Origin: Chitinophaga pinensis
GTDB taxonomy: Bacteria; Bacteroidota; Bacteroidia; UKL13-3
Direction: 5' to 3'
DNA: 64,000 bases
Assembly: GCA_945873755.1 (NCBI GenBank)
Contig: CAMCEM010000002.1
Coordinates: 3,915-67,914, forward strand
Shown here: positions 1-64,000 of the stretch, piece after piece
Layout of the letters: every line of letters starts with the position of its first letter
How positions within the stretch are numbered: position 1 is the first letter of the stretch
The notes under the pieces: model-generated
The model's input: the letters and a program-made list of their open reading frames with translations, nothing else
Databases searched by the model: none
Told to the model about the DNA's origin: nothing
Made by a program: the position numbers and the translations under genes

Positions 1-2236
1 TTGCTGATAAAACCAAATTATTCAAGTTGATATCACCTTTCAATTTGCTTTTATCGAAATAATAATAAATGCTGCTGGTATTTGATTTTACAATGGTTTC
101 CACATTATCAGTAAAAATAATTTTACCATTAAAATCTAAAACTTTGATTTTTAAATTACCTTTTATATTTTCTAATTTATCTGAAACAATAAATACTAAA
201 ACAGCATCGTTTTTTTCTTCAAACGAAATTAATAAATCATTGTACGATTTTTTCACTTGATAGTGCAAAGCTTTCCAATTTCCATCATCATCTATCGAAC
301 TCCAAGATGTAACAGGCCAACAATCATTTAACTGCCAATACAAAGTTCCCATACAATAGGGCATGGCCCTTCGGTGCGCTTCAATGGCTGTTTTCATTCC
401 TTCTGCTTGCAGCAATTGTGAAACATATATGTAATTATCAAAACTCTTTGAAATAGGGTAATCACGTTCCATATAAGTTTGAATGGTTTCAAATCCGGTT
501 GGATGTTTTTGATGAGTTTTTAAAACACTAGAATCAATTTTAAAAGCATTATTTTTGAATTGCAAAGCACCCATTTTTGTAAAAGTGCTTAATGAAGGCA
601 TCCCTTGAAAACCATATTCACTCATGTATCTTCCCACCTTTTTTTCGTAAGTTTCAAAAGGCTGCATTCCCCACCAAACGCCCCAATAATGTGCATCGCC
701 TTGCGTTAAACTTTCTTTGCGTCCCCAACCAATACTTGGTGAGCTTGGCCAATAAAACCTTGACTTATCCAATAATTGAATGGTATTTTTGATATTATTT
801 TCAAACAATAAAACATAGTCATTCCAAATTTTAGTGGAGTCAGTGGTATTATACTTATATTGTTTTTGCCAACCCCAATTTTTCCATCCTTCATCTATTT
901 CATTGTTACCACACCACATGGCCAAACTTGGATGATTTCTTAAACGAATTATTTGATCATTTACTTCCGCATTTACGTTTTCTAAAAAAGCTGAATCACC
1001 CGGATACATAGCGCATGCAAACATAAAATCTTGCCAAACCAATATGCCATTTTCATTACATAATTGATAAAAATAATCATTGGCATATTCGCCACCACCC
1101 CAAACGCGCAGCATATTCATGTTTGCAGCTTTGGCATCATTAATTAATTGTTTGGTTTTTGAAAACGGAACGCGTGGTAAAAAGTTGTCTTCAGGAATAT
1201 AATTGGCCCCTTTCATAAAAACAGGAATTCCATTTAATTTAAAGAAAAATGATTTTCCTAAACTGTCCTTTTCCTGAATTAATTCAATGGTTCGCAGCCC
1301 AAAAGTTATATCCTTTAAATCAATTTTTTTGCTAGCAGATTCTAAAATAATCGTATAATCATACAAATTTTGTTTACCTAAATTATGCGTCCACCATAGT
1401 TCAGGATTTTTGATTTTAGCATTTAACAAAACAGTGTTTTTCCCTTTTTGCAGTTCAATAAAAGTATCTTTAAATAATGGCAAATCACGACTTGGTTTTG
1501 AATTATACATTTTAAAATTATACATCCCCTCTTTACTACAATTTACTTCCACTTTAAATTGTATTTGCGCCAATTCTTTGGTGAGTTTTTCTTGGATAAA
1601 CTGCACGTGATTTATTTTGGCTTGATTCCAAAAATGTAAATGAACAGCTTTATAAACTCCACAAGTTACAAATCGTGGACCCCAATCCCAACCGTAATGA
1701 TACTGCGCCTTTCGTGTAAAAACTTTTTCGTTTCCGGGTAATTCATAAGGTAGTTTTTTTGCTTCCGCTTCTCCCCTATTAACTGCTGATTCAAAAACAA
1801 TTTTTAATTGATTATTGCCAATTTTCAAAAATCTTTTTACCTCTAAATTCCATGAACGAAACATGTTATTGGCAGTTAAAATTAATGAGTCGTTCACATA
1901 CACTTTTGCGTAAGTATCTAAGCCTTCAAAATTCAAATCAATGTATTCATTTTGATATTCGGATTTAGTAATAATAAAATCAGTTTTATATTCCCAATTT
2001 TCACGATCAATATACTGTAAAAGCTTTTCGTTATTGCCTATAATAGGATTTGGAATAATTTTATTTTGGAATAAATCGGTGTGAACGGTTCCAGGAATTT
2101 TAGCGGAAAACCATTTATTTTCTTGGGTGTTTTTAAATAGCCATTTTTCCTTCGACAAATCTCTTTCTGAAGTTTGAGAAATTGCCAGCATTGGCAAACA
2201 AATAATAGCTAAAAAAAGGACAATTAATTTCTTCAA
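1..2236 (-). CDS. GH2 beta-mannosidase, partial. The C-terminus runs off the window start. Probable TTG start at 2234-2236, overlapping the cutC stop as TTGA.
   Basis: Minus-strand reading from 2236 gives LKKLIVLFLAIICLPMLAISQ (signal peptide), then a long open frame with GH2 beta-mannosidase-like blocks (WQDFMFACAMYP, KGANYIPEDNFLPR). It is missing from the ORF track only because it has no stop inside the window. It sits in a glycan-degrading context. Confidence 0.7.
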   Translation of the reverse strand, partial: MKKLIVLFLAIICLPMLAISQTSERDLSKEKWLFKNTQENKWFSAKIPGTVHTDLFQNKIIPNPIIGNNEKLLQYIDRENWEYKTDFIITKSEYQNEYIDLNFEGLDTYAKVYVNDSLILTANNMFRSWNLEVKRFLKIGNNQLKIVFESAVNRGEAEAKKLPYELPGNEKVFTRKAQYHYGWDWGPRFVTCGVYKAVHLHFWNQAKINHVQFIQEKLTKELAQIQFKVEVNCSKEGMYNFKMYNSKPSRDLPLFKDTFIELQKGKNTVLLNAKIKNPELWWTHNLGKQNLYDYTIILESASKKIDLKDITFGLRTIELIQEKDSLGKSFFFKLNGIPVFMKGANYIPEDNFLPRVPFSKTKQLINDAKAANMNMLRVWGGGEYANDYFYQLCNENGILVWQDFMFACAMYPGDSAFLENVNAEVNDQIIRLRNHPSLAMWCGNNEIDEGWKNWGWQKQYKYNTTDSTKIWNDYVLLFENNIKNTIQLLDKSRFYWPSSPSIGWGRKESLTQGDAHYWGVWWGMQPFETYEKKVGRYMSEYGFQGMPSLSTFTKMGALQFKNNAFKIDSSVLKTHQKHPTGFETIQTYMERDYPISKSFDNYIYVSQLLQAEGMKTAIEAHRRAMPYCMGTLYWQLNDCWPVTSWSSIDDDGNWKALHYQVKKSYNDLLISFEEKNDAVLVFIVSDKLENIKGNLKIKVLDFNGKIIFTDNVETIVKSNTSSIYYYFDKSKLKGDINLNNLVLSA

Positions 2237-2904
2237 ACTAGTTTGGATTTAAGCATAAAAACTTCATCCAAATTGGCTGTTTCATTTTTTAAAACAGCTG
2301 ATGAATGAAACCAATTGGTATTAATATTTTCTTTCAACATTTCAATATTATTAGCACGAACTCCGCCACCCGGCATGATGCAAATTTTATTATTTGCTTT
2401 TGAAGCCAAAGCTTTCAATGATGATAAACCTTCCATTGCATTATTAGCATTTCCCGAAGTTAGTATGGTGCTGAATCCACATTCAATGATTTTATCTAAG
2501 GCATCCATTTGATTATTCATTTCGTCAAAAGCCCTGTGGAATGTGCATGGCAAAGGGTTTGCTAATTGAACCAATTCTTTATTTTGAATGAAATTCACTT
2601 CCTTATTTTCTGTTAATATTCCAAAAACAAATCCATCAGCACCCGCATTTTTAAACTCTAAAATATCGTTTTTCATTTGTTCAAATTCCTCATTTGAATA
2701 AATAAAATTTCCTCCTCTTGGACGAATCATTACAAAAATTGGAATATGGATTTTTGATTTTAATAAAATAAAATCTGCTAATTTTGGGGTAACACCACCT
2801 ACATTCATGTCTGCACAAAACTCAATTCTATTGGCACTTGCTTGCTGCGCAATGATGGCAGATTCCAAATTAAAACAAGCAATTTCTAAATGGTTTTTTT
2901 GCAT
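2233..2904 (-). CDS. cutC: Copper homeostasis protein CutC
   Basis: 223 aa with a CutC-family TIM-barrel pattern: MQKNHLEIACFNLESAIIAQQ... and a C-terminal ICIMPGGGV. Confidence 0.8.
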   Translation of the reverse strand: MQKNHLEIACFNLESAIIAQQASANRIEFCADMNVGGVTPKLADFILLKSKIHIPIFVMIRPRGGNFIYSNEEFEQMKNDILEFKNAGADGFVFGILTENKEVNFIQNKELVQLANPLPCTFHRAFDEMNNQMDALDKIIECGFSTILTSGNANNAMEGLSSLKALASKANNKICIMPGGGVRANNIEMLKENINTNWFHSSAVLKNETANLDEVFMLKSKLV

Positions 2905-2922
2905 AAATATTCAAACTTTTAG

Positions 2923-3909
2923 TTAAAGTTTATAATGATAAGGCGCATCCAATAAAACATTCCCTGAATTGTCGTGAACGGCATAATTAAAGCCACTTTG
3001 CACACAATACGAACCATGTTCACCATTTTTATTTAACGCAATAAAACCAACTTGAATATCTTTCAATTCTTTCTTCCTTAATTTCATTAATTTTACAACC
3101 CTGGCTACTGCTTCTTCGCAAGCCTTTTGAGGCGAATTTCCTTGACGCATTAACTCAACCACTAAATGACAACCAGCAATTCTAATTACTTCCTCTCCAT
3201 GACCAGTTGCAGTGGCTGCGCCAATTTCATTATCTACGTACAAACCTGCACCAATAATGGGCGAATCGCCCAGTCGGCCATGCATTTTGAAAGCCATTCC
3301 GCTGGTGGTACAAGCACCCGAAAGATTGCCATTTGCATCTAATGCAATCATGCCAATGGTATCATGATTTTCAATATTTACAATGGGTTTGTATTGGGAA
3401 GTTTTTAACCATTCTTTCCATTCTTTTTCGGAAGCTTCTACCAATAAATTTTCTTTTTTAAAACCTTGCGAAAGTGCAAATTGCAAAGCACCATCACCCA
3501 CAAACATCACATGTGGCGACTTTTCCATAACAGCTCTTGCCACCGAAATAGGATGCTTAATAAATTCTAAACAAGCTACAGAACCAATATTCGACATTTC
3601 ATCCATGATGCAAGCATCTAATGTAACTCTTCCATCTCTATCTGGTCGGCCGCCATAACCTACACTTCGTTCATTTGGATCCGCTTCGCAAACCATTACA
3701 CCAGCTTCCACCGCATCTAAAGCTTTACCATTATTTTTCAATATTTCCCATGCAGTTTCATTGCATTTTAGTCCAAATTTCCAAGTAGATAAAACTATTG
3801 GTTTGTTCACTTTTCCATTCGGTTTAATTTCAGCATTTGCGCTTCTATTTACCAATAATGCTGCCGAAGCCAATGCCGATGTTTTTAAAAATTTTCTTCT
3901 GTCTGTCAT
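2923..3909 (-). CDS. N4-(beta-N-acetylglucosaminyl)-L-asparaginase (glycosylasparaginase), an Ntn-hydrolase with a Tat signal
   Basis: MTDRRKFLKTSALASAALL is a twin-arginine signal. ...DTIGMIALD...GAATATGHGE... are asparaginase_2/Ntn autoprocessing motifs. It lies next to the GH20 and GH2 genes. Confidence 0.75.
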   Translation of the reverse strand: MTDRRKFLKTSALASAALLVNRSANAEIKPNGKVNKPIVLSTWKFGLKCNETAWEILKNNGKALDAVEAGVMVCEADPNERSVGYGGRPDRDGRVTLDACIMDEMSNIGSVACLEFIKHPISVARAVMEKSPHVMFVGDGALQFALSQGFKKENLLVEASEKEWKEWLKTSQYKPIVNIENHDTIGMIALDANGNLSGACTTSGMAFKMHGRLGDSPIIGAGLYVDNEIGAATATGHGEEVIRIAGCHLVVELMRQGNSPQKACEEAVARVVKLMKLRKKELKDIQVGFIALNKNGEHGSYCVQSGFNYAVHDNSGNVLLDAPYHYKL

Positions 3910-5534
3910 TATTTAATTGGTAAAAAATGTTTGGCGTAATTAACTTTCATTCTATCTAAAATTCCTTTGTGAATGTATAATCTTTCTTGAAAATCTGGAA
4001 AATTTTTGTACTCCATATTGGTCCATAAAACCTCTGATAAAGCGCTCATTCTTGGCAAAGCCATGTACTCAACTTGTGAAAAATTAGTAATGTATTCTGT
4101 CCAAACATTTGCTTGCGCACCCATGATAAATTTTTGTTCATTTTCATTTAAAGAATCTGGAGTTGGGTTATAATTATAAACGGAATCTAATGGATTAAAT
4201 CCACCAATTGCCATGGGTTCAGCAGCTTTGTCCCTGCTTTGATAATGATCAAAATAACATGGTCTTCCCGGACTCATTACCACAAAATGATTTTGTTTGG
4301 CGGCAGCAATTCCACCATTGATTCCTCTCCAACTCATTAACGCTGCGTTGGGTGCTAATCCACCTTCTAAAATTTCGTCCCAACCTATAATTTGTCGTCC
4401 ATTTGCATTCACATATTTTTCAATTCTGGTAATAAAATAACTTTGTAATTCTTCTTCATTTTTTAAATGTTCATCTGCTTTTCGCTTCTGGCATTTTGCG
4501 CACGATTTCCATTTAGTTTTTACACACTCATCGCCCCCAATATGAATGTATTTACTCGGAAATAATTCCATTACTTCCTTTAAAATATTTTCTAAAAACA
4601 CAAAAGCTTCATCGTTTCCAGTACAATACACATCATCGGAAACACCCCAACGGCTATAGGTTTCAAACGGACCAGCATTACACGCATATTGCGGATACGC
4701 AGCCAAAGCAGCTAATGAATGTCCGGGCATTTCTATTTCAGGAAGTACCGTAATATGTCTGTTTTTTGCATACGCAACAATTTCTTTGATGTCGTTTTGC
4801 GTGTAAAAACCCTCATACAAAGTGCTGTCGTATTTATCGTTTGCGGAAGGATTTCCTAATGAATCAAATGTTGGTTTGCCAATTAAAGTGGCTTTTCGTT
4901 TACTACCAATTTTAGTTAAAAACGGATATTTTTTTATTTCAATTCGCCATCCTTGGTCATCCACCAAATGCCAATGAAAAACATTTAGTTTATACATGGC
5001 CAAATAATCAATGTACTTTTTTACTTCGTTTTTAGTAAAAAAATGACGGCTACAATCTAAGTGCATGCCACGCCATTGGTAGCGTGGCGCATCATTTATT
5101 TGCAAACATGGAATTTTTAAAACAGTACTTTTTTCAATAGGCAATAATTGAATCAATGTTTGAATGCCATAAAAAATTCCAGCATTGTTTAAAGCATATA
5201 TATTGATTGTATTTTTTGAAACATTTAGTTGATATTCTTCTCTGTTGTTTTCACAATCTTTTCCATTTGCATTTAAAAAAGTGATTATATTTATAGCTGC
5301 TTTGGTTTTATGTGTAACTTTTAGTTTTAAACCATAATTTTCAAAAATATATTGCTTTAAATAAGCTGCTTCAGCAGATTTTTTTTCGGCAAAAATGATG
5401 GTGTTTTCATTGATAGAAAATGTTCCTTCTGCCTTTTGAATGCTATTAGGCAAAGGAATTAGCGGAAGTATTTGTGCTTGAATTTGAAAAAACAAAAACA
5501 AGGTACAGACACTTAAAAATACTTTTTTTATCAT
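3909..5534 (-). CDS. GH20 beta-N-acetylhexosaminidase
   Basis: 541 aa with a signal peptide. HLDCSRHFF, HWHLVDDQGWRIEI and IHIGGDE are GH20 catalytic-domain motifs. Confidence 0.85.
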   Translation of the reverse strand: MIKKVFLSVCTLFLFFQIQAQILPLIPLPNSIQKAEGTFSINENTIIFAEKKSAEAAYLKQYIFENYGLKLKVTHKTKAAINIITFLNANGKDCENNREEYQLNVSKNTINIYALNNAGIFYGIQTLIQLLPIEKSTVLKIPCLQINDAPRYQWRGMHLDCSRHFFTKNEVKKYIDYLAMYKLNVFHWHLVDDQGWRIEIKKYPFLTKIGSKRKATLIGKPTFDSLGNPSANDKYDSTLYEGFYTQNDIKEIVAYAKNRHITVLPEIEMPGHSLAALAAYPQYACNAGPFETYSRWGVSDDVYCTGNDEAFVFLENILKEVMELFPSKYIHIGGDECVKTKWKSCAKCQKRKADEHLKNEEELQSYFITRIEKYVNANGRQIIGWDEILEGGLAPNAALMSWRGINGGIAAAKQNHFVVMSPGRPCYFDHYQSRDKAAEPMAIGGFNPLDSVYNYNPTPDSLNENEQKFIMGAQANVWTEYITNFSQVEYMALPRMSALSEVLWTNMEYKNFPDFQERLYIHKGILDRMKVNYAKHFLPIK

Positions 5535-5650
5535 GGGATATATTTCTCTAAAATTGAATAAACAATAGTAGTAAAATATATAATGATTTCAATAAAGGAA
5601 AAAAGGAGTTTTAAAAGGAGATTTTTGTAAAAAAAGGAAGGAATTCTTGA

Positions 5651-5692
5651 ACCACATAGAAAATAAAGTTTATGCTAAATTTTCTATGTGGT
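5651..5692 (-). terminator. Perfect 14-bp hairpin downstream of msrA (accacatagaaaat...attttctatgtggt). Likely an intrinsic terminator, though the T-run is offset.
   Basis: The inverted repeat is read directly from the sequence. A cttttttt run follows on the minus strand about 10 nt after the stem. Confidence 0.35.
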
Positions 5693-5728
5693 ATAATTAG
5701 CAACTATGTGTTAAGTTTTTTAAAAAAA

Positions 5729-6391
5729 TTATTTTTTACCAAACTTATCTCCAAATACTTTCTTAAACTTTTCTAACTTAGGAGCTATTACAAATTGGCA
5801 GTAAGGTTGGTCGTTGTTTTGATTATAGTAGTTTTGATGGTAATCTTCTGCAGTGTAATAGTTATTAATTGCAGTAATTTCAGTAACAATTGGTTTTGCA
5901 AATGCACCTGATTTATCTAAATCTGTTTTATACTTTTCGGCCAATTGTTTTTGATAATCGCTATTATAAAATACTGCAGAGCGGTACTGAGTGCCAATAT
6001 CGTTGCCTTGTTGGTTTAATGTAGTTGGGTCGTGGGTTTGCCAAAAAATAGAAAGTAAAGTTTCGAAACTTACTTTACTTGAATCGAACCAAATTTTACA
6101 TACTTCGGCATGGCCAGTTTTACCATAACAAACCTCGCGGTAAGTAGGATTTTTTACATCGCCATTGGTGTAACCACTTTCAATTTTTATTACACCATTT
6201 ACTTGTTGAAATACGGCTTCCACACACCAAAAACAACCAGCACCAAATACTGCTGTTGAAAGTGTGTCGTTATTTTCTGTTGTCATTTTTGTAGGAGTTT
6301 GATTGGTTTGTTTGTTGTTGTTTTGAGCACAACTTGTTAAACTTACTATTAGTAAAGTTTGTAAGTAAAAAATAGTTTTTAAAATTTTCAT
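5729..6391 (-). CDS. msrA: Peptide methionine sulfoxide reductase MsrA, secreted or lipoprotein form
   Basis: FGAGCFWCVEAVF...GYTNG...YREVCYGKTGHAEV is the canonical MsrA active site. The N-terminus has a signal peptide. Confidence 0.9.
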   Translation of the reverse strand: MKILKTIFYLQTLLIVSLTSCAQNNNKQTNQTPTKMTTENNDTLSTAVFGAGCFWCVEAVFQQVNGVIKIESGYTNGDVKNPTYREVCYGKTGHAEVCKIWFDSSKVSFETLLSIFWQTHDPTTLNQQGNDIGTQYRSAVFYNSDYQKQLAEKYKTDLDKSGAFAKPIVTEITAINNYYTAEDYHQNYYNQNNDQPYCQFVIAPKLEKFKKVFGDKFGKK

Positions 6392-6518
6392 TTTTTATAG
6401 TAATTAATTCAATGGCAAATATGATATAATAAATAACAAACGTTTTTTATTTAAGTTTGGTTTTGTAAGCCTGATTACATTTTAAAAAAAATACTTAATT
6501 TACGATTATTAAAAAATC

Positions 6519-6914
6519 TTAGTTGCTTGTTGTTTTACTAGGCTTTAAAATATTCCAAATTAGAATGGCAAATAGCGCAGTTAATATGGCAAAAAACTTT
6601 TCAAAATTTGATTTTGCAAAAATATTACCCACTGTATTTAGAATAAACAGCCCAAAGAAAAACCATAAAATTACATTTATTGTTTTAGTTGAAAACTTAA
6701 ATTTCACTAAATCAATTTTCATTAAAAGAATCCATGATAAAAATACATTTATTAGTATTGAAATACTTTCAAAAACGTACATTTCATTGTCAGTTGTAAT
6801 TTGTCCACCCCAAGCTATGTGGTAAGGAATTATTTTTACAACAATGCAAACATGAAATAATATTATGGAAAAAAGTAATCCCAAGAACAGTTTTATGGAG
6901 TAGTTAATATTCAT
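6519..6914 (-). CDS. Small hypothetical integral membrane protein with about 4 TM segments
   Basis: 131-aa strongly hydrophobic ORF with no recognisable motif. Confidence 0.4.
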   Translation of the reverse strand: MNINYSIKLFLGLLFSIILFHVCIVVKIIPYHIAWGGQITTDNEMYVFESISILINVFLSWILLMKIDLVKFKFSTKTINVILWFFFGLFILNTVGNIFAKSNFEKFFAILTALFAILIWNILKPSKTTSN

Positions 6915-7024
6915 ATTTATTTTTTTTAAATTGGTTTTTAACGTTTTTCAGCTTGGCGTAGTGGCGTATGATTAACCTCCGCTAATTGGCGGACCCACTT
7001 TTGACAAACCCGACTTAGTTACTG

Positions 7025-7076
7025 CCCTTCTTACGGTCAATGTTCTGTCGTGTCGAGTTAGCATTGTCCTTGTGCG
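7025..7076 (+). repeat. Conserved non-coding element, copy A (paralog of 9834-9886). Relatively GC-rich.
   Basis: cccttcttacggtcaatgttctgtcgtgtcgagttagcattgtccttgtgcg is about 80% identical to tccttcttttggtcaatggtctttcatatcgagtttgcactgtccttttgcg at 9834-9886, in the same orientation. Neither copy lies in a credible ORF. Confidence 0.5.
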
Positions 7077-7319
7077 AGAATGGACCAGGTACACCCACAT
7101 AATAAAGGTAGATTTGCTAAACATTCAGATGAAAGAATAGAGGAGAAGGCTTAAATCAAGGAGCACAAAAAACATGGTTTTGTGAATTTGTATTATATCT
7201 TGAGCTAATGGCCAATATTCTAACAAGCTATATTATAAATTAGAATACAATAATTTTCCTATTCAAATAAATATCGAAAAAATGACGCGATTAAATCCAT
7301 TGTTACTTGGCTTATAAGA

Positions 7320-8768
7320 CTAATTATTGTTCTGATTTATTGGCAGAAAAATAGAAAAAATACTTCCTTCGCCAAGCTTACTTTCTATTTTCAAACTTCC
7401 ATTCATTGCTACAATAAATTCATTACAAATCATTAATCCCAAGCCGCTTCCCTTTTCACCTTCAGTGCCATTTAAACTTTGTTTAGAATTGCTATTATTT
7501 AGATTTTGCAGCATTTCTTCATTCATACCAATGCCTTTATCAACTATTTGAATTAATACCTCTTTATTGTTTTCTGAATTCTCTGAAAAAAGTATTGATA
7601 TCTGTGAACCAACATGTGAAAATTTAATGGCATTATGTATTAAGTTACGCAATACAACCAACATTAGGTTTTTATCAGCAAAAAATTCCTTTGTAGTAGT
7701 TTCAGTATGTTGAATTGAAATTGATTTGACTTCACTAATGGGATTAATTTGAAGGATAATCTCTGAAATTATTGAAGCAAAATTTAAGCTTTCAACATTA
7801 ACCTTAATTCCTTGCTCCATGCCAACCTTAGCCCAACTCATAATATTCTCGAAAGTACCTGAAAGGCCATGAATTGACTTATTTATATCCTTACAAAACA
7901 ACATGAACTCTTCATCACTCAAATCATTGTCTGCATGCAAATCTATTATGTTTCTTAAGTTAGCAATCGGACTTCTCATATCGTGAGCAACAACAGAAAA
8001 TAATTTAGATTTTTGTGCATTTAATTCTTGTAGAACTTTTGCTTGTTCTTCAATTTGACTATTCTTTTCTTTTAATCGCTGATTGAATCTTCTTTGATTT
8101 ATAAGAGTAATAATCAACCAAAATACAATGATGATAATGAAAAATATTATGTACTTTCTCCTGTCCGACTTATCCTCCAGCTCAGAAATCTTGCTTACAT
8201 TTTCCTCAAAAGCAAAACGTTTACTATTTAAATTAGAAGTTAAAAACAATTTATTCCTATACCTGCTTTTTAATGCGAGATAAGCTTTCTGCATATTTTC
8301 AAGCGCCTCCATTTTATTTCCCTTCAATAACTGAAGCGCTCCTAGTTTACTCGTTCTTTCCATATTATAAATACTATTCTCTTCTTCATTCTTTGTTGAA
8401 TAAGCATTTATCAATGAATCTGCCTGATTTAAATAAATCTCTGCCTCTTTCACGTTATTTTGAGATAATTTAATATCGACTAAAGCTAAAATAGCATTGA
8501 TTGCGCTGGTAATTTGGTTTGAAAGTATAGATTCTTTTTTATCAATAATTAATAATTTCTCCGCCATTGCAAAATCGCCTTTGCTAGCCAAAATACTTCC
8601 TAAATTTCCTGATATGATTCCTATCCAAATTCTATTACTATCCCTTTTAGCCCTGTATAATCCAAGTCGAAAGTACTTTTCTGCTGAATCTAATTGTTCC
8701 TCATTTTTAAAAAGCATACCAAATGAATTAGCTAATTGAATGGATTCATAACCATCAAAATTCTTCAA
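7320..8768 (-). CDS. Sensor histidine kinase, C-terminal part (TPR, TM, HisKA, HATPase). It is in frame with 8781-9275 across a single TAA and the two are probably one disrupted gene.
   Basis: VVAHDMRSPIANL is the H-box, and the C-terminus carries HATPase_c N/G boxes. The ORF has no ATG start (only a TTG at 8766-8768) and no signal peptide. Minus-strand reading across the junction is ...LSD*ETAGLKNFDG. Confidence 0.75.
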   Translation of the reverse strand: MKNFDGYESIQLANSFGMLFKNEEQLDSAEKYFRLGLYRAKRDSNRIWIGIISGNLGSILASKGDFAMAEKLLIIDKKESILSNQITSAINAILALVDIKLSQNNVKEAEIYLNQADSLINAYSTKNEEENSIYNMERTSKLGALQLLKGNKMEALENMQKAYLALKSRYRNKLFLTSNLNSKRFAFEENVSKISELEDKSDRRKYIIFFIIIIVFWLIITLINQRRFNQRLKEKNSQIEEQAKVLQELNAQKSKLFSVVAHDMRSPIANLRNIIDLHADNDLSDEEFMLFCKDINKSIHGLSGTFENIMSWAKVGMEQGIKVNVESLNFASIISEIILQINPISEVKSISIQHTETTTKEFFADKNLMLVVLRNLIHNAIKFSHVGSQISILFSENSENNKEVLIQIVDKGIGMNEEMLQNLNNSNSKQSLNGTEGEKGSGLGLMICNEFIVAMNGSLKIESKLGEGSIFSIFLPINQNNN

Positions 8769-8780
8769 TCCGGCCGTTTC

Positions 8781-9275
8781 TTAATCACTTAATAATTTTT
8801 CATTCTCGTAAAAATGTCTTTTTGCTTCTTTATCTTGATTTATAGCTGATAAAAAATGGCAAACCTTTAAATTTAAATGGAAAAATTCTTTAAAAAGCTT
8901 CTTTTCTTTTAATTCATATTCTGTTTGTTCAATAATGGTGTGAAATTGAGCAGGACGACCAATATACATTTCCATCACTGCTTTTGAAAAATTCAATAAA
9001 TATTTTGTATGCAGAAACTCAGGACGTTTATTGTAGAATTTATCAAATTCATTGATATAATACTTCAATTCCTTTAAAGCAATTGTAGAACGATAGGTAT
9101 GATCACAAAGGGTTTCTAAAAAGCGAATTAGTTTCTCATCACTCGGATTGGATTTTAACTTTTGGAAAATCTCTTTATGTCTAATAATATTCCTAGCTTC
9201 TTCTAAAGTATCAATCTGAGCAAATGAGACTTTAACTAAAAATGTGAAAAGAATGATTGGTAGTATTTTTTTCAT
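8781..9275 (-). CDS. N-terminal fragment (signal peptide plus TPR-like helices) of the TPR sensor kinase, ending at an in-frame TAA
   Basis: MKKILPIILFTFLVKVSFAQ is a signal peptide. The frame is the same as the kinase ORF and a single stop at 8781-8783 separates them. The combined 646 aa matches typical Bacteroidetes TPR-HK length. Confidence 0.6.
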   Translation of the reverse strand: MKKILPIILFTFLVKVSFAQIDTLEEARNIIRHKEIFQKLKSNPSDEKLIRFLETLCDHTYRSTIALKELKYYINEFDKFYNKRPEFLHTKYLLNFSKAVMEMYIGRPAQFHTIIEQTEYELKEKKLFKEFFHLNLKVCHFLSAINQDKEAKRHFYENEKLLSD

Positions 9276-9526
9276 AGATTAGTTACAAAATAAATAAAAA
9301 AATGGGAAACAATTTAATTTCATCCAAATTGAAAAAAATAATTCTTGAAAAATTAGTGAAACAAAGTTATTTGTCGTTTATTTAAAAATGATGCTTGATA
9401 TAAATTTTATAGCAGATTATTCATAAAATATTAATATCTATTAATAACAATTTCAAAAATAATCAGTCATATACAAAATGTATTTAAAATTATTTCAGAC
9501 ATGTGGCATATGAGTTCAAACGCAAA

Positions 9527-9790
9527 TAGCAATTATATCAGACCCACATGGATGAGTACTTTATAGAAGTGATGGAAGCCATTTGTAAAAGGGCAACTTG
9601 TGGCAGAGGAAGAAGTGATTGTGTGCAGGTTCTCCAATTGGATTAGCTCATTGTGATGAAGTGGTTCATCAAATAAAAAAAATGATTCATAAAGATGATA
9701 TATCACGGAACATTATGTGAGAACTGTGCATGCAGAACAAAATGCCATTTGTATGGCAGCAAAGTAGACCTAAAAAAAGTAGCCAAATTG
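9527..9790 (+). pseudogene. dCMP deaminase (ComEB-like) pseudogene: several frameshifts, an internal deletion and a missing C-terminus
   Basis: Pieces in different frames: ...PTW/DEYFIEVMEAICKRATCGRGRSDCV..., GSPIGLAHCDEVVHQ and TEHYVRTVHAEQNAICMAAK*. These match the deaminase zinc motifs HxE and HAEQNA, but the PCxxC region is absent. Confidence 0.55.
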
Positions 9791-9833
9791 TTCAGCAAAA
9801 AATAAAGTGAAATGGATAATAGAATAGTGGCTT

Positions 9834-9886
9834 TCCTTCTTTTGGTCAATGGTCTTTCATATCGAGTTTGCACTGTCCTTTTGCGG
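9834..9886 (+). repeat. Conserved non-coding element, copy B (paralog of 7025-7076). It starts about 430 nt of GC-richer non-coding DNA.
   Basis: See copy A. The following stretch (9890-10260) has no credible ORF and contains gggtcggc direct repeats. Confidence 0.5.
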
Positions 9887-10289
9887 TTACTTGTTTTGCT
9901 TACAAATGAACACAATGTGGGTCAGCCCCAAAATAGAATTAAAAAAAAGTGCGGTGGGGAAAATAAAAAATACTGAAGGGTCGGCAATGAGGGTCGGCTT
10001 ATTCGTTGCTCGTTTTAAATATGGTCTGTATGTTGGTCACTTAGCAAAATGGTTTGTCATTGTGTTTAAATTTTGTTCGGTCTATCGTCTTTTGAATGGT
10101 CTTCCTACCATTGGCTATAACGTTCCCATGGCAGGCGCAGAAAGCATTTCAACCTAAAAAGTTCCAACGAAACCATGAAGTCCAAATCTACTAATATGTT
10201 TCATACGAACCTAAATATGCTTTTACGCTTACCATTTATTACCTATTACTTTAAAGACCAAATTCCATATTCTTTACAAGAATCATAGC

Positions 10290-11318
10290 TCATACTTTAA
10301 TCAGTTGTTTTAAACGGCCCTGAAAAGACTGGAAATAATTTCTTTTAGTTGTATCATTTAGATAAGAAGCAGCTACCATTTTTTCAACTAAATCTGATTT
10401 AGAAAGCATCAATGACATGATATCCTGAAAAGTTTTTTCACTGATTTCTGCTTTCTCCGCTAGTTTGGCAAATTGCAAACCGATTTTTCCTTGACCTAGA
10501 TTTCTAGGTAATAGTCCATCATCTAAAGTAAAATCTTTATCTTCTATATGAATACGGCTATTGAGTAAGTCATAAGCAGGACTTAGTCGATAATCACCAA
10601 AAGATGTTTCTAATATCGAGAAATTTTTAAAGTGTGCATCACCATTTGAAAAAAGATAATTAAAGACAAGTATTTTTAAAAGCTTTGGTGCTTCTATCTT
10701 ATAAGTTGTTAAATAGTTGCGCATTAATTCAAATATATCTAAATAATTACCAAGATACTTGTAATGTTCACCATGAGTTTGCGGTGTTCTTTTTGCTAAG
10801 GAAGCAAAGTCATCTTGTGCCAATTTTAAGCCATCTTCTTTTACATCAAATCTTTTGGTAATATAGGCAGGTGTACCATCTTTAAAAAAGATTAATGCAT
10901 TTTCCGCAGTCTCAATTCCATATACCTGACGGGCAATTTGCATAGTTAAATGCTCATTGGCGGGCATTTGATCTGGGTTTTTACCAGCGCCAGGAATCGG
11001 TTTCAGAATATAAGTACCATGTTCATTCTCATTAATAAGCCTTAGTTTGTTTTTGTCGAGCAGTACAGAATATTTTTCTTGCACGCCTGATATCGACATA
11101 CGTTTTCGGTTTTCATCAAATAGTTCATCAGTTTCTGGGTTTGACGATGGTGAATCGTAAGGCAAAATATGATGCACCTTCTTGCCCCGAAAGACTCTAT
11201 TTAAAGCGGTTTTACTATAAGTATCAAAACCTTCAGATAATGTTCCTGGACAAACTTTAATTAATAAAGGAAAATTATCAATTGACAATGGAGTTGAATT
11301 TTTTAATTTTTCGGTCAT
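10290..11318 (-). CDS. HipA C-terminal-domain Ser/Thr kinase toxin (HipT-like)
   Basis: SISGVQEKYSV matches the HipA SLSGxQxK ATP-binding motif. VFNYLFSNGDAHFKNFSIL matches the catalytic xxGNxDxHxKNxS motif. YDLLNS is also present. The start overlaps the upstream gene as ATGA. Confidence 0.85.
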   Translation of the reverse strand: MTEKLKNSTPLSIDNFPLLIKVCPGTLSEGFDTYSKTALNRVFRGKKVHHILPYDSPSSNPETDELFDENRKRMSISGVQEKYSVLLDKNKLRLINENEHGTYILKPIPGAGKNPDQMPANEHLTMQIARQVYGIETAENALIFFKDGTPAYITKRFDVKEDGLKLAQDDFASLAKRTPQTHGEHYKYLGNYLDIFELMRNYLTTYKIEAPKLLKILVFNYLFSNGDAHFKNFSILETSFGDYRLSPAYDLLNSRIHIEDKDFTLDDGLLPRNLGQGKIGLQFAKLAEKAEISEKTFQDIMSLMLSKSDLVEKMVAASYLNDTTKRNYFQSFQGRLKQLIKV

Positions 11319-11665
11319 TTTTGCTTTGAAGATTTTATAATAGAAATGAGCAGTCTTAAAATTTCTTCAACCTCAGTTTTATACGATTCAAAATCGTTTT
11401 TGTCAATATAGTCAGATTGGTGAAGTAAGTCTAGCCAATATGCTGATTCGTTTGCTTCTTTTAAGGCAATTGATAGTTTATGAATGAAATCTGCCTTACT
11501 TTCAGCATGTTCAGATTCTCTTACCAAAGCCCCAATAGCAGTTCCTGATCTCAATAATTGTTTTGATAGAATAAATTCTCTTTTAGATTCAGTCAAAAAC
11601 TGATAGAGTCTTACAATTCTCAATGAAAATGCAAAACTTTTTATTTTTATAATATTCTCTTTCAT
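11315..11665 (-). CDS. Four-helix-bundle protein (TIGR02436 / 23S rRNA intervening-sequence protein family, Avd-like), embedded between hipS and hipT
   Basis: LRSGTAIGALVRESEHAESKADFIHKLSIALKEANESAYWLDLL is the family signature. The likely ATG is at 11663-11665; the track ORF uses an upstream TTG. Confidence 0.7.
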   Translation of the reverse strand: MKENIIKIKSFAFSLRIVRLYQFLTESKREFILSKQLLRSGTAIGALVRESEHAESKADFIHKLSIALKEANESAYWLDLLHQSDYIDKNDFESYKTEVEEILRLLISIIKSSKQK

Positions 11666-11666
11666 A

Positions 11667-11757
11667 ATTATCAATTACCCATTATCAATTACCCATTATC
11701 AATTATCCATTATCAATTATCCATTTTCAATTATCCATTTTCAATTATCCATTTTCC
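11667..11757. repeat. 14-nt tandem repeat, about 6.5 copies ((C/T)CATT(A/T)TCAATTA(C/T)C)
   Basis: attatcaattaccc x2, attatcaattatcc x2, attttcaattatcc x2. The array spans exactly from the hipS-like stop codon (its last 5 codons lie in the repeat) to the four-helix-bundle gene start. Confidence 0.9.
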
Positions 11758-12067
11758 TTACAGTAACCGCACCAATGCTGTCATTTTTTGCAGTAGACAT
11801 CAGCAATCCAAAGTGGTCTTCTCGGTCTATTCTATTTAGTTTACAAACTACTTGCTTATTTGAGCCTTCAGGAAGCATGTTGTAAAAAAATGGAAATAGG
11901 TATTTAGAATGAAATTCTTTTTCAATTTTAGGTAAAGTAAGACTGATACTCTGCTTACTGTTATTGGCTATCCATTCATCTTGATAAAGAAATGAAAACG
12001 ATCCATCATCATGTTGGGTCAGGATACCTGCTTCTTCATTCTTGAATAATACTTTGGCTTTTCTCAT
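11741..12067 (-). CDS. HipA N-terminal-domain protein (HipS-like putative antitoxin)
   Basis: FFYNMLPEGSNKQVV...DSIGAVTV matches the HipA_N / couple_hipA domain (LLPEG...GxDxxGA). Separate 108-aa ORF. Confidence 0.8.
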   Translation of the reverse strand: MRKAKVLFKNEEAGILTQHDDGSFSFLYQDEWIANNSKQSISLTLPKIEKEFHSKYLFPFFYNMLPEGSNKQVVCKLNRIDREDHFGLLMSTAKNDSIGAVTVRKMDN

Positions 12068-12282
12068 TTATTAGTCGTTATGTTTTTAATTTTTAAGCAA
12101 ATCTCCATACCCAATACATCAGATATCTTTTGCAAAGTTAACAGTGTTGGATTTCCTTTTCCGCTTTCAAATTGTTTTAGCGTTCTCAATCCAACGTTTG
12201 ATAGTTCTGCTAATCTTTCCTGTGTTACTTGTAGCGCCTCCCTACGTTCTTTTATCGTTTTTATTAATTCGTTAAAGTGCAT
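12064..12282 (-). CDS. HTH XRE-family transcriptional regulator (HipB-like)
   Basis: TQERLAELSNVGLRTLKQFESGKGNPTLLTLQKISDVLGM is a Cro/C1-type HTH. It overlaps the hipS-like gene by 4 nt. Confidence 0.8.
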   Translation of the reverse strand: MHFNELIKTIKERREALQVTQERLAELSNVGLRTLKQFESGKGNPTLLTLQKISDVLGMEICLKIKNITTNK

Positions 12283-12601
12283 TATATGGCATTATTTAGT
12301 GCAAACGTAATATTAAATTTATAAAAAACAACAAAAAGAGCGTTAAACCGCACTATATATTATTTATTTTGATATTAACTAAGTAATCAAAGTAAAAAGT
12401 GCAACTTAAAGCACTATTGTTTATCTGAGAGAGTTTGTCTAGGTTAATGCAGTATTGGTAGTAATGTTTGCAGTTACAAGAAGTTGACGATTTCGGAGAC
12501 GAGAATTGTCTGCTACCACTGAGCTTGATACGAAGCACGAAGTTTATTTAACCACTGAGCCACCAATTTCTTGTAGGTGCTTTTAGTGGCTGGGCTAATT
12601 G

Positions 12602-13177
12602 TCATGGTTCAAATAAATTATTTATGATTCTGTCTACAGAAATTTTTGTACGAGGAACATTGTCCGTGCGCAAATAACTTTGAAGTCTATTTTTAATAAT
12701 ATCTGATTTCGGATTGTCAGTTAGTCTTGGGTTTAATTGTTGTAATAGTAGAGATTGATTCAATCTTTCTCCATTTGTCGTGCAGAATATTAGTGCGTCA
12801 AGTGCTACTAAACTAAGAGGTCTACCTTTAGATAACCATTTGTCGGCCCTATCCCAATTGAAAAAGGAAACAGCAGCCAAATGTCCCCAATTAATTCCAA
12901 CGCTTTTAATTCTTTGAGCATTGTTTTCGATCCAGTCTAATGTTTTGTCGGTGCGGATATTATTTAAAGCAAGAATGTAATCGTTTAGATTTCTATCTTC
13001 ACAATGGTCAATTTCAATGGAAATTACTTTAAAAGCTTCGTCTTTGTTTAACCTCTTAGCAATATCCTCGCAACGAAGATGAAAGTCGTCAATTTTTTCT
13101 TGGTTGTTCATTATGCTGTTTATCTGTAGCCTTACCGCTAACTTGCATATACCCGCTACTTTATAGCGCATATCCAC
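12602..13177 (-). CDS. Hypothetical protein, 191 aa, no recognisable domain
   Basis: ORF only. It is probably cytoplasmic (no signal peptide or TM segments). The real start may be the internal M (MNNQEK...). Confidence 0.45.
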   Translation of the reverse strand: MDMRYKVAGICKLAVRLQINSIMNNQEKIDDFHLRCEDIAKRLNKDEAFKVISIEIDHCEDRNLNDYILALNNIRTDKTLDWIENNAQRIKSVGINWGHLAAVSFFNWDRADKWLSKGRPLSLVALDALIFCTTNGERLNQSLLLQQLNPRLTDNPKSDIIKNRLQSYLRTDNVPRTKISVDRIINNLFEP

Positions 13178-13410
13178 ATAAAATTGATTGGCTTTGCGAA
13201 ACTAGTTGGTGTTTTTTCCTTTTACAATTATATTCATTTATTTAAAAATAATAGTTAATTTATTATTGAACCCCATAAAAGAAACATCACTGTGAGCATC
13301 CACCCGAATGGGATGGTATGGTATGTTCAAAACCATATTCATAAAATAACATTATATGCAACAAAATAATTTTGTCCAGTAAAGTATAGGGCGAACACAT
13401 AGGTTTGACC

Positions 13411-15774
13411 CTATCGACCCAATATTTCAAAATTTACATGTAAACTATTGCCTGTTTCATCGGTAACGGTTAAGGCATGTTTGCCTTGTTTTGGGGCTAA
13501 TTCCATTTGGTGAAAACGTTGTGTTGTGCCAATAAAAGCTTCGTCTAAATACCAAAATATTTTGGTTTGTGCATACTTATGTGCTACTTCAAAAATGGCT
13601 TTACCAGTGTTTCCATCTAGTTGAATTGGTATAAACAACCGGTTCGATTTTTTAGGATAAATTAAATCCATCACAGGTTTATTGCTTTCGTCCACACAAT
13701 CGTTTCTAAAAGGAGGCAATGTTTTGTAATTAGGGTGAGCTGCTTTGTAATAATACTCCACCGAAGGAGGCAACACAAACCAACTTTCGTGTATCATATT
13801 GCTTACACTTTCGCAATTACTGTTTACTCTGTAAGTATTTGTTTTGTCTAAATGCACCAATTCGTGGTAAGGACAAACACCAGTTTTATCATTTTTTTTG
13901 TTAATATAAATGGTATCTACAGGCCAGCAATTAGGGTTGGCTTTGTATCCACTTTGTTGGCAAACAACTGCTTTTTTCATTTCATCGTAAGGCGGATTGA
14001 ACCAAGTGGTGCGGGGTAAAATTTTAAAAATGTCGAACATAATAGGCGCTGCAGCTTGCACCCCAATTAATCCTGGTTTTCCTTGTCCATCGGCATTGCC
14101 AACCCACACACCTACTACATATTCGGGCGTAACACCTATGCTCCAAGCATCTCTAAATCCAAAACTTGTTCCTGTTTTCCAAGCTATTTTTCGGCTACTT
14201 TCAAACTGTTGCCAAAGGGCTTCATCGCCCGGGCGCATGGCTTCGTCCATGGCTTCAAAAGTTTGGAAAATACTTGCAGCATTCATTTTGCCAAAAGTGG
14301 GCAATTCCATAAAAGGTTTAATACTCATTGCTTGGTAATTGTAGCGCGCATTGAACCAATTTTCATTGTTATATCTGCCATTGTTTGTAGCAAAATTATT
14401 TAACAACCTTGCCATATTTGCATACAACGAGGTGAGTTCATACATATTATTTTCGCCCCCACCTAAAATTAATGCCAATCCATAATGTGGCGATGGTTGG
14501 GTTAGAGTAGTAATACCAAGCATTTTTAAGCGTTCATAAAATCGTTGGTATTTATATGCATTTAACATGCGAATGGCAGGTACATTTAGCGAGCGCGAAA
14601 GTGCTTTATTAGCATGCACCGCACCACTGTAACCTAAATCGAAATTTTGAGGCGAATAGCCAGCTACTTGGGTTGGAATATCGTTTATTAAAGTGGTTGG
14701 TAATATCATTCCATCTTCCAACATGGCTTCATATAAAAAAGGTTTCAAAATACTACCCGGACTGCGAGGCGCTTGAATTATATCTACATAATTGTCAAAA
14801 GTATTTTCCTTGGGTTTATAAATATTTCCAATGTACGATTTTATTGTTCCACTTGAAACATGAATTACAATTGCACAAGCATTGTTAATTCCATTTGCAC
14901 TTAGTTGTTTGTTATGTAAAAACAAAATTTGATTGACTTGCTTTTGCCAGTATCCATTTATAGCAGTTTTTATGGCTTTATTTTTTACACTTTGTTTTTT
15001 ATTTTGCTTAGCAATAAATTGTATTAAGTGTGGAGCATCTTGCGCTAACTGTATAGGTTTATCGGGTATAGGCTCTAATTTGGCTAGTTTATTGGTTTCT
15101 GAATCAATTATTTTTTCGGCTAATAATTGGTCTAATAAAAGATTGCGTTTTTTTAAAAGCCAACTTCGGTTTTTTGAAGGATGAATAATTGATGGTGCAT
15201 TGGGTAAAATTGCTAAACTAGCCGACTCTGCCCACGAAAGTAAATAAGATGGTCTGCTAAAGTAACGCCAACTTGCCGCTTCTAACCCCACCACATTGCC
15301 GCCAAAAGGCGCATGAGCAGCATATAAATTAATGATTTCGTTTTTAGAAAAACCACATTCTATTCTAACTGAAAGCAGCATTTCATATATTTTATTCCAA
15401 ATATTTCTTTTGCTTTTATTGGCCATTCGCGCCACTTGCATGGTAATTGTACTAGCACCACTAATGGTTTTTTGTTTGGTAAAATTTAGTTTAATGGCTC
15501 GCGCCAATGCTAAAAAATCTATACCAAAATGGTAGTGATACCGTTTGTCTTCGTAGGTTATAAGGCAAGTTTTAAATTTTTCGGGAACTGAATCAGCTTG
15601 CGGAAAACGCCATTGTCCATCGTTGGCTATTTGCGCTTGGAGTAAATTATTTTTTTCATCAAAAAGCACCAAACTATAATCGGCTTTAAACAAAGGTTTG
15701 GGCAACATAAAATAAAAACCAGTAGCTGCCAAAGCCAATATTAGTTTGTATTTATGTTTGCGTATATATTGCAT
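13411..15774 (-). CDS. pbpC: Penicillin-binding protein 1C (bifunctional transglycosylase/transpeptidase)
   Basis: 787 aa. The N-terminal TM anchor, the GT51 domain and the C-terminal PbpC-specific domain give an overall PbpC architecture. Confidence 0.8.
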   Translation of the reverse strand: MQYIRKHKYKLILALAATGFYFMLPKPLFKADYSLVLFDEKNNLLQAQIANDGQWRFPQADSVPEKFKTCLITYEDKRYHYHFGIDFLALARAIKLNFTKQKTISGASTITMQVARMANKSKRNIWNKIYEMLLSVRIECGFSKNEIINLYAAHAPFGGNVVGLEAASWRYFSRPSYLLSWAESASLAILPNAPSIIHPSKNRSWLLKKRNLLLDQLLAEKIIDSETNKLAKLEPIPDKPIQLAQDAPHLIQFIAKQNKKQSVKNKAIKTAINGYWQKQVNQILFLHNKQLSANGINNACAIVIHVSSGTIKSYIGNIYKPKENTFDNYVDIIQAPRSPGSILKPFLYEAMLEDGMILPTTLINDIPTQVAGYSPQNFDLGYSGAVHANKALSRSLNVPAIRMLNAYKYQRFYERLKMLGITTLTQPSPHYGLALILGGGENNMYELTSLYANMARLLNNFATNNGRYNNENWFNARYNYQAMSIKPFMELPTFGKMNAASIFQTFEAMDEAMRPGDEALWQQFESSRKIAWKTGTSFGFRDAWSIGVTPEYVVGVWVGNADGQGKPGLIGVQAAAPIMFDIFKILPRTTWFNPPYDEMKKAVVCQQSGYKANPNCWPVDTIYINKKNDKTGVCPYHELVHLDKTNTYRVNSNCESVSNMIHESWFVLPPSVEYYYKAAHPNYKTLPPFRNDCVDESNKPVMDLIYPKKSNRLFIPIQLDGNTGKAIFEVAHKYAQTKIFWYLDEAFIGTTQRFHQMELAPKQGKHALTVTDETGNSLHVNFEILGR

Positions 15775-15889
15775 TTGAACAAATAAAGAGGATTTTTTAA
15801 TTTGAAACTAACTTTTAAAAAATAAAAGTACATTAAAATTAAAAAGTACTTTTAGGATTATTTTTTTAATTTTATTTTATATTTGAATT

Positions 15890-16138
15890 ATGATAATTAG
15901 AACAATTGAAATTGATACTGAGGAACACGCGAACATTTTTGACAAGAATGTTGCTACTTTGTTGTTTGCTAAATTAATAGATAATAATTTAAAAATAACT
16001 TTCCGAGATTTAGCTTTAGGAATAGGAAGACCCTTAACTGATAAAGAATGGGATGAATACTTTGAATTAAATCCAAATGATTTAGCACCTATAAATGAAA
16101 ATGATGCTAAAACATTTTTGAAAAACAAATTGGCTTAA
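15890..16138 (+). CDS. Orphan antitoxin-like protein, paralog of 50637-50888
   Basis: MIIRTIEIDTEEH...FGIGRPLTD... aligns with MEILTIEIDTKEN...FGIGRLASD... of the antitoxin upstream of the ParE-like toxin at 50356-50640. Confidence 0.55.
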   Translation: MIIRTIEIDTEEHANIFDKNVATLLFAKLIDNNLKITFRDLALGIGRPLTDKEWDEYFELNPNDLAPINENDAKTFLKNKLA

Positions 16139-16215
16139 ATGGAGGTTTTGTATAAGTAAAATGCTTTAGAAACACTATATTAAATTGCTTTGGGTACAAT
16201 TTTTAAATAACTAAA
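16139..16215 (+). pseudogene. Remnant of a RelE/ParE-like toxin: nonsense at codon 7, and the rest deleted or diverged
   Basis: ATGGAGGTTTTGTATAAGTAAAATGCTTTAGAAACACTA reads MEVLYK*NALETL, against the intact paralog MKLIFKEPALKTL. It starts immediately after the antitoxin stop (TAAATG). Confidence 0.35.
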
Positions 16216-16256
16216 TTTAATCAAATATCTGCCATCAAAAATCACCAATTACACTG

Positions 16257-17225
16257 CTAATTTTTTAAGAATTTTATTGTTTCAATTGTTCCACTTTTAT
16301 GTAAGAGTTTAACAAAATAAATTCCATTGTTTAAGCCCGAAATATCAATAATTTCTTTGGTATCATTTAATTCAATTACTAGTTGTCCTAAGTAATTGTA
16401 AATGCTCACCGATTGGTATTTTGTATTTTCGACATTTTCTATTTTTATGAAATTATGCGCGGGATTAGGATATATTTTAGATTGATGCCAAGTTTTGTTT
16501 TGGGTAATGTTTTTTACAAAAGTTTTTGCAAAATTACATTCAGCTGCATATGAATTGAAAAAATTAATATTTCCTCTTAAACTATCGCTATAACATACAA
16601 GACTTTCATACGTTTGTCCACCTGCAGTTCGAAATGCAACACATTTTAATGGATTTATTTGAGGAAAAGGACTGGTAGTTGAGCCAATGTTTTTAACAAT
16701 GTTACCAATATAAAACTTTTTATTGAACGAAGTACTGATGCAATCAAAAATTAAATTGCTAAAAGTATCTTGATACAATTGAGTTATGTTGATGGTGTCA
16801 ACCTTTGGGTAAGTAGAGTCTGAACTACAAATTTGCCATGTGTTGCCAATTATAAATTCATCGTTTGGTTTAGCATTAAATGAATAGATAAACAAAAAGG
16901 TTTTGTTAATTTTATCGAACCAAAAAATACTGTCGTTCGATTTGAAAACAAATTCAGATTCCATGCTGCTTTTACTATAACCAATCTCAGTTCCACCCGG
17001 GCCAAAAATTCTGATAAAATCAACCGATAATTTTTTAGCAAGTTTTCCGTCAATTAAAGTGTCTTTTTCATAATTGTATTGTCTATAATACGACTCAGTG
17101 GCTGTAATCATTGTATACAACCAACTTGCTCCAGGTGGGCACCAAGGCATGGTGTCTTTTACTATTTGCGATTTTGCTTGAAAAACCATGGCAAACAAAA
17201 TAAAGACAAGTATTATTTTTTTCAT
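16257..17225 (-). CDS. Secreted protein with a T9SS type-A C-terminal sorting domain
   Basis: Signal peptide. The C-terminal roughly 70 aa (KIYPNPAHNFIKIEN...GIYFVKL...) is a Por_Secre_tail pattern. Confidence 0.65.
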   Translation of the reverse strand: MKKIILVFILFAMVFQAKSQIVKDTMPWCPPGASWLYTMITATESYYRQYNYEKDTLIDGKLAKKLSVDFIRIFGPGGTEIGYSKSSMESEFVFKSNDSIFWFDKINKTFLFIYSFNAKPNDEFIIGNTWQICSSDSTYPKVDTINITQLYQDTFSNLIFDCISTSFNKKFYIGNIVKNIGSTTSPFPQINPLKCVAFRTAGGQTYESLVCYSDSLRGNINFFNSYAAECNFAKTFVKNITQNKTWHQSKIYPNPAHNFIKIENVENTKYQSVSIYNYLGQLVIELNDTKEIIDISGLNNGIYFVKLLHKSGTIETIKFLKN

Positions 17226-17349
17226 ATTATTAGTTTTTGTTTTTGTGATAACTTAAAAATAATTATTATTCATTTATTTTGATATGATACATTTATGTAA
17301 AAATTGAATAGCGTTTTAAAATCAATTTTAATTGGCTAAAATTCCTATC

Positions 17350-18126
17350 CTACCAAACTATTTTTTCCTTATTTAAAAATGCATTGATTCCGCTTTTGCA
17401 ATCGTTTGATTGGCGAGCAAATGCATTCATTTCAGCTGCGTAATTTAATGCTTCAGTTAAGGTTTTATTTTGTACTTCATTTATCATTTGTTTGGTTAAT
17501 GCCAAACTTTGACCAGAGGCACTAATGCAAAGTTTTTGAGCAAAATTAAATACATATTCTTCTATTTCTTCATCAACTATTACTTCATTAATTAGTTGTA
17601 AATTTTTAGCTTGTTCGGCATTTAACATTTCGGCAGTAAGTAAAATACGTTTGGCCGTTTGTTCTCCTACTTTTCTTATTAAAAATACCATAACAATTGC
17701 AGGTACAAATCCAATTTTTACTTCGGTATAAGCAAATTTACTTTGTATAGTTGCAAAACAAAAATCGCATACAGTTGCTAAACCACAACCTCCTGCCAAA
17801 GCTGCACCTTCTACTTGCGCTATTACTACTTTTTTTGATTGATAAATTAATAGAAACAATTCCATTAAGTTTTTGCTATCAGCCAAGTTTTCATCAAAAG
17901 TATTGTTTTGCATAGTTTGCAAACTAGCTAAGTCAGCACCACTACAAAAAGCTTCGCCATTGCCTTTAATTACTATTACTTTGCAGCTTTCGTCATTCTC
18001 GGCTTCTAAAAAAACTTGCTTTATTTGTTGCACAAAATCAAAACTTAAAGCATTGCGTTTTTCTGGACGGTTTAAAGTTATGTAGCCTACCCTATTATTT
18101 ACATTATATAAAACTAAATCGTTCAT
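17350..18126 (-). CDS. Enoyl-CoA hydratase/isomerase (crotonase) family protein
   Basis: VIVIKGNGEAFCSGADLASL is the crotonase oxyanion-hole motif. Confidence 0.85.
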   Translation of the reverse strand: MNDLVLYNVNNRVGYITLNRPEKRNALSFDFVQQIKQVFLEAENDESCKVIVIKGNGEAFCSGADLASLQTMQNNTFDENLADSKNLMELFLLIYQSKKVVIAQVEGAALAGGCGLATVCDFCFATIQSKFAYTEVKIGFVPAIVMVFLIRKVGEQTAKRILLTAEMLNAEQAKNLQLINEVIVDEEIEEYVFNFAQKLCISASGQSLALTKQMINEVQNKTLTEALNYAAEMNAFARQSNDCKSGINAFLNKEKIVW

Positions 18127-18138
18127 TTATTATATTAT

Positions 18139-20199
18139 TTATTGTTCAATATTAAGGGTTATTGCACCATTTTCAAGTACGTTATTTACTAAAATTTTAT
18201 TTTTATTTAAAAAATTTACAAGTCCATTACTTTGTTTTTTAGTTAACTTGGAGCTAATAATTATAGGTGTTTCAATCGATTTTAAAACAGAAGAATCCAA
18301 ATAAGTATAGCCTGTAATTATATTGGTATGGTTTGGTAAAATAGTGTTGCCAATATTGTATTTAACTGAATTTATTTCTACTTGTAAATTATTATTAAAC
18401 GGAATGGTATCAATGTGTTTTATTCCACTTGCCCAAATATGTTGTTGTAAATGAAAATGAAATTTATCTTCATTATTCAACAAAGAAGTATCGGCTATTA
18501 ATGTGCTTTTGATACCATCAACTATTTGCATTGCAAAAGTTTGTTTTATATTATAAATGGTTATAAATTTTTGGTTGCTATTTTTATATTTTTCAACGCC
18601 ACTTACTAAAAAAACCAGTAGAAAAAAAACCAAAGCATATTTAAAATAATATTGTTTTCTATCAATGAAATAATAGGTAATTGAACAAACTGCTATAAAA
18701 ATAAAAATGGTTTCCAATTCACTTATTTGAATTCCTGTAATGTACGAAAATGGAAGTTTTTCGAGCCAAACAACAATAATATTGGTTATATGGATTAGCC
18801 ATTTTACAATAAAACCTAAAAGCACCGCAACAGAATTTAAAAACAATATTCCTTTTGCCAAAGCTGCAAAAAAAATCATACCAATGGCAGCAAATATTAT
18901 AAAAGTAGTAAGTGGAATAATTAATAAATTAGATGCTATAAAATAAATTGGAAACTGATGAAAATATAAAAATCCGAGTGGAAAAGTGACCAATTGCGCA
19001 GCTATAGAAACAGATATAATATTCCATATTTCATTACCAACATAGGAGTTAAATACAACCCATTTTTTAATATATTTTTGAATACTTACAATGCCTAATA
19101 CAGCCAAAAAACTTAACTGAAAACCTACCATTGAAAGCATATTGCTATCATAAATAAGTAAAGCAAATGCCGAAGCGGCCAAAGTATTAAATATATTTGG
19201 TTTTTTGTTTTGAATACTGCCTATCGCAACAAAGCTAAACATTACACTTGCCCTTAAAATAGAAGGCGATAAGCCACATAAAATAGAATACGACCAAATT
19301 ATAAATAAAGAGATAATTGCTTTAATTATTTTTTGATTTTTCTTTTTATCAAGGTGTTTTAGAATTAAATTAATTATCCAAAAAATTAACCCAACATGCA
19401 TACCACTTACAGCTAAAACATGCAGTGTCCCTGTATTTGAATATGCTTTAATTAATTCAGGATCTATGTCGTCATCATACCCATAAAGCAATGCTTTTGA
19501 AATGGCAATTTCAGAACTTGATTTTACATATTTTAATAAAGTAGTATTAAAAAAAGCTTGAGCTTGGTAAGCAATTTGTTGAATAAAATTTCCGCCTTTT
19601 TGTTCTAAAATTATAAAGTTATTAGTATTTAAATATGCTTGTCTGTATATTTGGTTAAAAGCCAAATATCGTTTGTAATTAAATTCGAAAGGATTTTGAG
19701 GTCCACTTATTTCTGTTACGTTGTTCTTAATTAATAACCTTGTTCCGTAAGTAAGTTTAGTAAGTAAAGAGGTATCTTTTTCGAAATATAAAACTAAATA
19801 ACCATCTACTTCATTGGGTTGTTGTTCATTAATAGTTTGTAAAACAGAAACTTTACATTTTATGGAGTTTTGCTTTAATTGGCTTGGTTCTTCTAATTCT
19901 ACTACTAAATAATCTGCCTCAAAATTGGTAAAATGATTGCTATAATTTAAATGATTGTGACAATTGTTTAAAAGAACCCCGCTAAAAAAGAAAAAAAGAT
20001 TGAAAAAAATACCAAATATAAAATCGTAAAAAGCTAGCCTATAAAAGTACCAAATTAAACATAAACATATAAAACTTGTGGCACTTAAAACTAACGACAA
20101 ACCAATAGATAAAGGAAAAAACATATTAATTCCTATACCAATAGTTATTGGAATAATAATTCTTACAAAAGGTATTTGATGCCAATAACCTGCAAACAT
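18139..20199 (-). CDS. comEC: ComEC/Rec2-family competence membrane protein
   Basis: 686 aa and polytopic, with DUF4131-like N-terminal and competence-domain architecture. Confidence 0.7.
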   Translation of the reverse strand: MFAGYWHQIPFVRIIIPITIGIGINMFFPLSIGLSLVLSATSFICLCLIWYFYRLAFYDFIFGIFFNLFFFFSGVLLNNCHNHLNYSNHFTNFEADYLVVELEEPSQLKQNSIKCKVSVLQTINEQQPNEVDGYLVLYFEKDTSLLTKLTYGTRLLIKNNVTEISGPQNPFEFNYKRYLAFNQIYRQAYLNTNNFIILEQKGGNFIQQIAYQAQAFFNTTLLKYVKSSSEIAISKALLYGYDDDIDPELIKAYSNTGTLHVLAVSGMHVGLIFWIINLILKHLDKKKNQKIIKAIISLFIIWSYSILCGLSPSILRASVMFSFVAIGSIQNKKPNIFNTLAASAFALLIYDSNMLSMVGFQLSFLAVLGIVSIQKYIKKWVVFNSYVGNEIWNIISVSIAAQLVTFPLGFLYFHQFPIYFIASNLLIIPLTTFIIFAAIGMIFFAALAKGILFLNSVAVLLGFIVKWLIHITNIIVVWLEKLPFSYITGIQISELETIFIFIAVCSITYYFIDRKQYYFKYALVFFLLVFLVSGVEKYKNSNQKFITIYNIKQTFAMQIVDGIKSTLIADTSLLNNEDKFHFHLQQHIWASGIKHIDTIPFNNNLQVEINSVKYNIGNTILPNHTNIITGYTYLDSSVLKSIETPIIISSKLTKKQSNGLVNFLNKNKILVNNVLENGAITLNIEQ

Positions 20200-20305
20200 T
20201 AAAACAAATAAAAATAAAAATTTGATTACATAAGTTAAAAAAAATGAAATATTAAAACAAAAAATTGTAACAATTGTCTTATAATTGTAAAAATAAAAAT
20301 AAAAA

Positions 20306-20764
20306 ATGGCATACAGTTACATATTAATCATTCATAGTTGGCTTAGATGGGCTTTTTTAATTGCTGCTTTATACGCAATTTTTCGTTCTTTAAATGGAAA
20401 AATGGGCAATAGACCTTTTGGTAAACAAGATATTACAGCTGCCAAACTATTAATTGCATTGACACATACCATGTTGTTACTTGGAATTATTTTATGGTTT
20501 ACTAGTCCTAATATTCAAGGTGCATTATTACAAGGTGCAAAAGTTTTTATGAAAGATGAATATTTAAGATTAATAGTTATAGAACATCCTATCACTAATA
20601 TTTTAGCAGTTATTATTATACAAATTGGAAGAATTAAAAGTAAAAAGGCATACGAAGATTCTGCTAAACATTCTCGCAGTTTAATTTATTATTCAATCGG
20701 ATTAATTTTAATTGTTTCAAGAATTCCTTGGGGCGAATCGCCTTTATTAAGAGGAATAGAATAA
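20306..20764 (+). CDS. Hypothetical membrane protein (about 4 TM)
   Basis: Hydrophobic 152-aa ORF, divergent from comEC. Confidence 0.45.
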   Translation: MAYSYILIIHSWLRWAFLIAALYAIFRSLNGKMGNRPFGKQDITAAKLLIALTHTMLLLGIILWFTSPNIQGALLQGAKVFMKDEYLRLIVIEHPITNILAVIIIQIGRIKSKKAYEDSAKHSRSLIYYSIGLILIVSRIPWGESPLLRGIE

Positions 20765-20766
20765 TA

Positions 20767-21408
20767 TTATTTTGACTTTATTATTTTATTGTTTGCAATA
20801 ATAAAAATTGCTTCTGCTTTTTTATTTTCCATAATTTTTAATCCACTAAAACTACTAAAGGCAGGAAGAATTACATAGTTTTTTGTAAAATAAAAACATG
20901 GGAATTTTAACGATTGTTTTGCCTTTCCTTTTAGTATAATTCCTGGGTGAATGTGACCGTGAATATTAAATAATTCAGCACTTTCCATTGGTTCATGGCT
21001 TAAAATAATTTTATCAATTTTTATTTGATCTAAAACAATAATTCCAGCTTTTTCGAACACTAAATTACCAATTATGTCGTGATTGCCTTTAAGTAAAACA
21101 AATTTAATGGCCTTGTATTTTAAAATAATTGTTTGTAATAATTCCAACTCTGAATTTAACTCAGAATGAAACAAATCGCCAATAAAATAAACAGTATCAG
21201 GATTGGTTTCTTGTAATAAGTTTTCCAAAATTTGGAAATCGTTAGCAGCAACTTCATTGTGTATAGCAATGCCATTTTTTCGAAAATGAGTGGCTTTTCC
21301 AAAATGTAAGTCACCTAAAATTAATGCTTTCTGTTCGAGCCAAAAAATTGCTTTTTGAGGCAATAAAATAAATGTTTGGCCAAATGCAGTATGAGTTAAA
21401 CTACTCAA
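20767..21408 (-). CDS. Calcineurin-like metallophosphoesterase (PdeM-like)
   Basis: GDLHFGK, GDLFH, LLKGNHD and GHIHPG are the metallophosphoesterase motifs I-V. Confidence 0.7.
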   Translation of the reverse strand: MSSLTHTAFGQTFILLPQKAIFWLEQKALILGDLHFGKATHFRKNGIAIHNEVAANDFQILENLLQETNPDTVYFIGDLFHSELNSELELLQTIILKYKAIKFVLLKGNHDIIGNLVFEKAGIIVLDQIKIDKIILSHEPMESAELFNIHGHIHPGIILKGKAKQSLKFPCFYFTKNYVILPAFSSFSGLKIMENKKAEAIFIIANNKIIKSK

Positions 21409-22690
21409 CTATACTAATGCTTTTAGGCTTTCTGTTTTTAAAATAAAAATACATCATGACACCTGCTAAAATTAATGCTAATGAAATTAATTCAGCCTGA
21501 GTGGGGTGTATTCCAAATATAGTATAAGTAGTATTTACCCTTATTTTTTCTATTAAAAAACGTTCTATTCCGTTTATAATCATATAAAAACTAATTAATG
21601 TTCCTGGCTTTGTAAATTTTGCTCTGTATTTCCATAATAAAGCAAATAAAATAATGCAAGTAACGGCTTCCCACAAAGCTGTAGGAAATACTGGATTTGG
21701 TAACATATAACAATGTGCACTATTGCAAACCGACATTTGTACACCTGCATTAATAACATTATTGTGGTAATTAAAAGCCCAAAACCAATCGGGTAAAAAA
21801 CTAAACCCTTCAAAATAAACGGCTTTTACATTTTGTACTGCGCCAAATTCATTTATATAATAATTACTATACAAAGGCAACACACTCGATTCAAAATATC
21901 CGGGAGCTGCTTTAAACATATCTCCTGCGCCATTTAACATATATGCCGAATTTACAACTCCCCAATCTCCATCACCACTTAAATGGCAACCTATTCTTCC
22001 AATTCCGTATGCCAACATTAACCCTGGTGCAATGGCATCGGATAAATGTAAAGGATCAATATTATTTTTACGTGCATAATAAATAATACTGACTGCGGCA
22101 AGTATTAAACCACCATAAAAAGTCAATCCACTAAATGAAATTAATGCATTAAAAGGATCAGCCATTAACTCATCAAAGTTTTCTAAATTATGAAATATTT
22201 TAGCACCTAAAATTCCTGATATTGCACCTATAAAAAGAATATTCCACATGTGGTTATGTGGAAACATTTCTTTCTCAATTTCTTTTGGTTCTTTGTCTTT
22301 TAATTTTTTATTGGCACTATAAATTGTGTAATAACCATAAGCCGCTCCTAAAATTAATCCAACCACATTTCCTTTCATTGAAAGTATAAACTCTTGCGGA
22401 TTGTTTACCAATGCTTGATAATTTAAAATACCTTCCAATACTTTAAAACCAATAAACGACCAAGAAATAACAGCTAAAAACGTTTCTGAACTGGTTGCTT
22501 TTTTATTAATCCATACCTTAATTTTAGTGGAATGTAAAAGACCTAAACCTTCTTTTCTCTTTAATTCGCTAACCGCAGTTATAAATGCTGCTGCAAACGA
22601 TAAGCCCATCATTAACCCAAAAGTTTGAATTGGCAAAGGAATATTTATTCCAAAAATTTCTCTTAAAAAATCACTGAATGTAGCGTACAT
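21401..22690 (-). CDS. lgt: Prolipoprotein diacylglyceryl transferase (long Bacteroidetes form)
   Basis: YGIGRIGCHLSGDGDWG is the Lgt signature region. The N-terminus is Lgt-like and the protein is polytopic. Confidence 0.7.
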   Translation of the reverse strand: MYATFSDFLREIFGINIPLPIQTFGLMMGLSFAAAFITAVSELKRKEGLGLLHSTKIKVWINKKATSSETFLAVISWSFIGFKVLEGILNYQALVNNPQEFILSMKGNVVGLILGAAYGYYTIYSANKKLKDKEPKEIEKEMFPHNHMWNILFIGAISGILGAKIFHNLENFDELMADPFNALISFSGLTFYGGLILAAVSIIYYARKNNIDPLHLSDAIAPGLMLAYGIGRIGCHLSGDGDWGVVNSAYMLNGAGDMFKAAPGYFESSVLPLYSNYYINEFGAVQNVKAVYFEGFSFLPDWFWAFNYHNNVINAGVQMSVCNSAHCYMLPNPVFPTALWEAVTCIILFALLWKYRAKFTKPGTLISFYMIINGIERFLIEKIRVNTTYTIFGIHPTQAELISLALILAGVMMYFYFKNRKPKSISIVE

Positions 22691-22705
22691 AATTTATTAT
22701 TTTAT

Positions 22706-23497
22706 TTAAAAAACAGATTTAGGAACAGGGAATTCATTGTCTAAATCAGTAAGAATATAAGGTTCAGAATTGGTTATACAAATGGTGTGTTCATACTGCG
22801 CTGAAAGTTTACCATCAATAGTTCTAGCGGTCCATTTGTCTTTTTTATCAATTTTAACCCTAGCTTTACCCGCATTTATCATTGGTTCAATAGTAAAAGT
22901 CATACCTGGAACCATTTCGTGTCCTAAATCTTCAGTTCTGTTGTGACCTACTTCTGGCTCCTCGTGAAATTTTAATCCTACTCCATGACCACAAAATTCA
23001 TAAACTATTGAGTAGCCATAATTTTTAATATACTTATCAATGGCATTACCAATAAAACCTATTCTGTTACCGGCTTTGCATTGACTTATTCCAACTGCTA
23101 AACTTTGTTTGGTTACATCAATTAATTTTTGAGCATATTCACTTATTTGTCCAACCCTATACATTTTAGAAGTATCGCCATAATATCCATTTAATATAGT
23201 GGTAACATCTATGTTTAAAATATCGCCTTCGCGCAAAGTATAAGCACCCGGAATGCCATGGCAAACCACATCGTTAACCGAAATACAGGTTTCGGCAGGA
23301 TAACCTCTGTAGCCTAAAGTTGCAGGTATAGCTTGGTTATCGCGCATAAACTGATTACAAATATCATTTAAGTATTTAGTAGAAACGCCTACTTTTACAA
23401 ATGGTTCAACGTTTTTTAAGGTTTGTGCTGCTAATATTGAACTGGCTTTAATCCCTTCAATTTGTTCAGCTGTTTTTATTATTAATTTCTTCGACAC
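22706..23497 (-). CDS. map: Type I methionine aminopeptidase
   Basis: ...VCHGIPG... and the M24A metal-ligand pattern D,D,H,E,E, in 263 aa. Confidence 0.9.
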   Translation of the reverse strand: MSKKLIIKTAEQIEGIKASSILAAQTLKNVEPFVKVGVSTKYLNDICNQFMRDNQAIPATLGYRGYPAETCISVNDVVCHGIPGAYTLREGDILNIDVTTILNGYYGDTSKMYRVGQISEYAQKLIDVTKQSLAVGISQCKAGNRIGFIGNAIDKYIKNYGYSIVYEFCGHGVGLKFHEEPEVGHNRTEDLGHEMVPGMTFTIEPMINAGKARVKIDKKDKWTARTIDGKLSAQYEHTICITNSEPYILTDLDNEFPVPKSVF

Positions 23498-23605
23498 TAT
23501 AAAATCATTTTCAAATATTTGGGCGAAAGTAAGTTAAAATAGAGGGTTTTACAATGATAAGTTTAAACAAAAAATAGTTTTTATCATTCATAAATCTTTT
23601 TACAT

Positions 23606-24769
23606 TTGTTAAAAAAAGCCATGAAACTACTTTTACAAAAAACAATCATTTTAGTAGGCATTTTCTTCTATTCTTTTATTGCGCATGCACAAATTGATGC
23701 TGCTAGTTTTATAAGAACTGGAAAAGATGAAGCAAATAAATTATTTGGGGCTTACTTACAACCAGTATCGCAAGGTTTGGCTAGCGGTGTTAACGATGCT
23801 TGGTATGCAACTGCTAAACCACTTGGTTTTGGAGGATTTGATATAAAAATAGGCTTTGGTGCTTCGTTGGTAAATAATGAATCGAAAAGCTTTACACTTG
23901 CTAGTATTGGTGCAAATACTGACCCTAAAAGTACTTTTTTAATTTCGCCAATTGGTGGCAATATAAATACCAAACAACCAACAATAGTTGGCGATGGTAT
24001 GAGTTCACGTTTTGCCATTTCAACTATTAATCCGTTAGATAGCTCACAAAGATTTTTTGTTGATACAATTAGTCCTTTTGAAGGAACTGGCAGTATTCTT
24101 TCATTAGGAACAACTCCTTTTTTACAGCTAAGTGTTGGTTTAATAAAAGGAACTGAAATTATGATTAGGTTATTGCCTATTCAAAATGGCGATTTTAAAT
24201 CGAGTGGATTTGGATTTGGAATTAAACATTCTTTATCGCAGTGGATTTGGGGCGTTGAAAAACTTCCAATAGATATTTCGGGTATTTTTAGTTTCAATAC
24301 CAATAATTTAGAGCTTTCGTTTGGGAATAATTTTTTAGATGCCAATGGTTCATTACCTGGCAGCTTACCTAGTAGCACTTATAAAAACTCGCAAAAACTG
24401 ACAATCAATAATGTTGGTTATCAATATGGTTTAATAGTATCGAAAAAATTAAGCATTTTTACTCCTTATTTAGGAGTTACTTATAACAGCGCTTCCTCTG
24501 AAATTGCTATGAAAGGAATTTATCCTGTACAATCGATAAGAGTAACAAATAACGCCCCCGAAGAATATACTGAAAACATTACTGACCCAATAAAAATACC
24601 GTCAAAAATAGCAGATTCATATAGGGCTACATTAGGATTTAGGTTGAAATTTGGTCCAATTGCTTGGGGAGTAGAATACAATCACTCGTTTTCTGAAAAA
24701 CAGTTCAATACTTTTAATGCTACTCTTGCCATAAATATTCAACAACTAGCACCTATTTTTAAATTGTAA
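23606..24769 (+). CDS. Hypothetical secreted outer-membrane (beta-barrel-like) protein
   Basis: Signal peptide, alternating amphipathic strands, and a C-terminal aromatic residue. Confidence 0.5.
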   Translation: MLKKAMKLLLQKTIILVGIFFYSFIAHAQIDAASFIRTGKDEANKLFGAYLQPVSQGLASGVNDAWYATAKPLGFGGFDIKIGFGASLVNNESKSFTLASIGANTDPKSTFLISPIGGNINTKQPTIVGDGMSSRFAISTINPLDSSQRFFVDTISPFEGTGSILSLGTTPFLQLSVGLIKGTEIMIRLLPIQNGDFKSSGFGFGIKHSLSQWIWGVEKLPIDISGIFSFNTNNLELSFGNNFLDANGSLPGSLPSSTYKNSQKLTINNVGYQYGLIVSKKLSIFTPYLGVTYNSASSEIAMKGIYPVQSIRVTNNAPEEYTENITDPIKIPSKIADSYRATLGFRLKFGPIAWGVEYNHSFSEKQFNTFNATLAINIQQLAPIFKL

Positions 24770-24787
24770 TTAAGGAATGAATTTTAA

Positions 24788-25171
24788 TTGTATTTATTAA
24801 TTCTTTTTTTAATGAACGATATAGAAACCGAAAACGACATTGACCTTTTAGTTGAAAAATTTTATGCTAAAATTCAACTCAATGAAAACTTAGCTCCATT
24901 TTTTGTAAACACCAATTGGAAGCATCACTTACCTCGAATGAAAGCCTTTTGGTATTTTATTTTATTAGACAAACCTGGTTTTAAGGGAAATATTTACGAT
25001 TCGCATGTTAACAGAAATATAAAAACAGCACATTTTGAGTATTGGGTGGAGCTGTTTATTGAAACAGTAAGCGATAATTTTAAGGGTGAAATAGCCACCA
25101 AAGCCATTGATAAAGCCAAAGAACTTTCTATTTTATTTAGCTGGAAACTAGCAGAAACTGAAGGCAAATAA
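24788..25171 (+). CDS. Group III truncated haemoglobin (protoglobin-like, YjbI family). The true start is probably the internal M at 24812.
   Basis: DLLVEKFYAKIQLNENLAPFF...HLPRMKAFW is a trHb pattern. Confidence 0.6.
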   Translation: MYLLILFLMNDIETENDIDLLVEKFYAKIQLNENLAPFFVNTNWKHHLPRMKAFWYFILLDKPGFKGNIYDSHVNRNIKTAHFEYWVELFIETVSDNFKGEIATKAIDKAKELSILFSWKLAETEGK

Positions 25172-25236
25172 TTTAAATAAATTTCATTTAAAATTTATTT
25201 AGAAAATCTGTATGTTAGTACCAAATTTTTTTAAAG

Positions 25237-26364
25237 TTGGTAAAACACAAATTGCATATCATTCTATTTATTTTTTCTATAATTATTTATAGCAAAAACG
25301 GGTATGCGCAGCCAACTGTTTTGGGCACCGATGCAAGAAATTTTAATTTTTACGAAAGGTTTAACTTAAACAATTTTGGAAAATTAAAACAATATAGATT
25401 TCAATCTTTAGTTAGTTCTTCAGCTGGAGCTGCATTATGGGAATTTCCGAGTGGAGATTCTATTACCCCTAATTACAATATTATTTGGAGACCATATTTT
25501 GCAAATCAAACCATATTTGCATTCGATTCAATAATTTATCCTAATTCTACCCCAATAGTAGGTGCAATGTATAATAACAATTCAACTCCTCCATTTGCAA
25601 ATGGTAATACAGGAAAACTTCCTGCAATTACAGCAAATAGGTACTACACTTTTAATGTGGGCGACTCCACAGGCAATAATTACATGGCAGTTTGGGAAAC
25701 CACTTTTAATCCAACAGTAATTTCGGTAGTTACTCAAAATCCAACAATTGTTTGCCAAGGTGGTGATTCAGTTTCGGTAAATGTAACCTCAAACCAAAGT
25801 TTAAATAGTACCGAAAATGCATATTTAAGGTATTCATTGAGCAGTAACTTTACTACATCAAAATTAGTTCCTATCAATTTTTCAGGTACTGCTGGAATAG
25901 CAAAAATACCAACACCAAGTGCAACTGATACAGTTCGTTTTTATGTATTTACCTCAAAATACAGTTTAACAAAATTAGCACCAAGTGGAATTGTAAATGA
26001 AAGGTATTGCGATATGAGCACATTAACAATAAACAATAATAGCAATAGCAATTACAGCTTTATAGTTATAAATGCCGCTGTTCATAATGTTTCATTTAGC
26101 ACCATCGATTTTTGTGTGGGATTGCCTACCACCTTTACTAATTCCTCATCAATATCAAGCGGAAGTATAGCTAGTTATGATTGGGTATTTGGCGATGGAA
26201 ATACTTCAACCAATTCAGCATCATCTTTTACAAAAACATATAACAGTACAGGAAGTTATTCTGCAACTCTGACTGCTACCAGTAGTTTGGGTTGCCAAAA
26301 AACAAGTACACAAAATATAACAATTAATCCATTACCAACAGTAAACGCAATCAATTCAAATTAA
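25237..26364 (+). CDS. Secreted protein with a C-terminal PKD domain
   Basis: Signal peptide. SYDWVFGDGNTSTN...YSATLTATSSLGC is a PKD motif. Confidence 0.55.
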   Translation: MVKHKLHIILFIFSIIIYSKNGYAQPTVLGTDARNFNFYERFNLNNFGKLKQYRFQSLVSSSAGAALWEFPSGDSITPNYNIIWRPYFANQTIFAFDSIIYPNSTPIVGAMYNNNSTPPFANGNTGKLPAITANRYYTFNVGDSTGNNYMAVWETTFNPTVISVVTQNPTIVCQGGDSVSVNVTSNQSLNSTENAYLRYSLSSNFTTSKLVPINFSGTAGIAKIPTPSATDTVRFYVFTSKYSLTKLAPSGIVNERYCDMSTLTINNNSNSNYSFIVINAAVHNVSFSTIDFCVGLPTTFTNSSSISSGSIASYDWVFGDGNTSTNSASSFTKTYNSTGSYSATLTATSSLGCQKTSTQNITINPLPTVNAINSN

Positions 26365-26377
26365 AAAAAATACAGTT

Positions 26378-27139
26378 ATGAAAATCAATTTAAATTTTAA
26401 AACATCAATACTTTTTATAGTATTACTTTTAGTTAGCTTTTTAGCTAATGCACAAAAAAAAATGTGGACAGGAAAAAGCTATAATTTTACAATCAACGAT
26501 GCTACTAATGTTGGTTCTACTAAAGCTTGGACTTTACAAGGATTGCAAGGTGCTAACTTAATTGGAGGAAGCACAACTACCAACACAGCGTCTTACACCA
26601 ATACTTTTACATTAACAGGTTCATCTGCATTAACTGACACATTGCAAGTATCTGAAACTCTAACAAATTGTGTAACTACAAATAAATTAGGAATTACTGT
26701 ATTTCCCCTTCCAATTTTAGACTCTTCAATAACTAATACTTCTTGTGCAACTCAGGCAAGTGTTCCAACTACTTTAGCAGCAAAAGTTAATAATTTTAGT
26801 AATGTTAAATCAATTACATCAACCAATTTTACATTAACTTATCAATTGTATGATGGTTCAAATAACCCAATATCTGGAATAACGGGAACCTTAACTTTAC
26901 CTGCTGGAACAGCAACAATAGATAGTGTTTCTTTAAGTACCATTCAAATTGGTAATTTATATACTTACTTAAATGCTGTTACAACAATAGCAGGAACATA
27001 TAAATTAAAAATAAATAATTTTCAAACACCATTAACACCACCTTCAACAGAAGCAGGCGCAGTTTCATCTATTTTTGCAACAATAAGAACATTTGTAATA
27101 AACGGTTTACCTGTTTCTAACCCAATTATTGCTAACTAA
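26378..27139 (+). CDS. Secreted hypothetical protein, T/S-rich
   Basis: Signal peptide MKINLNFKTSILFIVLLLVSFLANAQ. No other motif. Confidence 0.5.
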   Translation: MKINLNFKTSILFIVLLLVSFLANAQKKMWTGKSYNFTINDATNVGSTKAWTLQGLQGANLIGGSTTTNTASYTNTFTLTGSSALTDTLQVSETLTNCVTTNKLGITVFPLPILDSSITNTSCATQASVPTTLAAKVNNFSNVKSITSTNFTLTYQLYDGSNNPISGITGTLTLPAGTATIDSVSLSTIQIGNLYTYLNAVTTIAGTYKLKINNFQTPLTPPSTEAGAVSSIFATIRTFVINGLPVSNPIIAN

Positions 27140-28184
27140 AAAAAAGCTTTCACTGAAATTTAAATTATTAATATTATTTTTAAGTTTTACTTTATTTACT
27201 TCACTTAAAAGCAAAGCACAATACATTGATACGGTATGTGCTGGCGAAACAAATGTGAGGTACAAAGTAGCTTTAACTCCTGGTTCAACTTTTGTTTGGC
27301 AGGTGAACGGAGGAACTATTGCCAACGGACAAGGAACAAATGATATAGGAATAGATTGGGGTTTGATTCCAGGAATTTATGATTTAACAGTTACCGAATC
27401 AAATGCATCAAATTGTGTGGGTGATGAAATTTTAGTAAAAATATTAATTCAAACAAAACCTGTTGCTACTATCTCTGGGCCAGATACCGTTTGTGTGGGA
27501 CAAGACTTTACCTTACAAGCATTTGGAGGACAAAATTATTTGTGGAGCAATGGCAATACTGGCAATGCGCTTTTTCAAAAAATAACTCAATCAACGCAAT
27601 ATTATGTAATAGGAAAAAATTTAGTTTGCGACACTGATACTGCATTTAAAAACGTATTTGCTGCACCAAAACCAAGTGCTAATTTTAACTTAAACATTAA
27701 TGATGATTGGATAAAAGGCGATGAAATAGTTTTTACAGCTACAGACCAAAGTATATCTAAATGGATTTGGGAACTGAATGGAAACAGTTTAAACCAAAAC
27801 CAAAATCAAATAAAATATACTTTTAATACAACAGGAAATTATACGATGTTTTTAACAGCCTTCAATAGTTTTAATTGTTCCGACACTTTTTCTATAAACA
27901 GAAATGTTTTTGATAGATTAGATATTTATGTACCAACCGCATTTACACCAAATAACGACTTTTTAAACGATGTATTTGAACCTGTTGGTGTCAATTATTC
28001 AACTTATACTTTATACATTTACGACCATTTTGGTGGCTTACTGTATGAAGGAATAGATAAAGGTTGGGATGGAAACTACAAAGGAAACTTAATGCCTTCG
28101 GCCAATTATTCGTATAAAATTAACTTTACTAAATTAAACGGAAAAAGAAAATTGGTTGATGGAAATGTAATGTTGGTGAATTAA
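27129..28184 (+). CDS. Secreted protein with a gliding-motility-associated (T9SS type-B, CHU_C) C-terminal domain
   Basis: YVPTAFTPNNDFLNDVFEPVG...GWDGNYKGN...SANYSY is the type-B CTD signature. Confidence 0.7.
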   Translation: MLTKKKLSLKFKLLILFLSFTLFTSLKSKAQYIDTVCAGETNVRYKVALTPGSTFVWQVNGGTIANGQGTNDIGIDWGLIPGIYDLTVTESNASNCVGDEILVKILIQTKPVATISGPDTVCVGQDFTLQAFGGQNYLWSNGNTGNALFQKITQSTQYYVIGKNLVCDTDTAFKNVFAAPKPSANFNLNINDDWIKGDEIVFTATDQSISKWIWELNGNSLNQNQNQIKYTFNTTGNYTMFLTAFNSFNCSDTFSINRNVFDRLDIYVPTAFTPNNDFLNDVFEPVGVNYSTYTLYIYDHFGGLLYEGIDKGWDGNYKGNLMPSANYSYKINFTKLNGKRKLVDGNVMLVN

Positions 28185-29584
28185 TCAGTTAAATAAATAT
28201 GACTAATTGTAGCACTGTCACCAGGTTTTGGAGTTAGCTCCATCATATATACCAAATAAAATTTTTTAAGTTGTAAATGATGGTATGTTTTATTGGCATC
28301 ATGTCTTTTTAAAATATACTCTTTTAAAGGTTTTCTTAACCAAGTTCTATCGGCCAAAACAATGTACTCATTGTACTTTCTCCACCTGTCGTTTCTTATA
28401 GTACTTAATATATTATCAGGTTTTGTATAAGTTATTTTACTGTAATTGTTATTCAAATCTAAAGAGTCGCCATTGGTTGTAATTGCTTCGTAAATAAACC
28501 AGCCATCGTCTTTAAACACTGAGGGAGCAAACATTCCCCAATTTTGATTGATACCCAAAGGATAGGCAAATACTTTTAATTTTTTGGCAATGCCATATTT
28601 TAATTGAGGTATGTAAGTAGTGTTCCAAATAAGCACATATAATAAAATAAATCCAACCATTTTATTTTTAATAGGTGAGGTTATTAAAGGTTCGTTGAGA
28701 TGAACTGTTTTACATTTAAAATAATTAAAAACAAAACTGGGTAAAAACGGAATTAATGCAATTAAATTAAATAGAAAAAATAAGCCAACAAATAGCGTGG
28801 AAGCAATGCCTATTTGAAATAAACACAAAATTATGATTCCTATAAACCGAAATCGGTTATTATAAATTGGGATAAAAAATAAAAGGGGAACTAATAGTTC
28901 TAAATAAAAAACTACATGCGTTAATACTTTTAATAATGCAGGAAAGTTTAACAAATATTTGGCCAAAGGCCATTGAATAAAATCTAAGTTAAAGGCATAA
29001 TACAAAGCAGTTCCATCGCTGTGCCACTCAGTTGAAGTTTTCATAAGTGCTGAAACCCAATATACCATCATAACCTGAAACATAAGCACCAATATAGGTA
29101 TGTTAAATTGGGTATTTACTGCTTTTTTTTGTATGGCATATGTGGCATTTAAAGGAATAAACAAAGTAAAAAATAGCATGCACCTCAATAAATCATCGCC
29201 ACCTTGCAACAAGTAAGGATTGCGCATGTGTAAACTTATGTAAAAAAGTAAAGTAATGACTTGAAATAATTTTATTTTATAGCCAATGGTAAAACAGAAA
29301 ACAGCTCCTAAATGCAATGCAAAACAAACACCAACAAACCAAGGAGAATCGTTAAGTTGATAAATAGGAACATACAAATATTTATCGAAAAACTGAATTA
29401 AATAGTTGTAAGGCAGCACACCATCTTGCGTATAAAATGCTTTAAAATCGCTCAAGCGAATGCATAAATCCAAAAGCATTGCAAAGCCAAACGCTATGCG
29501 AAAAAAAGCCAAAGCCCTTACATCAAATTGAAAAGAATTGCTTAGTTTTTGAGAAAGGTTTTGTATGTCAAATATTTTTTTCAA
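28181..29584 (-). CDS. HTTM-domain (vitamin-K gamma-carboxylase-like) polytopic membrane protein
   Basis: The N-terminal ...LAFFRIAFGFAMLLD... is an HTTM hallmark. There are about 9 TM segments. Confidence 0.6.
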   Translation of the reverse strand: MKKIFDIQNLSQKLSNSFQFDVRALAFFRIAFGFAMLLDLCIRLSDFKAFYTQDGVLPYNYLIQFFDKYLYVPIYQLNDSPWFVGVCFALHLGAVFCFTIGYKIKLFQVITLLFYISLHMRNPYLLQGGDDLLRCMLFFTLFIPLNATYAIQKKAVNTQFNIPILVLMFQVMMVYWVSALMKTSTEWHSDGTALYYAFNLDFIQWPLAKYLLNFPALLKVLTHVVFYLELLVPLLFFIPIYNNRFRFIGIIILCLFQIGIASTLFVGLFFLFNLIALIPFLPSFVFNYFKCKTVHLNEPLITSPIKNKMVGFILLYVLIWNTTYIPQLKYGIAKKLKVFAYPLGINQNWGMFAPSVFKDDGWFIYEAITTNGDSLDLNNNYSKITYTKPDNILSTIRNDRWRKYNEYIVLADRTWLRKPLKEYILKRHDANKTYHHLQLKKFYLVYMMELTPKPGDSATISHIYLTD

Positions 29585-29732
29585 TCAAGTAAATTTGAAA
29601 AACAAGTATAGTTGTTTTGAACAACGTTTTTTAATAAAAGCCATGATAAAATTTGGAAAATTTTCAAATATATCGCATTTACTAGAGGTTGGATAAAAAC
29701 ACTATGTGTCAAATCGATAAACAATAAAAGAA

Positions 29733-29899
29733 CAACTCCGAAGGAGTTGAATATGAGTAGCCACCATTAAAACTGGTGGTATTAAAAAATAATGATACAA
29801 AAATCCCAAAATATTTGCAAAAAGCGAATGCTTTTTGCAAATATTTTGGGATTTTTGTGTAGGAGATTACATAATTTTTCAACGGGTTAAAACCCGTTG
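29733..29899. promoter_or_regulatory. Cluster of four consecutive hairpins, including a perfect 25-bp stem (29801-29854)
   Basis: caactccgaaggagttg; ccaccattaaaactggtgg; aaatcccaaaatatttgcaaaaagc-gaat-gctttttgcaaatattttgggattt; caacgggttaaaacccgttg. All are read directly. The cluster lies between a glycosyltransferase operon end and the HTTM gene start. Confidence 0.6.
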
Positions 29900-30021
29900 C
29901 TATATATCGTTTCAATGAAACTATAAAACTAAAATTAAGTTGAAGCATTTGGTGAAAACTCAACCATATGAAAAATGACTTTCAAAAACTTAAACACATA
30001 AACACTTAACAACTTAAGCAC

Positions 30022-31158
30022 TTAAATATCCATCAACTGTTCGGTTAAATATTTCCAAGTAAATTTTTGCTTTTCAACTTCAATGTTTGCAGTAAATTCT
30101 ACCTCTTTATTTTGTTCGTAATAATTTGAAATGGCATTGGCAATTTCATACTCATTGCGCTCCACCACATACCCAACTACATGATTAGGAACCAACTCAG
30201 CCAAGCCACCTACATTGGTTACTAGCATTGGTTTATTGTAATAATAGGCTATTTGAGTAACGCCACTTTGCGTGGCAGTTATATATGTTTGCACAATTAA
30301 ATCGGCAGCCGAAAAATAAATGCCTACTTCGTTATTTGGAATAAAATCAGTTCTTAAAATCACACTGTTTTCCAAACCTAAATTTTTTATTTGTTGCAAA
30401 TAAGGTTCACTGTTTTCGTAAAACTCCCCTGCAACTATAAGCTTTAAATTGGGGTGAGATTGTTGCAATAAAACAAAACTATTTAATAATAAAGAAAGTC
30501 CTTTATACTTTCTAATAAATCCAAAAAACAAAAGATAGTCACAATTTTCATCTAACCCTAATTGCTTTTTGGCTTCTTGTTTATTAACCAAAGGGCCAAA
30601 CATATCGTACATGGGATGGGCCACATACTTTTTAGGCTTGCCTTTGCAAAACAAATCAACATGTCCATAAACCTCTCTGCTCATGGCTAAAAAACCATTA
30701 CAAGCATCTAAAAAATATTGTGTAAAAGCATTGTCGTAAAACTGTTGCTCATGAGGAATAATATTATCCGTAATGGTTATTATTTTAGTTTTACCATTGG
30801 CTTTTATTAATCTAGCAATGGTTCCAAAAGCAGGAGCCATAAAACTCATCCAATACCTAAAAACAACTAAATCGTATTGCTTGTTTTTTAATTTATTTCC
30901 AACCAAAAACCAATTGAATGGATTGATAGAATTGATAATAGAATGAATGGTAATATCGGTTGGCTTTGGGTCGTCACTTAATTGTGTTTTACCCGGAAAT
31001 AAAAACTTTGGATATTGCAAACTAAAACTAACAATTTCACATTCGTGTCCTTGTTCAATAAATGCTCTGCACAATCTTTCATTATAAGTGGCCAAGCCAC
31101 CTCTTAAAGGCCAAGCCGGACCAACAATTAGTATTTTTTTCTTATTCATTGTAACCAA
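30022..31158 (-). CDS. Family 4 glycosyltransferase
   Basis: GT-B fold, with the C-terminal EX7E-like region. Confidence 0.75.
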   Translation of the reverse strand: MVTMNKKKILIVGPAWPLRGGLATYNERLCRAFIEQGHECEIVSFSLQYPKFLFPGKTQLSDDPKPTDITIHSIINSINPFNWFLVGNKLKNKQYDLVVFRYWMSFMAPAFGTIARLIKANGKTKIITITDNIIPHEQQFYDNAFTQYFLDACNGFLAMSREVYGHVDLFCKGKPKKYVAHPMYDMFGPLVNKQEAKKQLGLDENCDYLLFFGFIRKYKGLSLLLNSFVLLQQSHPNLKLIVAGEFYENSEPYLQQIKNLGLENSVILRTDFIPNNEVGIYFSAADLIVQTYITATQSGVTQIAYYYNKPMLVTNVGGLAELVPNHVVGYVVERNEYEIANAISNYYEQNKEVEFTANIEVEKQKFTWKYLTEQLMDI

Positions 31159-32113
31159 TGTATTTAGTTACCCCATAATGGTTTCTTTCCGAAGAATTTC
31201 TGCTTATTAATTCACCAATAAATCCTGCTAAAAACAACTGCATACCAATAATTATTGAAACTAAAGCAATATAAAACATGGGTTGTTCAGTAATTCCTCT
31301 GCTTAATGGCCAATTGTGTGAAGCATACCAAATTTTTTGAAAACCAATATATGCAGCTCCAAAAAAACCAAACATAAAAAATAATGTTCCTAAAACACCA
31401 AAAAAGTGCATGGGTTTTTTTCCGAATTTAGAAACAAAAAATATGGTTAGTAAGTCTAAAAATCCATTTATAAAACGATCGAAACCAAACTTGGTAGTAC
31501 CATATTTTCTGGCTCGGTGTTCTACTTCTTTTTCAGTTATTTTTACAAAACCATTCCATTTAGCCAATACAGGTATGTATCGGTGCATTTCGTTGTAAAC
31601 TTCTATGGCTTTTACCACATCTAACTTATACGATTTTAAACCACAGTTAAAATCATTCAATTGAATGCCGCTCATTTTTCGGGTAGCCCAATTAAAAACT
31701 TTAGTAGGTAAGGTTTTGGTTATTGGGTCGTAACGTTTCTTTTTCCAACCACTTACCAAATCAAATCCATCATTCACTATCATACTATACAATGATGGAA
31801 TTTCATCTGGACTATCTTGCATATCGGCATCCATAGTTATAACCACATTGCCAATTGCTTTATGAAAAGCAACATTTAACGCTGCCGATTTTCCATAATT
31901 TCTTCTAAACTTAATGGCTTTAATATTTGTGTTTTTTATAGCCAATTCTTCCACTATTTTCCAGCTATTGTCTGTACTTCCATCATCTACCAAAATTACT
32001 TCGTAAGTAAAATTGTTTTCGTTCATTACACGTTCAATCCAAGCCATTAACTCGGGCAACGATTCGTCTTCGTTATAAAATGGTATAACTACCGAAATTT
32101 GAATATCTTTCAC
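31142..32113 (-). CDS. Family 2 glycosyltransferase (polyprenol-phosphate sugar transferase / DPM1-like) with C-terminal TM helices
   Basis: VVIPFYNEDESL...VILVDDGSTDNS is the GT2 DxD region. Two C-terminal TM segments. Confidence 0.8.
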   Translation of the reverse strand: MKDIQISVVIPFYNEDESLPELMAWIERVMNENNFTYEVILVDDGSTDNSWKIVEELAIKNTNIKAIKFRRNYGKSAALNVAFHKAIGNVVITMDADMQDSPDEIPSLYSMIVNDGFDLVSGWKKKRYDPITKTLPTKVFNWATRKMSGIQLNDFNCGLKSYKLDVVKAIEVYNEMHRYIPVLAKWNGFVKITEKEVEHRARKYGTTKFGFDRFINGFLDLLTIFFVSKFGKKPMHFFGVLGTLFFMFGFFGAAYIGFQKIWYASHNWPLSRGITEQPMFYIALVSIIIGMQLFLAGFIGELISRNSSERNHYGVTKYIGYNE

Positions 32114-32407
32114 TTATAAATATTTTATGGGTTTAAGGTTATTGATTTTACTAAAAGTCTAAACTTATTTAAGTATCAACAGAATCTTTTTTTTACAAAA
32201 TGGCAAATATTTAAGTTAACTATTTTATTTTAATTTTGGGCAATCCAACAGTTCTTAGCATTTCGTTTGCTTCATCCACTTTCTCTTGAAAAATGGGCAT
32301 TTTTATGTATTTTTCCAATGAATTATCAATTCGAATAATTGGAATTTTCTCTTCGTTTAATTCTTTTATTGTTTTCATAATTACTTAGATTTCAAGAATT
32401 GATTTTA

Positions 32408-32965
32408 CTAAACATCCAACTTGTTATAAGCATCGTCAGGATGCTGTTTTTGCAGAAAAATAGCAAGTATTAATCCAACTATCAAAGCATACAAATTTGT
32501 CATAATTAAATAAGAGGATAATTTTGACATTGCAGTATTTGCAACTTTCATTTGCGATAAAATTTCCATCTTTTTATCTTCATCAAAAAAATCATTTTCT
32601 AAAATGGTTTTCTTTATTAATTCATATTCTTTTGCTAACTCCTCTGGATTTATAAAACTATAATAAGCCAATTTCCACAATGCAACTAATACTGAAGCAG
32701 TAACACCAATGGCTAAAGCAGTTTTTAAAACTTCACCATATTTACTGTATCCATTAAAATCAATATCTCTGCGGGTTTTCATGCCAATAAAAATAATTGC
32801 AACTGATGAAATAAATGAAACAATAAAATCAATAACTGGATGTTCGCCTCGGTAGGATCCCGTTATAAAAAACATTAAATCAATTACAATAATTGCCATG
32901 GTATAAATAATACCAAATTTTAATGCGGTTTGCCAAAGCGATTTAAAATTTTCGGAGCTAGTCAT
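32408..32965 (-). CDS. DUF4199-like membrane protein
   Basis: Hydrophobic 185-aa ORF with about 4 TM. Confidence 0.45.
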   Translation of the reverse strand: MTSSENFKSLWQTALKFGIIYTMAIIVIDLMFFITGSYRGEHPVIDFIVSFISSVAIIFIGMKTRRDIDFNGYSKYGEVLKTALAIGVTASVLVALWKLAYYSFINPEELAKEYELIKKTILENDFFDEDKKMEILSQMKVANTAMSKLSSYLIMTNLYALIVGLILAIFLQKQHPDDAYNKLDV

Positions 32966-32974
32966 AAAATATAA

Positions 32975-33637
32975 TTATTTTGGGTTTGTAAATGCTAGTA
33001 ATGAAGCCAACACACTTAACTCAAATGGATTAAATTTATTGCTGTATTGGTTTACCATATTGGTTAAATGAGGTGTTTGGAAAAACATTACCATTGGAAC
33101 TAAAATATCTTTTATTGGCGAATCATCACTTAACGAGTTTTTCAAATTAATCAAATCATCAATATCGGCTTCTTCCAAATCGTTTTCAATTAATGGTTCA
33201 TATATTTTAAATTCATCTTGAAACTCATCCATATCAGTCAGTAAAAATTCATTTAAAAAATCACCTATCGATATTTCTGCATCAGCATCATTGGCTTCAT
33301 TAATGTATAAAAACACATTTAATAATTCAGTTCCACGTTCTACCGTTTTCTCTTCTATCTCTTCCCATTCTTCACTGTCAAAATACTCTTCGCTATGCAC
33401 AAAAGCTGATAAGAAATGAACCAACATTAAATCGAAAATTATTTCTTCTATTTCGCCATAACCATTAGTTCCAATTATTGCATCAAGCCCTTTTAGTTTT
33501 AATTCAAAACTGGTAGACTCTTCAAATATTTTGCTGCATTCAGAAAATACATCTTTTAGGTTTTTATCTTTTGCATAAGTTTCAAGCATTGCCTTAAGCG
33601 ACCCTAAAATTATTTTCGATTGTTGTTCTACTATCAT
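32975..33637 (-). CDS. Hypothetical acidic cytoplasmic protein
   Basis: ORF only, rich in D/E. Confidence 0.45.
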   Translation of the reverse strand: MIVEQQSKIILGSLKAMLETYAKDKNLKDVFSECSKIFEESTSFELKLKGLDAIIGTNGYGEIEEIIFDLMLVHFLSAFVHSEEYFDSEEWEEIEEKTVERGTELLNVFLYINEANDADAEISIGDFLNEFLLTDMDEFQDEFKIYEPLIENDLEEADIDDLINLKNSLSDDSPIKDILVPMVMFFQTPHLTNMVNQYSNKFNPFELSVLASLLAFTNPK

Positions 33638-33640
33638 TAT

Positions 33641-34969
33641 TTAGTTTTTGTTGTTTTTACTTTTATAAAACGATGCCATTACTTTTCCTGTAATTTCTTT
33701 ATTGTAAAGCATACTGTTTCTCGATTTTGATTTATTGGTTAAATTATTAAAAATCCATTTTTTAGTTGGGTCAAATAATATAAAATCTACTGTTTGGTTT
33801 TTGTCTAATATGGGTAAGTCCTGTCCAATAATTTCGCGAGGATTTAAACAAAGTTTTTCTACAATATTGCTTATTTCAAACCCTTTAGGAGCATTGGCAA
33901 TTACCATTGACAATAAAGTTTGTAATGTTATCATTCCTTCTTCGGCATATTCAAACTCTACTTCTTTATTTTCAATATTCTGTGGGTTATGGTCGCTTAC
34001 AATTGCATCAATGGTTCCATCTATTAATCCTGCCCACAATGCTTTTTTATCTTCTTTACCTCTTAGTGGTGGATTTAACTTTAAGTTCGAATTATAGTCT
34101 TTTAAATCGCTGTCAACAAAACAAAGATTTGCAATGGCCACATCACAAGTTATATTTAATCCTTGCCTTTTTGCATTTTTAATAATATCAACTGATCCTT
34201 TTGATGAAATATGTGAAAAATGAATGGCAGCATTGGCATATTTGGCCAACTCAATGTCTCTTTTAATTGCCAATTCCTCGGTTAATGCCGGAATTCCTTT
34301 TAATCCCAACAGAACACTAGAATTGCCTTCGTGCATTTTACCACCATTGCTTAGGTTTACATCTTCGGCATGTACAAATATTTTACCACCAAAAACCTGA
34401 ATATATTGCAAAGCCCTAAGCAACAAACTACTATTTTTAATGGCATTATTGGCATCTGTAAAACCTATTGCACCAGCTAAATGCATGTCGTACATTTCGC
34501 TTAGCTCTTTGCCTTCCATTTTTTGGGTGATGGTGCCATATGGCAATAAATTAGTTTGTAAAGTATTGGTTTTATTTATAATATACTCCACTGCACTTTT
34601 ATTATTGGTAGAAGGTTCACTATTGGGCAACACACATACAATTGAAAAGCCACCAGCCAAAGCTGTATTTGATAAAGTTTCTAAAGTTTCTTTGTGTTCA
34701 TTTCCTGGATCAGTGCCATGCGCCCTTAAACATACCATTGACGGCATTAACCAAGTTTTTTTTGCATCCCAAATGTTTTTGTATTTTGTACTATTCGCAA
34801 ATTGTTTTTTACTACTTAAAACAATTGTATCGATATGGCTATCAACTATTAAAACATCGCAAACTTTATTAAAAAAAGGACTTGCAGGGAAACAAATAGT
34901 AGCATTTAAAATTAATATTTCCATAAAAAGAAAGCTTGGCGAATGTAATGGTTTCATTTGGGAAATCAA
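33641..34969 (-). CDS. pyrC: Dihydroorotase-like cyclic amidohydrolase. The start is probably an internal M around 34924.
   Basis: ...SDHNPQ..., ...HISS... and the amidohydrolase fold are present. The N-terminal histidine motif is degenerate (VDSHID). Confidence 0.65.
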   Translation of the reverse strand: MISQMKPLHSPSFLFMEILILNATICFPASPFFNKVCDVLIVDSHIDTIVLSSKKQFANSTKYKNIWDAKKTWLMPSMVCLRAHGTDPGNEHKETLETLSNTALAGGFSIVCVLPNSEPSTNNKSAVEYIINKTNTLQTNLLPYGTITQKMEGKELSEMYDMHLAGAIGFTDANNAIKNSSLLLRALQYIQVFGGKIFVHAEDVNLSNGGKMHEGNSSVLLGLKGIPALTEELAIKRDIELAKYANAAIHFSHISSKGSVDIIKNAKRQGLNITCDVAIANLCFVDSDLKDYNSNLKLNPPLRGKEDKKALWAGLIDGTIDAIVSDHNPQNIENKEVEFEYAEEGMITLQTLLSMVIANAPKGFEISNIVEKLCLNPREIIGQDLPILDKNQTVDFILFDPTKKWIFNNLTNKSKSRNSMLYNKEITGKVMASFYKSKNNKN

Positions 34970-35110
34970 ATTTATGCCTGAAATTCGGATTGCGGAATGA
35001 CAAAAATGCGGAAAGAGATAATAGTTAATGGACCATAGACGATAGATTTATGCTTATTGTATTTTGTAATTTGTCTTCCTGATCTTGTCGAAAGAGGCAA
35101 TTAGCAATAG

Positions 35111-35322
35111 ACAATTAAACAGTTAAACAGTTAAACAGTTAAACAGTTAAACAGTTAAACAGTTAAACAATTAAACAATTAAACAATTAAACAATTAAAC
35201 AATTAAACAATTAAACTATTAAACTATTAAACTATTAAACTATTAAACTATTAAACTATTAAACAATTAAACAATTAAACAATTAAACAATTAAACAATT
35301 AAACAATTAAACAATTAAACAA
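35111..35322. repeat. 8-nt microsatellite, about 26 units, in blocks of CAGTTAAA, CAATTAAA, CTATTAAA and CAATTAAA
   Basis: Read directly. It lies between the dihydroorotase start and the response-regulator stop. Confidence 0.95.
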
Positions 35323-35333
35323 CCACAACAATC

Positions 35334-35939
35334 TTAGCTCAATCCTATTTCTTCTGCCCAATGAATTAATTGAGGCAAATTGACTACACCTGCTTTTTTC
35401 ATTAAATTTTTTCGATGTGTGCCAACAGTAAACTGACTCAAATACAATTTTTCTGCAATTTGAGAGGAAGTGTTACCGGCTAAAATTAATTTTAATACAT
35501 CCATTTCGCGTGGTGATAAAAATGTTTTTTGCTCTGTTTTAAGAAGCCTACTTTTATTAATTACTTTTTCGTTGTTGGCTACTTTGTATATAGTTTCCAA
35601 AAGCTCCTTTTGGCCTACATTTTTTAATAAATAAGCATAAACATTATAATTAATTGCATCTAATAGTAACCTGCGTTCTAAGTGCATAGAAAGAATTATA
35701 AACCTGGTTTCTGTTTTATGAAATAGTTCTTTAATAATTTCCATACCTTCCTTTTGTGGCATTCGCAAATCAATAAGCGCTATGTCGGGTTTTAAACTAA
35801 CTATATCGTTATAGGCGGTTAATCCATTGGTGGCTGAACCAATAATACAAATATTTTTTTCGTTTTTAAGTAATAAACTCAAGCCATCTATTACTATTTG
35901 GTGGTCATCGGCTAGGTATAAATTAATTGATTCTTTCAT
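35334..35939 (-). CDS. Response regulator, REC plus LuxR/NarL-type HTH
   Basis: LADDH...D(55)...K plus a C-terminal LuxR HTH (LSPREMDVL...). Confidence 0.85.
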   Translation of the reverse strand: MKESINLYLADDHQIVIDGLSLLLKNEKNICIIGSATNGLTAYNDIVSLKPDIALIDLRMPQKEGMEIIKELFHKTETRFIILSMHLERRLLLDAINYNVYAYLLKNVGQKELLETIYKVANNEKVINKSRLLKTEQKTFLSPREMDVLKLILAGNTSSQIAEKLYLSQFTVGTHRKNLMKKAGVVNLPQLIHWAEEIGLS

Positions 35940-35944
35940 AGTAA

Positions 35945-36718
35945 TTAGGTTAAAGGTAGTTCTATAATAATGGTAGTTCCGTTGGTTGACGAATCAATAT
36001 TAATAGTGCCATTAAAAGCTGAAAGCCTACTTTTTATATTGTGTAATCCTATTCCAGTTTTGGCATTATTTTCTGTTGCATTTTCAAAACCTTTACCATT
36101 GTCTTCGGCTATTAACAGCAGCTTACTTTCATCGTTTAACAATACTTGAACCGAAGCTTCGGTAGCAAAAGCATGTTTTTTTATGTTATTTAATAATTCC
36201 GAAATTATACGGTACAAAGCAAATTGTAATTCTTGGTTGATTGTTTCATCAAAGTTTTCAATGTATAAACTGTATTTGCACAAACCTTTATTATTTAAGT
36301 GTTGCACATACTCTTCCATCGATTTATTTAACCCTTTCGAAAACAAAGAAGATGGTATTAAATTTTGCGATATTTCTCTTATTTCATCAATGGTTTCGCT
36401 TATACCTTGGCTCACTTGTTTTAGTAAATTTACATCCGTTATGCTTTGGTTATACAAATATTCCAAACTCATGTTTAAGCCCGAAAGTTTAGCCCCAATG
36501 CCATCGTGCAATTCCTCGGCTAGGCGTTTACGTTCCTTTTCTTCTCCTTCGGTTAAAGCTATTAATAAAGCCTGCTGTTTATTTAATTCTTGCTGTTTTA
36601 ATTGCAAATTATACTCACTTACTTTTTTTTGGTGAAGAACAACATAATAAATAATGAACCCCACCAAAAGGAATGAAAAGAAGGTGCCAATAAAATAAAA
36701 AATAGTTAAGCTTTCCAT
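35945..36718 (-). CDS. Sensor histidine kinase, HisKA_3 plus HATPase (NarX/LiaS-like)
   Basis: LAEELHDGIGAKLSGL is the HisKA_3 H-box. DNGKG and GIGL are HATPase boxes. One N-terminal TM. Confidence 0.85.
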   Translation of the reverse strand: MESLTIFYFIGTFFSFLLVGFIIYYVVLHQKKVSEYNLQLKQQELNKQQALLIALTEGEEKERKRLAEELHDGIGAKLSGLNMSLEYLYNQSITDVNLLKQVSQGISETIDEIREISQNLIPSSLFSKGLNKSMEEYVQHLNNKGLCKYSLYIENFDETINQELQFALYRIISELLNNIKKHAFATEASVQVLLNDESKLLLIAEDNGKGFENATENNAKTGIGLHNIKSRLSAFNGTINIDSSTNGTTIIIELPLT

Positions 36719-37338
36719 TTAAAACAAGTGAATGATTTGGCAAAAAGAATATTGGCAATAATATTAAATACTGAATGAATATCAATTGACAAATAGGCTG
36801 TTGGTGGCACTAACTGACTTATCATTAAAAACATATAAAAGTTTATTGAAAAATAAATTAACACCCCTGTTGTAAACCAAAACATTGCTTCTTTGTAAAT
36901 AATTGTATTTTTATTAATGCTGTTTAGGTTTAAATAATAATAATAGAATGAAGTTATTATTAAAACTATACTTTCAGTTGGCCTTGCCACATTGTTATGC
37001 GTATAAATAGTATTTATAAAAAAAGCATCTAAAAAAGCTATTGTAATAAAAACGAAAATAACTGATATATATATATAAATATGTTTGTTAAAATACTTCC
37101 AAAAAACCCAAAAAAACAAACTGAATTCTAATGGAGTAAACAAATGTAAAAGTGGAACATTGGTGCCATAAACTTTTTTAAATTCAGTTACAAAGTACTC
37201 GAAAAATACAGATACACAAAAAAAATAAACAAGTCTTTTAAAAGGCTTGTTTATTTTTTTAAAGTAAATTAAACCAAAAATAACTGGTAGAAAACTACTG
37301 AATTTTGAAATTTCTGTTAGAATGTCTGAAAAGTTCAT
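36706..37338 (-). CDS. Hypothetical polytopic membrane protein, co-operonic with the kinase (possible membrane sensor partner)
   Basis: 210-aa hydrophobic ORF that overlaps the kinase start. Confidence 0.45.
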   Translation of the reverse strand: MNFSDILTEISKFSSFLPVIFGLIYFKKINKPFKRLVYFFCVSVFFEYFVTEFKKVYGTNVPLLHLFTPLEFSLFFWVFWKYFNKHIYIYISVIFVFITIAFLDAFFINTIYTHNNVARPTESIVLIITSFYYYYLNLNSINKNTIIYKEAMFWFTTGVLIYFSINFYMFLMISQLVPPTAYLSIDIHSVFNIIANILFAKSFTCFKWKA

Positions 37339-37344
37339 TTTTAT

Positions 37345-38088
37345 TTATTTTGGGCAATTGGTAGCATTATAAAGTCTGCTTGATGCATCACAATAATTTC
37401 CGCCTAAACATATTTCATCAGCTGATATATAATTGCCTTTAATTATATCATTGAAAGTAGTATCGTTCACATATACTACAGGAACCATTTTTAAATCTAA
37501 AGTACCTTCATGAATATACTGATACAAACGAACTGCAAATTCACCATTGGAATTTTTCATCAAACTCTGAATTTTTTCCTTACCAAAATACCACGAACGA
37601 GGCACTATAAAACTACTATCTTTTTGTGTAGGTACAACCACTATTGCAGGTGCTGCACTGCATCTTGGTGGACATAAATCAGAAAATTCATAAACATAAT
37701 TATCACTTAAATAATCAGTTTTTGAATTGCCAGGACCAGATCCTATTACAGGTATCATTACTAAAGTTAATGAATCTTCATTAAATTTTCTTTCACTATT
37801 TATTGCAGCATAAAATTTTATTCCAACCAAATTAGGAATTCCATCAATCATTTGTTTTATACCTGTTTCAAATAACCAAGCACTTGGAACATAATATTTA
37901 TTTTCATTTAAAAATCGTGTAATAAAACACTCAGCGGTGTCTAAAGTAGTAGGTTTTACAAGCATAACTTTTGCTGTTGAATCTTCATTAGAAGAATTAG
38001 TTTGTTTATTGCCAAATTTACCACAACTAAGCATGGTAGCAGTAATTGAAATGAATAAAGCAATTTTAAAGAAGTTTTTTGTTTCCAT
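37345..38088 (-). CDS. Hypothetical lipoprotein
   Basis: ...ATMLSCGK is a lipobox. Confidence 0.5.
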   Translation of the reverse strand: METKNFFKIALFISITATMLSCGKFGNKQTNSSNEDSTAKVMLVKPTTLDTAECFITRFLNENKYYVPSAWLFETGIKQMIDGIPNLVGIKFYAAINSERKFNEDSLTLVMIPVIGSGPGNSKTDYLSDNYVYEFSDLCPPRCSAAPAIVVVPTQKDSSFIVPRSWYFGKEKIQSLMKNSNGEFAVRLYQYIHEGTLDLKMVPVVYVNDTTFNDIIKGNYISADEICLGGNYCDASSRLYNATNCPK

Positions 38089-38286
38089 AATTTTATTTTT
38101 TTTAGTTAGTGTGCAGCAAATATTAAAAAAAATACCATACCACCACCTACCAATTTCTTGGTATTTTTTTACTCAACTATTTTTTCAAAAAATACCAAGT
38201 TCTTGGTATGTTTTCTTAATTTTTTTTGGTAAATGTTTGTAGCGGTAAAAACAAAATAATTTAAACCTTTTATTAAAAAAACAAAA

Positions 38287-40497
38287 ATGAAAAAAACAAT
38301 TACACTTTTAAAAGCAGTTATTGCAGTTGCAATAATTGCATCATGCGGAAAAGAAACTGTTGAAAAAACTACCACTACAACAGGTGCCACCACTACCCCT
38401 ACAAAAACACCATTAGATTATGAAATTGATTATAGTGTAAATGTTAATTACTCTGTAATGGTAATTTCAGGTAATCATTATTCTTTAGGTGTTGGAAAAA
38501 CCAATAATTCAAGCGTTGAGGGTGCTTTAGTAACAATTACACAAGGCAGCAAAACAATTCAAAGCACAACCAATGTGCAAGGAATTGCTTCTTTTTCTGG
38601 AATCTATAAAGGATTAATAGCAGTTAGTATTGTAAAAAACGACTTTACAACTTTAAACTATTTGGTAACTGCTAACGGTTCTGTATCGGAAGCAAATGGC
38701 AAACAGCTTGACATAGCCAATATGGTTCCTATTTTTAAAATTAAAAATGATGTAACTGTTGCTCAATTAACTGGAAAAGTAACTTTTCAAAGTGATTTAA
38801 CCAATGAAAACAAAGAAAATGTTCCATTAAATACTTTGGTAACAGCTACCATTGATGCCAATGACCCAACATTTAAAGCTAGCTATATAAATGTGGCAAA
38901 TACTGGATTCTTAGCATCAATCAATAATGGTAAAATTGTACAATTTGCTTATGAAGGATTTTTTTATGATAGCACCGATGCAAACGGTATTTACAATATG
39001 ACAGTTCCTGCTGCTATTGCCGGTTTGCCTTTTAAAATTAGCGCTACCGATTTAGTTGCTGATCAAAAAGTATTTGAAAATACAGGTGTTTCAGGCTTTA
39101 ACAGAACTACCTCTTTTAGAACTGTATTTAGCCCTGACGAAATTCCTACACCTGTGCCAAATGCAGGTGGTGCTGAAGTATTGTTTTTAACAGGTTCAGG
39201 TGCCAGTGCTTTTGCAACTATTTCGGGTAGCGGACAAATAGATAGAATAAATATAACTAGTGGAGGTACTGGTTATGTGGCTGCACCAAAAGTTACAATT
39301 ACTGGAGGTGGAGGAACTGGGGCAACTGCTACAGCAACCATAAATAATGGTGTGGTTACTGGAATCAATATTGTGAACGGTGGATCAGGTTATTCGGCTG
39401 AACCTACAATAACTATTAGTTCAGGAACTGGTGCTACAGTATCGGCTAGTGTTGGTGGCGGAGGTTCAGTAGTTACAGTTGCTGTTGTAAATTCAGGAAG
39501 TGGATACACTACTACTCCAAATGTAACTATAGCTGCACCTACATTACCTGGAGGCGCTGCAGCTACTGCAACTGCAAACGTATCTGGTGGAAGAATAACA
39601 AGCATCACACTTACAAGTGGTGGATCTGGATATACTTCGGCTCCTAGTGTTACAATCGACCCTGCTCCATCGGGTGGTATCAATGCTACTGCTCAAACGG
39701 GTTTCTCGGGCTTATCCGTTCAAACCGTAACCATTACAAACCCCGGTTCAGGTTATACTGGCGCTCCTACAGTTACATTTTCCGACCCTTCATTACCAAC
39801 AGGAACCAAAGCAACGGGCTCCGCTATTTTCGACCCTGCTACAGGTTCAGTAATTGGTATTTCAATATCTAATCCTGGTTCTGGCTATTTTGCGCCACCA
39901 TCGGTTACTTTAAGTTCTGGCTCTGGAGCAAGTGGACAAGCAGTATTTTCTGGTCGCTCTATAACTGGGTTTACGGTAACCAACCCAGGTGCAAATTACA
40001 CATCGGCACCAAGAGTAAGAATTACTGGAGGAGGAGGAACAGGCGCACAGGCAACTGCAATTATTGCAAATGGAAGAGTTACTGGATTTAATATTACCAA
40101 TCCTGGTCAAGGTTATACTTCATCACCAAGTGTTGAGTTAATAGCAGGCAGTGGCGCCCAAGCATCTATCATTATTGCCAATGGGCAAGTTTCTACCATT
40201 AATATAGTAAATGGTGGAAGCCAATACACAGGAGCACCAACCATAGTAATTAACCCTTTACCTTCAAACGGACCTGGTGGAGGCGCAACCGCAACTGCCA
40301 CTATTGATGCAAATGGTGCTGTTACTAGTGTAACCATTACTAACCCAGGTACAGGATATATTGGGGGCAATATACCTTCCATTGCTGAACCATTTAGTTT
40401 AAATCCTAGTGCAATTAATAATAAAATAAATGTAAAACCTGGATTGAATTACATAAGAGATATACATTATGGTACTGGTAAAAAATTACCTCAGTAA
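38287..40497 (+). CDS. Surface lipoprotein with about 13 tandem GSGY(T/S)xxPxVTI repeats of about 32 aa each. Putative adhesin.
   Basis: IIASCGK is a lipobox. From about aa 300: ...ITSGGTGYVAAPKVTITGGGGTGATATATINNGVVTG..., ITNPGSGYTGAPTVTF... and similar units. The gene is markedly GC-richer than its surroundings. Confidence 0.7.
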   Translation: MKKTITLLKAVIAVAIIASCGKETVEKTTTTTGATTTPTKTPLDYEIDYSVNVNYSVMVISGNHYSLGVGKTNNSSVEGALVTITQGSKTIQSTTNVQGIASFSGIYKGLIAVSIVKNDFTTLNYLVTANGSVSEANGKQLDIANMVPIFKIKNDVTVAQLTGKVTFQSDLTNENKENVPLNTLVTATIDANDPTFKASYINVANTGFLASINNGKIVQFAYEGFFYDSTDANGIYNMTVPAAIAGLPFKISATDLVADQKVFENTGVSGFNRTTSFRTVFSPDEIPTPVPNAGGAEVLFLTGSGASAFATISGSGQIDRINITSGGTGYVAAPKVTITGGGGTGATATATINNGVVTGINIVNGGSGYSAEPTITISSGTGATVSASVGGGGSVVTVAVVNSGSGYTTTPNVTIAAPTLPGGAAATATANVSGGRITSITLTSGGSGYTSAPSVTIDPAPSGGINATAQTGFSGLSVQTVTITNPGSGYTGAPTVTFSDPSLPTGTKATGSAIFDPATGSVIGISISNPGSGYFAPPSVTLSSGSGASGQAVFSGRSITGFTVTNPGANYTSAPRVRITGGGGTGAQATAIIANGRVTGFNITNPGQGYTSSPSVELIAGSGAQASIIIANGQVSTINIVNGGSQYTGAPTIVINPLPSNGPGGGATATATIDANGAVTSVTITNPGTGYIGGNIPSIAEPFSLNPSAINNKINVKPGLNYIRDIHYGTGKKLPQ

Positions 40498-40601
40498 TTT
40501 GTAAATCAATTCATTTGTCCGTGGTTGTTATTCTCATCAATCGAATTGTAGCTGGTGAGAATAGCATACATGGACAAAATAATTTGTAAACATTTCATTT
40601 T

Positions 40602-41807
40602 ATGAAAATAAATGTAATTAAACTATTGGTTGTTTTTGGCTGTATTAGTATTTTTTCGTGTACTAAGGAAACCAAAGAAACAATAATAATTGAGGGTGGG
40701 AAGCCTATAAAAAGTTCTAGTGCAGAATCTTTAAGTGAAGAAGATTTGGCTTTTTGGGATAATTCATCAACTGTTAATTTAAATATAAATGATATTTTAC
40801 TGCCTAATGGTATGACATTTAGCCAATACAAATTAAGTATTGGAAAAACAACCACAGAAGGTGAAAACAGAAATTTATTGTTGATGCTATTGGGTGAAAA
40901 AGCACACAACATAATTAACTACACAAATCCAGATTTTGCAACCAATATACCTAAACAAACTAAGTTAGCTTATAGTTGGAACAGTAAGGATTATACCAAT
41001 CCATCAAGTGATCCAAATGGTTGTCCTGAAAGCATCTATGGATTAGATTGCTCAGGATTTTTATACAACGTGTTTAAAAATGCAGGCTTTAATGGTTTTA
41101 AGGTTGGTGCAGCTGACGACCAAAGAAAAGAAGCTCACTTATCTAATGTATTTTCAAAAACCGGTCAATTAACAAATGCTGAAGGTAAAAATATTGATTT
41201 AAAAAATATGGTTGCTAAAGATTTTGGAGAAATCCCTCCAGCCAGCATGCTAACAGGTGATATAATTTATTGGTTAGATGCTAGTGGTCGTGCCAAACAT
41301 ATTGGAATCATCTTAAAGAATGGTAGTGGTATATCAGTAGCTCAATCAAATGGCCATCAAAATGAAGAAAGTGATACAAAAAATAGCAATGATTGTGAAA
41401 AAAATTATGGAGCCAATAGAGGACCGAGATTTACATCAAATGTTGAAAATTCAATTAAGTCAACAGCTAATGGTGGATTTGGTGATAGCTATGGTATTGT
41501 TCGCTGTTTGGAAAAAACTCCTTGCAATGCCAAAACCATTTCTGGTGGTTTTGGTGTAACGCCTACACTTCACTCTGTTGGTTCAAAAAGTGGAACCATT
41601 CAATTGAATTATGAAATGTACTCTATACCCGATAAATTAGAAGTATTTTATGAAGGTAAATTATTATTTTCAACTAATGGTTTTGTAAGTGGAAATAAAA
41701 CCGAATCAATAACATATAACTACAACAAAGAAACCGAAATTGAAGTAATTGTAACAGGCAATGATGCTGGCACAGCTTGGGAGTATACAGTTAACTGCCC
41801 TGAATAA
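40602..41807 (+). CDS. Lipoprotein with an NlpC/P60-like cysteine-peptidase core
   Basis: IFSCTK is a lipobox. YGLDCSGFLYNVF is the catalytic Cys context, and GDIIYW...AKHIGIIL is the His context. Confidence 0.55.
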   Translation: MKINVIKLLVVFGCISIFSCTKETKETIIIEGGKPIKSSSAESLSEEDLAFWDNSSTVNLNINDILLPNGMTFSQYKLSIGKTTTEGENRNLLLMLLGEKAHNIINYTNPDFATNIPKQTKLAYSWNSKDYTNPSSDPNGCPESIYGLDCSGFLYNVFKNAGFNGFKVGAADDQRKEAHLSNVFSKTGQLTNAEGKNIDLKNMVAKDFGEIPPASMLTGDIIYWLDASGRAKHIGIILKNGSGISVAQSNGHQNEESDTKNSNDCEKNYGANRGPRFTSNVENSIKSTANGGFGDSYGIVRCLEKTPCNAKTISGGFGVTPTLHSVGSKSGTIQLNYEMYSIPDKLEVFYEGKLLFSTNGFVSGNKTESITYNYNKETEIEVIVTGNDAGTAWEYTVNCPE

Positions 41808-41857
41808 TAAATAGTCTTGAACACGATTAAATGAATTACAAGAAAGACAGGATTATA

Positions 41858-41942
41858 TAATCTTGGAAATCTTGCAGTCTAGTAATCTTGTTCAAGACAA
41901 AATAAATATAAAGGAGTTATGCCGAAAATCCGGTAAAGAGTA
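41858..41942 (+). repeat. 85-nt promoter/5'-UTR segment, copy 1 (upstream of the lipoprotein gene at 41961)
   Basis: taatcttggaaatcttgcagtctagtaatcttgttcaagacaaaataaatataaaggagttatgccgaaaatccggtaaagagt. About 88% identical to 42634-42718. It contains three AATCTTG boxes and an SD-like AAAGGAG. Confidence 0.7.
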
Positions 41943-41960
41943 GGCGCCAAAACTAAAATT

Positions 41961-42524
41961 ATGAAAAAAACCTATTTACATTTTAATTTTTTCTTTCTAA
42001 CAATGTCAATTGCTTTTATCTTCACTTCGTGTGGTTCAGACGGGAAAGATGGTAAGTATTATTTATCTATTGATGATGTTACGTGCGTTTCGCGCTATTG
42101 GGACGATAATAGCTGTGTTCCATACAACTTAAGGTATTACTATTATAATGGCCCATGTTCTAATAATAAGACATTTAATTACGAATTTGACTTATGCACC
42201 GGTGGAGGTTGGAAAGGAACCTACTTTGTTAGCGTTAATGAGGGAGAAAAAGGAGGTTTTATAAGCGATGGTGATGATGGTAGCAATAGGTATTATACAC
42301 TTTCTTTATATAGTAGTGGTAAAACAATAACCTATTATAAAAATGACAATGGAAGAAACGATGCTTCTGTAGAAGATAAGAATAGACCTATTTATAACGT
42401 GTTTTCCAATACAAAAAACAAGGTAGACACTACCCTATTTTTTAAAGATGGTTTTATAAAAATTACTGGAACTTATACACCCAATGGTTCGGTAGTTACC
42501 CATGCTCCCAAAAATCAGAAATGA
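41961..42524 (+). CDS. Hypothetical lipoprotein
   Basis: FIFTSCGSDG is a lipobox. Confidence 0.5.
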   Translation: MKKTYLHFNFFFLTMSIAFIFTSCGSDGKDGKYYLSIDDVTCVSRYWDDNSCVPYNLRYYYYNGPCSNNKTFNYEFDLCTGGGWKGTYFVSVNEGEKGGFISDGDDGSNRYYTLSLYSSGKTITYYKNDNGRNDASVEDKNRPIYNVFSNTKNKVDTTLFFKDGFIKITGTYTPNGSVVTHAPKNQK

Positions 42525-42633
42525 TAATGCTATTTAGTTTCTTAAAGCTGATTTGTTGATTTTATCTTTAAGCCTAAAATTAAATTCATTTCTGAACACC
42601 GATTCAAAAGATTATAAGATAGACACGATTTTT

Positions 42634-42718
42634 AAATCTTGGTAATTCTGCAATCTTGTAATCTTGTTCAAGACAAAATAAATAATAAAGGAGTTAAGCC
42701 GAAAATCCTGTAAAGAGT
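42634..42718 (+). repeat. 85-nt promoter/5'-UTR segment, copy 2. ATG is replaced by AAG and no ORF follows.
   Basis: See copy 1. Confidence 0.7.
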
Positions 42719-42722
42719 GAAC

Positions 42723-43226
42723 GAAAATAGTCTGAACTATGATTGGCAAGATTTGAATGATTAAATTGAATTCAGCAATCATTTAATCAAAAAAATCATA
42801 GTTCAGACAAAGTGCGGTAACCTCTGCGCTTATCTGCGAAATCTGCGGGAAAATAAACGGGCAATAGTTGAACAATGGGCTTTAGCCCTTTAAAAAACAA
42901 TTTGCCTTTTTATCAATAGAAATGGGTTTTAACCCATTTCATTCGGGCAGCAGTTGGAATAATTGCCTGAGGCAAAGTAATAATACTAGCGAGTCCGATA
43001 GCAATCGGACGCTAGCGTTGGCGAATGTTGCAGCAGTAAAAATCACCCCGGTCTGCGACCACCCCTCAAAAGGGGAATTTAATAGCGTTAACATTTGAAT
43101 TTGTATTTATCTGTGTTATCTGTGGCAAAAAATCTGTAAAATCTGTGGCTATAAAAGGTTGTTGGTCGGGAGACACAACAACGGCAACATTTGTGTTTAT
43201 CAGTGAAATCTGTGGCTTAAAAAAAA
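42723..43226. other. About 500-nt non-coding block dense in perfect hairpins and short direct iterons (ATCTGTGGC x4, ATCTGCG x2). GC-richer than the flanks.
   Basis: 15-bp stem gtctgaactatgatt/aatcatagttcagac with a nested 9-bp stem. Further stems: gaaatgggtt/aacccatttc; ctagcgagtccgat-agca-atcggacgctagcg; cccctcaaaagggg. No ORF longer than 60 aa. Confidence 0.6.
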
Positions 43227-43967
43227 TTATTTATGCCTGAACCAGCAACTGTTGTTATTGGTTTCGTAACCTTTAAATATAGTATTTATTGGAGCTCCGT
43301 GGATTAGTTGAGTATTAAATTTATTGCGAGCTATGTAATTGAATGCACCCATATCGCCTGTGTATGCTGCTTTATTGTTTTGGTTATAGAGTGTATGAAA
43401 ACTCACTAATTCGGTTAGTAAAAATGTCATAACAGCTATACTCCCTCCTATTATTCCGCAATTAAGTAAAGTTTCATTTGCATATTTTTCCTCATAATCA
43501 GCAAACGTTGGTATTTGATTTCGAAAATGGGTAGAATGTTTCATCATCCATTCGTTGTTTAAAGTAGTTGGTTCATCGCCACAAAATAAAGAAGTAGGAT
43601 TACCTTTAAACAATGGCTGTTCAAATGGATTATTTATTACTTCTACATCGGTACTATCGGTTATAAATAACGATTCTATTTGATTAGGATTTTTTAATAA
43701 ATAATCTAAATAAACAAAATACCTATACACACTTAAATTGTAAATTGGATTATACTCAACTTGCTTAAAAGTAATGAACTCACTGCTGTATTTAGCTACT
43801 GTATCTGACGAAAAACTGTTATGAAATATTATACCATGAAGTTTTAAAGATGTAATGGAGCTTGCCCATTTTTCAATTAACGAATAATCATTGTTGGCTA
43901 AAGTTTCGGAACGATTTACATCGTAAACACCAGTAAAAAGGCAAGCAAAAATAAATTGTTTAGGCAT
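43227..43967 (-). CDS. Hypothetical protein, possibly a nucleotide-sugar transferase-like protein
   Basis: ORF only. Tentative because it is adjacent to a GT2. Confidence 0.4.
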   Translation of the reverse strand: MPKQFIFACLFTGVYDVNRSETLANNDYSLIEKWASSITSLKLHGIIFHNSFSSDTVAKYSSEFITFKQVEYNPIYNLSVYRYFVYLDYLLKNPNQIESLFITDSTDVEVINNPFEQPLFKGNPTSLFCGDEPTTLNNEWMMKHSTHFRNQIPTFADYEEKYANETLLNCGIIGGSIAVMTFLLTELVSFHTLYNQNNKAAYTGDMGAFNYIARNKFNTQLIHGAPINTIFKGYETNNNSCWFRHK

Positions 43968-43973
43968 TTATAG

Positions 43974-44630
43974 TTAGTTTACTTCAGCCTGTAACATACT
44001 GTTTTTTAATTTTGCACAAGTGCTATTTGGAATATTTCGATAATAAATATAAGTACGAAGATTGACTTTTTTAACATTATACTTATTCGAAACCCTTTCG
44101 TAAAAATTTGCATCAGCACTGTACATACTGTAAAAAGGATTATTTACAAATACTTCTCTTTTGCCAAAAAGCGTTGCAAATAAAATACAATCATCTACAT
44201 GAATTACTTTTGTTGTATCTAACCTATCTGGAATATAATAATCTGCCTCATCATCAACCACAGTATGGGTATTTGATGCTATTAAGTCAGCATGTTCCAT
44301 TTGCTCCAAACAACTGCTTAAGTGATTGGGTTTAAATTCGTCATCGGCATCTATAATGGTAATGAATTGACCGCTGCTTTTTATTATTCCTCGGTTTATC
44401 GATTCAGCCTGACCGCAGTTTGGATGATAGATATAAGTAATAATTGAAGGAAATAAAGAGGTATAATTAACCAATTCATGCTGGTAGTTTATATCGCTTC
44501 CATCATCAATAATAATTAATTCAAAATCTTGCATGTTTTGTTTCAATACCGAATTAATAGCACGCTTTACCAATTCAAATTGGGTATTGTATACGGCTAA
44601 TAATACTGATACTAAAGGTTTTTTTAACAT
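43974..44630 (-). CDS. Family 2 glycosyltransferase
   Basis: VSVLLAVYNTQFEL...LIIIDDGSD is the GT2 DxD motif. Confidence 0.8.
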   Translation of the reverse strand: MLKKPLVSVLLAVYNTQFELVKRAINSVLKQNMQDFELIIIDDGSDINYQHELVNYTSLFPSIITYIYHPNCGQAESINRGIIKSSGQFITIIDADDEFKPNHLSSCLEQMEHADLIASNTHTVVDDEADYYIPDRLDTTKVIHVDDCILFATLFGKREVFVNNPFYSMYSADANFYERVSNKYNVKKVNLRTYIYYRNIPNSTCAKLKNSMLQAEVN

Positions 44631-44794
44631 AAAAAATTAAAAATTATGATTTACGATAATAGGCTCATTTTTATTGGCATTTGTTACTTTTACTTTAATT
44701 TATTGTGATTTATTTTAGATAATAATAGGTTATTAAATATTGTGACTAAATATATTGTGTTTATTATATTTTTAATTAATTCCAACTATAAGTT

Positions 44795-45190
44795 TCAAAT
44801 ATCAACATTGGGATTATCGTTGGCGCTGTATTCGTAAAACATTTCATTGTTATTTTGGTCATTTTCCTTTTGTTCAGGTTTAGTAAAACCATGTGTTCCA
44901 AATGTATTTTCTTTAACTAATTCACCATTCTGTTCTTGGTGTTCTACAAAAACTTCATCTGTTGCAATTGGTTGTTTACCTGTTGTGATATTTTCTTTAT
45001 GTTCACTTTCTACAATTTCATCGTCATTGTCTTCAAAATCTTTGTCATCTTCTATAAAATAATCATCATCGTAATCATCATTTTCATCTTCATCGGCCGA
45101 TTTTTGATATGGCAATTCTGTTTTAACGTTAATGTTTTTAAAATTAGAAGGTGGGTTAATACCTATTGCTCCTTTTTGGATTGTTTCCAT
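44795..45190 (-). CDS. Hypothetical highly acidic protein
   Basis: ORF only, rich in D/E/N. Confidence 0.4.
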   Translation of the reverse strand: METIQKGAIGINPPSNFKNINVKTELPYQKSADEDENDDYDDDYFIEDDKDFEDNDDEIVESEHKENITTGKQPIATDEVFVEHQEQNGELVKENTFGTHGFTKPEQKENDQNNNEMFYEYSANDNPNVDI

Positions 45191-45205
45191 TTTATTTATA
45201 TTTTT

Positions 45206-45841
45206 TTAATTTGTTTGTTTAAGCTTGTTAGCATTCATTGCTTTTTCAAGGTTTCCATTACTATCCAATGTATGGATAAGATTGTTTTGTAAGTTAAATG
45301 TCCAAGTTTTAATCCACGCTTTTAAATCAACATCATTGGTTTCATTGTATGCTTTTTTATAATTTTTTATAGCATCGTTGTAATCAATAATTAACATTTC
45401 CATGTAGGCATTGTTAAAACTATTGCCATTTTTTTCTCTCATTAAAGCAAAAATTGATTGTTGTTTTTCGGAAACAAATATGGGTATTTGGATTTTTTTT
45501 AAAATTGCTAGTTGGTTTAATTCGTTATAAGTTTTTAAATGAGTTTCTTCCATTAACTTTCCTAGTTGCTTTACTTTTAATAAATTGCTTTTTTGCCTAG
45601 CAAGCTGCCCAAATTTTATAATTTTTAAATTAGTTTCTGCAGCATAAACCATGTAATTCGAATCAATTTGTTTTGTTTCAGTTTTAATTTCAGAGGTAAT
45701 TTTTTCAGTTTTATTATCGATACATGACTCTAATAAAAATACAATTATTGTAATAACAGAAAAATATTTTGTTAAGTTTATTGATGTTTTAAAATTCATT
45801 TTGTAAATAAATATGTATAACAAAATTGCTAAAGAAAGCAC
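45206..45841 (-). CDS. DUF4142-like (ferritin-like) secreted or membrane-anchored protein
   Basis: N-terminal TM or signal. ...YAAETNLKIIKFGQLA...MLIIDYNDAIKNY... resembles DUF4142. Confidence 0.5.
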   Translation of the reverse strand: MLSLAILLYIFIYKMNFKTSINLTKYFSVITIIVFLLESCIDNKTEKITSEIKTETKQIDSNYMVYAAETNLKIIKFGQLARQKSNLLKVKQLGKLMEETHLKTYNELNQLAILKKIQIPIFVSEKQQSIFALMREKNGNSFNNAYMEMLIIDYNDAIKNYKKAYNETNDVDLKAWIKTWTFNLQNNLIHTLDSNGNLEKAMNANKLKQTN

Positions 45842-46039
45842 TACTATTTATTATACTTTTTTTTAAATATTTTATAAAATTCACAGATTTTAATATTTTT
45901 AATAAAAAGTAAAAAGTGTGAAAAATGCAGCTATTAAGTAAATGAATATAAGCCAGTAAAACAATTATAATTAAATATTTGCTGCATAATTATTAAGCTT
46001 AAAAACCAGCATTTGATTATTATTAAAACATAGAAAAAA

Positions 46040-46144
46040 ATGAAAACCTTTAAAAAAATTTTAACTATTATAATTATAGCGGTATATGCAATTAATGTCC
46101 AATCGTGTAAAAAAGATGAAAAAGAGCCAAACACTTCCAATTAA
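46040..46144 (+). pseudogene. Small lipoprotein ORF (MKTFKKILTIIIIAVYAINVQSCKK...) ending at an in-frame TAA. The reading frame continues for about 50 more codons into the 80-nt repeat.
   Basis: Translated by eye: ...EPNTSN*NDDTAAQSQQSSDESIQTNESEFAMNDVNSAIENSSYF... Confidence 0.3.
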
Positions 46145-46253
46145 AATGATGACACAGCAGCGCAATCTCAACAGTCGAGTGATGAATCAATACAAACCAA
46201 CGAGTCGGAATTTGCAATGAACGATGTAAACAGTGCCATTGAAAACTCGAGCT

Positions 46254-46338
46254 ATTTTATAAAACATCCCCCTAACCCCCTTCACTAGCGCAAATCCATC
46301 GCACAAGGGGGAATATTTTCCGCACCTTTTTTTGGTTT
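46254..46338 (+). repeat. About 80-nt direct repeat, copy 1, containing a GC-rich hairpin plus T-run (terminator-like)
   Basis: aaacatccccctaacccccttcactagcgcaaatccatcgcacaagggggaatattttccgcacctttttttggttt. Identical to 46370-46454. Confidence 0.9.
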
Positions 46339-46369
46339 AAATGAAATATTCATTTTGTAAATCATTATT

Positions 46370-46454
46370 TTATTAAAACATCCCCCTAACCCCCTTCACT
46401 AGCGCAAATCCATCGCACAAGGGGGAATATTTTCCGCACCTTTTTTTGGTTTTT
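46370..46454 (+). repeat. About 80-nt direct repeat, copy 2
   Basis: Identical sequence to copy 1. Confidence 0.9.
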
Positions 46455-46460
46455 AAAAAA

Positions 46461-46665
46461 CAAATCACAAATCTCATTTCACAAATCTCATTTCACATAT
46501 CTCATTTCACATATCTCATTTCACATATCTCATTTCCCATATCTCATTTCCCAAATCACATTTCCCATATCTCATATCCCAAATCTCATTTCACATATCT
46601 CATTTCCCATATCTCATTTCCCATATCTCATTTCCCATATCTCATATCACAAATCACATTTCCCA
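46461..46665. repeat. 13-nt tandem repeat, about 15 units (ATCTCATTTC(A/C)CA; the reverse complement carries GAAATGAGAT)
   Basis: Read directly. The 3' end overlaps the last codons of the methyltransferase gene. ORF 46446-46718 in the track is just this repeat translated. Confidence 0.95.
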
Positions 46666-47360
46666 ATAACCAACCACCTAAAAGCCCAAGCCCATTTTAC
46701 ATTTACATTTTGCTTTGAAGTATTAATTTGCAATAAAATTTGCTCCCAATCTGCTTTCACAAATCCCCTAGCTACTGACAGTTTTGCATCGTTTTTTACC
46801 AAATACGATTTACTAAAAATGGCAGTTAACCAAGCTATGGAGTGGTAAGCTAAAAAATGCCTGTGTAAGTCGTTTATTATAAAACCTAATTTGGCATTTG
46901 CATTACACCACTTTAATAGATTGCTAATTTCAATGCTATTTAAATGATGTGTAAATAAACAAGCCAAAGCTATGTCAAACTCAATATTTAAGTTCGGTAA
47001 ATCCCTGTAATCACTATTAACAAAACTTATTTCTTTATAATATTCACATTGTTGGATTGCATAAGTTATACAATCTTCTTTTAAATCAACTCCAATTAAT
47101 TTAAATGTTAACCCATTTTTACGAGCCCATTTTGCTAATATTATTAAATTGTCACCTCCACCACAACCAATATCAATTATGGTGTATGTTTTACCTTTTT
47201 CAAAATTAAATTGATTAAACCCTTTTAAAGTTACATTATGTCCACCAAGCCAAGTATTTATAAAGTTAAGTTCTTTTAAATTTTGATATAAATCTAACTT
47301 AGGTATGAAATCATTGTCTAATAATTCCTTCGTTTCCGATCTGCTTTTTGAATTTAACAT
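46647..47360 (-). CDS. Class I SAM-dependent methyltransferase
   Basis: IIDIGCGGGDNLIILAK is SAM-binding motif I. Confidence 0.8.
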   Translation of the reverse strand: MLNSKSRSETKELLDNDFIPKLDLYQNLKELNFINTWLGGHNVTLKGFNQFNFEKGKTYTIIDIGCGGGDNLIILAKWARKNGLTFKLIGVDLKEDCITYAIQQCEYYKEISFVNSDYRDLPNLNIEFDIALACLFTHHLNSIEISNLLKWCNANAKLGFIINDLHRHFLAYHSIAWLTAIFSKSYLVKNDAKLSVARGFVKADWEQILLQINTSKQNVNVKWAWAFRWLVIGKCDL

Positions 47361-47447
47361 ATTGATGCAATTAAGCTATTTTGAACTAAAGTTTTATTTT
47401 TTAAAAAATACTTATATTTTGCAAAAAGTATCAAAAAAATTTACAAT

Positions 47448-48236
47448 ATGAAAAAAACAATCTTTACTTTAATTAATTTATTTTTTATTTTAAAACTAAC
47501 TTCAGCTGCAATAATAAATACCGATGTAAATAAAACGGTAGATAGTATTGCTACACAATATCAATTAGATATTACAGGCGATGGTAGTTACGACTTAACT
47601 TTCAATTATTTTGCTAATGGATCAATAACAGTTACTGGAAGAATTGGAACTGCTGGAAACTTTTATTTAGCCACAGCTACTATAAGTGGAAACAATAATT
47701 ACCCCATAAAAATTGGTAATGATAAATCGTTTGAAAAAAATACAACTTGGAAATCGAATGGAATATTTTTACAAAGCCCAAGCTTAGGATACACTGATTT
47801 TAAAGGAAAAGGAAACCAATACATAGGTGGTAAGTTAACTTATACTGGTGGAATTGAAACCTATTATTTTTGGGTTTTAATTAATGTTTCAAAAGATGGA
47901 AGCAGTTTAAACATTATAAAATGTGCCTATGAAAATGAAACTGATGTTCCATTGTTAACTGGTAACGAAGGTGCCACTAATGTTTCGGTAAATGAAGCTT
48001 TAAACAATATAAATTTCACAGTTTTCCCTCAGCCAGCAAGTACTTTTTTAAATATAACATGTACTGAAAAAATAGTAGATTATGCTATTTATAATTTAAC
48101 TGGAAAATTAATGGCTGATGAGAAATTAATTAACAATGAAATTAATGTAGCACAATTGCCAAAAGGCATTTATATTTTAAAACTAACAACTGCTACAAAT
48201 TTTTTAATAACTAAAAAAATAATTATAGAAAACTAA
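47448..48236 (+). CDS. Secreted protein with a T9SS type-A C-terminal sorting domain
   Basis: Signal peptide. C-terminal ...FTVFPQPASTFLNI...GIYILKL... is the sorting domain. Confidence 0.6.
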   Translation: MKKTIFTLINLFFILKLTSAAIINTDVNKTVDSIATQYQLDITGDGSYDLTFNYFANGSITVTGRIGTAGNFYLATATISGNNNYPIKIGNDKSFEKNTTWKSNGIFLQSPSLGYTDFKGKGNQYIGGKLTYTGGIETYYFWVLINVSKDGSSLNIIKCAYENETDVPLLTGNEGATNVSVNEALNNINFTVFPQPASTFLNITCTEKIVDYAIYNLTGKLMADEKLINNEINVAQLPKGIYILKLTTATNFLITKKIIIEN

Positions 48237-48237
48237 T

Positions 48238-50313
48238 ATGAAAATAAATAACCTAATAATAACTATTGCAACAGGAACTAGTTTAATACTAACTAGTTGT
48301 GGCAATAGTAGCAATACAAACATGACAGATAAAGACAGCACTAAAACCGAAAGTACGTTTAATGTAGAATGCGATAATTTTGCTGACTTACAAGTATTGA
48401 GGTACGAAGTAGAAGGTTTTAACGATTTGTCGGCATCGCAAAAAGAATTGGCTTACTATTTATTTGAAGCAGCAAATGCTGGCAGAGATATTATTTACGA
48501 CCAAAAATACAAACACAATTTAACCATTCGTAAAACCATTGAAGCCATTTTTGAAAGCTATAAAGGAGATAAGAATACAAACGAATTTAAACAACTTGAA
48601 ACCTATGCCAAAAGAGTTTTCTTTTCAAATGGAATTCATCACCACTACTCTAGTTTAAAGTTTGTTCCTGAATGTAATTTTAATTTTTTTGCTGATTTGG
48701 TTAAAGCATCTGATGAAAAATTATTGCCTTTAAATGGTAAATCAGTGGATGAATTTTTAAAAACAATTCGTCCAATTATTTTTGATGAAAAGCTAGAAAA
48801 TAAAATTGTTGACTTGGCATCAGGTATTGATAATATTAAAGCATCGGCAAATAATTTTTACGAAGGTGTAACCCAAAAAGAAGTAGAAGATTTTTACAAT
48901 GCTAGAATGAAAAAAAATGATGCAACGCCAATTTCGTGGGGGTTGAATAGTAAAATGATGAAGGAAAATGGCAAAGTGGTAGAAAAGGTTTGGAAAGTAG
49001 GTGGAATGTATTCTGCTGCTATTGAAAAAATAGTGTATTGGTTAGAAAAAGCAGTTACTGTTGCCGAAAACGACCAACAGAAAAAAACATTACAACTTTT
49101 AATTGAATATTACAAAACTGGCGATTTGAAAAAATGGGATGAATACAACATAGCTTGGGTAAATGATGTAGATTCGAGATTGGATGTAGTGAATGGTTTT
49201 ATTGAAGTTTATGGCGATGCAATAGGTAAACGTGCAAGTTTTGAAAGCGTGGTTTCAATGAAAGACATGGAAGCAACCAAACGTATAGCTGCTGTAGCTA
49301 AAGAAGCGCAATGGTTTGAAGATAATTCGCCAATTGCTCCTGAGCATAAAAAGAAGGAAGTAAAAGGCATAACTGCTAAAGTAATAACTGTAATACAAGA
49401 AGCAGGCGATGCTGCACCTGCTACACCAATTGGAATTAACTTACCCAATGCCAATTGGATTCGTCAGCAGCACGGTAGTAAATCGGTTTCGCTAAGTAAT
49501 ATTGTGCATAGTTACAATATAGTTGGTGCCAAAAGCCCTATGCTAAAAGAGTTTGCCGAAAATGAAGCACAAATTGCAAGAGCAAAAGAATATGGTTCAT
49601 TGGCAGGCGATTTACATACCGATATGCACGAAGTAATTGGCCACGCAAGCGGACAAATAAACAAAGGAGTTGGCGATCCTGACCAAACCTTAAAAAACTA
49701 TGCAAGTACTTTGGAAGAGGCCCGTGCCGACTTAGTAGCATTGTATTATGTGCTTGATAAAAAATTAGTTGATATGAAAATAATGCCTAGTTTAGATTGT
49801 GGTAAAGCCGAATACGATGGGTACATAATGAATGGTTTGATTACTCAATTAACTCGACTAAACTTAGGCGAAAATTTAGAAGAAGCACACATGCGTAACC
49901 GCCAATTAAATGCAAAATGGGCTTACGAAATGGGTAAAAAAGACAATGTAATTGAATATGTAAAACGCGATGGAAAAACCTACGTTAAAATTAATGATTA
50001 CGACAAACTACGTACTTTATTTGGCCAATTATTAAAAGAAATACAACGAATAAAAAGCGAAGGCGATTACAAGGCCGCCACTGCATTGGTAGAAACTTAT
50101 GGTGTAAAGGTTGACCAAGAATTATTGAAAGAAGTAAAAGATAGATTTAACAAACTAAACGTTGCTGCTTACAAAGGTTTTATTCAACCTAAGTTAGTAC
50201 CTGTAATGGATGGAGATAAAATAAAAGATGTGAAAGTAGAATACCCTACCAATTTCCTTGAAAACCAATTGGAGCTAGGAAAAAAATATGGATATTTGCC
50301 TGCTGTAAATTAA
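48238..50313 (+). CDS. M49-family dipeptidyl-peptidase III-like metallopeptidase (lipoprotein)
   Basis: LILTSCGN is a lipobox. HEVIGHASGQ plus EEARADLVALYY is the M49 HExxGH...EExxAE zinc signature. Confidence 0.7.
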   Translation: MKINNLIITIATGTSLILTSCGNSSNTNMTDKDSTKTESTFNVECDNFADLQVLRYEVEGFNDLSASQKELAYYLFEAANAGRDIIYDQKYKHNLTIRKTIEAIFESYKGDKNTNEFKQLETYAKRVFFSNGIHHHYSSLKFVPECNFNFFADLVKASDEKLLPLNGKSVDEFLKTIRPIIFDEKLENKIVDLASGIDNIKASANNFYEGVTQKEVEDFYNARMKKNDATPISWGLNSKMMKENGKVVEKVWKVGGMYSAAIEKIVYWLEKAVTVAENDQQKKTLQLLIEYYKTGDLKKWDEYNIAWVNDVDSRLDVVNGFIEVYGDAIGKRASFESVVSMKDMEATKRIAAVAKEAQWFEDNSPIAPEHKKKEVKGITAKVITVIQEAGDAAPATPIGINLPNANWIRQQHGSKSVSLSNIVHSYNIVGAKSPMLKEFAENEAQIARAKEYGSLAGDLHTDMHEVIGHASGQINKGVGDPDQTLKNYASTLEEARADLVALYYVLDKKLVDMKIMPSLDCGKAEYDGYIMNGLITQLTRLNLGENLEEAHMRNRQLNAKWAYEMGKKDNVIEYVKRDGKTYVKINDYDKLRTLFGQLLKEIQRIKSEGDYKAATALVETYGVKVDQELLKEVKDRFNKLNVAAYKGFIQPKLVPVMDGDKIKDVKVEYPTNFLENQLELGKKYGYLPAVN

Positions 50314-50326
50314 TTGAAAAATATAC

Positions 50327-50358
50327 TAGAGCCGTTCAATTGAACGGCTCTTTTTTTA
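50327..50358 (+). terminator. Intrinsic terminator (agagccgttcaattgaacggctct plus T7) between convergent genes
   Basis: Perfect 10-bp stem followed by ttttttt. Confidence 0.8.
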
Positions 50359-50640
50359 CTGTAATAATGAACCTAAAATTATTTCATAAATTATAAAATT
50401 GTCCTCTTCTATTTTAAAAGCCACTATCCATTTGCCAATTGTTACGCAAGAATACCCGAATTTTAATAAAACAGTATTGTTACATTTAGCATATTGAGTG
50501 TTTGGTTGGACAAATGATTTAATGCTGTCTTTAAATTTTAAAACATATCTGTTTCCACTACCAATTGTGTTTTTTGAATCTAAAAAATCTCTTTGCAAAC
50601 GAAGTGTTTTAAGAGCAGGTTCTTTAAAAATTAATTTCAT
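50356..50640 (-). CDS. RelE/ParE-family type II toxin
   Basis: About 94 aa with a ...KWIVAFKIEEDNFIIYEIIL... C-terminal pattern. It overlaps the upstream small gene by 4 nt. Confidence 0.55.
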   Translation of the reverse strand: MKLIFKEPALKTLRLQRDFLDSKNTIGSGNRYVLKFKDSIKSFVQPNTQYAKCNNTVLLKFGYSCVTIGKWIVAFKIEEDNFIIYEIILGSLLQ

Positions 50641-50888
50641 AAATTCACCTTATCTAACTCTAAAAGTAAATCCTCTTCATTAATATTTGAAGTATAATTT
50701 TGAGTAGATAAATATTCGGTAAGTTCAATATCTGAAGCAAGCCTACCTATGCCAAAAGCTATGTTATGGGGAGTAAGTTTTACTTTATTTACAGTTGAAA
50801 TATTTTTAACAAAAGGCAATGTCTCACATATTTTTTTCAGTTCTTCTACATTTTCTTTTGTATCAATTTCTATTGTTAAAATTTCCAT
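50637..50888 (-). CDS. Putative antitoxin for the ParE-like toxin
   Basis: 83-aa upstream partner. Paralog of 15890-16138. Confidence 0.5.
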   Translation of the reverse strand: MEILTIEIDTKENVEELKKICETLPFVKNISTVNKVKLTPHNIAFGIGRLASDIELTEYLSTQNYTSNINEEDLLLELDKVNL

Positions 50889-51074
50889 AGTTCAAATATA
50901 TCGTATTTTATTTTTTTGTAAAAAGGAATTTTTTAATATCTCTAATTTATTACAAATTACCTTTGTTACATTTTATCAAAAAGGGCTTCATATACAAAAT
51001 TTATTAAGCACAGTTAAGATTTATAAAGTAACTCCTACAATTCCTGAAAACCTAAATTTATTTAATTATAAAAT

Positions 51075-52832
51075 ATGAATTATTTATTGAATAAACTAAA
51101 AAATAAAAAAAACTATATTTTCTTTTTTGATTATTTAGAGCATACTTGTACTATGAAAATGTTTCTGTTTTGCTTCATTATTTTAATATCAAATTTTTGT
51201 ATCGCACAAAAAAAAGGATTAAAAACTGAAAATATATTCCTGGTTCCCGAAAAACATGAAACAAATATTGATAGTTTAGCTTCCTATTTTAATAAAACTT
51301 ATAAGGAAGATAGTACAAAAATAAAGGCAATTTATGTATGGATTGCAACTCATATTTTGTACGACTATAAATTATTAAAAATGAGTTATGGCTCATTTTA
51401 TAATCAGGAAGATAAAGTAGTTTTTAAAAATCGAATTGCGGTTTGTGCGGGGTATGCTAATTTATTCCATACTATTTGTACAAAATGTAATATTCAATGC
51501 GAAGTTATAACTGGTTTTGCTTATTCTAAAGAAAAAATCAATCTATCTAAGATAAACGATACACGGCATGGTTGGAATGCAGCTCGTATTAATGGCAAAT
51601 GGTATTTGTACGATGTAACTTGGGCTAGTAATAGATACGAATACAATAAACAACTAAACGGTAACTTTTGGTACTATTTCCAAACCGACCCTTATTTATT
51701 TTCATCAGGGCATTTGCCTGATGACGACATGTGGCAATTAAGAGAAAATATTATTAGTTATTCAAATTGGTTTAATAGAAAACAATCGGATTTTATTAAA
51801 CAAAATATTAAACCTAAATATAACTACGATAGTATAATAGAATACCACCAAAAACTAAAAGAAACTCAACTTATAAATTTAAAACTTAGCGAAGATTTTT
51901 ATGAAAATTTAGCGAATTTATTTAATGATATTAACATAAATATAAATGCTTATGAAACATTAGTTTACAACAAAAACAGTAGAACAATGTATAGCTCAAG
52001 TAAAGACTTTTTTGTAAATGATTCCTTTTTACAAAACCAAAAGTTATCATTTACAAATTATTATAAAATTATTGATAGTATTCAAAATTTACTAAATGAT
52101 ACAATCCTTTATGAAACTGATTCAACCAATTTTACACATACTATTAAACTTAAACAATATTTTGAAAGAGAATTGATTTGTTTGGATAGATTTATAAATT
52201 TTTCAAAATTTAGAAGATCAGGTGCTATATATCGCCCTGTTTATAGTAAATGGTTTATGGAAAACGCATACACCAAAACATATGAGTCTGAATTTTATGA
52301 AAAGGAAATGGACTTTTGTGTTTTTTTTAATATTAATAATGTAAATCCATTATATAATAATATTAAACAAGCAGGTTATTCAAGTTCTTTTGATTTTGGA
52401 CTTGGTTACATTCATAAAAATTATACTTTTAAGTATCTTTTAGATATCATGTTCACCAACAATCCTAACTACTTTGTTAATTTCAATAACACAAATAAAA
52501 AAGCAATATCTGCTTCTGCAAATAATTTTATGCTGCAAGCTGACTATAAATACTACAGATACAATAAATTAGCTTTATTTTTATCTTCAGGTTTAGGTTT
52601 AAATATGTTAACCCAATATATTGATAAAGAAACTTCGAAAGAAATTAACGATTTAAGTCCACGTTTATCAATAGGGCATTCTGTAACTTATAGGTATAAT
52701 ATTTTGTATTACTTTTCACTTAACACAGGTATTAGTTACTTAAATAACAGTACAAATTTAGGTCAAAACTTAAGTGGAATTATTTATAATATTGGAATTG
52801 GAGTTGGTTTTGGTGCAAATAAAATGTGGTAA
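51075..52832 (+). CDS. Transglutaminase-like cysteine-protease-domain protein with a C-terminal beta-barrel-like region. The start is probably at 51153 (MKMFLF...).
   Basis: AVCAGYANLF...RHGWNAARINGKWYLYDVTW is the transglutaminase-core Cys-His-Asp triad context. Confidence 0.65.
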   Translation: MNYLLNKLKNKKNYIFFFDYLEHTCTMKMFLFCFIILISNFCIAQKKGLKTENIFLVPEKHETNIDSLASYFNKTYKEDSTKIKAIYVWIATHILYDYKLLKMSYGSFYNQEDKVVFKNRIAVCAGYANLFHTICTKCNIQCEVITGFAYSKEKINLSKINDTRHGWNAARINGKWYLYDVTWASNRYEYNKQLNGNFWYYFQTDPYLFSSGHLPDDDMWQLRENIISYSNWFNRKQSDFIKQNIKPKYNYDSIIEYHQKLKETQLINLKLSEDFYENLANLFNDINININAYETLVYNKNSRTMYSSSKDFFVNDSFLQNQKLSFTNYYKIIDSIQNLLNDTILYETDSTNFTHTIKLKQYFERELICLDRFINFSKFRRSGAIYRPVYSKWFMENAYTKTYESEFYEKEMDFCVFFNINNVNPLYNNIKQAGYSSSFDFGLGYIHKNYTFKYLLDIMFTNNPNYFVNFNNTNKKAISASANNFMLQADYKYYRYNKLALFLSSGLGLNMLTQYIDKETSKEINDLSPRLSIGHSVTYRYNILYYFSLNTGISYLNNSTNLGQNLSGIIYNIGIGVGFGANKMW

Positions 52833-52854
52833 TTTTTTTTTTTACTTTTACAAA

Positions 52855-53505
52855 ATGATAAACCTAAATTTTGATGCCTTGCCAATTATAGAAACTGATA
52901 GGTTAATACTTAGAGCAGTTACTGAAAATGATGTGGAGGATGTGTTTGAAATACGCTCCAACCCAATAACTATGCTTTTTATTCCTAGGCCAATTGCAAA
53001 AACAAAAAACGATGCATTGGATGTAATTAATTTAATAAAGAATGGTATTGAAACTAAATCAAAAATTAACTGGGCAATAACCCAAAAAGGAAACAATAAA
53101 CTTATTGGAATAATTGGTTATGTAAATATACACGAACACAATAGCAGGGCCGAAGTTGGTTATGTTTTAAACGAAAACTATCACCGAAAGGGAATTACTA
53201 TCGAAGCATTACAGGCAGTAATTCAATTTGGGTTCAATCAGTTTAACTTCCATTCTATTGAAGCAGTAATAAACCCTGAAAACTTAGCTTCTTGCAACTT
53301 GGCTTTAAAATATGATTTTACCAAAGATGCTTACTTTAAAGATTATACATTTAGCAATAATGTATATACTGATGCTTATGTGTTTTCGTTATTAAAACTT
53401 TGTAAAAATAACCTTTCCAGAGTCACATCAATTCATTGTAAATTAGAAAAGTGGTACATAACTAAGTTTTATGTTTTTACACTAATTCTTACAGCAAAAG
53501 TTTAG
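52855..53505 (+). CDS. GNAT-family N-acetyltransferase (RimJ/RimL-like)
   Basis: RLILRAVTENDVEDVFE...RKGITIEAL is GNAT motif A. The start is taken at MINLNF, because the track ORF begins inside the upstream gene. Confidence 0.75.
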   Translation: MINLNFDALPIIETDRLILRAVTENDVEDVFEIRSNPITMLFIPRPIAKTKNDALDVINLIKNGIETKSKINWAITQKGNNKLIGIIGYVNIHEHNSRAEVGYVLNENYHRKGITIEALQAVIQFGFNQFNFHSIEAVINPENLASCNLALKYDFTKDAYFKDYTFSNNVYTDAYVFSLLKLCKNNLSRVTSIHCKLEKWYITKFYVFTLILTAKV

Positions 53506-54088
53506 CACCAATTGACATGGATAATTTATTAAAATCTGAATTGTTTGAAAAAGTTGTATTACCAAATAAAAATTTAAATTGAGTATTAGTATAGGCTGCT
53601 AACTTGTTTTTAATCAAAGTATACTCTATGTTTACACTTGGGCTAAGAAAATAATTAAATGAATTTGTCAACAACACTTTATCATATTTTGGAGTCCAAA
53701 AATAATTGTAACCATCTTTATAAATAAATGAAGTAGATAAACCATTAACTAAACCTAAAAAAATACTACTTTTTTTGCTCTTACTTCTTAAGATAAGTTT
53801 ATGTGCTTTCAAACCTATATCCATCATATAAAAATTTAAGTTTGGGTTTGATAAATTATATTCGTTTAAAATATTTTCTTTTGAATAAGTGTTCATAATA
53901 AATCCAAACTCATAACTTTTAAAAGTTTTATCAAAACTTATATTAATTCCAGTTATTTTATAAGTATTAAAATCGGAAGACACATAACCTAATTGCATTG
54001 CGGTAAAGAATTCTTTACTTTCTTGAGCAAAAGTTTTAGTAATCGAACTAAAACAAATACATATTAATAATAATTGTAACCGTCTCAT
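53489..54088 (-). CDS. Hypothetical secreted protein, possible small outer-membrane beta-barrel
   Basis: Signal peptide MRRLQLLLICICFSSITKTFAQ, alternating strands, and a C-terminal aromatic-x-hydrophobic end. Confidence 0.45.
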   Translation of the reverse strand: MRRLQLLLICICFSSITKTFAQESKEFFTAMQLGYVSSDFNTYKITGINISFDKTFKSYEFGFIMNTYSKENILNEYNLSNPNLNFYMMDIGLKAHKLILRSKSKKSSIFLGLVNGLSTSFIYKDGYNYFWTPKYDKVLLTNSFNYFLSPSVNIEYTLIKNKLAAYTNTQFKFLFGNTTFSNNSDFNKLSMSIGAKLLL

Positions 54089-54092
54089 GACC

Positions 54093-54785
54093 CTAACTAT
54101 AAAATCCTTTAACCCAAGCCATTATTGCAGAAATTGCAGAAACGACAACTGCTGAAATTAAGGAAGTACAAATAGCAATATCGGTTCCTCCGCCTGGCAG
54201 TTGTATAACAACAGTATAGGTAATCATAAGAGTTACTACATCTGCATCTATAATTGATCTTCCTCCAACATCTAAGTCAGGATAATTGGTTGTTAAATAG
54301 TTACCCCATGGACTCGAACCAATATTATCAATTTGATAATTCCAATAATCAGCACTATGTTTACCTAATGCAATCGCAATTAAAGCAGGTTGAAGTATTT
54401 CATAAGAATAACTAGACTTTATCAACTCTGCTTCTAATATTTCCAAATCTCCTCTAACATCGGTCCTTGAATTAGCATTCAAAATAGTACTTGAAATTTT
54501 ACTATAAATGAAAGATAATACAGCGTTGATATCACTAGGTTTTTTGTCAATATCATTACATAGATAAGCATTTAAAGCATTTGCTCCAGCGGGTGTATAT
54601 TTAGTTTTTTGCCAAATTGAAGGACTCGCAATACCATCGCAAGTAATACACATGTACGTAGCGGCTAAATCTAATACTTCTTCAACAGTTGGACTAGCTC
54701 CCAAATTATTAATAATGTAATCCAATCCATCATTGTGTAATAGTCCAACGGATTCATAAGGGTTTGTTACTGATTCTCCTGACAT
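54093..54785 (-). CDS. Hypothetical protein with a Gly-rich hydrophobic C-terminal tail and no signal peptide
   Basis: ...LPGGGTDIAICTSLISAVVVSAISAIMAWV near the C-terminus. Confidence 0.45.
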   Translation of the reverse strand: MSGESVTNPYESVGLLHNDGLDYIINNLGASPTVEEVLDLAATYMCITCDGIASPSIWQKTKYTPAGANALNAYLCNDIDKKPSDINAVLSFIYSKISSTILNANSRTDVRGDLEILEAELIKSSYSYEILQPALIAIALGKHSADYWNYQIDNIGSSPWGNYLTTNYPDLDVGGRSIIDADVVTLMITYTVVIQLPGGGTDIAICTSLISAVVVSAISAIMAWVKGFYS

Positions 54786-55049
54786 AATTTTATATTTTAA
54801 TTAATTTTTAATAACAAACGTAGAAATAATTTTTTTATTTAAAAAAAATTGCAATGAATGATATTTATCATGTAAAAAGATTATTTTTATTATTCATTTT
54901 GTTAATTATACTAAATTATAAGTTTATAAAACTCTCTCATTCTCATAATATACAATAATCTAGTGTAAAATAAATAAAAGAAAATTATATTAATAGCACC
55001 TACAATCCTAAGATTATTTGTTAAGTTCCAATAAATATAAACTTTATAT

Positions 55050-55427
55050 CTAGGCCAATTGCTTTTAACTTAAACGATGCCTTTACAAAAATAGAATAAA
55101 TGAAGATATAAAACCAACATCTAATTATTGGAATAATTGGTTATGTAAATATACACAAGCACAATAGTAGAGCCGAAGTTGGATATTTTTTAAACGAAAA
55201 TTATCACCAAAAAGGAATTACTATCGAGGCATTACACGCAGTAATTCAATTTGGGTTCAATCAATTTAGCTTCCTTTCAATTGAAGCAGTAATAAACCCT
55301 GAGAACTTAGCTTCTTGCAACTTGATTATAAAATATGGTTTTACAAAAGATGCTTACTTTAAAGATTATACCTTTAGCAACAATGTATACACTGATGCTT
55401 ATGTGTTTTCGTTTCTAAAAAAATAAA
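55050..55427 (+). pseudogene. Partial duplicate of the GNAT gene. It covers the C-terminal two-thirds; the N-terminus is deleted.
   Basis: 55118-55427 is about 90% identical in nucleotide sequence to 53098-53400 (LIGIIGYVNIH(K/E)HNSRAEVGY...). Upstream is only weak residual similarity (ctaggccaattgc...aacgatgc). Confidence 0.65.
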
Positions 55428-55434
55428 ACAACAG

Positions 55435-56319
55435 TTAAACTGCAGCAGTTTCTATTAAATTTACTTCTGCAATAAACTTTCTTTCTTTTAGCAAGTAGCC
55501 ATTGCCTTTTACTAAAATATGTACTTTAATATTTTCAATACAAATTGGTGAGCTTTCGCTTACATCGGTAATATTCGAAAATTTAATGTCTCTCCCATCA
55601 ACAATTACTACAGCACCACTGCCAATAACTTCTAAATGATTGTTGTTTATAATTATTACACCAGTATCCTCGCCTAAGCCAATTCCGGTGCATTGTGGGT
55701 TGCTAGCAACCGCTTGTGCCAAACGGTTAAATCTACCTCGTTTATCAAAATGCGAATCGATAATAACATTGGGAATGTAAGCCAACCCGGTTGTAATTTT
55801 TACTTCTCCTTTTAAATGAGCCAATTCACTTTTACCACTGTAAATCATGGTATTGCTCATAGCCATTGCACCTGCACTTGTGCCTGCAATTACAAACGAT
55901 TCTTCTCCAAAATACCTTTCGTTTAATACTTGGTATATTTCAGTTCCACCAAAAATACTTGTTAAACGCAATTGGTCGCCACCTGAAAAAAGTATGCCAT
56001 CACAGTCTTTTACTCGTTGTATGTATTCTGGATTTTGAACTTCCTCGCGGTTTCTTATATTCATAACACCTGCTCGGGTACAACCTATTTTACCAAAAGC
56101 ATCAATGTAATTTTGCCCCACTTCTTGGGGAATAGATGAAGCTGTAGTAATCACTTCTATTTTTTTATTCGACCCTCCAACTTCTTCTACAAATCGCTTT
56201 AGAATTGCTAAACTAAAAAAATTTAGACTTTTAACTGAGTGCCCATATCCATTTTCAGGCTCTGTGCCTTTATCTTCTGCACCACCAATTGATATGAGTT
56301 TTCCTTTTGGTATATTCAA
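55435..56319 (-). CDS. cphB: Cyanophycinase (peptidase S51)
   Basis: GKLISIGGAEDKG, ILFSGGDQLRL and AGTSAGAMAMS are the S51 Ser/His/Glu context. Confidence 0.75.
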   Translation of the reverse strand: MNIPKGKLISIGGAEDKGTEPENGYGHSVKSLNFFSLAILKRFVEEVGGSNKKIEVITTASSIPQEVGQNYIDAFGKIGCTRAGVMNIRNREEVQNPEYIQRVKDCDGILFSGGDQLRLTSIFGGTEIYQVLNERYFGEESFVIAGTSAGAMAMSNTMIYSGKSELAHLKGEVKITTGLAYIPNVIIDSHFDKRGRFNRLAQAVASNPQCTGIGLGEDTGVIIINNNHLEVIGSGAVVIVDGRDIKFSNITDVSESSPICIENIKVHILVKGNGYLLKERKFIAEVNLIETAAV

Positions 56320-56384
56320 TGTTAACTATTTAAAATTAAAAAAACTTACTAAACTTCCCCGCCCATTTACTTTTTTTATAAAGC

Positions 56385-56741
56385 TTATTCTTCGTCTTCT
56401 TCCTCCCCTTCCCACTCTTGGTCTGGGCTTGTCCACTCTTCACCTTCCATCATTTTACGGTATTCTATCAACTCCTCTTTGTTGTACTTGTTGTTAAAAT
56501 CGCTTAACAAATCTAATAAATAATCTAAATTAGCTTTCCCATCATCCTCAGTATATTCAAAAGTATAATTACCATTTTCTTCAATGTTTTCGTAAGCTAA
56601 TCTAATCATTCTTACATAGCCAGGCTGGTTTAAATTTTCAATAAAATGTTGGCGTAATTCTTTTAATTGTGCTACTACTTTTTCAGCATCAAATCCATCT
56701 TTTGCCAATGTTTGTTTAATGGCATCTATCAATTGCTTCAT
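56385..56741 (-). CDS. Hypothetical acidic protein
   Basis: ORF only. C-terminal EEWTSPDQEWEGEEEDEE. Confidence 0.45.
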   Translation of the reverse strand: MKQLIDAIKQTLAKDGFDAEKVVAQLKELRQHFIENLNQPGYVRMIRLAYENIEENGNYTFEYTEDDGKANLDYLLDLLSDFNNKYNKEELIEYRKMMEGEEWTSPDQEWEGEEEDEE

Positions 56742-56834
56742 TCTTTTATATTATTTTGGTGGCGAAAATAAGGTTTTGTTTTAAAACTCTAACTATTTAT
56801 TGTTTATTTGTTAAAGAAGTGAATTTGAGGTTTG

Positions 56835-56880
56835 GGAGATGAGATTTGGAATGTGGGAAATGAGCACTGAGATGGGAGAA
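56835..56880. repeat. Degenerate GAGATTTG/GGGAAATGAG repeat cluster. A further reverse-complement copy lies at 56981-57003.
   Basis: gaggtttgggagatgagatttggaatgtgggaaatgagcactgagatgggag. Confidence 0.7.
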
Positions 56881-57000
56881 AAAAATTTGCAATTTGCAAG
56901 GCGCATTGCTTAAAATTCAAAAACCAACAATTAATAATTAAACAAATAAGCAGTTAAGCAATCAAAAAATCAACAAGTCAAAAATCTCCAAATCAAAAAC

Positions 57001-58293
57001 CTACACAAACATTTCCTCTTGCTCTTTGTCTAATTCTTCTTTGTCTTTATCTATTTTACGTTTAACTAATAATTGTAAAGCAGGCCCAGCCATAACTGAT
57101 GTTACCACTGCCATAACAACTATAGCCACAAATAATTTTTGGTTTATTAAACCTGCTTGTAAAGCCAATAATGCTAAAATAATTTCCATTGCTCCTCGGG
57201 CGTTCATTCCAAAACCTACAGCCAAGCTTTCTTGTTTAGTTAATCCACCCCAAAGTGCACCTAAACCCGCACCTAATAATTTGCAAACTATAGCAATTAC
57301 AAGCACCAAAGCGGTAACTTGCAGATCGAAATTTGCAAAAAAGTTAACTTTGAAACCAATTGAAACAAAAAACAATGGAGCAAAAATATTGGTAACAAAT
57401 TGGTTTACAATTTCTCTAGTTTTTTCAGTTAAATGCACACTGTCGCCAAAAGCAATACCCACTATAAATGCACCAAAAATAGCGTGAATACCAATAAACT
57501 CGGTAAATGCAGCTCCTAAAAATGCCAAACCTAACGAAATACTTAAAAATCCACCTGGCCAGCTAAAGTTTTTTTTGGCCCATGGCAACGATTTATTAAT
57601 AATAATTCGGCCAATAGTTAGCATTGCAACTGCATACAAAATTGTTAACCCTAAAGTATACAAAAAACCATGAGCCAATGCGTTGCTTTTTAACATTCCT
57701 AAAATAACAGAAAATAACAACCAACCAATTATATCATCAAACATGGCTGCAGCAATAATTATCATTCCAACTTTGGTTCTAAACAAACCTAAATCCATTA
57801 AAGTACGAGCTATAATTGGTAAAGCCGAAACAGCCATTGCTGTTCCAAAAAACAAACTAAACAAAATTAATCTAAAATGATTGTTATAATTTTCGCCAAA
57901 TAATGGAAAAAAATAATAAGCTGCTAAAAAACCTAAACCCAAGGGAATAATTAAACCTAAAAAACTGGTTTTTAATGCTGTTTTACCTTGCTGACGGATA
58001 ATTGAAAGATCGACTTCCATGCCTGCCACAAACAATAACATAATTACCGAAATGGATGTAATTCCATTAAAAGCAATATGAGAATTACTATTTTGGTTTA
58101 ACACTAAATTACTAATTTTAGGGAAATATTGACCCAATAAACTAGGTCCTAAACAAATACCCGCTACCAATTCGCCAACCACCAATGGCATTTTTAATTT
58201 CCTGAAAAACTCACCCACAAGCCTAGCCACAATAAGCAAAATGCCTAAGCTCAAAATTAAACTTATTATTTCTTGGTGATTAAGGGTTTTCAT
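57001..58293 (-). CDS. CPA2-family cation:proton antiporter (Kef/NapA-like)
   Basis: 430 aa, about 12 TM. The N-terminus is ...ARLVGEFFRKLKMPLVVGELVAGICLGPSLLG. Confidence 0.85.
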   Translation of the reverse strand: MKTLNHQEIISLILSLGILLIVARLVGEFFRKLKMPLVVGELVAGICLGPSLLGQYFPKISNLVLNQNSNSHIAFNGITSISVIMLLFVAGMEVDLSIIRQQGKTALKTSFLGLIIPLGLGFLAAYYFFPLFGENYNNHFRLILFSLFFGTAMAVSALPIIARTLMDLGLFRTKVGMIIIAAAMFDDIIGWLLFSVILGMLKSNALAHGFLYTLGLTILYAVAMLTIGRIIINKSLPWAKKNFSWPGGFLSISLGLAFLGAAFTEFIGIHAIFGAFIVGIAFGDSVHLTEKTREIVNQFVTNIFAPLFFVSIGFKVNFFANFDLQVTALVLVIAIVCKLLGAGLGALWGGLTKQESLAVGFGMNARGAMEIILALLALQAGLINQKLFVAIVVMAVVTSVMAGPALQLLVKRKIDKDKEELDKEQEEMFV

Positions 58294-58294
58294 T

Positions 58295-58500
58295 TGGAGA
58301 TTTATTCATTTGGAGATTTGGAGATTTGGAGATTTATTGATTTAAGGAATTATTTTATTGTTGTATTGTTGTATTGTTAAATTGTTGTATTGTCTATTGC
58401 TTATTGTCTATTGTCTATTGTCTATTGCTTATTGTCTATTGCCTATTGCTTATTGCTTATTGTCTTTTGCTGATTGCTGATTGCTGATTGCTGATTGCTA
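58295..58500. repeat. Composite microsatellite block immediately 5' of the antiporter start
   Basis: (GGAGATTT)3, (TTGTATTG)n, (CTATTGT/CTTATTG)n and (CTGATTG)4, read directly. Confidence 0.95.
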
Positions 58501-58538
58501 ATTGTATTTTATTCAGCATTTCGAACTCCTCACTCCCT

Positions 58539-59402
58539 TTACTCTTCCGGTACGTTTACCAATAATAAATTACAAGGCAAATCGGCTAAAGCAAATTCAA
58601 TGTCATTTGGAAATACCCTGTCAATCAAATTTAGTTTTCTATCGGGTGAATTTAATACCAATAAATCTGCTTTAATTTCTCGAGCATATTTAGTAATTAC
58701 ATAACCTGGCTTTCCTTCTATTCTTTCAGTATTTATTTTTAAATCAGAACAATCATTACAACTTAAAATGTATTCTAATTTTTTATCTTCTTCCTCTATT
58801 AACCTCTCTTTGTGTTGAGCCATTTCGTTTTCTCTAAATTCATCACTTCTTATCAATGCTGCTTTATTCAAATCGGTTTCTTGAATAATATCAACATTTT
58901 TAACGTTAAACGCTTTAGCAATTTCTATAGCCTTGGCAATGGTAGTCTCAGTTTTTGGATTATCAGAACCTTCAACTACTATGTGGTGAAGAGGAATTGA
59001 CTCTATAGAAGGTTCGGTTAACATAAGCATACTGCATTTTACCCTTCTGCTTAACTTGCGGGCAATACTTCCCATAAAATATTTAATCAAACTCTCCTTT
59101 TCTAAAGCTCCGGCTACCAATAAGTCTATATTTTCTTCCTCACAAATTTGCAAAATCGATTCTACTGGTTCACCTTCTTGCCATATTAATTTTGAATTAT
59201 TTAATAAATCATATTTTGATAACAGCTCTTTTAAAGTTTTTTCGTCTTCAATATTCTTTTGGCCAATATGTATAAAGATCAAGTTTGCATGAAAGCCATT
59301 TTGCATTTTACTAGCTTCGGCTATAATAGCTTCTAATCTGGGAGAAAATGCTATTGCAATTCCTATTTTTTCAAAAATTAAAGTTGTGTTCTCTTCACTC
59401 AT
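58539..59402 (-). CDS. Universal stress protein with tandem UspA domains
   Basis: Two UspA-like halves (...VDLLVAGA..., ...ADLLVLNS...). Confidence 0.75.
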   Translation of the reverse strand: MSEENTTLIFEKIGIAIAFSPRLEAIIAEASKMQNGFHANLIFIHIGQKNIEDEKTLKELLSKYDLLNNSKLIWQEGEPVESILQICEEENIDLLVAGALEKESLIKYFMGSIARKLSRRVKCSMLMLTEPSIESIPLHHIVVEGSDNPKTETTIAKAIEIAKAFNVKNVDIIQETDLNKAALIRSDEFRENEMAQHKERLIEEEDKKLEYILSCNDCSDLKINTERIEGKPGYVITKYAREIKADLLVLNSPDRKLNLIDRVFPNDIEFALADLPCNLLLVNVPEE

Positions 59403-59459
59403 CTTTTGTAATTATTAATTTAAAAGTTAAAAAAATTTATAGCGCAAATAAAGTAATAA

Positions 59460-60851
59460 TTATTCATTAGTTAATAACCAAACTAAACTAGCAATTGCTG
59501 CAGCACCTAAGTGTAATTCGCGTTCGTTTACCGCTTCAAATACATCATTTTCTGTATGGTGATAATCAAAATACCGTTGCGAATCAGGCACGTAACCAAT
59601 CAATGCTTTACAATTGTTTTTTAACGGGCCAATATCAGCACCACCGCCACCAAGGTCTATTTTATCCCAACCGTAGTTTCTGAACAAATGTGCTTTTGCA
59701 TTGATGTTTTTATAAATAGAAGAATCACTAATTCCAAAGCCACGAGGCACAAATCCACCCGCATCGGTTTCAATGGCCGCATAATGATTTTCATTGTTTT
59801 TTTCTGCTAATTCATCATATTTTATTCCACCACGCAAACCATTTTCTTCGTTCATAAATAATACCGCACGCAATGTTCTTTCATGTTTTAAATTTAAGGT
59901 TTTAAACAAACGCAAAACTTCAATGCTTTGCACACAACCTGCACCGTCATCGTGAGCACCTTCTCCAACATCCCAACTATCCAAATGGCCACCAACCAAT
60001 ACAATTTCATTGGCTTTTGTAGTTCCATTTAACTGACCAATGACGTTATAACTCAAAACACTGTCGATGGTATTTTGGCAATTTAAGTTAAAGTAAAACT
60101 TAGTTTCGTTATTTGTCTTTAGCGATTTACTTAACACATCGGCATGATTGCTACTAATTGCACAAGCTGGAATTTTCGGAAATGAATCGTTGTAATACAT
60201 AGCTCCAGTATGAGCAAATTCATCGTGGGCCAGAGTCATGCTTCGAACTACAACTCCTACCGCTCCGTATTTTGCAGCCTCACTTGCTCCGCGCCCACGT
60301 TGGTTCACTGCCCCACCATAAGCACTACCTGTACTAATTTGAGTTGGGTCCATTGCACGATTAAAAAACACAATTTTACCTTGCACTTTTTCTTTGCCTA
60401 AGCTGCGCAATTCTTCAAAATTTTTTACTTCAATTACGTTGGCTGTTACGCCATTTTTAGGTGTAGAAACTGAACCACCCAAGGCTAAAATATTTACTTG
60501 CATTGGTTTAAATCCGGGTAGTATTTTACCAATTTCGGTTTGTTTGCTGCCTCTTACCCAACGTGGAACCATAACAGGTTGAAGCCACACACTATCAAAA
60601 CCATAACTTTTCATTTTACTATACATCAGCTGTACGGCTTTTCCGGCCTCCGGACTACCACTGATTCGGTTGCCTACTTTTTTGCATAAATCACGCAAAT
60701 CAGAATAGGCTTTTCCGTTAAGCAATACTTCGTCAGTAATTTGTTTAATAACAGCAGCATCGTTGGTTTGAGCCGTTAGTTGGAAGCAATAAAGAGAAAA
60801 TAAAAGTATAAAAAATTTGTTCATTATCTGTAATATATTTAATGCATTCAA
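59460..60851 (-). CDS. M28-family aminopeptidase with a PA domain, secreted
   Basis: Signal peptide. HLDSWDVGEGAHDDGAG is the M28 zinc-ligand motif. ...EENG... is present. Confidence 0.8.
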   Translation of the reverse strand: MNALNILQIMNKFFILLFSLYCFQLTAQTNDAAVIKQITDEVLLNGKAYSDLRDLCKKVGNRISGSPEAGKAVQLMYSKMKSYGFDSVWLQPVMVPRWVRGSKQTEIGKILPGFKPMQVNILALGGSVSTPKNGVTANVIEVKNFEELRSLGKEKVQGKIVFFNRAMDPTQISTGSAYGGAVNQRGRGASEAAKYGAVGVVVRSMTLAHDEFAHTGAMYYNDSFPKIPACAISSNHADVLSKSLKTNNETKFYFNLNCQNTIDSVLSYNVIGQLNGTTKANEIVLVGGHLDSWDVGEGAHDDGAGCVQSIEVLRLFKTLNLKHERTLRAVLFMNEENGLRGGIKYDELAEKNNENHYAAIETDAGGFVPRGFGISDSSIYKNINAKAHLFRNYGWDKIDLGGGGADIGPLKNNCKALIGYVPDSQRYFDYHHTENDVFEAVNERELHLGAAAIASLVWLLTNE

Positions 60852-61064
60852 ATATATTGTTTGTAAGGGATTTTAAAAGCGGGAAATAGAGAGTACTTTT
60901 AATTTTGAAAAATGACTAAGTTTTTTTATTAGATTGGTTGTAGCCAAAGGCTTTTTATTAAAGTCTCTTGTGAAAGGCTAACAAGTATAGGAAGATTGCA
61001 CCATAAACAATTAATCAAAATTAAATTTTAGATTATTGGGATCTTGTCTTGAGTCCCAAATTCT

Positions 61065-61313
61065 TTATATGGTGAGAGTCGTTTCATTTTCATCGTAAAT
61101 TAAAAAGTAATCTCTTACAATAATTCTTTTAATATTTTCAACATTGGTTTTTCTGCCTATTGAAGGGGTTTCTAAAATAGATTTGATCGTATCATTAAAT
61201 AATCTGTTCAATTTCTTACTGTATAAATTTGATTTATTGCGATTGTTCCAATAAGAAAAAATTTGCACTTTATCTAAGTATGCATCTTCCGACCATATTA
61301 CTCTTTTAGCCAT
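61065..61313 (-). CDS. RelE/ParE-family toxin truncated by a nonsense codon (...TLTI*RIWDSRQDPNNLKFNFD*). The full-length frame would be 61012-61313.
   Basis: Minus-strand codons ACC ATA TAA AGA ATT TGG GAC... read directly from 61041-61080. The C-terminal RIWD motif typical of the family lies after the stop. Confidence 0.6.
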   Translation of the reverse strand: MAKRVIWSEDAYLDKVQIFSYWNNRNKSNLYSKKLNRLFNDTIKSILETPSIGRKTNVENIKRIIVRDYFLIYDENETTLTI

Positions 61314-61552
61314 TCTTCAGTAAGTTTATCCACTTCCTCATTAGTATAGAATTGTCCGTTATCAACCTGATGTCTTGCTTTAGCTATTGCTTGTTGTTGC
61401 TCTTCGTTTAAAATATAGATTTCATCAGTTTCAGTTTCAAATTCAAGTAAACTCAATACTCCTTTTAAAACATCTTCATCCGTTGTTGTCTGAATTTTGC
61501 TTATCAGTTGCTCTTGTAATTCTAATGTGGTCATTGTACTATTTTTTATCAA
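61298..61552 (-). CDS. Putative antitoxin partner, overlapping the toxin by 16 nt
   Basis: 84-aa acidic upstream ORF (MIKNSTMTTLELQEQLISKIQ...). Confidence 0.5.
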   Translation of the reverse strand: MIKNSTMTTLELQEQLISKIQTTTDEDVLKGVLSLLEFETETDEIYILNEEQQQAIAKARHQVDNGQFYTNEEVDKLTEEWLKE

Positions 61553-61936
61553 AACTAAAGAAATAAATTTTAATAATGAAAAATTGCGAAAATTTAAATT
61601 CAGCTTGTATATTGCTGATAACAGAAAATGGCTTGGTATTCCTCCCTCGATAATGCAATCGCCTCACTCGTTCTATTTAATTATTTTATTTTTACCCTAA
61701 AACCCATTAACAAAAAAAATATCCTACTATTTTCTGCTGGAATCAGCGGGACGATTGCGCAATCAATAAGCTAAGCTGTTTTTTTTCTTTATTGGTTTGT
61801 TCACGCAAAGGCGTGAACCAGCTTAACATATTGATTTCTTTTTGCGCTAGCATAAGGTGATATTTTTTCATAGATTTAGCTAATTAGCTTTAAAATAAAT
61901 ATTTTATGATTGGTATGAAAACGGGATAATTTTACG

Positions 61937-61975
61937 AAAAAATCCCTTCCAATATTACTTGAAAGGGATTTTTAA
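61937..61975 (-). terminator. Intrinsic terminator-like hairpin (aatcccttc-caatattacttg-aaagggatt) flanked by A and T runs
   Basis: Immediately downstream of the 61992-62534 gene. Near-identical in design to 62568-62606. Confidence 0.65.
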
Positions 61976-61991
61976 TAGTTTTTTGTAACAA

Positions 61992-62534
61992 TTATTTTTT
62001 GTCAATTATAATTGAATTGCCAGTTTTTTGTATTCCATTTAGCTTGTAACTTTTTATATTATCATCACTATATTCTTGGCAACATTTTTTTTCGTTCTGC
62101 AGCAATTCTATTTCTATATTACTAATTTCATTGATAATTGAGGAGTTGGAGTTATATATTTTAAAACTGTTTTTTAGAGAATAATTTCCAGTTTTCGAAT
62201 TATCTTTAGTAATCCAATATTGAAATCCATACAGATTGTTTGAACTGTAATTATAAATATTACTTGAATTTAAAAAAACCACTGTATCAATTGGTTCTTT
62301 AAATGCCTCAATTGAATCTGAAACAAATAAAATGATGTAAGTAGAATCTAATTCCGCCAATTTAAATCCATTGTTTAAAGAATCCATGTTCATGGTTATA
62401 AACATCTGCCTACTTGCCTTGTAATTAGTACAATCAATTCCTCCTCCCATGCCTGGAAATCCTCCACAACAACCATAAAAAATTGTTATCATCATTGCTG
62501 CAAATCCAATAAAGTTTAGTTTTTTTCTTTTCAT
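61992..62534 (-). CDS. Hypothetical lipoprotein
   Basis: ...ITIFYGCCGG is a lipobox. Confidence 0.5.
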   Translation of the reverse strand: MKRKKLNFIGFAAMMITIFYGCCGGFPGMGGGIDCTNYKASRQMFITMNMDSLNNGFKLAELDSTYIILFVSDSIEAFKEPIDTVVFLNSSNIYNYSSNNLYGFQYWITKDNSKTGNYSLKNSFKIYNSNSSIINEISNIEIELLQNEKKCCQEYSDDNIKSYKLNGIQKTGNSIIIDKK

Positions 62535-62567
62535 TATTACTCACAATCCACACTAATTCAAAACAAA

Positions 62568-62606
62568 AAAATCTCTTTCCATATTACTTAAAAGAGATTT
62601 TTTTAT
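62568..62606 (-). terminator. Intrinsic terminator hairpin downstream of glyA (aaatctctttcc-atattactt-aaaagagattt plus T-run)
   Basis: Read directly. Bidirectional design, with an A-run before and a T-run after. Confidence 0.7.
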
Positions 62607-62656
62607 TGTTTACCGTTAAATAACAATTCAACAATCTATCAATTTAACAATTCAAA

Positions 62657-63928
62657 TTATTTATACAATGGAAACTTAGCCATCCAAGTATTGATATTTT
62701 TTCTAATATCAGCAAGAATAATTTCGTTTTCGTTATTCATTAAAGCAGTGTCAATATAATCAACTATTTGTTCCATATCGGCTTCAGCCATTCCACGAGT
62801 TGTAATGGCAGCTGTTCCAACACGCATTCCACTTGTTACAAATGGCGATTTATCATCGAAAGGAACCATGTTTTTGTTAATAGTAATATCGGCTTTGCCT
62901 AAAACGGCTTCTGCTAATTTTCCTGTTAAGTTTTTGCTGCGCAAATCGATTAACATTAAATGATTATCGGTTCCTCCAGAAATAATTTTATAACCACGGC
63001 TTACAAATGCATTGGCCATAGCTTGCGCATTCACTGCTACTTGTTTAGTATAGGTTTTATAATCATCGGTTAAACATTCGCCAAATGCTACTGCTTTAGC
63101 AGCAATTACGTGCTCTAATGGTCCGCCTTGAGTTCCGGGAAATACAGCACCATCTAACACAGCACTCATCATTTTCAATTCACCTTTTAACGTTTTTTGT
63201 CCAAATGGATTTTCAAAATCGTTACCCATCATAATAATTCCACCACGTGGACCACGCAAAGTTTTATGTGTAGTAGAAGTAACAATATGACAATATTGAA
63301 CAGGGTCGTTCAATAATTTTCCAACTATTAAACCGGCAGGGTGAGAAATATCGGCCAATAAAATAGCACCAACACTATCGGCAATGGCACGCAAACGGGC
63401 ATAATCCCAATCGCGGCTATAAGCCGAAGCACCACAAATAAGCATTTTTGGTTTTTCAGCATGTGCTTTTGCTTCTACTTTATCCCAATCAATTAAACCT
63501 GTTTCTTGCTCCACACCATAAAAAGATGGAGAGTATAATTTACCCGAAAAATTAACTGGAGAACCGTGTGTTAAATGTCCACCATGTGATAGATCAAAAC
63601 CTAAAATTTTATCTCCAGGATTTAAGCAACCCAACATAACAGCTGCATTTGCTTGCGCTCCCGAATGTGGTTGAACATTGGCCCAAGTAGCGCCAAACAT
63701 TTGTTTTAATCTATCAATAGCTAAATTTTCTACCACATCTACTACTTCGCAACCGCCATAATAGCGTTTTCCCGGTAAGCCTTCCGCATATTTATTGGTT
63801 AACACGCTTCCCATAGCTTCCATTACTTGTGGGCTAGTAAAATTTTCAGAAGCAATTAGCTCAATGCCGTGTTCTTGACGGCTTTTCTCTTGATTTATTA
63901 AATCGAATATAACGGTATCTCTTTGCAT
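62657..63928 (-). CDS. glyA: Serine hydroxymethyltransferase
   Basis: ...[15 protein letters not shown]... is the PLP-lysine motif, and the N-terminal ...[22 protein letters not shown]... is canonical. Confidence 0.95.
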
Positions 63929-64000
63929 AATTTTTTTGTAGTTGCGAAAGTAAAATTAGTTTACTTATTTAATTAATGATTTTTTCTATAAGTGGCCAAA

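What the first reader, a model, noticed from the sequence alone, without database searches (positions are those of the whole stretch)
10290..12282. Split-HipA (HipB-HipS-HipT-like) operon with a four-helix-bundle gene and a 14-nt tandem repeat inserted between hipS and hipT
What the sequence shows:
- On the minus strand, a Cro/C1 HTH gene (12064-12282) overlaps by 4 nt a 108-aa ORF that matches only the HipA N-terminal domain (LLPEG...DSIGAVTV).
- Further down, a 342-aa ORF matches only the HipA kinase core (SISGVQEK; SNGDAHFKNFS).
- This is the HipBST-type tripartite arrangement, with HipA split into HipS and HipT.
- Here a 119-aa TIGR02436 four-helix-bundle protein is wedged between hipS and hipT and is translationally coupled to hipT (ATGA overlap). 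This family is the 23S-rRNA-IVS / Avd-like one and is multicopy in Bacteroidetes.
- A 14-nt x6.5 tandem repeat fills the hipS-to-4HB spacer and encodes the last residues of HipS.

Inference:
- I am not aware of a four-gene hipB-hipS-X-hipT layout having been characterised.
- The 4HB protein could be a fourth regulatory component, or a small selfish gene cassette marked by the repeat.
Basis: partly seen in the sequence, partly recalled or inferred. Interest (0 to 1): 0.7.

Follow-up and report, generated by a model that had tools for sequence, protein, structure and literature searches.

The report
Four-helix-bundle cassette wedged into hipBST
This is an ordinary three-gene HipBST toxin-antitoxin operon that carries a small passenger gene bracketed by inverted 7-base repeat arrays, and the same kind of bracketed gene sits inside many unrelated operons in several bacterial phyla, resembling the selfish inserts known from 23S ribosomal RNA genes.

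Summary
On the minus strand lie hipB, hipS, a period-7 tandem array, a TIGR02436/PF05635 four-helix-bundle (4HB) gene and hipT, with ATGA overlaps at hipB/hipS and 4HB/hipT.

The "fourth Hip component" reading is not supported.
- Of 78 close hipBST loci, 58 have hipS and hipT abutting and only 8 carry the 4HB gene.
- Three loci keep cassette footprints beside intact hipBST genes.
- 4HB genes 58-78% identical sit wedged in other operons, including hsdR|ygjP, fic|hsdS, rsgA|dtd and guaA|glmS.

- The gene is bracketed by forward heptamers ([T/G]GNNAAT) upstream and their reverse complement downstream.
- Such tandems occur in 72% of 4HB flanks against 1.7% of control gaps.
- The heptamer variant co-varies between the two arms.
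- Plasmid-borne 4HB genes in Cyanobacteria, Spirochaetota and Chloroflexota also carry period-7 arrays, inverted between the arms in most, built from unrelated heptamers.

The architecture matches the Coxiella 23S rRNA intervening sequence, which has an S23p ORF, heptamer repeats and a terminal stem cut by RNase III. The 4HB protein is under purifying selection (dN/dS about 0.1) in every context tested. How the cassette spreads, and whether its RNA is processed, remain inferred.

The parts
12302..12358 (-). Conserved hipB upstream region. It holds a TAnnTTTG-type box (TACGTTTG, about 12302-12309) and a conserved AGTGC-N8-GCTCT imperfect palindrome, a candidate promoter and HipB operator.
   Evidence: Alignment of 7 hip loci shows invariant blocks. 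The promoter consensus is from my own knowledge of Bacteroidota promoters. This assignment is an inference.
12064..12282 (-). hipB: 72-aa Cro/C1-type HTH protein, the predicted transcriptional autoregulator.
   Evidence: HTH_3 E = 1.6e-13. TIGR03070 couple_hipB E = 7e-13, below the family cutoff. ATGA overlap with hipS.
11741..12067 (-). hipS: 108-aa HipA N-subdomain-1 protein, the predicted antitoxin. Its last 5 codons and stop codon lie in the heptamer array.
   Evidence: Couple_hipA E = 8.9e-21. PDB HipS(Lp) E = 1.3e-11 and HipS(O127) E = 3.8e-10.
11667..11757 (-). 5' arm of the cassette: 13 forward heptamers ([T/G]G[A/G]NAAT, which is a rotation of TAATTGA/TAATGGA). It carries stop codons in all three frames and ends 1 nt before the 4HB ATG.
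   Evidence: TRF period 7 x 13. Three-frame translation. Copy number ranges from 4 to 21 among loci with 97-100% identical 4HB.
11315..11665 (-). 4HB gene (116 aa from the ATG at 11665; the longest ORF starts at a TTG at 11674). TIGR02436 / PF05635 / S23p family.
   Evidence: PF05635 E = 6e-26 and TIGR02436 E = 1.2e-29. PDB 2RLD E = 8e-39. dN/dS 0.126.
11262..11318 (-). 3' part of the cassette. It holds the hipT ATG overlapping the 4HB stop (ATGA), plus a leader encoding 14 extra HipT residues. The leader contains degenerate inverted heptamers (ATTGTCA ATTGATA ATTTTCC, 11269-11289).
   Evidence: Comparison with empty sites, where hipS and hipT overlap as TAATG. The leader is retained in footprint loci L056 and L067. 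Only the hipT frame is open.
11235..11750 (-). Predicted long-range closing helix of the cassette transcript. The 5' arm is 11693-11750 and the 3' arm is 11235-11291. The helix encloses the 4HB ORF and the hipT start codon.
   Evidence: The MFE and centroid structures pair the arms. There are 40 MFE pairs, and pairing probability is about 1.0 for 11279-11291. This is a prediction only.
10290..11318 (-). hipT: 342-aa HipA-core Ser/Thr kinase, the predicted toxin. It has a Gly-rich loop (MSISGVQEK), a catalytic motif (SNGDAHFKNFS) and SPAYDLLNS.
   Evidence: HipA_C E = 3e-39. PDB 7vkb E = 4.5e-28 with the motifs aligned, and 7ab3 E = 3e-11.

Best explanation
The locus is a HipBST-type toxin-antitoxin operon: hipB (repressor), hipS (antitoxin) and hipT (kinase toxin). 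An autonomous, context-independent cassette sits at its hipS/hipT junction.

**Cassette anatomy**
- A forward array of heptamers. It has stop codons in all frames, so it terminates hipS, and it forms the A/T-rich leader of the next gene.
- A 116-aa four-helix-bundle gene of the S23p/TIGR02436 family.
- An ATGA stop-start overlap.
- A short leader containing the same heptamers in inverted orientation. This leader is translated as 14 extra N-terminal residues of HipT.

**Effect on the operon**
The insert replaces the ancestral hipS-hipT translational coupling (TAATG) with 4HB-hipT coupling, so the operon stays functional.

**What the 4HB protein is**
It is not a Hip-specific subunit. It is the cargo of a widespread element whose hallmark is a 4HB ORF bracketed by inverted period-7 arrays. 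Architecturally it is the same as the 23S rRNA intervening sequences that carry S23p ORFs.

**Shown**
The anatomy, the dispensability of the 4HB gene for hipBST, its promiscuous contexts, the orientation and co-variation of the arms, and purifying selection on the 4HB gene.

**Inferred**
- In the transcript the two arms pair and enclose the 4HB ORF, and may be processed by RNase III as in the rRNA intervening sequences (about 35-40% likely).
- The arrays serve translation stop and restart.
- The element spreads rarely, by an unknown route, possibly recombination between arrays or between hip alleles.
For: **1. Most relatives lack the gene.**
- Among 80 GTDB loci with HipT 75-93% identical, 58 have hipS and hipT abutting, 8 carry the 4HB gene and 12 have other junction expansions.
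- In empty sites the hipS stop overlaps the hipT start as TAATG.

**2. Loss is tolerated.**
- L056 keeps the array plus the leader.
- L067 keeps the 4HB 3' end, the ATGA and the leader.
- L077 keeps the array plus the first codons of the 4HB gene.
- L017 has a premature stop in the 4HB gene.
- L003 has an in-frame insertion of about 105 nt in the 4HB gene.

**3. The same cassette sits elsewhere.** 4HB genes 58-78% identical to the window's lie between co-directional genes:
- hsdR|ygjP-like (16 loci)
- fic|hsdS
- RhuM|hsdR
- MmeI|RhuM
- rsgA|dtd (10 loci)
- guaA|glmS
- mevalonate-PP decarboxylase|GHMP kinase
- DUF5522|cobU
- ion channel|bestrophin

**4. The arrays are specific to 4HB genes.**
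- Forward tandem heptamers average 2.73 units per 150 nt upstream, against 0.010 in background. None of the upstream arrays is in reverse orientation. Reverse arrays lie downstream.
- 71.8% of 177 4HB flanks carry KGNNAAT tandems, against 1.7% of 652 control non-coding gaps.

**5. The arms co-vary.**
- Overlap of the variable dinucleotide between the upstream arm and the reverse complement of the downstream arm is 0.625. Permuted pairings give 0.333 +/- 0.043, and 0 of 5000 permutations reach the observed value.
- Examples: TGTGAAT with ATTCACA in rsgA|dtd, TGTTAAT with ATTAACA in RhuM contexts, TGAGAAT with ATTCTCC in hsdR|ygjP.

**6. The pattern crosses phyla.**
- Among 16 plasmid-borne 4HB genes in Cyanobacteria, Bacteroidota, Spirochaetota, Chloroflexota and Bacillota, 10 of 16 upstream flanks and 10 of 16 downstream flanks carry arrays.
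- In a scan of periods 4-12, the best period in those flanks was 7 in every case. In most loci the two arms are mutually inverted.
- The heptamer sequences are unrelated to each other: GCAATTC/GAATTGC, GTCGGAG/CTCCGAC, TAATTCG/CGAATTA, AATCGTA/TACGATT and TAGTGAT/ATCACTA.

**7. A published precedent exists.** The Coxiella 23S intervening sequence has an S23p ORF, 2-3 tandem heptamers just upstream of its ATG with strain-variable copy number, and a 28-bp terminal inverted-repeat stem cut by RNase III. It has been called a selfish element (PMC4990558).

**8. Folding supports arm pairing.**
- The arms pair in the MFE and centroid structures.
- Pairing probability is about 1.0 in the window.
- Arm duplex energies have a median of -30.9 against -23.0 kcal/mol in controls, p = 7.5e-10.

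**9. The 4HB gene is selected in every context tested.** dN/dS is 0.126 in hip loci, 0.078 in hsdR|ygjP and 0.070 in rsgA|dtd.
Against: - The 4HB tree follows operon context. No near-identical copies were seen in different contexts, so there is no direct evidence of recent mobility.
- No transposase, recombinase or reverse transcriptase is associated with the cassette.
- Hip-associated 4HB genes are intact and constrained in most carriers, and the gene sits at the same junction in two hipBST lineages whose HipT is only 52-72% identical to the window's. That is also what a useful accessory would look like.
- The duplex-energy shift is modest. Whole-region fold z-scores are weak, -1.1 and -1.8.
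- No expression or processing data exist.
- The co-variation test uses 26 representatives that are not fully independent phylogenetically.
- The HipT tree is neighbour-joining without support values.
Confidence: 0.75

Rival explanations
1. The 4HB protein is a genuine fourth component of a HipBST subfamily. For example, it could modulate HipT or HipS, or sense a trigger, and would be maintained because it benefits the toxin-antitoxin or defence function.
For: - Purifying selection on the 4HB gene in hip loci: dN/dS 0.126, comparable to HipB at 0.169.
- Translational coupling to hipT.
- Hip-associated 4HB genes form their own clades and persist across loci with dS of about 1.
- The gene is present at the same junction in a second hipBST lineage, where HipT identity is 52-72%.
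- 4HB genes are often seen in defence operons such as cas, type I R-M, DISARM and MmeI.
Against: - Absent from 70 of 78 closest hipBST loci.
- Deleted or degraded in 5 lineages while hipBST stays intact.
- Equally constrained 4HB genes with the same flanks sit in housekeeping operons: rsgA|dtd, guaA|glmS, the mevalonate pathway and cobU.
- No PADLOC model matches it.
- 4HB and HipT identities are discordant: 77% against 89% in L004, and 76% against 52% in L097.
Confidence: 0.12
2. The cassette is a DNA-level mobile element. The inverted heptamer arrays would be terminal inverted repeats recognised by a trans-acting transposase or recombinase, or would provide homology for recombination between array-bearing sites, rather than acting as an RNA stem.
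For: - Matched, co-varying arms are what a common end-binding protein or arm-to-arm conversion would produce.
- Array-only sites exist in the window, at 58289-58505 and 46471-46665.
- Carriers are scattered in the HipT tree.
- Burgin's and Ralph and McClelland's hypotheses for intervening sequences are quoted in PMC4990558.
Against: - No target-site duplication or clean insertion boundary was seen. About 37 nt of the empty site is replaced.
- No multiple near-identical copies were found, and the 4HB tree follows context.
- No associated transposase was found.
- No relatives were found on viral contigs.
Confidence: 0.3
3. The repeat is just one of the genome's many slippage-generated microsatellites, and its position next to the 4HB gene is coincidental. 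The 4HB gene would be an ordinary small gene acquired by the operon.
For: - The window has other intergenic period-7, period-8 and period-14 arrays that are not next to 4HB genes.
- Heptamer simple-sequence repeats are known to be common in some genomes (PMC4679880).
- Copy number is hypervariable.
Against: - 72% of 4HB flanks carry such arrays, against 1.7% of control non-coding gaps.
- Orientation is strict: forward upstream, reverse downstream.
- The arms co-vary.
- The same architecture recurs with unrelated heptamers in other phyla.
Confidence: 0.04
4. The 4HB gene is the Avd accessory protein of a diversity-generating retroelement (DGR).
For: PF05635 is the family that resembles Avd (PMC10053308).
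Against: - No reverse transcriptase is among the called genes within about 5 kb on either side (Pfam lists).
- No template/variable repeat pair was found.
- The gene is embedded in a toxin-antitoxin operon.
Confidence: 0.02

Closest known systems
HipBST tripartite toxin-antitoxin systems (E. coli O127:H6 HipBST; Legionella pneumophila Lpg2368-2370)
   Same: - Gene order is hipB-hipS-hipT.
- HipS corresponds to HipA N-subdomain-1.
- HipT is the kinase core, with a Gly-rich loop carrying the S-I-S motif, a catalytic motif and a Mg-binding motif.
- The closest solved structures are HipT(Lp), HipS(Lp), HipT(O127) and HipS(O127).
   Different: - An unrelated 116-aa gene plus repeat arrays separates hipS from hipT.
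- HipT carries 14 extra N-terminal residues encoded by the insert.
- hipT is coupled to the 4HB gene rather than to hipS.
- The host is Bacteroidota.
- No experimental data exist.
23S rRNA intervening sequences (IVS) carrying an S23p ORF (Coxiella burnetii, Leptospira, others)
   Same: - The ORF belongs to the same protein family (PF05635/S23p).
- Tandem heptamers lie immediately upstream of the ORF start, with variable copy number.
- Terminal inverted repeats are able to form a closing stem.
- The element is inserted into a transcribed region without destroying host function.
- It has been regarded as selfish (PMC4990558).
   Different: - Here the host is a protein-coding operon junction, not 23S rRNA helix 25 or 45.
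- The inverted termini are themselves heptamer arrays.
- The ORF is intact and under purifying selection, whereas in Coxiella it is decaying and apparently untranslated.
- RNase III cleavage has not been tested here.
23S_rRNA_IVP genes noted inside cas loci (Zhang, Doak and Ye 2014, PMC3936711) and listed as CRISPR-associated (PMC10910872)
   Same: A small 4HB gene is wedged between genes of a defence operon, for example between cmr3 and cmr2. I saw csx2|4HB|cas1, hsdS|4HB|hsdR and drmD|4HB|MmeI.
   Different: - Those reports treat the gene as a possible functional associate of cas genes.
- In the passages retrieved they do not mention the flanking inverted heptamer arrays.
- Equally typical housekeeping contexts were found here.
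Intergenic heptamer direct repeats: TAACTGA repeats of Beggiatoaceae, Cyanobacteria and Bacteroidetes (MacGregor 2015, PMC4679880), and cyanobacterial STRR heptamers (from my own memory: Mazel et al. 1990)
   Same: - The arrays have period 7.
- They lie in forward orientation just upstream of start codons.
- They carry stops in all three frames, so they end upstream ORFs.
- Reverse copies are translated inside ORFs.
- The window's unit, TAATTGA, differs from TAACTGA by one base.
   Different: - That work found no associated gene and proposed translational regulation.
- Here the arrays come as inverted pairs around one particular gene family.
Avd of diversity-generating retroelements
   Same: The protein is a homologous four-helix-bundle protein. 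In the solved structures it forms a pentamer. PDB 2RLD has 5 chains.
   Different: There is no reverse transcriptase, template repeat or variable repeat nearby, and the genomic setting is different.

Membership tests
HipBST toxin-antitoxin (HipT kinase family, clade III of Gerdes et al. 2021) | Tricistronic order hipB-hipS-hipT on one strand | tested here: met
   The order is kept. It is interrupted by one extra gene between hipS and hipT. 58 of 78 close relatives have the uninterrupted form.
HipBST toxin-antitoxin (HipT kinase family, clade III of Gerdes et al. 2021) | HipS is a stand-alone protein of about 100 aa homologous to HipA N-subdomain-1 | tested here: met
   Couple_hipA E = 8.9e-21, covering 5-103 of 108 aa. 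HipS(Lp) E = 1.3e-11 and HipS(O127) E = 3.8e-10.
HipBST toxin-antitoxin (HipT kinase family, clade III of Gerdes et al. 2021) | HipT lacks N-subdomain-1 but keeps the Gly-rich loop with autophosphorylated Ser, the catalytic motif and the Mg-binding motif | tested here: met
   Only HipA_C matches. MSISGVQEK, NGDAHFKNFS and SPAYDLLNS align to HipT(Lp) 7vkb.
HipBST toxin-antitoxin (HipT kinase family, clade III of Gerdes et al. 2021) | HipT is toxic (phosphorylates TrpS), HipS neutralises it, HipB autoregulates | not testable with these tools
   This needs expression and biochemistry.
TIGR02436 / PF05635 four-helix-bundle (S23p, 23S_rRNA_IVP) proteins | Score above the curated cutoffs over the full model, with a four-helix-bundle fold | tested here: met
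   TIGR02436 scores 102.7 bits (cutoff 24) and PF05635 scores 91.2 bits (cutoff 33.8). PDB 2RLD E = 8e-39 over residues 1-115.
23S rRNA intervening-sequence (IVS) element | Located inside a 23S rRNA gene (helix 25 or 45) | tested here: not met
   There is no Rfam match and no rRNA in 9000-13400. The element lies between two protein-coding genes.
23S rRNA intervening-sequence (IVS) element | S23p ORF enclosed by terminal inverted repeats that form a stem | tested here: met
   The flanking arrays are inverted. The predicted closing helix runs from 11693-11750 to 11235-11291, with pairing probability of about 1.
23S rRNA intervening-sequence (IVS) element | Excision of the element from the transcript by RNase III | not testable with these tools
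   This needs RACE or RNA-seq, or in vitro cleavage.
DGR accessory protein Avd | Adjacent reverse transcriptase and a template/variable repeat pair | tested here: not met
   There is no RVT family among the called genes around the locus. Repeat searches found only the heptamer arrays.
Intergenic heptamer direct-repeat arrays (TAACTGA-type / long simple-sequence repeats) | Tandem 7-nt units in forward orientation ending within a few nt of a start codon, with stops in all frames | tested here: met
   Thirteen units end 1 nt before the 4HB ATG. There are stops in all three frames.
Transposon / MITE | Target-site duplication, multiple near-identical copies, and a transposase in cis or trans | tested here: not met
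   No target-site duplication at the junction. There is a single copy in the window. The 4HB tree follows context, with no near-identical copies elsewhere. A trans-acting enzyme cannot be excluded.

The most novel reading that the evidence does not exclude
Genes of the S23p/TIGR02436 four-helix-bundle family, together with a pair of inverted period-7 repeat arrays, form a previously unrecognised and phylum-spanning class of self-contained genetic element. The element wedges into transcribed DNA, either rRNA (as intervening sequences) or operon junctions (as here), using a stop-gene-restart design. The pentameric 4HB protein would act on its own heptamer arrays, as RNA or DNA, for processing, maintenance or spread. 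This would connect three old puzzles: the function of the ORFs in rRNA intervening sequences, the 4HB genes seen in cas and restriction-modification operons, and the heptamer repeats (STRR and TAACTGA types) of Cyanobacteria, Beggiatoaceae and Bacteroidota.
Probability: 0.3. Interest if true: 0.85.

Novelty: new variant of a known kind. Interest (0 to 1): 0.62.

Why it matters
**For toxin-antitoxin biology.** A four-gene hipB-hipS-X-hipT layout should not be read as a new four-component system. The extra gene is a passenger that rewires translational coupling of the toxin and gives it an N-terminal tag. This is a natural experiment on how much decoupling a HipBST module tolerates.

**More broadly.** The locus led to a rule that I could not find in the searchable literature. 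4HB/S23p genes in at least four phyla are bracketed by inverted arrays whose period is always 7, although the heptamer sequence differs between lineages and co-varies between the two arms.
- This gives a concrete, testable handle on the unknown function of a very large protein family.
- It bears on the origin of the 23S rRNA intervening sequences.
- It bears on why heptamer microsatellites are so common in some bacterial genomes.
- It warns annotators that 4HB genes found inside defence operons may be hitch-hikers rather than components.

Tried and rejected
- **Viral contigs.** A scan with the 4HB protein found no relatives, so there is no evidence for phage carriage.
- **Structured RNAs.** Rfam (E up to 1) and tRNA scans of 9000-13400 found nothing. 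No known structured RNA explains the repeat.
- **PADLOC.** There is no model for the 4HB protein. HipT and HipS match only the candidate system PDC-M03A/B, weakly.
- **Sigma-70 promoter scan.** It gives periodic hits inside the array. I regard these as a by-product of the repeat, and the consensus is not the Bacteroidota one.
- **Whole-region fold z-scores.** These are weak, -1.1 and -1.8. I do not use global stability as evidence. I use only the specific long-range helix and the arm statistics.
- **"Stop-free in all three frames" for the downstream arm.** This holds for pure ATTATCA arrays by inspection. In the window only the hipT frame is open, so I weakened the claim.
- **Unbiased period detector.** At 85% or better self-match it finds fewer arrays (25 of 88 upstream, 35 of 88 downstream) than the motif-based count, because units alternate. 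I report both figures.
- **A single ancient insertion with strict co-divergence.** This was rejected because 4HB and HipT identities are discordant and carriers are scattered in the HipT tree. Recent transposition was also not supported.
- **The DGR/Avd reading.** Rejected because no reverse transcriptase is nearby.
- **Literature searches.** Searches for a published link between 4HB/S23p genes and heptamer arrays found only the Coxiella intervening-sequence description. Subscription-only literature was not searchable.

Full report
**1. Observation**

The minus strand of 10290-12282 reads as follows.
- hipB, 12064-12282: HTH_3, E = 1.6e-13.
- hipS, 11741-12067: Couple_hipA, E = 8.9e-21. It overlaps hipB by ATGA.
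- A tandem array at 11667-11757.
- A four-helix-bundle (4HB) gene ending at 11315: PF05635, E = 6e-26; TIGR02436, E = 1.2e-29.
- hipT, 10290-11318: HipA_C, E = 3e-39. Its ATG overlaps the 4HB stop.

TRF scores the array as 13 copies of a 7-mer, or 6.2 copies of a 14-mer. The units are GGATAAT, TGATAAT, TGAAAAT and GGGTAAT. The array provides the last five codons and the stop codon of hipS, has stop codons in all three frames, and ends one base before an ATG at 11665.

All homologues of the 4HB protein begin at that ATG with MKENI (116 aa). The 119-aa ORF listed from a TTG inside the repeat is therefore probably three codons too long. The window comes from a Bacteroidota metagenome contig.

**2. 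The Hip part is a normal HipBST module**

- The closest solved structures to HipT are Legionella HipT (7vkb, E = 4.5e-28, residues 22-339) and E. coli O127 HipT (7ab3, E = 3e-11).
- The Gly-rich loop (MSISGVQEK), the catalytic motif (NGDAHFKNFS) and SPAYDLLNS all align.
- HipS is closest to HipS(Lp) and HipS(O127).
- Gerdes et al. describe hipBST as one of ten Hip gene organisations. None of them has a gene between hipS and hipT (PMC8262856).
- The hipB upstream region is conserved among loci and contains a TAnnTTTG-like box and an imperfect palindrome. Their assignment as promoter and operator is an inference.

**3. Is the 4HB gene part of the Hip system?**

A scan of one genome per species returned 80 loci with HipT 75-93% identical to the window's, from Flavobacteriales, Saprospiraceae, Cytophagales, Bacteroidales and others. 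The junction state breaks down as follows.

| Junction state | Loci |
|---|---|
| hipS and hipT abutting (compact) | 58 |
| 4HB gene present | 8 |
| Other junction expansions | 12 |
| Truncated contigs | 2 |

In the compact junctions read, the hipS stop overlaps the hipT start (TAATG) and HipT begins MSLPEIKYCPG.

Three of the expanded junctions are cassette footprints.
- L056 keeps the array and the hipT leader but has no 4HB gene.
- L067 keeps the 4HB 3' end, the ATGA and the leader.
- L077 keeps the array and the first codons of the 4HB gene.

In two carriers the 4HB gene itself is damaged. L017 has a premature stop, and L003 has an in-frame insertion of about 105 nt. In all of these loci hipB, hipS and hipT remain intact. 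The 4HB gene is therefore dispensable for the module.

**4. The same gene with the same flanks sits in unrelated operons**

Close relatives of the 4HB protein (58-78% identity) were located on contigs. Almost all lie co-directionally and tightly between two genes. Contexts found:
- hipS|hipT, about 20 loci
- hsdR|YgjP-like, 16 loci
- fic|hsdS
- RhuM|hsdR
- MmeI|RhuM
- rsgA|dtd, 10 loci
- guaA|glmS
- mevalonate-diphosphate decarboxylase|GHMP kinase
- DUF5522|cobU
- ion channel|bestrophin
- an amidohydrolase and ubiD

Housekeeping operons are as typical as defence operons.

**5. Anatomy of the cassette**

Upstream of these genes there are tandem heptamers of the form [T/G]GNNAAT in forward orientation. 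Downstream there are the reverse complements (ATTNNC[A/C]).
- With the narrow motif, upstream flanks hold 2.73 forward units per 150 nt, against 0.010 in 1.1 Mb of surrounding sequence. They hold no reverse units.
- With the general motif, 67 of 100 genes have a forward array upstream, 58 of 100 a reverse array downstream, and 43 of 100 both.
- 71.8% of 177 flanks carry such tandems, against 1.7% of 652 control non-coding gaps from the same loci.

The variable dinucleotide of the heptamer co-varies between the two arms. Overlap is 0.625 against 0.333 +/- 0.043 for permuted pairings, with 0 of 5000 permutations reaching the observed value, using 26 representatives. Examples are TGTGAAT with ATTCACA around rsgA|dtd copies, TGTTAAT with ATTAACA in RhuM contexts, and TGAGAAT with ATTCTCC in hsdR|ygjP.

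In about 40% of cases the downstream gene starts at or overlapping the 4HB stop (ATGA in hip loci, TAATG in hsdR|ygjP), and the reverse array is translated as its N-terminus. In the window this leader is 11262-11318. It gives HipT 14 extra residues (MTEKLKNSTPLSID...) and contains ATTGTCA ATTGATA ATTTTCC at 11269-11289.

Array length is unstable. Loci with 97-100% identical 4HB genes have 4 to 21 upstream units.

**6. Generality**

A tblastn search of PLSDB found 4HB genes on 31 plasmids. Sixteen were inspected. They are again wedged in operons:
- drmD|MmeI
- hsdS|hsdR
- csx2|cas1
- helicase|methyltransferase
- DUF1156|Swt1-HEPN
- RND adaptor|RND permease
- next to xisH/xisI

Ten of 16 upstream flanks and 10 of 16 downstream flanks carry tandem arrays. 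A scan of periods 4-12 returned 7 as the best period in every plasmid flank with an array, and period 8 only once, in the Bacteroidota set.

The heptamers are unrelated between lineages but inverted between the arms in most loci:
- Nostoc GCAATTC/GAATTGC, GTCGGAG/CTCCGAC and TAATTCG/CGAATTA
- Planktothrix AATCGTA/TACGATT
- Bernardetia TAGTGAT/ATCACTA
- Euhalothece CCAGTGA/CTGGTCA

What is conserved is the period and the complementarity, not the sequence.

**7. Comparison with what is known**

- The Coxiella burnetii 23S rRNA intervening sequence carries an ORF of the same family (S23p). It has two or three tandem heptamers (GACAGAT) immediately upstream of its ATG, with strain-variable number, and a 28-bp terminal inverted-repeat stem cut by RNase III. 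It is called a selfish element (PMC4990558).
- Zhang et al. noted 18 23S_rRNA_IVP genes inside cas loci (PMC3936711).
- MacGregor described intergenic TAACTGA heptamer arrays that end at start codons and have stops in all frames, with reverse copies translated inside ORFs (PMC4679880). The window's unit, read as TAATTGA, differs from TAACTGA by one base.
- None of these papers, nor any other found in five literature searches, links the 4HB family in general to inverted heptamer arrays or describes the operon-wedging design. Subscription-only literature could not be searched.

**8. Mechanism**

Shown:
- The array terminates hipS.
- The 4HB gene starts right after the array.
- hipT restarts on the 4HB stop.
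- The arms are complementary.

Predicted:
- In a 561-nt transcript, the 5' arm (11693-11750) pairs with the 3' arm (11235-11291). There are 40 MFE pairs, and pairing probability is about 1.0 for 11279-11291.
- The same closing helix appears in an hsdR|ygjP copy.
- Arm duplex energies are shifted relative to controls: median -30.9 against -23.0 kcal/mol, p = 7.5e-10. The shift is modest and whole-region z-scores are weak.

Whether the helix is processed by RNase III, and what that does to hipT, is untested.

**9. Evolution**

- The 4HB gene is under purifying selection in all three contexts tested: dN/dS 0.126 in hip loci, 0.078 in hsdR|ygjP and 0.070 in rsgA|dtd. For comparison, HipS is 0.080 and HipT 0.079.
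- The 4HB tree follows operon context. Hip copies fall in two clades, and the second belongs to hipBST loci whose HipT is only 52-72% identical to the window's.
- Carriers are scattered among non-carriers in the HipT tree.
- Identities are discordant: in L004 the 4HB is 77% identical and HipT 89%, while in L097 the 4HB is 76% and HipT 52%.

Insertions are therefore old and rare. There have been repeated losses, and probably some transfer between hip alleles. The mechanism of spread is unknown.

**10. Verdict**

The HipBST assignment is right. The extra gene is best explained as an IVS-like passenger cassette rather than a fourth Hip component (confidence about 0.75). The locus itself is a new variant of known kinds. 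The cross-phylum rule it exposed is the more interesting result and deserves a systematic census and simple experiments.

Noticed in passing
L174-L189 (plasmid loci from Nostoc, Planktothrix, Euhalothece, Dolichospermum, Gloeocapsa, Pseudanabaena, Bernardetia, Chondrinema, Treponema, Chlorohelix, Monoglobus): 4HB genes in other phyla are also flanked by period-7 arrays, inverted between the two arms in most loci. The heptamer sequences are lineage-specific and unrelated to each other (GCAATTC, GTCGGAG, TAATTCG, AATCGTA, TAGTGAT, CTGGTCA, CTCTCCG). The genes are again wedged in operons: drmD|MmeI, hsdS|hsdR, csx2|cas1, DUF1156|Swt1-HEPN and RND adaptor|permease.
   Followed up: partly
window 35111-35322, 46471-46665, 58289-58505: Three other long intergenic tandem arrays lie in the window, none next to a 4HB gene. 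They are (GTTTAATT)x26 downstream of a response-regulator gene, (GGGAAATGAGATAT)x14 downstream of a methyltransferase gene, and mixed 7-, 8- and 14-mers (AGACAAT, AAGCAAT and others) between a universal stress protein (Usp) gene and a Na+/H+ exchanger gene. They could be array-only sites or ordinary simple-sequence repeats.
   Followed up: partly
window 6942-10117: A clean 3,176-bp presence/absence difference lies next to hipT relative to near-identical loci L082 and L084 (96-98% identity on both sides). The extra segment carries a histidine-kinase-like ORF (7320-8768), a 164-aa ORF (8781-9275) and about 840 nt without long ORFs. L095 shares it.
   Followed up: partly
L011, L015, L023 (Belliella), L045 (Arundinibacter roseus), L039/L047/L065 (Flavobacterium): The hipS/hipT junction carries other, unrelated inserts in several genomes. 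Belliella has about 85-100 nt. L045 has about 290 nt with a long GC-rich hairpin (MITE/REP-like), together with a cassette-type hipT leader. The junction looks like a hot spot for insertions.
   Followed up: no
L003:4549-5004: The 4HB gene of this hip locus contains an in-frame insertion of about 105 nt with 11-bp terminal inverted repeats (CATAATACCAT...ATGGTATTATG). This is a small element inside the passenger gene.
   Followed up: no
window 11667-11757, and L001, L002, L082, L094, L095: The upstream array varies from 4 to 21 heptamers among loci whose 4HB genes are 97-100% identical. The window has one 14-nt unit more than L001, a metagenome contig encoding the same four proteins. The variation also changes the C-terminal residues of HipS.
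   Followed up: partly
window 12283-12400: The hipB upstream region is conserved in 7 of 7 compared loci. It contains a TAnnTTTG-like box (TACGTTTG, about 12302-12309) and AGTGC-N8-GCTCT, a candidate Bacteroidota-type promoter and HipB operator.
   Followed up: partly
L178 (Nostoc punctiforme pNPUN01): An array-bracketed 4HB gene lies directly upstream of xisH/xisI and next to tnsA. MacGregor 2015 noted that TAACTGA heptamer repeats and XisH/XisI have similar phylogenetic distributions.
   Followed up: no
window 10290-12067: In PADLOC, HipT and HipS match only the candidate defence system PDC-M03A/B, weakly (E = 7e-10 and 2e-5). This suggests that split-HipA modules are already catalogued as candidate anti-phage systems.
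   Followed up: no

Follow-up and report, generated by a model that had tools for sequence, protein, structure and literature searches.

The 702-nt gap (42525-43226) between a predicted lipoprotein gene and the convergent gene for a conserved 246-aa protein is probably (with a confidence that we put near 0.65) a site where small palindromic repeats have accumulated, which would make it neither a gene nor an origin but a collection of decaying selfish repeats. Positions throughout are those of the window, the whole 64-kb stretch of DNA that was analyzed. The gap would have been filled in three ways: the module upstream of the lipoprotein gene, a long AATC/GATT palindrome followed by a DUF805b-type leader, would have been duplicated in tandem; arrays of heptads would have been left behind as solo arms; and one copy of a REP-like 65-nt unit, amplified in sister genomes around a Y1 transposase gene, would have settled beside them. 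From the sequence relationships, copy numbers, distribution, and bracketing architecture that we observed, we infer that these elements spread as selfish DNA and that those in the window are dead, gene-less remnants. Their sole likely activity is probably that of hairpins, in DNA or RNA, ending or insulating the two convergent transcripts. The features are listed in Table 1.

Table 1. Positions and properties of the genes, leaders, hairpins, and repeats in and beside the gap
Feature	Position	Strand	Properties
Palindromic module copy 1	41814..41898	+	Outer arms GTCTTGAACACGATTA / TAATCTTGTTCAAGAC; upstream of lipoprotein gene
DUF805b-type 5' leader copy 1	41911..41946	+	RF02914, 34.0 bits, E 2.2e-7
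Predicted lipoprotein gene	41961..42524	+	187 aa; signal peptide ending in Cys; without Pfam family; left border of gap
Module copy 2	42593..42718	+	Decayed palindrome, then truncated DUF805b leader; no gene after it
Truncated DUF805b leader, copy 2	42689-42718	+	RF02914, 22.2 bits, E 2e-3, model positions 2-30
Probable palindrome-only copy 3	42725..42812	+	15-bp perfect outer stem 42730-42744 / 42794-42808
Heptad array U1	42811..42856	+	CTCTGCG ctt ATCTGCG aa ATCTGCGG G; profile E 1.9e-7
65-nt double-hairpin repeat unit, one copy	42866..42946	+	GGGCTTTAGCCC ... AATGGGTTTTAACCCATT; matches in relatives
Bulged hairpin	42986..43015		CTAGCG-ag-TCCGAT agca ATCGGA-CGCTAG; 6+6 bp stem, 2-nt bulge; from sequence reading and fold
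Short hairpin	43062..43075		CCCCT caaa AGGGG; 5-bp stem
Heptad array U2	43099..43149 (with U2b)	+	ATTTGTA ttt ATCTGTG tt ATCTGTGG C; profile E 8.5e-3; repeat families D2, D3
Heptad array U2b	43099..43149 (with U2)	+	ATCTGTA aa ATCTGTGG C; profile E 0.17
Hairpin GTTGTTGgtcgggagacaCAACAAC	43158..43182		7-bp stem; 96% identical to L223 7501-7524
Heptad array U3	43189..43216	+	ATTTGTG ttt ATCAGTG aa ATCTGTGG C; profile E 8e-5
Gene for conserved Bacteroidota protein	43227..43967	-	246 aa; function unassigned; 1406 homologues; right border of gap

The sequence upstream of the lipoprotein gene was compared with the gap by blastn, and 41818-41941 matched 42593-42718 with 85.8% identity over 127 columns (E 9e-35). 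The duplicated upstream segment described in the sequence-only reading is therefore real, but it starts approximately 40 nt upstream of 42634, the position given there. Each copy does carry three AATCTTG boxes (at 41859, 41868, and 41884 in copy 1 and at 42635, 42652, and 42660 in copy 2), and the ATG at 41919 in copy 1 is indeed an AAG, at 42696, in copy 2. To take this ATG as the start of the lipoprotein gene and the preceding AAAGGAG as its ribosome-binding site would be wrong: the start codon is at 41961, the ATG at 41919 opens merely a 5-codon ORF, and the "AAAGGAG...ATG" string belongs to a DUF805b-type leader (RF02914), inside whose motif the ATG lies. Copy 1 of the palindrome, with a fold energy of -31.2 kcal/mol, has GATT-type units in its left inner arm and the three AATCTTG units in its right one, and its inverted repeats are I4 (16 nt, 94% complementary) and I8. 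A possible Bacteroidota promoter, which we presume from its likeness to the Bacteroidetes consensus TTTG / TAnnTTTG, is formed by CTTG at 41861-41864 (-33) and TAATCTTG at 41883-41890 (-7).

Copy 1 of the leader covers all 35 positions of the RF02914 model, GCCGAAAA and AAAGAGUAGG included, and scores 1.6 bits under the gathering score of 35.6. Its stem has three canonical pairs and one A-G pair, all of the conserved bases of the loop GCCGAAAA and the tail AAAGAGUAGGcA are present, and it ends 15 nt before the lipoprotein ATG. The homologous leader of a relative (L005) reached 39.5 bits, above the gathering score, and 14 further DUF805b instances in IMG/VR contigs lie 20 to 45 nt before an ATG. 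DUF805b RNA (clan CL00115) is a candidate cis-regulatory 5' leader of Bacteroidota, and copy 1 likewise lies in a 5' untranslated region, although the gene that it serves here encodes a lipoprotein and not a DUF805 protein. In copy 2, the 4-bp stem is fully canonical but the tail is gone after AGAGU, with positions 31 to 35 missing. Rfam 15 at the gathering score gave no family anywhere in the window, and when 41700-43400 was searched at E values up to 10, DUF805b was the sole family found. Copy 2 would be a module that lost both its gene and the last five positions of its leader.

Immediately after it there is probably a third copy of the module, reduced to the palindrome that stands ahead of the leader. 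It begins with AAATAGTCT and finishes with GACAAA, as copy 1 does, and its GATT units at 42741, 42750, and 42759 face AATC units at 42777, 42785, and 42794. Its overall similarity to copy 1 is weak, with a z of 3.1 that was equalled by 10 of 2,000 shuffles and by 2 of 872 control segments. The 15-bp perfect stem reported earlier for this region is its outer stem, and the 9-bp stem nested within it (42758-42766 / 42781-42789) was recovered as well.

No credible ORF follows copy 2, as had been stated, the region holding only three small ORFs of 51 to 58 aa without a Pfam match. The duplicated segment is exactly the upstream module of the lipoprotein gene, offset by one gene length (776 nt), as would be expected if a lipoprotein paralogue had arisen here by tandem duplication and its coding sequence had since decayed past recognition. 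We consider this very unlikely. Searches for a remnant of the lipoprotein coding sequence after copy 2 with tblastn and blastn returned noise only, yet the leader there is still 86% identical, and the homology halts abruptly within the DUF805b motif, to be followed by the palindrome copy and foreign repeats. The missing trace, in protein or DNA, and the abrupt end of homology together indicate that a coding sequence was replaced or never copied rather than eroded. The lipoprotein itself matched only three protein clusters in a database of 5.8 billion proteins.

The block that follows copy 2 is rich in hairpins and, as the sequence-only reading had it, in G+C (0.40 to 0.43 in 42800-43200 versus 0.27 to 0.35 in the flanks). 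It contains three perfect stems of 9 bp or more, compared to 0.27 in shuffled sequences. Four more perfect stems of 9 to 13 bp had been claimed besides the 15-bp and nested 9-bp stems; just one of these exists (42919-42927 / 42932-42940), and the others are the 6+6 bp bulged, 7-bp, and 5-bp stems of Table 1. The core CCGATAGCnATCGG of the bulged hairpin recurs in hairpins of the related locus L223. The RNA-fold z score was -5.96 for the hairpin region 42673-42860 and close to -3.5 on either strand of the block. Taken with the -33/-7-like boxes, which are kept in copy 2 with their spacing, and with the intact stem of its leader, this fold would fit a promoter-driven noncoding RNA in which the upstream half of copy 2 fires and the transcript runs through the truncated leader, the 15-bp hairpin, and the heptad region; such an RNA could work as an sRNA, or it could counter the convergent 246-aa gene as an antisense or insulator transcript. 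We regard it as improbable. Its promoter is a prediction from the sequence, an Rfam check for a structured RNA downstream of copy 2, suggested in the sequence-only reading, matched no family there, and both strands give the same structure signal, as is expected of DNA palindromes. Moreover, the closest relative, whose neighboring protein is 93% identical, has a gap of 60 nt without the block, and the pieces of the block are individually repeated in other contexts. In relatives with an 83% or 80% identical neighboring protein, the corresponding block differs, and the repeat kinds of the window's block recur at nonhomologous places in related genomes.

Four heptad arrays, all on the plus strand, lie in the gap. 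Each follows the pattern ATCWGYG at a 9- to 10-nt period with a GG end and an A-run, and each adjoins a G+C-rich hairpin. They were scored with a profile HMM that was trained on 151 arrays, drawn from 120 genomes in more than 10 phyla, and that matched nowhere else in the 64-kb window, and the double-heptad pattern occurred four times, compared to 0.46 times expected, confined to the gap. U1, which carries the conserved AGTGCGG prefix and the A-rich tail, is 85 to 86% identical to 4748-4791 and 7525-7570 of L223; the fits of U2 and U2b to the profile are marginal. A spacer of 10 nt separates U3 from the stop codon of the 246-aa gene on the minus strand, and in L223 and L225 the stop codon of the ortholog is likewise followed by an array in that position. 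An array right after this stop codon in three lineages could mean a conserved 3' end element rather than junk. An inverted partner was found for none of the four, and by their sequence they are solo arms of a widespread element, which when complete consists of two inverted arrays with outward GG ends.

These repeats had been read earlier as iterons of a replication or transfer origin, with ATCTGTGGC counted four times and ATCTGCG twice. The second count stands, whereas ATCTGTGGC occurs three times and ATCTGTG four times. A relic origin of this type would share with iteron plasmid origins the clustered direct repeats in one orientation beside A+T-rich runs and the hairpins nearby, but it is almost certainly not what the block is. 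Iterons are direct repeats of about 17 to 22 bp, spaced at multiples of a helical turn beside a rep gene; the repeats here are 7-mers at a 9- to 10-nt spacing, chromosomal, and multicopy, and hundreds of such arrays separate ordinary chromosomal genes across many phyla. The block also lacks an initiator gene and the context of a DNA-unwinding element; no rep, par, relaxase, or mobilization gene was seen among the Pfam-assigned genes within approximately 10 kb, where several neighbors are without a Pfam match; and 42525-43226 contains no DnaA box with up to one mismatch, the box being depleted in the window. There is no GC-skew switch, and the block is G+C-richer than its flanks. That the arrays themselves act as DnaA boxes was likewise rejected: 9 of the 151 family arrays end in TGTGGATAA, the window arrays do not, and the block is without such a box. 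An RNA polymerase pause element (G-10 Y-1 G+1) behind TGYG at a 10-nt period was set aside as well, as it leaves the conserved ATC and the inverted arm unexplained.

By analogy to the REP/BIME elements of enterobacteria, which have been proposed to end and protect mRNAs, the gap might instead be a functional cluster of bidirectional terminators and 3'-end stabilizers for the two convergent mRNAs. Besides the convergent location, several results point this way. The hairpin at 43158-43182 is followed on the minus strand by CUUUUAUA, a U-rich tail, and it is therefore a likely intrinsic terminator of the 246-aa gene, although a simple scanner did not call a terminator there. The order hairpin, T-run, array was seen twice in L223, the stop codon of the 246-aa gene or its ortholog has an array after it in three lineages, and family arrays favor the 3' ends of genes (116) over the 5' ends (72). 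We nevertheless find this explanation doubtful for the block as a whole: the closest relative copes with its 60-nt gap and no such element, four arrays and six hairpins far exceed what termination needs, and a sigma-70 promoter and terminator scan, which is uninformative for Bacteroidota, found one weak terminator-like site in the block. A terminator function would be compatible with the selfish-repeat explanation.

Beyond the window, the heptad motif was found between genes in Bacteroidota, Planctomycetota, Verrucomicrobiota, Acidobacteriota, Chloroflexota, Proteobacteria, and others, and hundreds of genomes have arrays between ordinary genes. All-against-all clustering of 174 array-adjacent ORFs returned unrelated housekeeping genes, which ruled out one constant neighboring protein family. 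Within the family of 151 arrays, 83 (55%) were lone; an inverted partner lay 5' of the array in 51 cases and 3' of it in just 6. Complete members are noncoding palindromes of 50 to 220 bp with the termini AT|CCRCAGAT ... ATCTGYGG|AT and their GG ends outward. Among the sequence-only reading's proposals, a MITE-like element came closest to the evidence, as three or more kinds of small interspersed repeats make up the block and as complete family members, like MITEs, are noncoding palindromes with conserved termini. The arrays of the window are nonetheless not complete MITEs, because they are solo, without an inverted partner or a target duplication, and in the family at large the arms are, unlike those of MITEs, arrays of three short direct repeats, and an ambiguous AT dinucleotide is the most that could count as a target duplication. 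Among 31 complete palindromes, 14 have AT|...|AT flanks and 2 have TTAA, and these are indistinguishable from an extension of the stem because both are self-complementary. Neither an empty-versus-filled site pair nor a clear target duplication was found as a sign of mobility (only AT|CC...GG|AT). The array consensus had no match in a phage collection, and its plasmid matches fall in unannotated intergenic DNA. Rfam found nothing in 18 loci with complete palindromes, and the literature searched yielded no description of heptad arrays.

The only genes found between distant inverted arrays were of the GxxExxY family; no autonomous element with a recognized transposase was found there. When 80 metagenomic GxxExxY loci were drawn at random, 24 carried heptad arrays, 22 of these within 200 nt of the gene, and no array matched in approximately 145 kb of control loci. 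Arrays upstream of the gene lay on the minus versus the plus strand in a ratio of 25 to 5, those downstream on the plus versus the minus strand in a ratio of 17 to 4, and 11 loci had both arms. Inverted arrays of lineage-specific heptads bracketed 49 of the 66 GxxExxY genes that could be tested. A single-sequence GxxExxY scan of IMG/VR matched only the contig of the query itself, and no GxxExxY gene was found in the relatives' loci; the window has neither a GxxExxY nor a Y1 transposase gene. The GxxExxY family (Pfam PF13366) has been listed as subject to multiple horizontal transfers (PMC3424549).

A tentative extension of the selfish-repeat explanation is that the arrays belong to an undescribed cross-phylum class of selfish cassettes, in which inverted triple-heptad arrays enclose a GxxExxY nuclease gene, and that the "iterons" of the window are solo ends of such cassettes. 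A complete cassette would then have, between its two arrays, a GxxExxY PD-(D/E)XK gene as in the metagenomes, and sometimes a four-helix-bundle IVS-type gene, and the heptads would be ATCTGYG here and CACGAAT, CACGGAT, ACAGAAT, and others in other lineages. The target that the nuclease recognizes or cuts, to home or spread, may be the arrays themselves or a structure that they form, either a cruciform or a long RNA stem, and the gene-less palindromes and solo arrays would be nonautonomous or decayed offspring. In the window, the AATCTTG boxes and the 15-bp hairpin may even be diverged members of the same architecture. GxxExxY and 23S_rRNA_IVP-type families occur in the intervening sequences (IVSs) of 23S rRNA, and I-Ssp6803I is a PD-(D/E)XK homing endonuclease. 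The array cassettes resemble such IVS and homing-endonuclease cassettes in that a small ORF, encoding either a GxxExxY PD-(D/E)XK protein or a four-helix-bundle 23S_rRNA_IVP-type protein, lies between inverted repeats that could pair into a long stem. They differ from them in being intergenic rather than in an rRNA gene or an intron, and the window lacks any enclosed ORF.

The 65-nt unit has a different distribution. It occurs once in the 64-kb window, flanked by the imperfect direct repeats CGGGCAATAGTTGA / CGGGCAGCAGTTGG (D6), and in at least 20 copies with 83 to 91% identity, in clusters, in L223, L225, and L226, as counted in 8.7-kb pieces of two related genomes. The units of L223 lie at 4880-5480 and 6010-6200, on either side of a Y1_Tnp gene (5506-5943, 145 aa), and those of L225 adjoin a Y1_Tnp gene on its visible side. 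The repeats described here, like the REP, BIME, and REPIN sequences of RAYT systems (PMC6006769, PMC3733652), are short intergenic palindromes found singly, as inverted doublets, or in clusters, and in the relatives a gene for a single-domain Y1 HUH transposase is likewise flanked by repeat copies. The two differ in that the Y1 protein of the relatives fits the IS200 model (NF033573, 70.3 bits; cutoff, 55) and misses the cutoff of the RAYT (TnpA-REP) model (NF047646 REP_Tyr_transpos, 32.7; cutoff, 80), in that the flanking units are in direct and not inverted orientation, and in that no clear GTAG/CGTC tag was visible by eye, apart from a possible CGTC at the 42986-43015 hairpin. The protein has the signature of subclass 1.2 (DHCH, WQ, YIKNQEEHH, per the motifs of PMC6006769), and Y1 transposases of this subclass have been listed as without REPs (PMC6006769). 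No Y1 transposase gene was found near the cross-phylum arrays in 824 kb of array-bearing loci, and therefore the heptad arrays are not REPs of that enzyme.

For the window itself, these results are mainly a clean-up, replacing an origin or a lost gene with a truncated DUF805b leader and stacked repeats. They also add a case in which a Y1 transposase of subclass 1.2, reported without REPs, has REP-like units around it. The cross-phylum heptad family is a more valuable lead than the window. REP-type repeats are normally lineage-specific. Inverted arrays bracket approximately three-quarters of a random sample of GxxExxY genes, and PF13366 is a large family without an assigned function; the arrays thus offer a testable hypothesis for the target of GxxExxY proteins and perhaps of 23S rRNA IVS proteins too. 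The heptad signature could also be used to annotate thousands of intergenic repeats that are at present unlabelled.

The 702-nt gap between the convergent lipoprotein and 246-aa protein genes was identical in a metagenome contig matching the window (ENA ERZ27280302 k141_2018494). The genes around it, which include genes for Por_Secre_tail proteins, have a typical Bacteroidota character, and homologues of the right-hand (246-aa) gene were found in Flavobacteriales, Saprospiraceae and Spirosoma. The duplication reported by the sequence-only reading proved longer than it had claimed, joining 41818-41941 to 42593-42718 with 85.8% identity over 127 columns (E 9e-35), and, as that reading had also held, no credible ORF followed the second copy. 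A decayed coding sequence was rejected because nothing recognisable as lipoprotein coding sequence was found downstream of copy 2. The 15-bp perfect stem with its nested 9-bp stem was present as described, as was the raised GC content (0.40 to 0.43 in the block versus 0.27 to 0.35 in the flanks). Conversely, ATCTGTGGC occurred three times rather than the four times claimed, and of four further stems said to be perfect, only one combined perfect pairing with a length of 9 bp or more, the remainder being shorter or bulged. Double heptads were observed 4 times versus 0.46 expected, all 4 inside the gap, and the block had 3 perfect stems of 9 bp or more versus 0.27 in shuffles. The Rfam search proposed earlier returned the DUF805b leader, below its gathering score, and a known RNA family was rejected for the block itself, for which the search gave none. 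The block is an ordinary intergenic repeat cluster holding one known motif, DUF805b.

Features of the gap and its flanks (window coordinates)
Feature	Position	Strand	Remarks
Palindrome copy 1	41814-41898		5' of leader; outer arms 15/16 complementary, inner palindrome inside
DUF805b-type leader copy 1, AAGGAGTTATGCCGAAAATCCGGTAAAGAGTAGGCG	41911-41946		all 35 RF02914 positions matched
Predicted lipoprotein gene	41961-42524	plus	187 aa
Intergenic gap	42525-43226		702 nt, between two convergent genes
DUF805b leader copy 2	42689-42718		RF02914 positions 2-30, 22.2 bits
Large hairpin (copy 3 candidate)	42730-42808		starts 7 nt past copy 2 end
Heptad array U1	42822-42848	plus	
65-nt double-hairpin unit, GGGCTTTAGCCC ... 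AATGGGTTTTAACCCATT	42866-42946		related copies in relatives L223, L225, L226
Heptad array U2	43099-43126	plus	
Half-array U2b	43132-43149	plus	
Heptad array U3	43189-43216	plus	
Conserved gene	43227-43967	minus	246 aa

Elsewhere in the window, an intergenic 14-nt tandem repeat, ATCTCATTTCCCAT (46471-46665; 13.9 copies, 90% matches), yields a spurious 90-aa ORF of ISHISF-like repeats. A 736-aa predicted lipoprotein (38287-40497) has many Gly/Ser/Thr-rich repeats of ~30 aa (GGSGYTSAP-type) and no Pfam family, and its orthologue stands first in the same gene cluster in L005, a related contig with a homologue of the 187-aa lipoprotein.

The segment AAGGAGTTATGCCGAAAATCCGGTAAAGAGTAGGCG had been read as a ribosome-binding site and start codon, which was wrong: it matches the Rfam DUF805b RNA (RF02914; 34.0 bits, E 2.2e-7, gathering score 35.6), and the ATG within it opens a 5-codon ORF only, the lipoprotein gene beginning at 41961. 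The homologous leader in L005, where the lipoprotein is 76% identical, scored 39.5 bits, above the gathering score. An exact scan of IMG/VR for the DUF805b core gave at least 14 further instances, on phage-like contigs, always 20 to 45 nt 5' of an ATG start codon. The genes downstream of the motif on these contigs varied, with no single gene family, and one contig (L231) carried two copies with the same hairpin ahead of each. Leader copy 2 lacks the conserved AGGCA tail because the homology ends after AGAGU. The leader module has a different downstream gene in L005 and is missing ahead of the lipoprotein gene in L003, a second contig with a lipoprotein homologue. A 211-aa ORF in L005 (2392-3027) is called from an ATG inside the motif; its real start is likely later, at the MKTIFTC signal peptide, so the motif there would be a leader mis-annotated as coding.

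The copy 1 palindrome has a fold energy of -31.2 kcal/mol, and its right arm contains the three AATCTTG boxes, opposite GATT-type units in the left arm, with a unit period of 8-9 nt or double that. An analogous palindrome is present in L005, where the arms differ in sequence yet complement each other. CTTG (41861-41864) and TAATCTTG (41883-41890), spaced by 18 nt, resemble the Bacteroidetes -33/-7 promoter consensus and are retained in copy 2; the resemblance hints that they might serve as a promoter. The large hairpin shares its opening AAATAGTCT and its closing GACAAA with copy 1, and sets GATT units (42741, 42750, 42759) opposite AATC units (42777, 42785, 42794), and the differences of its outer arms from copy 1 are paired changes. 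Its global similarity to copy 1 (z 3.1) was equalled by 10 of 2,000 shuffles and 2 of 872 control segments, a slight signal consistent with homology, and the hairpin is probably a third, diverged palindrome copy that lacks the leader.

The iterons of the sequence-only reading are heptad arrays, each of three ATCWGYG heptads with a period of 9-10 nt, and with G and then an A-run after the final heptad. The strict triple-heptad pattern was found at no fewer than 151 sites in at least 120 loci of the genome collection. Among the matches listed, these came from Verrucomicrobiota, Planctomycetota, Acidobacteriota, Bacteroidota (Pedobacter, Chryseobacterium, Prevotella, Ohtaekwangia, Chitinophaga and Paludibacter), Chloroflexota, Gamma- and Betaproteobacteria, Nitrospirota, Desulfobacterota, Gemmatimonadota, WOR-3, Patescibacteria and one archaeal MAG. 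A profile of the 151 sites matched U1 (E 1.9e-7), U3 (8e-5), U2 (8.5e-3) and U2b (0.17) and nothing else in the window. Among the 151 arrays listed, 83 stood alone, 51 had an inverted partner on the 5' side (9-172 nt away) and 6 had one on the 3' side, and this 5' excess indicates that the complete element is a palindrome with GG ends outward, AT/CCRCAGAT ... ATCTGYGG/AT. The genes around the listed arrays are unrelated housekeeping genes, and gene 3' ends had somewhat more arrays than gene 5' ends (116 versus 72). The arrays carry no annotation in RefSeq plasmid records, have no Rfam family, and yielded no description in the literature when searched by sequence or keyword. AT followed the last heptad in 72 of the 151 listed arrays, TGYGGATAA ended 26 and a perfect DnaA-box complement, TGTGGATAA, lay at the last heptad in 9; TGTGGATAA and TGYGGATAA-type endings were not seen in the window's arrays. 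A replication origin was rejected, the units being 7-mers compared to iterons of 17-22 bp; no rep, par or relaxase gene was seen among those called genes that matched a Pfam family, and the block showed neither a DnaA box nor a GC-skew switch.

In L098, an IMG/VR contig, tandem palindromes lie on both sides of a 127-aa ORF encoding a GxxExxY protein (PF13366 1.7e-41, TIGR04256 2.4e-42), and all three GxxExxY genes in the 120 listed genome loci are within ~220 nt of an array. We then took 80 GxxExxY loci (172 kb in total) from metagenomes. ATCTGYG arrays were present in 24 of them (61 matches), at most 200 nt from the gene in 22, and had no match in ~145 kb of control loci. Upstream arrays lay mostly on the minus strand (25 versus 5 on the plus) and downstream arrays on the plus (17 versus 4 on the minus), with both arms in 11 loci, often 0-20 nt from the start and stop codons. 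Significant inverted repeats bracket 49 of 66 testable GxxExxY genes, nearly all of them arrays in which a heptad specific to the lineage occurs three times (for example CACGAAT, CACGGAT, CACGAAA, ACAGAAT, CGCAGAG and ACAGGAT). ATCTGYG is only one class within a general inverted-array design around GxxExxY genes. The same design, with a different unit, brackets a four-helix-bundle (23S rRNA IVS-type) gene in L219 (521-895), a genome locus where the inverted arrays are GTCCCT-type and an ATCTGYG array lies just outside. No recognised transposase was found between distant inverted arms, and no Y1 gene in array-bearing loci. Neither the window nor its relatives' loci contain a GxxExxY gene, so the window's arrays are gene-less solo arms; window-like, same-orientation runs of hairpin plus array adjoin a GxxExxY gene in a Paludibacter MAG.

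The 65-nt unit recurs in at least 20 copies (83-91% identity) in L223, L225 and L226, relatives whose neighbour protein is 80-83% identical to the 246-aa protein, where the copies are clustered with repeat periods of ~120 and ~240 nt. In L223 (4880-6200) such clusters flank a 145-aa Y1_Tnp gene (PF01797 1.2e-28) at either end, and in L225 (4790-5250, 7990-8190) they adjoin one on its visible side. The Y1 protein passed the IS200 model (70.3 bits versus a cut-off of 55) and fell below the RAYT cut-off (32.7 versus 80), and its DHCH, WQ and YIKNQEEHH motifs and length fit subclass 1.2, which Quentin et al. 2018 (PMC6006769) describe as low-copy, lacking REPs and confined to Cyanobacteria and Bacteroidetes. 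The relatives' Y1 gene differs from that description in being flanked by many double-hairpin units. The window has no Y1 gene. Its unit is flanked by imperfect 14-nt direct repeats, CGGGCAATAGTTGA (42858-42871) and CGGGCAGCAGTTGG (42944-42957), which could be a target duplication or the remains of a larger repeat.

In L222, the closest relative with a neighbour protein of 93% identity, the gap past the gene measures just 60 nt and has none of the block's elements, and L227 (76%) lacks them too. An array lies immediately 3' of the stop codon in L223 and L225, and a conserved 3'-end role for such stop-codon-adjacent arrays is possible. In L223 this array is followed by hairpins, a second array and then 65-nt units, and in L225 by units directly; the number of units differs between the two, and the genes on the far side are not those of the window. 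L223 also has, in another intergenic region (7501-7524), a site with 96% identity to the hairpin at 43158-43182 in the window. These differing contents and moved pieces indicate that the gap is a variable hot spot rather than a conserved locus.

The two strands gave much the same fold signal (z -3.56 and -3.43), a pattern more in keeping with DNA palindromes than with an RNA from one strand. An sRNA driven by copy 2 is possible though unlikely. The comparisons establish how the sequences are related, their copy numbers, their spread across taxa and the bracketing of GxxExxY genes. For the origin of the repeat cluster, we infer that tandem duplication made the extra leader and palindrome copies, that the heptad arrays would have come in as selfish repeats related to GxxExxY cassettes and the 65-nt unit as one related to the Y1 transposase, and that these repeats are probably now inert remnants. 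The block's hairpins would at most terminate or insulate convergent transcripts, the best terminator candidate being the 43158-43182 hairpin, which on the minus strand has CUUUUAUA after it. We found no prior description of the cross-phylum heptad-array palindrome or of its systematic bracketing of GxxExxY genes. The element can be likened to REPIN-, MITE- or homing-cassette-like kinds, and the finding would gain weight if the cassette model were true.

Follow-up and report, generated by a model that had tools for sequence, protein, structure and literature searches.

The locus studied here is best read, with a probability of about 0.65, as a non-coding spacer that adjoins the 3' end of a methyltransferase gene and in which both repeat types typical of the genus have accumulated, i.e., a dispersed hairpin element and a heptad-based tandem array, beside the stump of a lipoprotein gene. 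That is, the locus is largely ordinary genome clutter, and its repeats belong to known bacterial repeat kinds. It is located within a stretch of 64,000 nt (the window, to which all positions refer) that corresponds to positions 3915-67914 of contig C2 of the draft genome G000 (3.13 Mb, 30.7% G+C, 202 contigs). The database records nearest to this genome are MAGs of uncultured freshwater Bacteroidota. Two relatives are referred to throughout: L123, a strain 96-98% identical to the window and taken from a metagenome contig, and L043, the nearest species-level relative, whose methyltransferase is 87% identical to that of the window.

The plus strand carries at 46040..46144 a short ORF of 34 aa with signal peptide, lipobox (..VQSC, Cys23) and linker, which ends at the in-frame TAA 46142-46144. 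Behind this stop codon, the frame remains open for 47 more codons, until the TAG at 46286-46288. This agrees well with the preliminary description, made from the letters alone, which gave about 50 codons before the frame is overrun by the first repeat copy. As query for protein searches, we used the read-through product of this frame with an X placed at the TAA (P0005). A word-based search gave no match, and relatives were only found by exhaustive HMMER search. The latter identified eight proteins, the best of which has 304 aa (P0006; E=2.2e-13, 59% identity, query residues 1-72 aligned with protein residues 1-70). The alignment of the read-through product to its relatives crosses the TAA unbroken (..DDTAAQSQQSSDESIQTNESEFAMNDVNSAIENSSY). 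The remnant behind the stop (46145..46255, plus strand) covers residues 36-72, and the homology to the full-length lipoproteins of about 300 aa ends at ..ENSSY, where the flank of the first element copy starts (46253-46258). On the nucleotide level, similarity to intact lipoprotein genes is limited to 46147-46239. Pfam reports only a sub-threshold NVEALA match on the signal peptide of the read-through product, and no domain for the full-length relatives.

Intact lipoprotein genes of about 304 aa are found in 12/18 other species of the genus, where they reside in a gene neighbourhood different from that of the window. Within the G000 assembly, the family is represented only by the 70-residue piece with its one TAA, and no 3' part of the gene was found behind the elements or at any other place. 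Given that the homology to intact relatives continues past the stop codon and that the remainder is missing, we classify the small ORF, as judged from its sequence, as a true pseudogene of a Bacteroidota lipoprotein family of about 300 aa, which bears out the earlier suspicion of a disrupted gene. The TAA is shared with L123 and with P0007, a 34-aa database ORF that is 88% identical and has the substitution A15E in its signal peptide. The stump is thus subject to drift.

Where the lipoprotein homology stops, two copies of a dispersed repeat with G5 boxes follow, both on the minus strand. Copy 1 (46251..46346; nhmmer E=9.6e-26) adjoins the end of the homology and reads AAAGGTGCGG..TTCCCCCTTGTG..GAAGGGGGTTAGGGGGATGTTTT on its sense strand, i.e., the minus strand of the window. 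Copy 2 is found at 46365..46456 (E=1.5e-25), and the AT-rich spacer between the copies (46339..46368) holds the palindrome AAATGAA-TAT-TTCATTT. The longest identical run between the copies comprises 79 nt (46260-46338 = 46374-46452), with start positions 114 nt apart. Their similarity extends to 84 nt at 98% (46255-46338 / 46369-46452). A repeat had been recognized before, but as identical 80-nt units placed 116 nt apart, such that the numbers need correction. Similarly, the GC-rich hairpin CCCCCTT...AAGGGGG is present (stem of 7 bp, loop of 22 nt), but its T-run is T7 and not T9 as first given.

The duplicated unit of 114 nt consists of one element and the AT-rich spacer. The window copies are identical over 79 nt, compared to at most 90% identity with every other copy of G000, which argues for a local duplication and against two transpositions. 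We thus regard the two copies as the product of a local 114-nt tandem duplication. L123 has both copies as well, each distinguished by a single private substitution. Copy 2 is orthologous to the single element of L043, which is found in the same place after the methyltransferase gene and whose middle segment (GTGCGATGGATTTGCGCTAGTG) is identical to that of copy 2; the first 24 nt beyond copy 2 are present in L043 as well.

The element is not unique to this locus, in accordance with its initial description as a repeated element. For G000, blastn reports 23 hits across the genome and nhmmer 27 (23 with E<1e-6), which are 76-90% identical to the window copies and all intergenic. Read on the minus strand of the window, the consensus is composed of an A-run, GGTGCGGGAAATATT, CCCCCTTGYG, about 25 variable nt, GAAGGGGGTTAGGGGGATGT and a T-run. 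The boxes TTCCCCCTTG.G and GAAGGGGGTTAGGGGGATGT are invariant and flank the variable middle, and the C5 and G5 boxes are invariant among 19 aligned copies. An 18-nt palindrome (TGCCGAAAGCTTTCGGCA) is observed between the two G-runs of three G000 copies and, at the same position, of the L043 orthologue of window copy 2. Direct tandem clusters are found on C2, C4 (three copies about 139 nt apart) and C159 (two at 242 nt), an inverted pair only once (C79), and duplicated segments flank the element on C11.

A pattern search detects the element in 7/18 other species of the genus (absent from 11/18), in none of the 6 other genera of the family that were searched, and in 9/401 genomes across the class; the reversed pattern, used as control, gave zero matches everywhere searched. 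G205, a genome of another family, contains four typical copies. At an orthologous spacer (C33), G000 and G011 carry the element and 8 other species lack it, with boundaries that are blurred by variable arrays. Taken together, the element of about 85 nt presents itself as a dispersed, genus-restricted repeat family with presence/absence at orthologous sites. A full-text literature search for its G5-TTA-G5 core returned no bacterial paper.

The sense strand of the element is preferentially co-oriented with the upstream gene. This is the case for 15/18 independent G000 loci having such a gene, with the element 19-325 nt past the stop codon. For the relatives, we limited the count to upstream ORFs of at least 89 codons, since an analysis of all ORFs within 400-nt flanks was noisy (14 vs. 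10); given this limit, 10/11 copies are co-oriented (10 vs. 1).

The preliminary description proposed a small mobile or repetitive element whose insertion disrupted the gene, i.e., in its strongest form, a MITE-like 80-mer that transposed into an intact lipoprotein gene and destroyed it. The family is indeed dispersed, shows presence/absence at an orthologous spacer, has a patchy distribution that includes G205 of another family, and the lipoprotein homology ends within a few bases of copy 1. We nevertheless consider this course of events unlikely. Since no 3' part of the lipoprotein gene is found beyond the repeats, a simple insertion that splits the gene is excluded; what holds of the proposal is the repeat family and the broken gene. 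Furthermore, the TAA is a separate lesion, the two copies go back to the tandem 114-nt duplication, all other copies are intergenic, and the element beside the methyltransferase is shared with L043 and thus belongs to the 3' spacer of that gene. The transposon-like character is not reflected in the element itself. No terminal inverted repeats were seen apart from the A/T runs at its ends (GGTGC and CATCC, the boxes next to these runs, lack complementarity), and no recurrent flanking target duplication was recognisable across 23 copies, where AT-rich and array-laden flanks limit the power for short ones. The more economical reading of the truncation is a deletion or rearrangement ending at the repeat, by which the 3' 230 codons of the lipoprotein gene would have been lost rather than displaced by an insertion.

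Among the known repeat classes, the element is most similar to REP/BIME sequences (including REPINs with their RAYT transposases). It is a short, imperfectly palindromic and hairpin-forming sequence of about 85 nt with 23-27 dispersed extragenic copies, is usually situated just past the 3' end of a gene, often occurs in local tandem or inverted clusters, and is lineage-restricted and present or absent at orthologous sites. In contrast to REP/BIME sequences, its stem has only 7 bp (C5TT/AAG5) around a non-pairing middle of 22-26 nt, and it features a second G5 run and a 5' GGTGCGGGAA box. Frequent inverted doublets, as known from REPINs, are not observed (the only one being that on C79), nor is a cognate RAYT flanked by the repeats. 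We rejected a RAYT association of the element since no Y1/RAYT-like gene of G000 is flanked by it; there are 10 PF01797 matches to Y1-transposase-like genes, none of which adjoins an element copy. The element thus appears to behave as REP-type but lacks the cognate transposase gene and the frequent inverted doublets of the RAYT and REPIN systems. It would accordingly be a REP-like sequence that is either non-autonomous or spread by recombination.

The second repeat type is the tandem array at 46457..46666, for which the preliminary description had given 15 units of 13 nt. The array as such is real, but it has a period of 14 nt and 14 units (46471-46666), preceded by one degenerate unit at 46457. 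Each unit is composed of two related heptads (GAGATAT-GGGAAAT on the sense strand), and unit variants are arranged blockwise. TRF reports 13.9 copies with 90% matches (score 292), and unit matches number 13 in the array and 14 in the whole window, vs. 0.86 expected by chance. The blocks of identical unit variants are consistent with stepwise slippage. The copy number differs among close relatives, i.e., 14 units in the window, about 3 in L123 and about 8 of a different, homogenised variant unit (GATTTGAGAAATGA) in L043, where the low number of L123 could result from assembly collapse of the repeat in a short-read metagenome contig. These comparisons characterise it as a simple-sequence array of heptads that gains and loses units and becomes homogenised. 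Given the differences in unit number and variant between close relatives, such changes would occur via replication slippage or unequal exchange. It may even be that the array was seeded from the methyltransferase gene's own 3' end, which is speculation.

Arrays of this kind are common in G000. TRF identifies about 1,100 arrays, 231 of which are intergenic with a length of at least 40 nt. The period of the latter is divisible by 7 for 46% and by 8 for 22%. GAGAWWT-type arrays recur at other G000 loci and in congeners. Since several contigs end in arrays, much of the fragmentation of the G000 assembly is explained by them. Long simple-sequence repeats with heptanucleotide units are known as STRR from heterocystous cyanobacteria. 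Heptamer-based intergenic arrays have been described for Beggiatoaceae, Cyanobacteria and some Bacteroidetes, where they are attributed to slippage and regulatory roles are only suggested (MacGregor 2015, PMC4679880; LSSR: Mrazek et al. 2007, as cited therein). For the Bacteroidetes Gramella and Aequorivita, long arrays are reported from spacers with several heptamer types (PMC4679880). The array studied here resembles these LSSR, STRR and TAACTGA arrays in that it is intergenic, made of head-to-tail heptad units, of a kind abundant in particular genomes and different in length between relatives. Unlike TAACTGA arrays, its unit is a 14-mer of two related heptads and it is located at a stop codon instead of just upstream of a start codon. 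Different from heptamer LSSR systems, it is furthermore statistically tied to a hairpin element.

The heptad periodicity just past a host gene is also reminiscent of heptad-armed IVS-like cassettes, which are relatives of the ORF-bearing 23S rRNA intervening sequences (PMC4990558) and carry a four-helix-bundle/GxxExxY gene between inverted heptad arrays. The array could then be the gene-less arm of such a cassette. The heptad basis of the array speaks for this origin, which we nevertheless judge very unlikely. All 14 units are direct and on one strand, no inverted partner array was found and the sole reverse match of the window is 10 kb away. Neither is a small passenger gene present, and L043 and L123 show no passenger gene or mirror-image array either. 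Arrays that flank other element copies are direct or unrelated to each other rather than mirror images.

The array runs into the 3' end of an intact gene for a class I SAM-dependent methyltransferase of 237 aa (46647..47360, minus strand; Pfam Methyltransf_25, 8e-12) that ends with ..WLVIGKCDL. The stop codon (46647-46649) is located in array unit 13, and unit 14 encodes D-C-K-G. It is thus correct that the last units encode the C-terminus, but the overlap is restricted to about 1.4 units, i.e., the last four codons and the stop. The unit nearest to the gene (TTGGGAAATGTGAT) resembles the native gene end (ATTGGTAAAATGCAT) of array-less relatives.

Given this overlap, the array could be a contingency (phase-variation) tract that changes the C-terminus of the methyltransferase or switches the gene; an effect on the length of the C-terminus had been anticipated by the preliminary description. 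In favour of such a tract, 14 is not divisible by 3 and the copy number differs between close strains. Still, L123 is about 11 units apart from the window and shows the identical C-terminus ..VIGKCDL*. Moreover, the methyltransferases of all relatives have 234-237 aa and, based on the C-termini of 16 relatives, a conserved part up to ..FRWLV[IV]G, behind which 1-4 residues vary. With the C-terminus unchanged at 14 vs. about 3 units and this narrow length range, the array length does not tune the methyltransferase. In addition, the stop codon is in the second unit from the gene, such that changes further in cannot reach the ORF. A TGA is found on the sense strand of every unit and would end any frame within three units, and the tract is 3' of the gene, i.e., outside of promoter and 5' coding region. 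Phase variation is therefore largely refuted by the L123 comparison and we assign it next to no probability. The array is most likely without effect on the methyltransferase protein.

The order of features in L043 provides insight into the history of the spacer. Here, the methyltransferase stop is also located inside a 14-nt array, followed by one element and then by a glycosyltransferase gene that is found 1.7 kb further on in the window. Of the acidic 131-aa ORF of the window, only the final 13 codons remain in L043, and the junction falls at a 9-nt microhomology (ATG[A/T]TTTAC); L043 has therefore lost about 1.5 kb. This loss covers the site corresponding to element copy 1, the stump of the lipoprotein gene, the acidic ORF apart from those 13 codons, and the DUF4142 gene, which in the window is the next gene downstream on the methyltransferase strand (45206..45841, minus; Pfam DUF4142, 4.8e-20). 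Since L043 already has array and element after its methyltransferase gene, both are old residents of the 3' flank of that gene, which contradicts an insertion as a recent arrival. More distant relatives (66-77% identical) have neither array nor element at this place.

The array and the element are not independently distributed. For 14/23 cases, the element is at most 60 nt away from an array, compared to 4.0 ± 1.8 for random intergenic positions, and array-adjacent elements are likewise found in congeners and in G205. A pure view of independent clutter does not explain this adjacency. In ten species, both edges of the C33 spacer that adjoin the genes retain heptad arrays, with a centre that is occupied by any of three hairpin module types or left empty. 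Thus, array and hairpin element might form one selected 3'-end module, i.e., a terminator/insulator or a platform for RNA processing or protein binding, with arrays maintained by selection. The strong orientation bias relative to the upstream gene and the invariant boxes amid a variable middle would fit as well. On the other hand, the element is missing from 11/18 congeners searched, unit sequences vary by locus and show no strand composition bias, and an about five-fold change of array length between near-identical strains is not suggestive of a tuned function. There is also neither a covariation nor a folding signal, as detailed below. On balance, a selected module of this kind seems improbable. 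A broader variant considers heptad arrays and hairpin modules, with the G5-box element as one of at least three interchangeable types, as an organised and selected 3'-spacer architecture that extends to G205; to this we give a low probability. If true, this would amount to a so far undescribed system of termination, insulation or RNA processing, or to a composite mobile element of a new type, which seeds arrays in its own vicinity.

With respect to RNA structure, an Rfam scan of 45800-46900 with E up to 10 gave only chance-level matches (none better than E=2). RNAalifold applied to 19 copies predicts only the invariant 7-bp stem, for which 0/7 base pairs covary because the stem never varies, and single sequences, folded for both strands, are not more stable than their shuffled versions (z between -0.25 and -0.9). 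We dropped two further helices as evidence, namely an outer helix (AAAUAUUCCCC/GGGGGAUGUUU) and a small GGGAA-NNN-UUCCC hairpin, both of which are possible in many copies but broken and uncompensated in others. The idea that the C-rich, G-free antisense strand of the array serves Rho utilisation was likewise abandoned, given that a genome-wide G/C strand bias of arrays relative to genes is absent (48 vs. 61).

The comparison with intrinsic (Rho-independent) terminators gives a mixed picture of the repeat that had been called terminator-like. Its placement and orientation 3' of genes agree with this term (15/18 loci of G000 and 10/11 long-ORF loci in relatives), i.e., the strand in gene sense provides an A-run, a G/C-clamped hairpin and a U-run 20-300 nt past stop codons, also between convergent genes. 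The structure does not agree. Intrinsic terminators combine a stem with a loop of 3-8 nt and a U-tract at a distance of 0-2 nt, whereas the element has a far too long loop of 22 nt and a U-run that begins 3 nt after the second G5, i.e., 12 nt after the inner stem. A consensus terminator scan of 45700-46800 reported 0 sites, and the element is conserved in sequence rather than in structure. When transcribed at the 3' end of a gene, it would form a G/C-clamped hairpin with U-run that might act as a weak terminator of transcription or shield the 3' end. The orientation bias is the sole positive hint of such a putative transcription-linked role. If the role is true, transcripts of the methyltransferase gene and of other host genes are expected to end at ..GGGGGAUGUUUU.

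For annotation, the 34-aa 'lipoprotein' is to be marked as a pseudogene fragment, the methyltransferase is to be treated as intact, and the 90-aa ORF that spans the array (46446-46718, plus strand) as spurious. Beyond that, the locus is a clean example of repeat-rich spacer turnover in a freshwater Bacteroidota lineage, which shows tandem duplication of a hairpin element, an about five-fold array change, homogenisation of units, and a 1.5-kb microhomology deletion in a sister species. With its orientation bias and its association with heptad arrays, the element contributes a further observation to the unexplained heptamer-repeat phenomenon of Cyanobacteria, Beggiatoaceae and Bacteroidetes.

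In the spacer at C33:20400-20700 of the genome holding the window (G000) and in the orthologous spacers L244-L252, the flanks are kept across ten species. TTAGTTN heptads adjoin the start of the downstream gene, and AATCAWA heptads adjoin the upstream stop. Between them, the centre is either empty or occupied by one of three modules: the G5-box element (the dispersed ~85-nt hairpin repeat), a hairpin with GCTGAGCG..GCCGAAGCG, or one with CACGCCTTGCGTG.

Several copies of the G5-box element carry the 18-nt palindrome TGCCGAAAGCTTTCGGCA nested between their two G-runs, always at the same position. These comprise the orthologue of window copy 2 in L043, the corresponding locus of the nearest species-level relative (~4860-4880), as well as three non-orthologous G000 copies (C31:11623-11719, C119:7593-7695, C4:29475-29583). 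Its recurrence at one position in non-orthologous copies points to either gene conversion among copies or a site-specific mini-insertion. In congeners, some copies are embedded in a further dispersed element, ~90 nt long (..GCCATTAGCTAACTTGGTTGCCACATTAAGGAGATGCGCTGCATAACG..), which occurs as direct repeats on both sides of the G5-box element at L236, L225, L039 and L041 (G018, G001, G008). Elsewhere in G000 (C50:8881-9943), two arrays, with 2 and 12 copies of a hairpin repeat 35 nt long (TTGTTGGTG-AAGAA-CACCAACAA), bracket a weak Y1-transposase-like ORF (C50:9031-9255). This arrangement is REPtron-like, but the repeat family differs from the G5-box element.

Next to the element, 1.5 kb are deleted in the sister-species MAG ELA194 (L043:4880-4935 vs. 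window positions 46354 and 44843), with the microhomology ATG[A/T]TTTAC at the junction. The deletion spans the stretch from the element to the 3' end of a D/E/N-rich, very acidic ORF of 131 aa (window 44795-45190, minus strand), which lies between the DUF4142 and glycosyltransferase genes and has no match in Pfam. 13 of its codons survive in ELA194 as the remnant EYSANDKPNIDI, followed by a stop. Judged by this conservation of its 3' end in L043, the ORF is probably a real gene.

In more distant relatives (55-58% identical), an FAD-dependent oxidoreductase-like gene with a GxGxxG N-terminus lies directly 3' of the methyltransferase gene, and its start overlaps or adjoins the methyltransferase stop (L054:4690-, L061:4693-). 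This operon pairing is gone from the window's lineage.

The 14-nt array at the methyltransferase 3' end is spanned by a 90-aa plus-strand ORF (46446-46718), since its unit lacks a stop codon in all frames of that strand; the ORF is almost certainly spurious. Several G000 contigs begin in heptad or 14-mer arrays (e.g., C97:1-203, C85:1-258, C170:1-118, C114:1-112, C51:1-111, C150:1-107), and such arrays are thus the probable cause of much of the assembly's fragmentation.
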